Assembly (NCBI GenBank): GCA_016839815.1 | Contig: JAEOTM010000044.1 | Coordinates: forward strand, 1-12,616 | Reading direction: 5' to 3' | DNA: 12,616 bases | DNA from: Candidatus Hodarchaeota archaeon | GTDB taxonomy: Archaea; Asgardarchaeota; Heimdallarchaeia; Hodarchaeales; Hodarchaeaceae | Part shown: in pieces, positions 1 to 12,616 of the stretch | Layout of the letters: each line of letters starts with the position of its first letter | How positions within the stretch are numbered: position 1 is the stretch's first letter | Notes under the pieces: model-generated | The model's database searches: none | What the model saw: only the letters and a program-made list of their open reading frames with translations | What the model was told of the DNA's origin: nothing | Made by a program: the position numbers and the translations under genes

Positions 1-327
1 GTAACCGAGAGTTTCCAGGAAGTTCCTCCTGTAAAATCATACTCTTCAGTTGAATTATGTGGAACAGACTCTTTTATGATCGTTCCTGAAGGTAAAGAGC
101 ATATTGAACTAGAAAGTATAGCTGATTCCCTACTTAATGATTATCAAATGGTTAAACAAGGAAAATTGGCAATTACATTCAAATATACTGACCAGATTGT
201 TACAACGATATTTCGTGGGGGAAATATCCTAATAAGAGGAGTGGAACATAAGGATGAAGCTGCTCATATAGGCACATTTATTAGAAAAAAGTATCTTCAA
301 AATAAAACACCTTCAAAAGCCTATTAA
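1..327 (+). CDS. 5'-truncated ThiF/MoeB/HesA-family (E1-like) adenylyltransferase, C-terminal TBP-like domain only
   Basis: Frame 1 is open from base 1 (VTESFQEVPPVKSYSSVELCGTDSFMIVP...), so the listed ATG at 76 is probably internal. The segments 'ELCGTDSFMIVP' and 'TIFRGGNILIRGVEHKDEA' resemble the LCG...P and F.DG..LI.G....EA pattern of the C-terminal extension of MoeB/ThiF proteins. The catalytic domain lies outside the window. Confidence 0.6.
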   Translation, partial: VTESFQEVPPVKSYSSVELCGTDSFMIVPEGKEHIELESIADSLLNDYQMVKQGKLAITFKYTDQIVTTIFRGGNILIRGVEHKDEAAHIGTFIRKKYLQNKTPSKAY

Positions 328-479
328 AATATTCTTTGTCAACATCTAACAATGAAATTTGCTTGTTGAGATTTTTCAATAGAAAAACCATTTCCATATA
401 GTAAGGATTAATTCAAATTTACGAATATTAATATAAAGTGCTTATGAGTTCTCTTCCAGATATAAATTCTAATGATAAT

Positions 480-494
480 GATAAAATTTAAATT
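480..494 (+). promoter_or_regulatory. Putative archaeal BRE/TATA promoter for the DENN gene
   Basis: Purine-rich GATAAAA (480-486) is followed by TTTAAAT (487-493), which begins 28 nt before the ATG at 515. This spacing fits a leaderless or short-leader transcript. Other TATA-like words occur at about 428-437 and 460-467, and the region is AT-rich. Confidence 0.35.
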
Positions 495-514
495 GGTTTG
501 GATGACGGTTAGAC

Positions 515-1678
515 ATGGCTGACGTTGTTTTTTCTGCTTTTGACGAGAGAGCGGGACCCATAGCGGTTTTTGCAACGATTAATGATCCTGTTATCTCAAA
601 AAAAATCGCTGTGAAATCCATTGTCTCCACTCTAACAAGTATTCGTTCTAATACTTCTGAAAATATGGAAGGAGAGGCAATAATACCTTTTCCTGATGAA
701 AATCTGATTTCGTTTATTTATTACACTACTTTGAATCAACGAACAGAAACTGGAGAGCTTCGAGTAATTACATTGAGTGCTGTGGTACCTAAAACAGAAA
801 ATTCGACATTATACGCTAATGCTGCACTACTTTCTCAATCCGCCTTACGAATCAAAGCACTACTTAACAAGGAGTACGTTTTTGGAAACCCTCTTCCTAA
901 AAATATAGCTACTGAATTGGAAGGATGGGGAAAACTAACAAAGGCCGCAAAATCGGAAATTATTGCTGAAAAAGAAATCGAATTTAACTTAAGCAGTCTC
1001 TTTAGCCTTTTTCCTGCAAAAAAGGGAAGACGTTCATTTACAGATCCGTTACTTCAGTTATTTTTTGGAATGATGGCAAAGATTCCAGTCATTTTAGTTG
1101 GACCCAATATTGAATTTCTTTTAGAAATATCCGATTTACTACGTGAATTTAATACAGAAGAAGAGTTGGATGTTAGAATTTCTATTAATTTGGAAAATAA
1201 AGACGATACGGCAGTATTTAACATTCCTCGGGCTGATATTATTCTTTTAGATGAAAACCAAAACCAACGTAGGCATCTTTATTATGACCCCATAGCTTTG
1301 GTGGGTGTAGGAAGAGAATCCAGATATGCAAATTATGCTGGATCAGAAAGAGTTGAAAAGACTTTTAACACTTTTTTGAAAAAAGCCCGTGAAATATCTG
1401 ACGAAGGAGTGGCATTTCTTTATCTGAAAGGAGAACTATTATCATTTACTGCGAAATTGACGAATTTGAAAGCCTATTGTCTTTCAGGAAGGCAAGGAAA
1501 AGCTAAAGAAATAGCTAAGATAATTAATGTAGGTGAAGACTATTTATTTGCTTTAGTTGAAGTATTAAGATTGAGACAGATGGTTCCCATTTCAGAACTC
1601 AACAAGATGTTTAAGAATGCAACAAATTATGAAGAAATGGAAATTCGTAGTAAAGAAATTATTGGATTCGTTCGATAA
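515..1678 (+). CDS. Tripartite DENN-domain protein (uDENN/longin + cDENN + dDENN), folliculin/SMCR8/C9orf72-like eukaryotic signature protein
   Basis: N-terminal longin signature VVFSAFDERAGP (compare C9orf72 FAYWDNILGP, SMCR8 FSEQVGP, FLCN FCELHGP). Longin strands IIPFP...ISFIYY...RVITLSAVV are followed by a helix. The cDENN entry motif is LFFGMMAKIPVILVGPN plus a helix. The helical C-terminus LYLKGELLSFTAKLTNLKAYC...KEIAKIINVGEDYLFALVEVL resembles the dDENN of FLCN/C9orf72. Confidence 0.7.
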   Translation: MADVVFSAFDERAGPIAVFATINDPVISKKIAVKSIVSTLTSIRSNTSENMEGEAIIPFPDENLISFIYYTTLNQRTETGELRVITLSAVVPKTENSTLYANAALLSQSALRIKALLNKEYVFGNPLPKNIATELEGWGKLTKAAKSEIIAEKEIEFNLSSLFSLFPAKKGRRSFTDPLLQLFFGMMAKIPVILVGPNIEFLLEISDLLREFNTEEELDVRISINLENKDDTAVFNIPRADIILLDENQNQRRHLYYDPIALVGVGRESRYANYAGSERVEKTFNTFLKKAREISDEGVAFLYLKGELLSFTAKLTNLKAYCLSGRQGKAKEIAKIINVGEDYLFALVEVLRLRQMVPISELNKMFKNATNYEEMEIRSKEIIGFVR

Positions 1679-1697
1679 TAGCGAAAGACAATAATGT

Positions 1698-2753
1698 TTG
1701 GACAGACCAGTTATGTCACAACGAGAGAGAGAAATATCTGAGAAAATCGCTGAATTAGACAAAGAAAAAAAGATCTTAGAAGGGACAAAGGCATACTATG
1801 AGCAGAATCTTTCGTATGCAAACCTTGAAGAACTAACTGGAATTTCAATTCGGGAATTTAAACGCTTCCAAAGTGACAATGAATTTCCTTATCGGGTAGG
1901 TTCCTACAATAAACAAGCTATTTTCGAAAAAATCCAAAATCGAACCAATGAAATTGAAAAAGAAATCAAAAGACTTCGTGAATCGGTTTTTGGTGCCCTT
2001 GATCAGCTTTTATTTATTCCTTCCTGGCGGAGAATGATTGACTCATCATTCAATGGGTTTTATCTGAACCAACCAGTACAGAAAATCTTTCAAGACACTA
2101 TTATATTCCTTCCAGAATTAGCAATGACTGGATTTGAAGAAACGACTGGTGAACCCTTCTTCCTAATTACTGGATTAGGAATTTACTGGGTAAAATTTGA
2201 ACTAGGTGCAGGTTCAATAGTTACAGACTATAGAGAACTAACTGGGATGGTATTACCCTTTGATGTGTATCATCGCGCTCAAGATGAAACAGAGCAGGTC
2301 CTGAAAAGCGAAAAGATGCGGATGACTGAATATATGACATCCATTCCCTTTTCTCTGATACAAGAAAAGTCTACAACGCAAATGTATCTTCGTGGTGTCA
2401 TCTCTAGAAATATTTTTCATCCTTACAAAGAAAGTTTTGATCAATTCTTAGTCTTATGTAAAGACCCTAATAGTTTTAATTCTGGTGAAGGTCATAAAAT
2501 ACTTTCTGGAGGATTGACTGCTAATCGATCATTATATGGTAATGAATTGTTAACTCAGAAGCCGCTGGGTGAATATTCAAGATTAACTGCTGGTATTAAG
2601 AATACACAACCTAAGTTAAATAAGATTTTAGAGACATTACAACTAGATACAATGAGTGGAGCATTTTTTGACAAGTTAGATAAAATGAAGAGTGAGTTTA
2701 GTGAGATTGGGAGGAAATACCTTGTCGATTGGATGCCTGGCCATATTAGTTAG
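1698..2753 (+). CDS. Hypothetical protein: N-terminal coiled-coil hairpin with an inserted HTH-like segment, plus an unknown C-terminal globular alpha/beta domain
   Basis: 351-aa ORF starting 19 nt after the DENN gene (TTG at 1698; alternative ATG at 1713). Charged heptad helices EREISEKIAELDKEKKILE and IFEKIQNRTNEIEKEIKRLRE flank YYEQNLSYANLEELTGISIREFKRFQSDNEFP, which looks like a UPF0175-type HTH. No family was recognised for the remainder. Confidence 0.8.
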   Translation: MDRPVMSQREREISEKIAELDKEKKILEGTKAYYEQNLSYANLEELTGISIREFKRFQSDNEFPYRVGSYNKQAIFEKIQNRTNEIEKEIKRLRESVFGALDQLLFIPSWRRMIDSSFNGFYLNQPVQKIFQDTIIFLPELAMTGFEETTGEPFFLITGLGIYWVKFELGAGSIVTDYRELTGMVLPFDVYHRAQDETEQVLKSEKMRMTEYMTSIPFSLIQEKSTTQMYLRGVISRNIFHPYKESFDQFLVLCKDPNSFNSGEGHKILSGGLTANRSLYGNELLTQKPLGEYSRLTAGIKNTQPKLNKILETLQLDTMSGAFFDKLDKMKSEFSEIGRKYLVDWMPGHIS

Positions 2754-2756
2754 AAT

Positions 2757-3896
2757 TCAGCCAAAAATCTCTTCTAATGCAGTCTGAATCAGACCAATTT
2801 CTATTTCGGTTACTCCTGGGTGGATAGGGATCTCAAAGTGATTTTCTGATATTTGTTCTGTAATGGGAAGATTGACCTTACTATAATCAGGATATTTCAC
2901 ATATTGACTCCAACGCCATTTTTTCAGCCCTTGAAGATAGGTTGGCTGTTTATGACATCCTAATGCATATATACGTCTTGAAGCAATACCCTTCTCCTTC
3001 AATTGATGGATAACTTCGTCAACAGAAAATTTATCAGCATCAACTACGGGAGCACAAACGTAATGACTGTGAGTATAGTTCTTGGGTGTTTTTTGGACAT
3101 CCACATAATCTAAATTTGATATTGTCTGTCTTATTGTCTCAGCATTTCTTTTTCGTTTTTCAAGCATTGAAGGCAGCTTTCTCAACTGGATTAAACCAAT
3201 AGCTGCTAAAGGATCTGGCATACGCAAGTTATAACCAATTCTATGATGCTCATATCCTCCTTTTGGTCCCCGACCATGATTTTTAAGGCTGTGAATCCTT
3301 GCAGCAAGTTCATCATCATCTGTGACAATCATTCCCCCCTCACCTGTAATCATGTTTTTCGTTGCATAAAAAGAAAAACAGCCAATATCGCCGAATGTTC
3401 CGACATGCTTGTTATTGATTTTCGCACCATGAGCTTGACAGGCATCCTCGATGATCACTAGATTGTAATCTTCAGCCAATTCATTAATTAATTTCATATT
3501 ACACGGTAAACCGAAAATATGAACAGGAAGAATTGCTTTCGTCTGAGGAGTGATTAATTTTTCAATACTTTCAGGATCTATGGTATAAGATTCTGGATCA
3601 ATCTCCGCAAAAATTGGAATTCCTCCTCCAAACGTTATAGAATTTGCAGAGGCAATGAAAGTGAAAGCTGGGGTAATTACTTCAGCTCCTGGTGGTATTT
3701 GTGTTGCCTCCATTGCAAGATGTAATGCTGCCGTTCCATTCACTACGCAGATAGCATGTTTAGCACCTACAAACTCAGCAAACTCTTTTTCTAATGCTCT
3801 CGCGTTTTTCCCTTCAACAAATTGACCATTACGTATTGTTGAAGAAACTAGTGATATTTCCTCTTCCGAAATTTGGGGTTGTGCAATATATTTCAT
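2757..3896 (-). CDS. DegT/DnrJ/EryC1/StrS-family PLP-dependent sugar aminotransferase
   Basis: Diagnostic motifs NGTAALH, TFIASAN, IIEDACQAHGA, FSFYATKNMITGEGG (PLP lysine), GYNLRM and the C-terminal IPIHP. Length of 379 aa is typical. Confidence 0.95.
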   Translation of the reverse strand: MKYIAQPQISEEEISLVSSTIRNGQFVEGKNARALEKEFAEFVGAKHAICVVNGTAALHLAMEATQIPPGAEVITPAFTFIASANSITFGGGIPIFAEIDPESYTIDPESIEKLITPQTKAILPVHIFGLPCNMKLINELAEDYNLVIIEDACQAHGAKINNKHVGTFGDIGCFSFYATKNMITGEGGMIVTDDDELAARIHSLKNHGRGPKGGYEHHRIGYNLRMPDPLAAIGLIQLRKLPSMLEKRKRNAETIRQTISNLDYVDVQKTPKNYTHSHYVCAPVVDADKFSVDEVIHQLKEKGIASRRIYALGCHKQPTYLQGLKKWRWSQYVKYPDYSKVNLPITEQISENHFEIPIHPGVTEIEIGLIQTALEEIFG

Positions 3897-3922
3897 AAAA
3901 TCAGGTCTCTTAATTTGACTCG

Positions 3923-3946
3923 TTGTTAAACAAGAATATAATAAAA
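3923..3946 (-). promoter_or_regulatory. Putative TATA box plus a short palindrome upstream of the aminotransferase
   Basis: The minus strand reads TTTTATTATATT at about 3946-3935. It is immediately followed in the direction of transcription by the inverted repeat TTGTT-A-AACAA (3923-3933). This lies in the 202-nt divergent intergenic region. Confidence 0.25.
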
Positions 3947-4098
3947 TTTAAGTTACCAGTGGGATTTCTGTTAAGATTGTATCCAATTTGGGACTGAAAC
4001 AAATACTCTTAATTCATTTTTGAACAGAGTACAAATGAAGACATAAAAAAAGAATTGTCAAATAGTGAAGAATGAAGCTCATATAGCGGGGATGATTA

Positions 4099-4812
4099 GT
4101 GACTGTGACTACAGATGTTCAACAAATAGTTAGAAGATATCAAAATGTCTGTTCACAGCTTTCTCAGTATACACGAGATGGAAAAAAACCTCAATTGGTA
4201 CTAGTGACGAAAAATCAGCCTATTAGTATTATATTGGAGCTTTTGAGACAAGCTAAACCTTCAATCTATGGAGAAAATCGAATTTCGGAAGCACTTTCAA
4301 AGATTGATCTATGTAAAGGTACTGATGTGGAGTGGCATTTTATAGGACATCTACAACGAAATAAAGTAAAACGAGCGTTAGGAAAATTCACATTAATTCA
4401 TTCCCTATCTGATTTAAAACTAGCAAGAGAAATTGAGAAACGAGCTGCAATTAACAATCAACAGGTAAATTGTTTGATTCAGATAGATATATCAGAAGAT
4501 GGAACGAAGTTTGGTTTCCCCCCTGAGCAGAACTTCTTACTCGATGTAATGACAGAGTTAGCATTAATGTCACATCTACAAATTAAAGGATTGATGACAA
4601 TTGCACCTTTTATTTCATCAGAAGAGACACGACCACATTTCAGAAGTATGCGCTTGCTATTTGACACATTAGCCAAACAATGTGACAACCTAGATAATAT
4701 TGAAATGGAAACCTTGTCCATGGGTATGAGTAATGATTATATTGTTGCACTCGAGGAGGGTTCAAACATGGTAAGAATTGGGAATGCAATTTTTGAAGAT
4801 TATATACAATAA
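4099..4812 (+). CDS. yggS: YggS/PROSC/PLPBP-family pyridoxal-phosphate homeostasis protein
   Basis: Motifs LVLVTK (PLP lysine), YGENRISEA, WHFIGHLQRNK, GLMTIAP, LSMGMSNDY and EEGSNMVRIGNAIF. The GTG start is preceded by the SD-like GGGGATGA. Confidence 0.95.
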   Translation: MTVTTDVQQIVRRYQNVCSQLSQYTRDGKKPQLVLVTKNQPISIILELLRQAKPSIYGENRISEALSKIDLCKGTDVEWHFIGHLQRNKVKRALGKFTLIHSLSDLKLAREIEKRAAINNQQVNCLIQIDISEDGTKFGFPPEQNFLLDVMTELALMSHLQIKGLMTIAPFISSEETRPHFRSMRLLFDTLAKQCDNLDNIEMETLSMGMSNDYIVALEEGSNMVRIGNAIFEDYIQ

Positions 4813-4840
4813 AGAAAAAGAAAGTTAAAGTTGATAAGTA

Positions 4841-7800
4841 ATGACCACACCAGAAATTAGTTTCACTCTGAAAAAAAGTGAGACAAAGATCCTAAACACC
4901 TTGGTATCCTTTGGTAGTCAAACCAAGCATGATTTAATACTTATCTCGGAAGTTCAAGAGGAAAAAGCAGATCAAGCATTGGCAGAATTAAATAAAAAAG
5001 GATATATTCATATAGATGCCGAAACAGAGTTAGTTTCTGCAACATTACCAGTATCTACATTAATCAAGATGCTTACTGGAAATATGGATCAAATTGAAAG
5101 CGTAAGAGAGGGTTATAAAGGAGAATATCAACATTCCAAGAATTCTGTAGAAGAAGCATTAAAGCGATTTCAGGAAACAGTAGATGAAGGGTTTAAAACA
5201 CTACAAACACAAAATCTAGAATTAGATGCCTCATTGAAAGAATCAATTGAAGGGAAAGATAAATTAAATCAAACACAGATAGAGGAAATGGTAGATCAAG
5301 TAGTTACTTCAATGAATACAAAGATAGCAGAAACTCAAAATTCTATTCAAGCAAATATTTCCGAAGGGATTGGGAATTTAGACAAGCATTGGAGTAGGGC
5401 AACTGATGAATTTCAAAATTTGCCTGATTCTGGAACTCGTTCTCTTAAAAAGTCGATTAGTAAATACGAAAAAGAACTTAATGAGATTGTAAAAATTTCT
5501 GTTGAAAAAATCAATAGCATACAAAACCAATTCAACGAGTTACTGGAAGTAATTGAATCAGAATCCGTTTCTAGAATCCAAGAATTCTATTCAACTACTG
5601 ATACTGTTGCTAATGATCTTAAATCAAATTTAAGTACTGGTTTGCAGGAATCACGAAAACACGAGAAAGAATTTGTGAATGATGTAAGTCAACACATTAG
5701 ATCCTCTCTTGAAAAGGATATACTCAATGCATTAAAGGTGGTTATTGCAGATTTATCGAAAGAAATTGATAAAGATATCAATGAAGCCTTAAAACTTGTT
5801 GTTGACCAAACAGATAAAGCAATAAATGAAAGTTCAGAACAGATGAAGACTGAGTTTACTGAATTTACTGAGAATGCGAAAGAGTTAATTAAAGAGCAAA
5901 AAGTTTCTTTAGATGTCCTTGAAACTGAAGTTTCGGAACTTTCCACAGAACAAAAGCTTGAATCAGTAAGAGAGTTATTTTTAAGTCAATTACAAGCAGC
6001 ACAAACTACCGAGCTAAACCAGCTCGAATCAAGTTTTCGTAATACACAGAAATCTGTTCTTGACCTTGTTGAGTCATTAAGATCTTCTGCAAAGGCAAAA
6101 TTAACCCAACAAGGATCAGAGTTTGAAGGGTTAATCAAGAAATATTCCGATTTAATCGATCAGTCAGTTAACCGGAAAAAAACAGATATTACCAAGTTAC
6201 AACATCTTTCTCAGTCTATTGAGCAATTATTAAGAAATTTACTTGTTTCGATTCCAATGCGTACAAATCAGTTCAGAATATCTCTAAAAGAATCCTTAGA
6301 AGGTACGAATAAGGGTTTACAAGAAGAATTCGCTGAATCAACGGGGAGCTCAATCTCAAAGATATTCAAGACTCTAAATGATACCCAACAGAGGATTGAA
6401 TCGTTAACAAATGAAACGTTAGACGAGAGCAGAAACGAAATTCAAAAGGTAATTGCCTCTTCAGATCAGTTTCAAGAGAATACAGCTACTCTTCAAGAAG
6501 ATTATCTAAGTAAGGTACAGAATCGGTTTGATCAACGAGCTAAAGTTATGAATACAGAGTTAGATGCGATAACTCGTAATTTCCAACAGTTACTTGAGGG
6601 GATTGAATCTGGAGTCGGAGGTATTCATTCTCGGTTGACCTCTGAAGGTGTAACGAATATCTCTGCTGTTGAAACATCTCTTCAGAGTAAATTGACTCAG
6701 CTACGAAGTGAAATTAGCACTGTATTTACCCAGAGCCAAGTAGAAGCACAAGAGTTCGTTAACTCTTTAAACGAAAATCTTCAGACCCATTTAGATCGTA
6801 CTTTGAATGTAATCAAGGAGGGATTCAGTCAGGTTAAATCTGAATATAATTTAGAACTAACAAATCAGTTAGAGCAGCTCTCTACTAAAAACAAGAATCA
6901 ACAAGATGCTTTAATAGAAACTATTGAGGCATTTTCAGAGAAAGCATCATTTAGCGACTTCAAGACAAATTTGGAGAAAACTCTGGAGGAAAACCAATCC
7001 AACTTGAATGAGTTTATTGTGGAAAATCGAAGCAATTTAGATGAAGTATTTTCGTTACAAAAGGAAAATATTACCAAATATCAAGAAAAAGGACCGACGG
7101 ATATACTAGGCTTTATCAATCAGATCCAATCAGATGCAGCTAGTCAAAATAAGAATTTAAAAGAAGCAATGGAACAGCTTCTTTCCTACCACGGTAGCTT
7201 TTCAGATTCAACTAATGCTGAGGTATCAACATTACTTCGTCAGGTTCACGAAAGCGGGGATAAACTTAAATCGATTTTAAATGAATCATTACAAGCAATG
7301 TTAACCAATTTGAATCGTACAAGCGAAAATATTGATCTCTATTATTCGGATACACTAACAGAACTGGAAAATCAACTCGGAGTAGCCTCAGGATTTGTTT
7401 CTTCAGAAATTGAAGCGTCATTCCAATCAATTCGAACAGAAATTGACACATTAAAGGATGAATTGGAAAGCACTGTAGAGCAGCTTAATGCAGATTTAAA
7501 AGGAGTAGTATCCAAATCCGATCAAGAATTCAAGAGTAATATTCCTGAAATTACTGAACAATTTTCTAGTGCATTTGATGAGTTGGTTGAAGAAAAGAAT
7601 ACGTCTAATGCTGAACTACAAGATACTATATCCGACAATATGACTGATTTTATGTCATCTTATAGCTCTCAAGTATCCAGTATTAGATCCAAGCTACAGG
7701 ATTTGTTAACTCAGTTTAACAAAGCGATTGAATCCAATATTGAAAATCTTGATGTTATTGTTGAAACAAACATTAAACAAGCTTTGAAGAGAATCGAATC

Positions 7801-9022
7801 CATTTATCACATTGACTCAAGTAAGGAAGATCCATTTAATCTAAAAGAAATTCATTCCAAGGTCACTCTAGCAAATAAACGGTTAAAATCGGTTGTATCG
7901 GAATCTATTCGGACTCTGCTAGAAGAATTTGAAAACAATCTCCCTGATCTACAGTCCTCTTTTGATGCAATCCATGGCCAATCGGAAGAGGATTTAACCA
8001 AAGCAATTGAAGAATTGACTGACATAATTTCCAGCTTTCAAATGACCCTTACAACAGATCTTCACAATTATCTTAATGAGGAAAGAGAGCAGTTAGATTT
8101 TTCAGAATTGAGAGATAGCTTAAAAGCGGTTACAGAAGGTTTCAACAAAGAATCAACAACGAATGTTGAACAACTCTCTCTTGATTTTACCGATAGTATC
8201 CAACGCGCCATTAATGAGGTTAACAAATCGCGAGAAGATATTCAGTCCATTTTAACAAATTTAACGGAATCTATGAAAGGGAGTGGTACAGAAACTACTG
8301 TTCATTTAACCTCTATAAAAACCGACCTCAGTTCTAAAGTGGATGGATTGAGTAGTGATTTCTCAAAAAATATATCCAAGGACTTAGAATCTTATAATAA
8401 CGAAATTAAAAAGTCAATATTAGAAAATAAGGGAAATATGACTAAATTCATTCAATCAATTAATTCAGAGATAGAAAGATACCTCTCGGATTTTTTAAAC
8501 AGGACTAATGAAATACTTACTGGGCTTAAGGATTCGCACGCTGAACAAACAGAGATTTTGGGTGCCTTGGAAGCTGAACTAGCTGGTAGGGAATCTATCT
8601 CATATTTACGACTATTAAAATTATCCTCAAATAACGCAATTAATGAATACCTAATAGAATATATAAAAAACGCTTCTAAACAGGTTACATTGTATATGGC
8701 TGACCCTACTATTCTATCAACCACTGATCTGAAAAGTGTGCCTTCTGAAAAACGGATCTGGATTTTTACGAGTTATGATTTTAGTAAAAAAGGTAAAAAA
8801 TGGTTCAATGAGATTGGAAAACAAGTGAACATTAATTTACGTAAATCTAAGGGAACAGGAAGAATTTCCGGAATATTAGCAGTCAGAGATGAAGATCAAG
8901 CTATAGTTCTACCTGAAGATGTAGGATTTACTACATTCGATAGTAAATTTGTTAACTATCTGTTAAATTTGCTCAATCTGCTAAAGGGGTCGTCTCTCAG
9001 ATTGAATAAAGAATCTACTTGA
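4841..9022 (+). CDS. Giant TrmB-architecture protein: N-terminal winged HTH, ~1190-aa amphipathic helical/coiled-coil region, C-terminal inactive PLD-like (TrmB C-terminal-type) domain
   Basis: The N-terminus LKKSETKILNTLVSFGSQTKHDL...ALAELNKKGYI...SATLP follows the TrmB wHTH pattern. The C-terminus INEYLIEYIKNASKQVTLYM...RIWIFT...INLRK...LAVRDEDQAIV follows the TrmB/PLD-like pattern without an HKD motif. The middle is E/Q/K/S/L-rich and Pro-poor. No Walker A or LSGG motif was found, so it is not an SMC ATPase. Confidence 0.75.
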   Translation: MTTPEISFTLKKSETKILNTLVSFGSQTKHDLILISEVQEEKADQALAELNKKGYIHIDAETELVSATLPVSTLIKMLTGNMDQIESVREGYKGEYQHSKNSVEEALKRFQETVDEGFKTLQTQNLELDASLKESIEGKDKLNQTQIEEMVDQVVTSMNTKIAETQNSIQANISEGIGNLDKHWSRATDEFQNLPDSGTRSLKKSISKYEKELNEIVKISVEKINSIQNQFNELLEVIESESVSRIQEFYSTTDTVANDLKSNLSTGLQESRKHEKEFVNDVSQHIRSSLEKDILNALKVVIADLSKEIDKDINEALKLVVDQTDKAINESSEQMKTEFTEFTENAKELIKEQKVSLDVLETEVSELSTEQKLESVRELFLSQLQAAQTTELNQLESSFRNTQKSVLDLVESLRSSAKAKLTQQGSEFEGLIKKYSDLIDQSVNRKKTDITKLQHLSQSIEQLLRNLLVSIPMRTNQFRISLKESLEGTNKGLQEEFAESTGSSISKIFKTLNDTQQRIESLTNETLDESRNEIQKVIASSDQFQENTATLQEDYLSKVQNRFDQRAKVMNTELDAITRNFQQLLEGIESGVGGIHSRLTSEGVTNISAVETSLQSKLTQLRSEISTVFTQSQVEAQEFVNSLNENLQTHLDRTLNVIKEGFSQVKSEYNLELTNQLEQLSTKNKNQQDALIETIEAFSEKASFSDFKTNLEKTLEENQSNLNEFIVENRSNLDEVFSLQKENITKYQEKGPTDILGFINQIQSDAASQNKNLKEAMEQLLSYHGSFSDSTNAEVSTLLRQVHESGDKLKSILNESLQAMLTNLNRTSENIDLYYSDTLTELENQLGVASGFVSSEIEASFQSIRTEIDTLKDELESTVEQLNADLKGVVSKSDQEFKSNIPEITEQFSSAFDELVEEKNTSNAELQDTISDNMTDFMSSYSSQVSSIRSKLQDLLTQFNKAIESNIENLDVIVETNIKQALKRIESIYHIDSSKEDPFNLKEIHSKVTLANKRLKSVVSESIRTLLEEFENNLPDLQSSFDAIHGQSEEDLTKAIEELTDIISSFQMTLTTDLHNYLNEEREQLDFSELRDSLKAVTEGFNKESTTNVEQLSLDFTDSIQRAINEVNKSREDIQSILTNLTESMKGSGTETTVHLTSIKTDLSSKVDGLSSDFSKNISKDLESYNNEIKKSILENKGNMTKFIQSINSEIERYLSDFLNRTNEILTGLKDSHAEQTEILGALEAELAGRESISYLRLLKLSSNNAINEYLIEYIKNASKQVTLYMADPTILSTTDLKSVPSEKRIWIFTSYDFSKKGKKWFNEIGKQVNINLRKSKGTGRISGILAVRDEDQAIVLPEDVGFTTFDSKFVNYLLNLLNLLKGSSLRLNKEST

Positions 9023-9036
9023 AGCTGGGAATAGAT

Positions 9037-10857
9037 TTAGATTCTAATAATACCAAAAAGGCTTGCTTTCCTCAAAGTCTCTAAAGTGACTAAACCATTG
9101 GAATTCAACCCTTTTTCTTTATAATATGAATTCAATAGTTCATTTTGGATCTTGAAGAAGTCACTTTGTCCTTCAATATATCGCGAAAAAACGTCATTAG
9201 AGGATGTTAATCCAGATCGTGTATTGAAAAGACGTTCAAGTAGCGTTATTCTATTTCCAATCTCAAGAATATTGTCAGTTGATCCACTAGAGGATACTAG
9301 GTGTTGAATTATTTGCGCTAGTTGTGAATCATTCAGAATAAGTTTATCAAACAGTCTTTTTGGTATATGTTCCATAAGAAATGCGGAAAATTTCGATGGT
9401 AAATTCCTAAAAACAAGATTAGACTTCAAGAATATCGGTATAAAACGAGGACATAAGATTAGTGAGTCTAAAACTGCATATAAATTTTCAAATAACATCA
9501 ATAGACGGATTTTTCCATTTAGGGTCTTAGGTGAGAGACGAAATGGAAATCCAAGGCATTCTGGATAAATCAGACCACTAGTTTTGTTATGAATTGCTCC
9601 ATATTGAGCAGAACTGAGCTCCATACTCAATGCTGGACAATTGGGGAAGTAAAACATCCCTGGCATTTGGTTTTTTATCATTGGGGAAGGTTCGCTGGTT
9701 TGTTTATAGAGATAATTCTCACTCCGAGCCAGCTGGTCGCCTAATCCCTTTTTCTGAACGATATCCTCAATTAATGAATAAATTTGTCTTTCTCCCAGAT
9801 TATACCCTAGATTAATATTCAGAAGTTTTCGTTTGTCTTCCTGAATTTGAAATAATGATGCTAAAGCTGCACCTGTTGATATAGGATCAAGTCCTTCTTC
9901 ATCACACTTTTCTATGGCCTTTTGAATAGATTTGTGATCCAATAACTTAAGATTTGGGCCTAATGCAATGAAGTTTTGATAGGAGTTTCTTTCACATTTA
10001 ACAGGACATTGCCAGCAATTAAAGGGTTTACCATACCCATGAAATGAGGAAACCTGATCTGTTTGTAGTAGAAGTTCGCGGGTACAATTTTTTGTTGGAA
10101 TGACATGTGCCTGAATCATCGAATAGATGGTCGAGAATGTACCTTGAGACTGTAGCATATTAGACCATGGGTGGGTCTGAAGTATTGATTGAAATCTTGA
10201 AAACTCATCTTCATTGAATCCATTAAGGTCCCGAGGAGTTGGGGGCTCCGTAAACACAATTGCTTTTATGTTTTTAGATGCAAGAACACTTCCTAATCCT
10301 CCACGGTGGAAATGATGAACCTTATCAACTACAACACCCGAATAAGTAACTTGATTTATGGCTGCGGGACCAATACAGGCAATACATGAGTCCTGGCCAT
10401 ACTTCTCTCTCAATTCCCGATCAGTTGCATTGATAGATTTTAACCAAAATTGAGATGCAGTTTCTAGGGAAATATCAGCGAACTCATCGATTACAATGTA
10501 TTGAGGAGATTTAGCCTGTCCAGTAATCTGAAGAAAGTCATTTCCAGTATGCTTTAAGTACGCTCCAAAATAACCTGTACTTGTAGCGGTACATAGTGTA
10601 TTCGTATGAGGTGATTTAAAAGTAGCTATAGCTGTACCAGAGGAAGGAAATGTCGATCCAGTTAATACTCCTGTTCCAAAAATAATGTTATTTCCTGAAC
10701 CGCGGGGACTTGTGTCAACAGGAATGGATTCATAGCTTAAATATACCGCAATTCCTCTTCCTCCTAAAAATGTGTCAACAATTTTAGGGTTAATTGTTTT
10801 TTTTGGTATAACTTTATTTTCTGTCAGATCCAGGCTGATGAGAGTTGGAGAATACAT
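9037..10857 (-). CDS. Aldehyde:ferredoxin oxidoreductase (AOR/WOR, tungstopterin) family protein, divergent active site
   Basis: Motifs FLGGRG, FGTGVLTG, KSPHT, CIGPA, RGGLGSVLASKNIKAI, CWQCPVKC plus DSLILC (four 4Fe-4S Cys), CDEEGLDPISTG, IGNRITLLERLFN and YYKEKG...G...ETL. The 606-aa length is full size. Confidence 0.9.
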   Translation of the reverse strand: MYSPTLISLDLTENKVIPKKTINPKIVDTFLGGRGIAVYLSYESIPVDTSPRGSGNNIIFGTGVLTGSTFPSSGTAIATFKSPHTNTLCTATSTGYFGAYLKHTGNDFLQITGQAKSPQYIVIDEFADISLETASQFWLKSINATDRELREKYGQDSCIACIGPAAINQVTYSGVVVDKVHHFHRGGLGSVLASKNIKAIVFTEPPTPRDLNGFNEDEFSRFQSILQTHPWSNMLQSQGTFSTIYSMIQAHVIPTKNCTRELLLQTDQVSSFHGYGKPFNCWQCPVKCERNSYQNFIALGPNLKLLDHKSIQKAIEKCDEEGLDPISTGAALASLFQIQEDKRKLLNINLGYNLGERQIYSLIEDIVQKKGLGDQLARSENYLYKQTSEPSPMIKNQMPGMFYFPNCPALSMELSSAQYGAIHNKTSGLIYPECLGFPFRLSPKTLNGKIRLLMLFENLYAVLDSLILCPRFIPIFLKSNLVFRNLPSKFSAFLMEHIPKRLFDKLILNDSQLAQIIQHLVSSSGSTDNILEIGNRITLLERLFNTRSGLTSSNDVFSRYIEGQSDFFKIQNELLNSYYKEKGLNSNGLVTLETLRKASLFGIIRI

Positions 10858-11053
10858 TTCAGCTTGCCATTCACCATTAGTTGGTCCAATGTTAACTCTT
10901 ACTAGAGAATTTCTTTAAGTTCCTAATTTTAGTTAAATATTCTTTATAGGGATAATATTCAAGGCTCTCAAAGTATTTTTTTTGAGTGAGTATTATTCGT
11001 GGTTATTGAGAGTTTTTCGTAAGTTTTTCTAAAGAAATTGTGAGGAACATTAC

Positions 11054-11060
11054 TTATATA
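11054..11060 (+). promoter_or_regulatory. Putative TATA box for the surface-protein gene
   Basis: TTATATA lies about 55-60 nt upstream of the ATG at 11115, in the AT-rich divergent intergenic region 10858-11114. SD-like GGTGG words occur at 11097 and 11117. Confidence 0.3.
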
Positions 11061-11114
11061 ACTTCTATATTGAATAGGTCATTAGTTTTTTCTAAAGGTG
11101 GATTGGATTTAAAG

Positions 11115-12616
11115 ATGGTGGGTAACTTAGATTTGAAGGTAAATTGGACCAATAAAATAATTTTTATTATTAGTGTTATTTTCCTAATCCTTAGTTCATT
11201 ATTTTTTCTAAATAGTCCATTTCTTGATTTTAGATTTGTTTCAAACTATCAGAAGGTTAACTTTGCTGATTACACATGGCAGCAGAATATGAGCTCTTTT
11301 CAAAATTGGAACCAATTAAATAATGACCCGAATTTTGATATAGATGGGGATGGAGGTCTAAATTATAATATAACAGTAGATTCTTCTTTTGGAATAAATG
11401 CATGGACCCCCGAAGGATTCATTAATCGAACTGGATTTTGGGACTCCGGAGCATCCGATTACCGTTATGCAGGTTTACATAGGACTGAAATTCATTTACA
11501 AGATCCAGAATGGGAGGTTATGTCCAAGATTATATTTGATTCAGAATTTCAAGGAGCTACTTATTCTGCTGCAGGAGGTATACGAATTGCTATCTATAAT
11601 GAGAACTATGACATTATGTTATATGCTATGGTAGCTGATGGAGCAGGTTCATCCAATTCACACAGGATCTATGGACGTTTCGCTTTTTATGATGAGACGG
11701 GCACAGATAATTTAATAATCGATACAGAACGCCAAGAATCAGATGTTGATATCAATGACGATTATTTTGGCATTAAATGTGATGGGAGTAATAATTTTTA
11801 CGTCTATTTTCCAGATGAAATCTTAGATGGAAATGGTTGGCGATTAGCGACGTCTCGAAGTAATGCTTTGTCACGAGGAACCCCTACTTACCTCGTGTTA
11901 AAGTGGCATGAACGTTATGAAGCACCCATAGATTTACATGTTACAAATATCAATTTCTCGTCCTCTGTTGGGTCTACACCCCTACCTGAGGCGGGGTCTT
12001 GGGTACAAGAAATGAAAACCCTGGCTAACTGGACACAAATGAATGGTGATCCGAACTTTGACCCTACCTCGTCTGGTGAATCTTTTTCATATAATGTTGA
12101 GGTAGATTCATCTTTTGAGACTAGTGCGTGGGCTCCTGAGGGTTTTGTAACTCGTACGGAGTTTTGGGAATCTGGACCAACATACAATGTTTATGCTGGT
12201 CTATATAGAAGGGAGATCCATCTAAAGGATTCAGAATGGGAAGTGCTTACCCAGATCATATTTAATTCTGAATACCAAGGTAGTACATATTCTGCCTCGG
12301 GAGGTATCCAAATAGCTGTGTATAATGAGAACTATGACATTATGTTATATGCTCTGGTAGCTGATGGAGCAGCTTCATCCAATTCGCACAGAATCTATGG
12401 ACGTTTCGCATATTTTGATGAGACGGGCACAGATGATTTAATAATTGATACAGAACGTCAGGAATCAGATATTGATATTAATAATGATTATTTTGGTATT
12501 AAATGTAATGGGAGTAGCAATTTTTATGTCTATTTTCCAGATGAAATTTTGGATGGAAATGGTTGGCGATTAGCGACGTCTCGAAGTAATGCTTTGTCAC
12601 GAGGAACCCCTACTTA
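11115..12616 (+). CDS. 3'-truncated secreted or membrane-anchored glycoprotein with tandem ~241-aa beta-sandwich (probably ConA/LamG-like) domains
   Basis: Absent from the ORF track, probably because there is no stop before the window end. Hand translation from ATG 11115 (alternative TTG at 11133) gives about 500 stop-free codons: MVGNLDLKVNWTNKIIFIISVIFLILSSLFFLNSP (signal peptide or TM), then W/Y/F/G/N/D-rich domains ...YAGLHRTEIHL...GGIRIAIYNENYDIMLYAMVADG...YFGIKCDGSNNFYVYF... repeated in frame. Confidence 0.88.
   Translation, partial: MVGNLDLKVNWTNKIIFIISVIFLILSSLFFLNSPFLDFRFVSNYQKVNFADYTWQQNMSSFQNWNQLNNDPNFDIDGDGGLNYNITVDSSFGINAWTPEGFINRTGFWDSGASDYRYAGLHRTEIHLQDPEWEVMSKIIFDSEFQGATYSAAGGIRIAIYNENYDIMLYAMVADGAGSSNSHRIYGRFAFYDETGTDNLIIDTERQESDVDINDDYFGIKCDGSNNFYVYFPDEILDGNGWRLATSRSNALSRGTPTYLVLKWHERYEAPIDLHVTNINFSSSVGSTPLPEAGSWVQEMKTLANWTQMNGDPNFDPTSSGESFSYNVEVDSSFETSAWAPEGFVTRTEFWESGPTYNVYAGLYRREIHLKDSEWEVLTQIIFNSEYQGSTYSASGGIQIAVYNENYDIMLYALVADGAASSNSHRIYGRFAYFDETGTDDLIIDTERQESDIDINNDYFGIKCNGSSNFYVYFPDEILDGNGWRLATSRSNALSRGTPT
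11277..11999 (+). repeat. Intragenic tandem domain repeat, copy 1 (723 nt, 241 aa)
   Basis: WQQNMSSFQNWNQLNNDPNFD... at 11277 aligns with WVQEMKTLANWTQMNGDPNFD... at 12000. The offset is 723 nt, becoming 726 nt after a one-codon indel. Confidence 0.92.
12000..12616 (+). repeat. Intragenic tandem domain repeat, copy 2 (truncated by window end)
   Basis: 12321-12616 matches 11595-11890 with about 22 mismatches in 296 nt by hand count. The last 65 nt (12552-12616) are identical to 11826-11890. Confidence 0.92.

Follow-up and report, generated by a model that had tools for sequence, protein, structure and literature searches.

Genes and features of the locus

The window, i.e. the whole 12,616-nt stretch of Candidatus Hodarchaeota DNA analysed here, carries near its start an intact 387-aa open reading frame, which a first-pass annotation had described as a minimal DENN module of the folliculin/SMCR8/C9orf72 kind; the frame and the positions of two motifs named there, a longin start FDERAGP (residues 9–15) and a cDENN entry motif (residues 182–198), proved exact. 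The features of the locus, all on the forward strand, are the following.

422..440 (+), CGAATATTAATATAAAGTG, a candidate archaeal TATA-type promoter ∼75–93 nt 5′ of the ATG
515..1678 (+), the longin-DENN gene, 387 aa, an intact open reading frame supported by homologs, dN/dS and an AF2 model
515..943 (+), longin (uDENN) domain, residues 1–143, drawn from AF2 secondary structure, VIA and hhalign
539..559 (+), the GP motif F9-D10-[E/D]-[R/K]12-x-G14-P15, in the b1–b2 loop and at the start of b2
671..694 (+), G53-E-A-I-I-P-F-P60 on strand b3, where conservation across the family is highest
743..763 (+), the b4–b5 hairpin T77-E-T79-G80-E-L-R83, in which T79 occupies the place of the arginine finger and both G80 and R83 are retained
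944..982 (+), inter-lobe linker, residues 144–156, modelled with low confidence (pLDDT < 50 at residues 144–155)
983..1582 (+), DENN lobe, residues 157–356, a structural match to the FLCN C-terminal domain
1058..1108 (+), LFFGMMAKIPVILVGPN, residues 182–198, overlapping helix 180–188 and the first DENN-core strand (192–196)
1583..1675 (+), C-terminal tail, residues 357–387, conserved and modelled at pLDDT 87–94
1713..2753 (+), the downstream neighbour encoding a 346-aa Asgard-wide protein, 34 nt past the DENN stop codon

Homologs of the 387-aa protein (n = 58) have a near-constant length of ∼387 aa, and the pairwise dN/dS within the family is 0.05–0.13; the gene is under strong purifying selection, it is real and conserved, and its motifs are not chance occurrences. 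Conservation was scored on a family alignment of 48 sequences, some columns of which were counted on 47 ungapped rows, and the G53–P60 block, in which G53, E54, I56, P58, F59 and P60 are invariant (48/48), served as the query for retrieving related loci. The upstream element CGAATATTAATATAAAGTG is the same or almost the same in the four closest loci, with the non-coding DNA around it diverging. The gene is accessory: it was found at full length in about 11 of the 21 congeneric genomes and is cleanly missing from the slot between the ThiF and 346-aa genes in six of them, and the family occurs in 26 of 301 Asgard genomes. Among proteins of 679–2000 aa no fused forms were found, which is weak evidence.

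Predicted fold and relationship to folliculin-type proteins

The AF2 model of the 387-aa protein (pLDDT 85.7) comprises a longin domain (residues 1–143) and a DENN lobe (residues 157–356). In the longin domain, the elements b1 (3–10), b2 (14–20), a1 (25–43), b3 (53–59), b4 (64–76) and b5 (82–92) were assigned, along with helices up to residue 138. Residues 1–140, on whose longin fold the first-pass annotation had staked its reading beforehand, do take that fold in the model: residues 1–146 aligned to the Loki longin 8yqg_B with a VIA Z of 14.7 (rmsd 2.6 Å, 136 residues), and the domain matched the longin of Lst4 (4zy8, Z 12.2) and NPRL2 (8fw5_B, Z 11.0). The linker 144–156, the site of insertions in other family members, is followed by an alpha/beta core (cDENN, strands 192–272) and then by dDENN-like helices at 278–353. 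The tail described as helical from the letters (residues 296–354, nt 1400–1576) is likewise helical in the model (297–323, 330–336 and 341–353), and the assignment of residues ∼160–387 to cDENN/dDENN agrees with the superposition of residues 154–356 on the C-terminal DENN domain of FLCN (3v42_B, chain 343–555), with Z 11.8 and rmsd 3.8 Å over 180 of 199 residues and a Foldseek probability of 1.00. P191, G196 and P197, within LFFGMMAKIPVILVGPN, are near-invariant in the 48-sequence alignment, and longin-DENN relatives carry ‘RPVIVTGDE’ and ‘NPILVTGES’ at the equivalent place. The C-terminal tail, modelled as a helix (359–365) and a terminal strand (382–386, I-G-F-[I/V]-R), retains N363 in 48/48 sequences and G384 in 47/47 ungapped rows.

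Over the full length, the best VIA match was FLCN (Z 16.2, 314 aa), followed by C9orf72 (12.3, 325 aa), SMCR8 (12.0), DENND10 (11.4) and DENND1A (10.8); the alignments to all five cover both lobes and extend to residues 354–379. The best Foldseek matches were FLCN (E 2.7e-8), SMCR8/C9orf72, FNIP2, DENND1A/B and DENND10, with a probability of 1.00 throughout, so that all top Foldseek and VIA matches are longin-DENN proteins covering both lobes. In the ESM Atlas the best match (0.95) was a Heimdall cluster with 23% of its members Folliculin-positive, and next came the C9orf72 (0.89), FLCN and SMCR8 clusters, with a DENND11 cluster also among the look-alikes. As modelled, the 387-aa protein is thus a compact two-lobe longin plus cDENN/dDENN module of the FLCN/SMCR8/C9orf72 class, bearing out the folliculin-type label given to it from the letters.

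This likeness is structural. The first-pass annotation had proposed both sequence and structure searches, of which Foldseek and VIA returned folliculin-type matches and Pfam and PDB searches by sequence did not: none of the 48 family members matched Pfam Folliculin (PF11704), Folliculin_C, C9orf72-like, DENN, uDENN or dDENN even at E ≤ 10, neither the target nor the 48 members matched Pfam longin, and PDB sequence searches with the single protein and with family, longin and ARGG-enriched profiles did not reach FLCN, SMCR8 or C9orf72. The only PDB entry found by sequence was the Loki longin 8yqg (E 0.005–0.014; 0.005 with the longin profile). Compared with the ARGG-type Asgard longins, the target family scored 99.7% in hhalign (E 2.6e-25), and a profile of Arg-finger longins retrieved the 387-aa target within its own genome at E 1e-28; judged by these profiles, the longin of the 387-aa protein is homologous to the Arg-finger Asgard longins. 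ARGG-type relatives lying at E ∼1e-30 to the target profile pass Pfam Folliculin PF11704, which the 387-aa family does not, and the homology of the target to Folliculin is therefore supported transitively.

The arginine-finger position and comparison with known systems

At the lysosome of eukaryotes, Rag and Arf GTPases are under the control of Folliculin, SMCR8-C9orf72 and GATOR1. The longin GAP complexes FLCN-FNIP, SMCR8-C9orf72 and NPRL2-NPRL3 are obligate heterodimers in which one longin subunit bears the finger and the other lacks it. The GP motif of the FLCN/SMCR8/C9orf72 class is present in the target, in which G14-P15 opens b2 (14–20); F9, D10, G14 and P15 are each kept in 47/47 ungapped rows, and position 12 is basic throughout (R in 38, K in 9). 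This motif is reported to be confined to GAP-type longins, C9orf72 among them, and to be missing from DENND proteins, FNIP2 and NPRL3 (PMC12290439).

The arginine finger sits, by its published loop position, on the longin b4–b5 loop. At the corresponding position 79 the family has G in 27, T in 16, S in 3 and E in 1 of 47 ungapped rows, and R or K in none, i.e. the Arg on this loop that marks a catalytic GAP subunit is missing from the whole family. Two alignments agree on the position: hhalign places T79 at the invariant Arg of the A-R-G-G-x-R Asgard longins and R83 at their second Arg, and in MAFFT, too, position 79 falls on the Arg that is invariant in Asgard longins bearing the finger. The ARGG arginine would in turn correspond to FLCN R164, given the published loop position, the Pfam Folliculin matches and an FLCN sequence that we take to read ‘ARGFQR’ there. 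Because the catalytic Arg of the finger-bearing Asgard relatives and of FLCN/SMCR8 is missing, the family looks derived and C9orf72-like, and this alignment-based reading is probably to be preferred to an ancestral-like one. Of the earlier description of the protein as ‘insertion-free, ancestral-like’, the compact two-lobe module therefore stands and the ancestral character does not.

FLCN, the RagC/D GAP subunit of FLCN-FNIP2 (PDB 6nzd, 6ulg, 8dhb; C-terminal domain 3v42), is the best structural match over both lobes and shares with the target the GP motif and the G-x-x-R of the hairpin. It differs in having Arg (R164) at the finger position and long insertions (aligned chain range 2–555) as against the insertion-free 387 aa of the target; the two have ∼13% sequence identity, undetectable by sequence search, and the target is without a nearby FNIP-like partner gene. 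C9orf72 is the finger-less subunit of the ARF/RAB GAP C9orf72-SMCR8-WDR41 (PDB 7o2w, 7mge, 6lt0), and like the target it has a longin-DENN fold (Z 12.3, 325 aa) and no arginine finger. Its W33-D34…G38-P39 has the same spacing as F9-D10…G14-P15 of the target; since the finger-bearing Asgard longins carry F-D-x3-G-P as well, this is not a specific C9orf72 signature. The C9orf72 comparison departs at the partner: no finger-bearing SMCR8-like longin-DENN protein was detected in the target genome, where there is only a 442-aa longin whose C-terminal part differs. DENND1A/B and DENND10, classical DENN-domain Rab GEFs and a Commander subunit, respectively (PDB 6ekk, 3tw8, 8p0v), resemble the target in their compact uDENN-cDENN-dDENN layout, similar size and ∼282 aligned residues (Z 10.8–11.4). 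They score below FLCN, however; the GP motif occurs in the target only, which sets it apart from a DENND-type DENN module, and Pfam DENN-family matches are lacking in the target. The Lokiarchaeota Roadblock-Longin 8yqg is the closest single-domain structure to the target longin, but consists of a longin alone, fused to a roadblock instead of a DENN domain, and its hairpin has neither of the arginines.

Asgard longin-DENN proteins as such are not new, contrary to the novelty implied at first: longin+DENN proteins with the folliculin architecture were published for Heimdall-group Asgards in 2020/21 (Liu et al., bioRxiv 10.1101/2020.10.19.343400, later Nature 2021), and Asgard longins with the GP motif/Arg finger in Traffic 2025 (PMC12290439). 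The published FLCN/SMCR8-type longins have the same GP motif as the target, to which they are homologous by profile comparison (99.7%); whereas the ‘GAP-type’ ones keep GP motif and finger together, the 387-aa family has G/T/S at the finger position, and this missing Arg is its main oddity.

Proposed function and genomic context

Small GTPases encoded elsewhere, as anticipated by the first-pass annotation, are plentiful, with about 30–33 matches in the genome, at least 10 of them strong Rag/Gtr-like ones. Neither the window nor any of eight syntenic loci contains a gene for a GTPase, a roadblock protein or another longin, and relatives in two other Asgard families have no GTPase or roadblock neighbours; such a missing GTPase neighbour is expected, because GTPase genes of Asgards do not as a rule share operons with their longin/roadblock regulators. 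The genome also encodes a finger-bearing, Roadblock-linked longin of 442 aa (C147) near an Arf-like GTPase gene, and a longin-DENN-like paralog of 363 aa (C139), both of them candidate partner subunits. Neither co-varies with the target: one paralog occurs in 19 and the other in 20 of the 21 congeneric genomes, versus about 11 for the target.

By analogy with the class, we consider it reasonably probable that the 387-aa protein is a finger-less, C9orf72-like member of a dimeric GTPase-regulating platform, homologous to folliculin/SMCR8/C9orf72; a finger-less member is the most likely form because F-D-x3-G-P is kept and Gly/Thr/Ser replaces the catalytic Arg finger. The soluble longin-DENN protein would dimerise through longin–longin and DENN–DENN contacts, as does every characterised member of the class, and that 8yqg was solved as a dimer supports such a platform. 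The dimer would then bind and regulate one Rag-, Arf- or Rab-like GTPase encoded elsewhere, with the finger-less protein acting as a co-catalytic or scaffolding subunit or as a regulator without a canonical finger. That it binds a GTPase and dimerises, which partner and client it has and in which direction it regulates are all inferred. From the residues at the finger position, the protein probably does not work alone as a GAP of the folliculin type.

The origin of Folliculin, SMCR8-C9orf72 and GATOR1 bears on eukaryogenesis. The Arg is consistently lost in this family, alongside relatives that do bear the finger elsewhere in the phylum and, in one case, in the genome itself; this raises a testable question, whether the specialisation of catalytic and non-catalytic subunits is older than the eukaryotes. 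A split into finger-bearing and finger-less GP-bearing subunits, as in SMCR8/C9orf72, that was already present in Asgard archaea, with the target pairing with a finger-bearing longin of its own genome (C147, for example) and so retargeting or modulating GAP activity toward a Rag/Arf-like GTPase, would be one answer, and we hold it to be a speculative one with the odds well against it. The 387-aa family, a clean, insertion-free and well-folding archaeal two-lobe module, is handy for structural and biochemical work.

The same finger-less hairpin could belong to an active homodimeric GAP, in which a relocated basic residue replaces the canonical finger, either R/K12 beside the GP motif in the b1–b2 loop or K/R76 or R83 at the flanks of the b4–b5 loop. 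Basic residues are indeed kept at these places, at position 12 in 47/47 ungapped rows, at position 76 in 44/48 and as R83 in 46/47, and the GP-motif loop is described as adjoining the arginine finger within the catalytic pocket (PMC12290439). G80 and R83 are, however, just as invariant in longins that bear the finger, which makes a structural role of R83 more likely; position 12 varies (E, D, A, K) in the finger-bearing relatives, a weak hint of compensation, but the trend comes from few and related sequences, and we regard a relocated finger as unlikely. Neither does the absence of a finger speak against a DENN-type GEF for a Rab/Arf-like GTPase, acting as DENND1 does on Rab35 by a mechanism that needs no arginine finger. 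DENND1A (Z 10.8, 282 aa), DENND10 (Z 11.4) and DENND1B (Foldseek E 3e-6) match the protein over both lobes, and this role was proposed for Asgard DENN modules by Liu et al. (10.1101/2020.10.19.343400). The DENND proteins nevertheless fall below FLCN, C9orf72 and SMCR8 in VIA, the GP motif invariant in the target is reported absent from the DENND family (PMC12290439), and Pfam DENN, uDENN and dDENN matched 0/48 members, making a GEF improbable as well.

The real partner might instead be neither a GTPase nor another longin protein but the 346-aa downstream protein, in a two-gene functional unit. The two genes lie on the same strand with no oligo-T run in the 34-nt gap between them, and they adjoin each other in eight genomes (gaps 33–47 nt) and in seven loci (L001–5, L007 and L008). 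Their distributions differ, however: the 346-aa family occurs in 135 of 301 Asgard genomes, some without the DENN gene, and in 21/21 of the genus, versus 26/301 for the DENN family; the DENN gene is missing between the ThiF and 346-aa genes in six congeneric genomes; at locus L006 the DENN gene is present and the 346-aa gene is not; and the 346-aa family was not detected in the genomes of the f7 and f23 relatives (0/11 and 0/6). The 346-aa protein, confidently modelled (pLDDT 83.7), has neither a longin nor a DENN fold, and even its best Foldseek match (E 0.06) was not significant. It was also considered as an FNIP-like second subunit and rejected, since VIA matched only generic helical hairpins at residues 1–93. 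A two-gene unit is thus quite unlikely compared with the finger-less platform member preferred here, and the 346-aa neighbour is context rather than a demonstrated partner. In one Odin-labelled MAG, distant homologs of both proteins are encoded four genes apart, as judged by locus tags.

Predicted fold of the DENN gene product

The DENN gene (window 515-1678(+)) is real: it spans 387 codons without interruption, the pairwise dN/dS of the target against its orthologs was 0.05-0.13 (dS near saturation), and 58 homologs were found, nearly all of 384-395 aa, every one in an Asgard archaeon with a Hodarchaeales, Heimdallarchaeota or Odinarchaeota label. The G+C of the window is 32-39%. The target family is invisible to sequence methods alone; Pfam, searched up to E ≤ 10, returned no family for the target or for any of the 48 aligned sequences, and the PDB searched by sequence gave zero matches for the target. 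The AlphaFold2 model, with the 48-sequence alignment as input, reached a mean pLDDT of 85.7 with 209 residues ≥ 90 and weak stretches at 45-47, 144-155 and 227-230, and displayed two lobes followed by a tail.

Elements of the target model (residues; AlphaFold2)
1-143: longin lobe, in the order b1 3-10, b2 14-20, a1 25-43, b3 53-59, b4 64-76, b5 82-92, then helices
157-356: second lobe, alpha/beta core, then helical bundle
357-387: conserved tail, short strand at its end

FDERAGP (residues 9-15, nt 539-559) and LFFGMMAKIPVILVGPN (residues 182-198, nt 1058-1108) were found where the first-pass annotation had placed them, and the helical tail that it claimed is helical in the predicted structure (residues 296-354, nt 1400-1576). 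The top Foldseek match of the model in the PDB was FLCN (6ulg_L, E 2.7e-8), next to which came other FLCN chains, SMCR8/C9orf72, FNIP2, DENND1B, DENND10 and DENND1A, all at probability 1.00 over ~400 columns, with low global TM-scores (~0.3) that reflect a different orientation of the lobes. VIA-align, a Foldseek-independent structure search over 48,161 chains, agreed on the fold.

VIA-align matches of the target model (chain; Z; residues aligned; model residues)
FLCN 6nzd_H; 16.2; 314; 1-356
Loki longin 8yqg_B; 14.7; 136, rmsd 2.6 Å; 1-146
C9orf72 7o2w_A; 12.3; 325; 1-371
Lst4 longin 4zy8_C; 12.2; 128; 1-144
SMCR8 6lt0_B; 12.0; 307; 1-379
FLCN C-terminal DENN 3v42_B; 11.8; 180/199, rmsd 3.8 Å; 154-356 (chain 343-555)
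DENND10 8p0v_M; 11.4; 284; 1-359
DENND1A 6ekk_A; 10.8; 282; 1-354

The two assignments on which the first-pass annotation had staked its reading thus survive, namely a longin fold of residues 1-140 (8yqg_B matches model 1-146 and 4zy8_C model 1-144) and a cDENN/dDENN superposition of residues 160-387 (3v42_B covers model 154-356). An ESM Atlas feature search pointed in the same direction as both structure searches, its first match (0.95) being a Heimdall cluster with Pfam Folliculin in 23% of members, and its next ones eukaryotic C9orf72-like, Folliculin, SMCR8 and DENND11 clusters.

Folliculin-type homology and the arginine finger site

Weak relatives recovered by an exhaustive HMMER search matched the target in the longin domain exclusively. 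A subset of them (P0179, P0183, P0189, P0190, P0199 and P0216) has the hairpin A-R-G-G-x-R, and Pfam Folliculin matched all six across precisely b3-b5, with E-values of 4e-8 to 6e-4; three of these matches pass the curated cut-off. With the target-family profile, relatives in two other Asgard families gave E ~1e-28 to 1e-30, and their Pfam Folliculin scores equal or exceed the cut-off:

Genome G038: tandem trio, 372, 375 and 166 aa
Genome G262: 379-aa gene

In the reverse direction, a profile of finger-bearing longins recovered the target in its own genome (E 1e-28), and hhalign of the target-family and finger-bearing longin alignments gave 99.7% probability (E 2.6e-25, 143 columns). The profile search and hhalign together indicate that the target longin is homologous at the sequence level to Folliculin-type longins of Asgard archaea, though below Pfam's own detection. 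These intermediate relatives, which bridge the target family to Pfam Folliculin, go beyond the literature compared.

The trio lies in a closed Asgard genome as three tandem Folliculin-positive, finger-bearing longin genes (locus L027, G038:C1, 8091-9209, 9515-10642 and 10896-11396), and in its two long proteins (372 and 375 aa) the C-terminal half shows no alignment to DENN. Next to this cluster, and likewise next to the single 379-aa relative of the other family (L028), lies a xylose-isomerase-like TIM-barrel gene; SNAP/TPR-like and PCI-like genes follow.

As published (Traffic 2025, PMC12290439), the GP motif sits where the b1-b2 loop ends or b2 begins; FLCN, NPRL2, SMCR8 and C9orf72 have it, FNIP2, NPRL3, DENND and other longins do not, and Asgard FLCN/SMCR8-type longins retain it plus the arginine finger. 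In the target family F9, D10, G14 and P15 each occupy 47/47 ungapped rows, and G14-P15 opens b2 in the model; the spacing from F9-D10 to G14-P15 equals that from W33-D34 to G38-P39 of C9orf72, residues needed for CSW GAP activity (PMC12290439). The published position of the finger (SMCR8 R147, equivalent to FLCN R164) is on the longin b4-b5 loop, which corresponds to residues 77-81 of the target model. MAFFT and hhalign paired T79-G80-E-L-R83 of the target with R-G-G-x-R of the finger-bearing longins, with G80 and R83 common to both groups. Human FLCN (…S-L-A-R164-G-F-Q-R168-W…) presumably fits the same R-G-x-x-R register. At position 79 the target family has G in 27, T in 16, S in 3 and E in 1 of 47 ungapped rows, basic in none, and so no finger arginine. 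The retained GP motif and a never basic position 79 point to a GP-positive, finger-negative family, a state shared with C9orf72, whereas FLCN/SMCR8 differ in finger state. The family-wide and consistent lack of the finger arginine, with the GP pocket kept, likewise extends the literature compared.

One Odin-labelled member, P0054 (alignment columns ~195-240), has a tandem APAVQ repeat inserted in the inter-lobe linker, which therefore tolerates insertions, and has lost the b4-b5 hairpin loop by deletion.

Neighbourhood and distribution of the DENN gene

The DENN gene stands among the following elements:

1-327(+): ThiF-family (E1-like) gene cut by the window start, last 108 codons only
422-440: 19-nt AT-rich element CGAATATTAATATAAAGTG
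1713-2753(+): 346-aa gene

DegT aminotransferase, YggS-like PLP protein, 1393-aa TrmB-derived helical protein and aldehyde:ferredoxin oxidoreductase genes make up the rest of the window. The order helicase, ThiF-like, DENN, 346-aa gene, DegT (opposite strand), YggS-like, giant helical protein is kept in seven related Hodarchaeales loci. The ThiF-family enzyme has ~350 aa (E 1e-62 to 2e-66; full length at L008:4754-5803 and L002:132-1217); in relatives, the gene before it encodes an XPD/Rad3-like helicase of ~803 aa whose N-terminus is PD-(D/E)XK-like. The intergenic DNA around CGAATATTAATATAAAGTG has diverged among the four closest loci, but the element itself is conserved, and it is a candidate TATA/BRE promoter element of the DENN gene; TGGATGA is conserved ~14 nt before its ATG.

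The DENN and 346-aa genes are joined by 34 nt lacking an oligo-T run (33-47 nt in eight genomes). Only 3 nt (window 2753-2757) separate the end of the 346-aa gene from that of the convergent DegT gene, leaving no space for separate terminators. Among 301 Asgard genomes sampled, the 346-aa family was found in 135, including 21/21 of the genus, and the DENN family (E ≤ 1e-20) in 26, including ~11/21 of the genus (8 single full-length, 1 split across a linker insertion, 1 partial and 2 with a 152-aa longin-only form); the two families are decoupled. In six congeneric genomes the DENN gene is cleanly absent and ThiF directly adjoins the 346-aa gene; in the tree of the 346-aa protein these six group together in a single subclade (support 98/95) surrounded by DENN-bearing lineages, a pattern that fits loss rather than gain, the root being uncertain. 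Such an accessory DENN gene, present or absent at a fixed chromosomal slot, is a further addition to the literature compared. The 346-aa protein was ruled out as a second longin-DENN subunit, its confident fold having no significant PDB match. With decoupled families and a neighbour of non-longin-DENN fold, the operon would be at most a transcriptional convenience.

The 346-aa family is Asgard-only and widespread; genomes often carry 2-5 paralogs, and some are fused into frames of 450-740 aa. The AlphaFold2 model of the 346-aa protein (pLDDT 83.7, pTM 0.78) starts with a helical hairpin and also has long beta-hairpins (124-182) and an alpha/beta part.

Proposed role and candidate partners

For all steps past fold, homology and motif state, we infer by analogy that the target probably belongs to a dimeric longin-DENN platform serving a Rag/Arf/Rab-like GTPase, in which it would be the finger-less member, a co-catalytic or scaffolding subunit as C9orf72 is beside SMCR8, or else a regulator that makes no use of the canonical finger. 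Longin-DENN proteins built like folliculin have been published from Heimdall-group Asgard archaea (Liu et al. 2020/21), and no experimentally tested Asgard member was found in the literature searched. Basic residues are still conserved near the finger site (R/K12 in 47/47, K/R76 in 44/48 and R83 in 46/47 rows), and a self-sufficient GAP using a relocated one such as R/K12 appears unlikely. A DENND-like GEF, which the alignments to DENND chains might suggest, is improbable for a protein with the GP motif, and a functional pair of the target with its 346-aa neighbour, adjacent as the genes are, is very unlikely.

Within the finger-less platform reading, the genome of the window (4.24 Mb, 206 contigs, 89.5% complete) offers ~33 Gtr1/RagA-model matches. 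Ten are strong (E ≤ 1e-16), and several occupy 316-345-aa open frames, as long as a GTPase with a roadblock domain; none is near the target. Asgard GTPases generally lie outside the operons of their longin/roadblock regulators, as published, so the lack of a GTPase neighbour does not speak against a GTPase role, and gene order cannot reveal the client.

Two target-related genes were found in this genome. The 363-aa protein on contig C139 (L011 1492-2583) aligns to the target longin and shares DENN-core elements (NPILVTGES, ADIIG), and has neither GP motif nor finger, an FNIP-like state; further ~25%-identical paralogs (~365-400 aa) occur in many congeneric genomes. The 442-aa protein on contig C147 is GP-positive and finger-positive (FDEEHGP and S-A-R-G-K-N-R), matches Pfam Folliculin at 27.9 bits, has a non-DENN C-terminal part, and was the sole finger-bearing longin detected in the genome by the finger-bearing longin profile. 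Its locus is a candidate catalytic module:

L031 121-612: Roadblock/LC7 gene, directly before the 442-aa gene
L031 956-2284: 442-aa longin gene
L031 6683-7639: Arf-family GTPase gene (318 aa, C-terminal extension), 4.4 kb downstream

The C139 paralog and the C147 protein occur in 19/21 and 20/21 genomes of the genus, respectively, and being near-universal are thus not dependent on the target.
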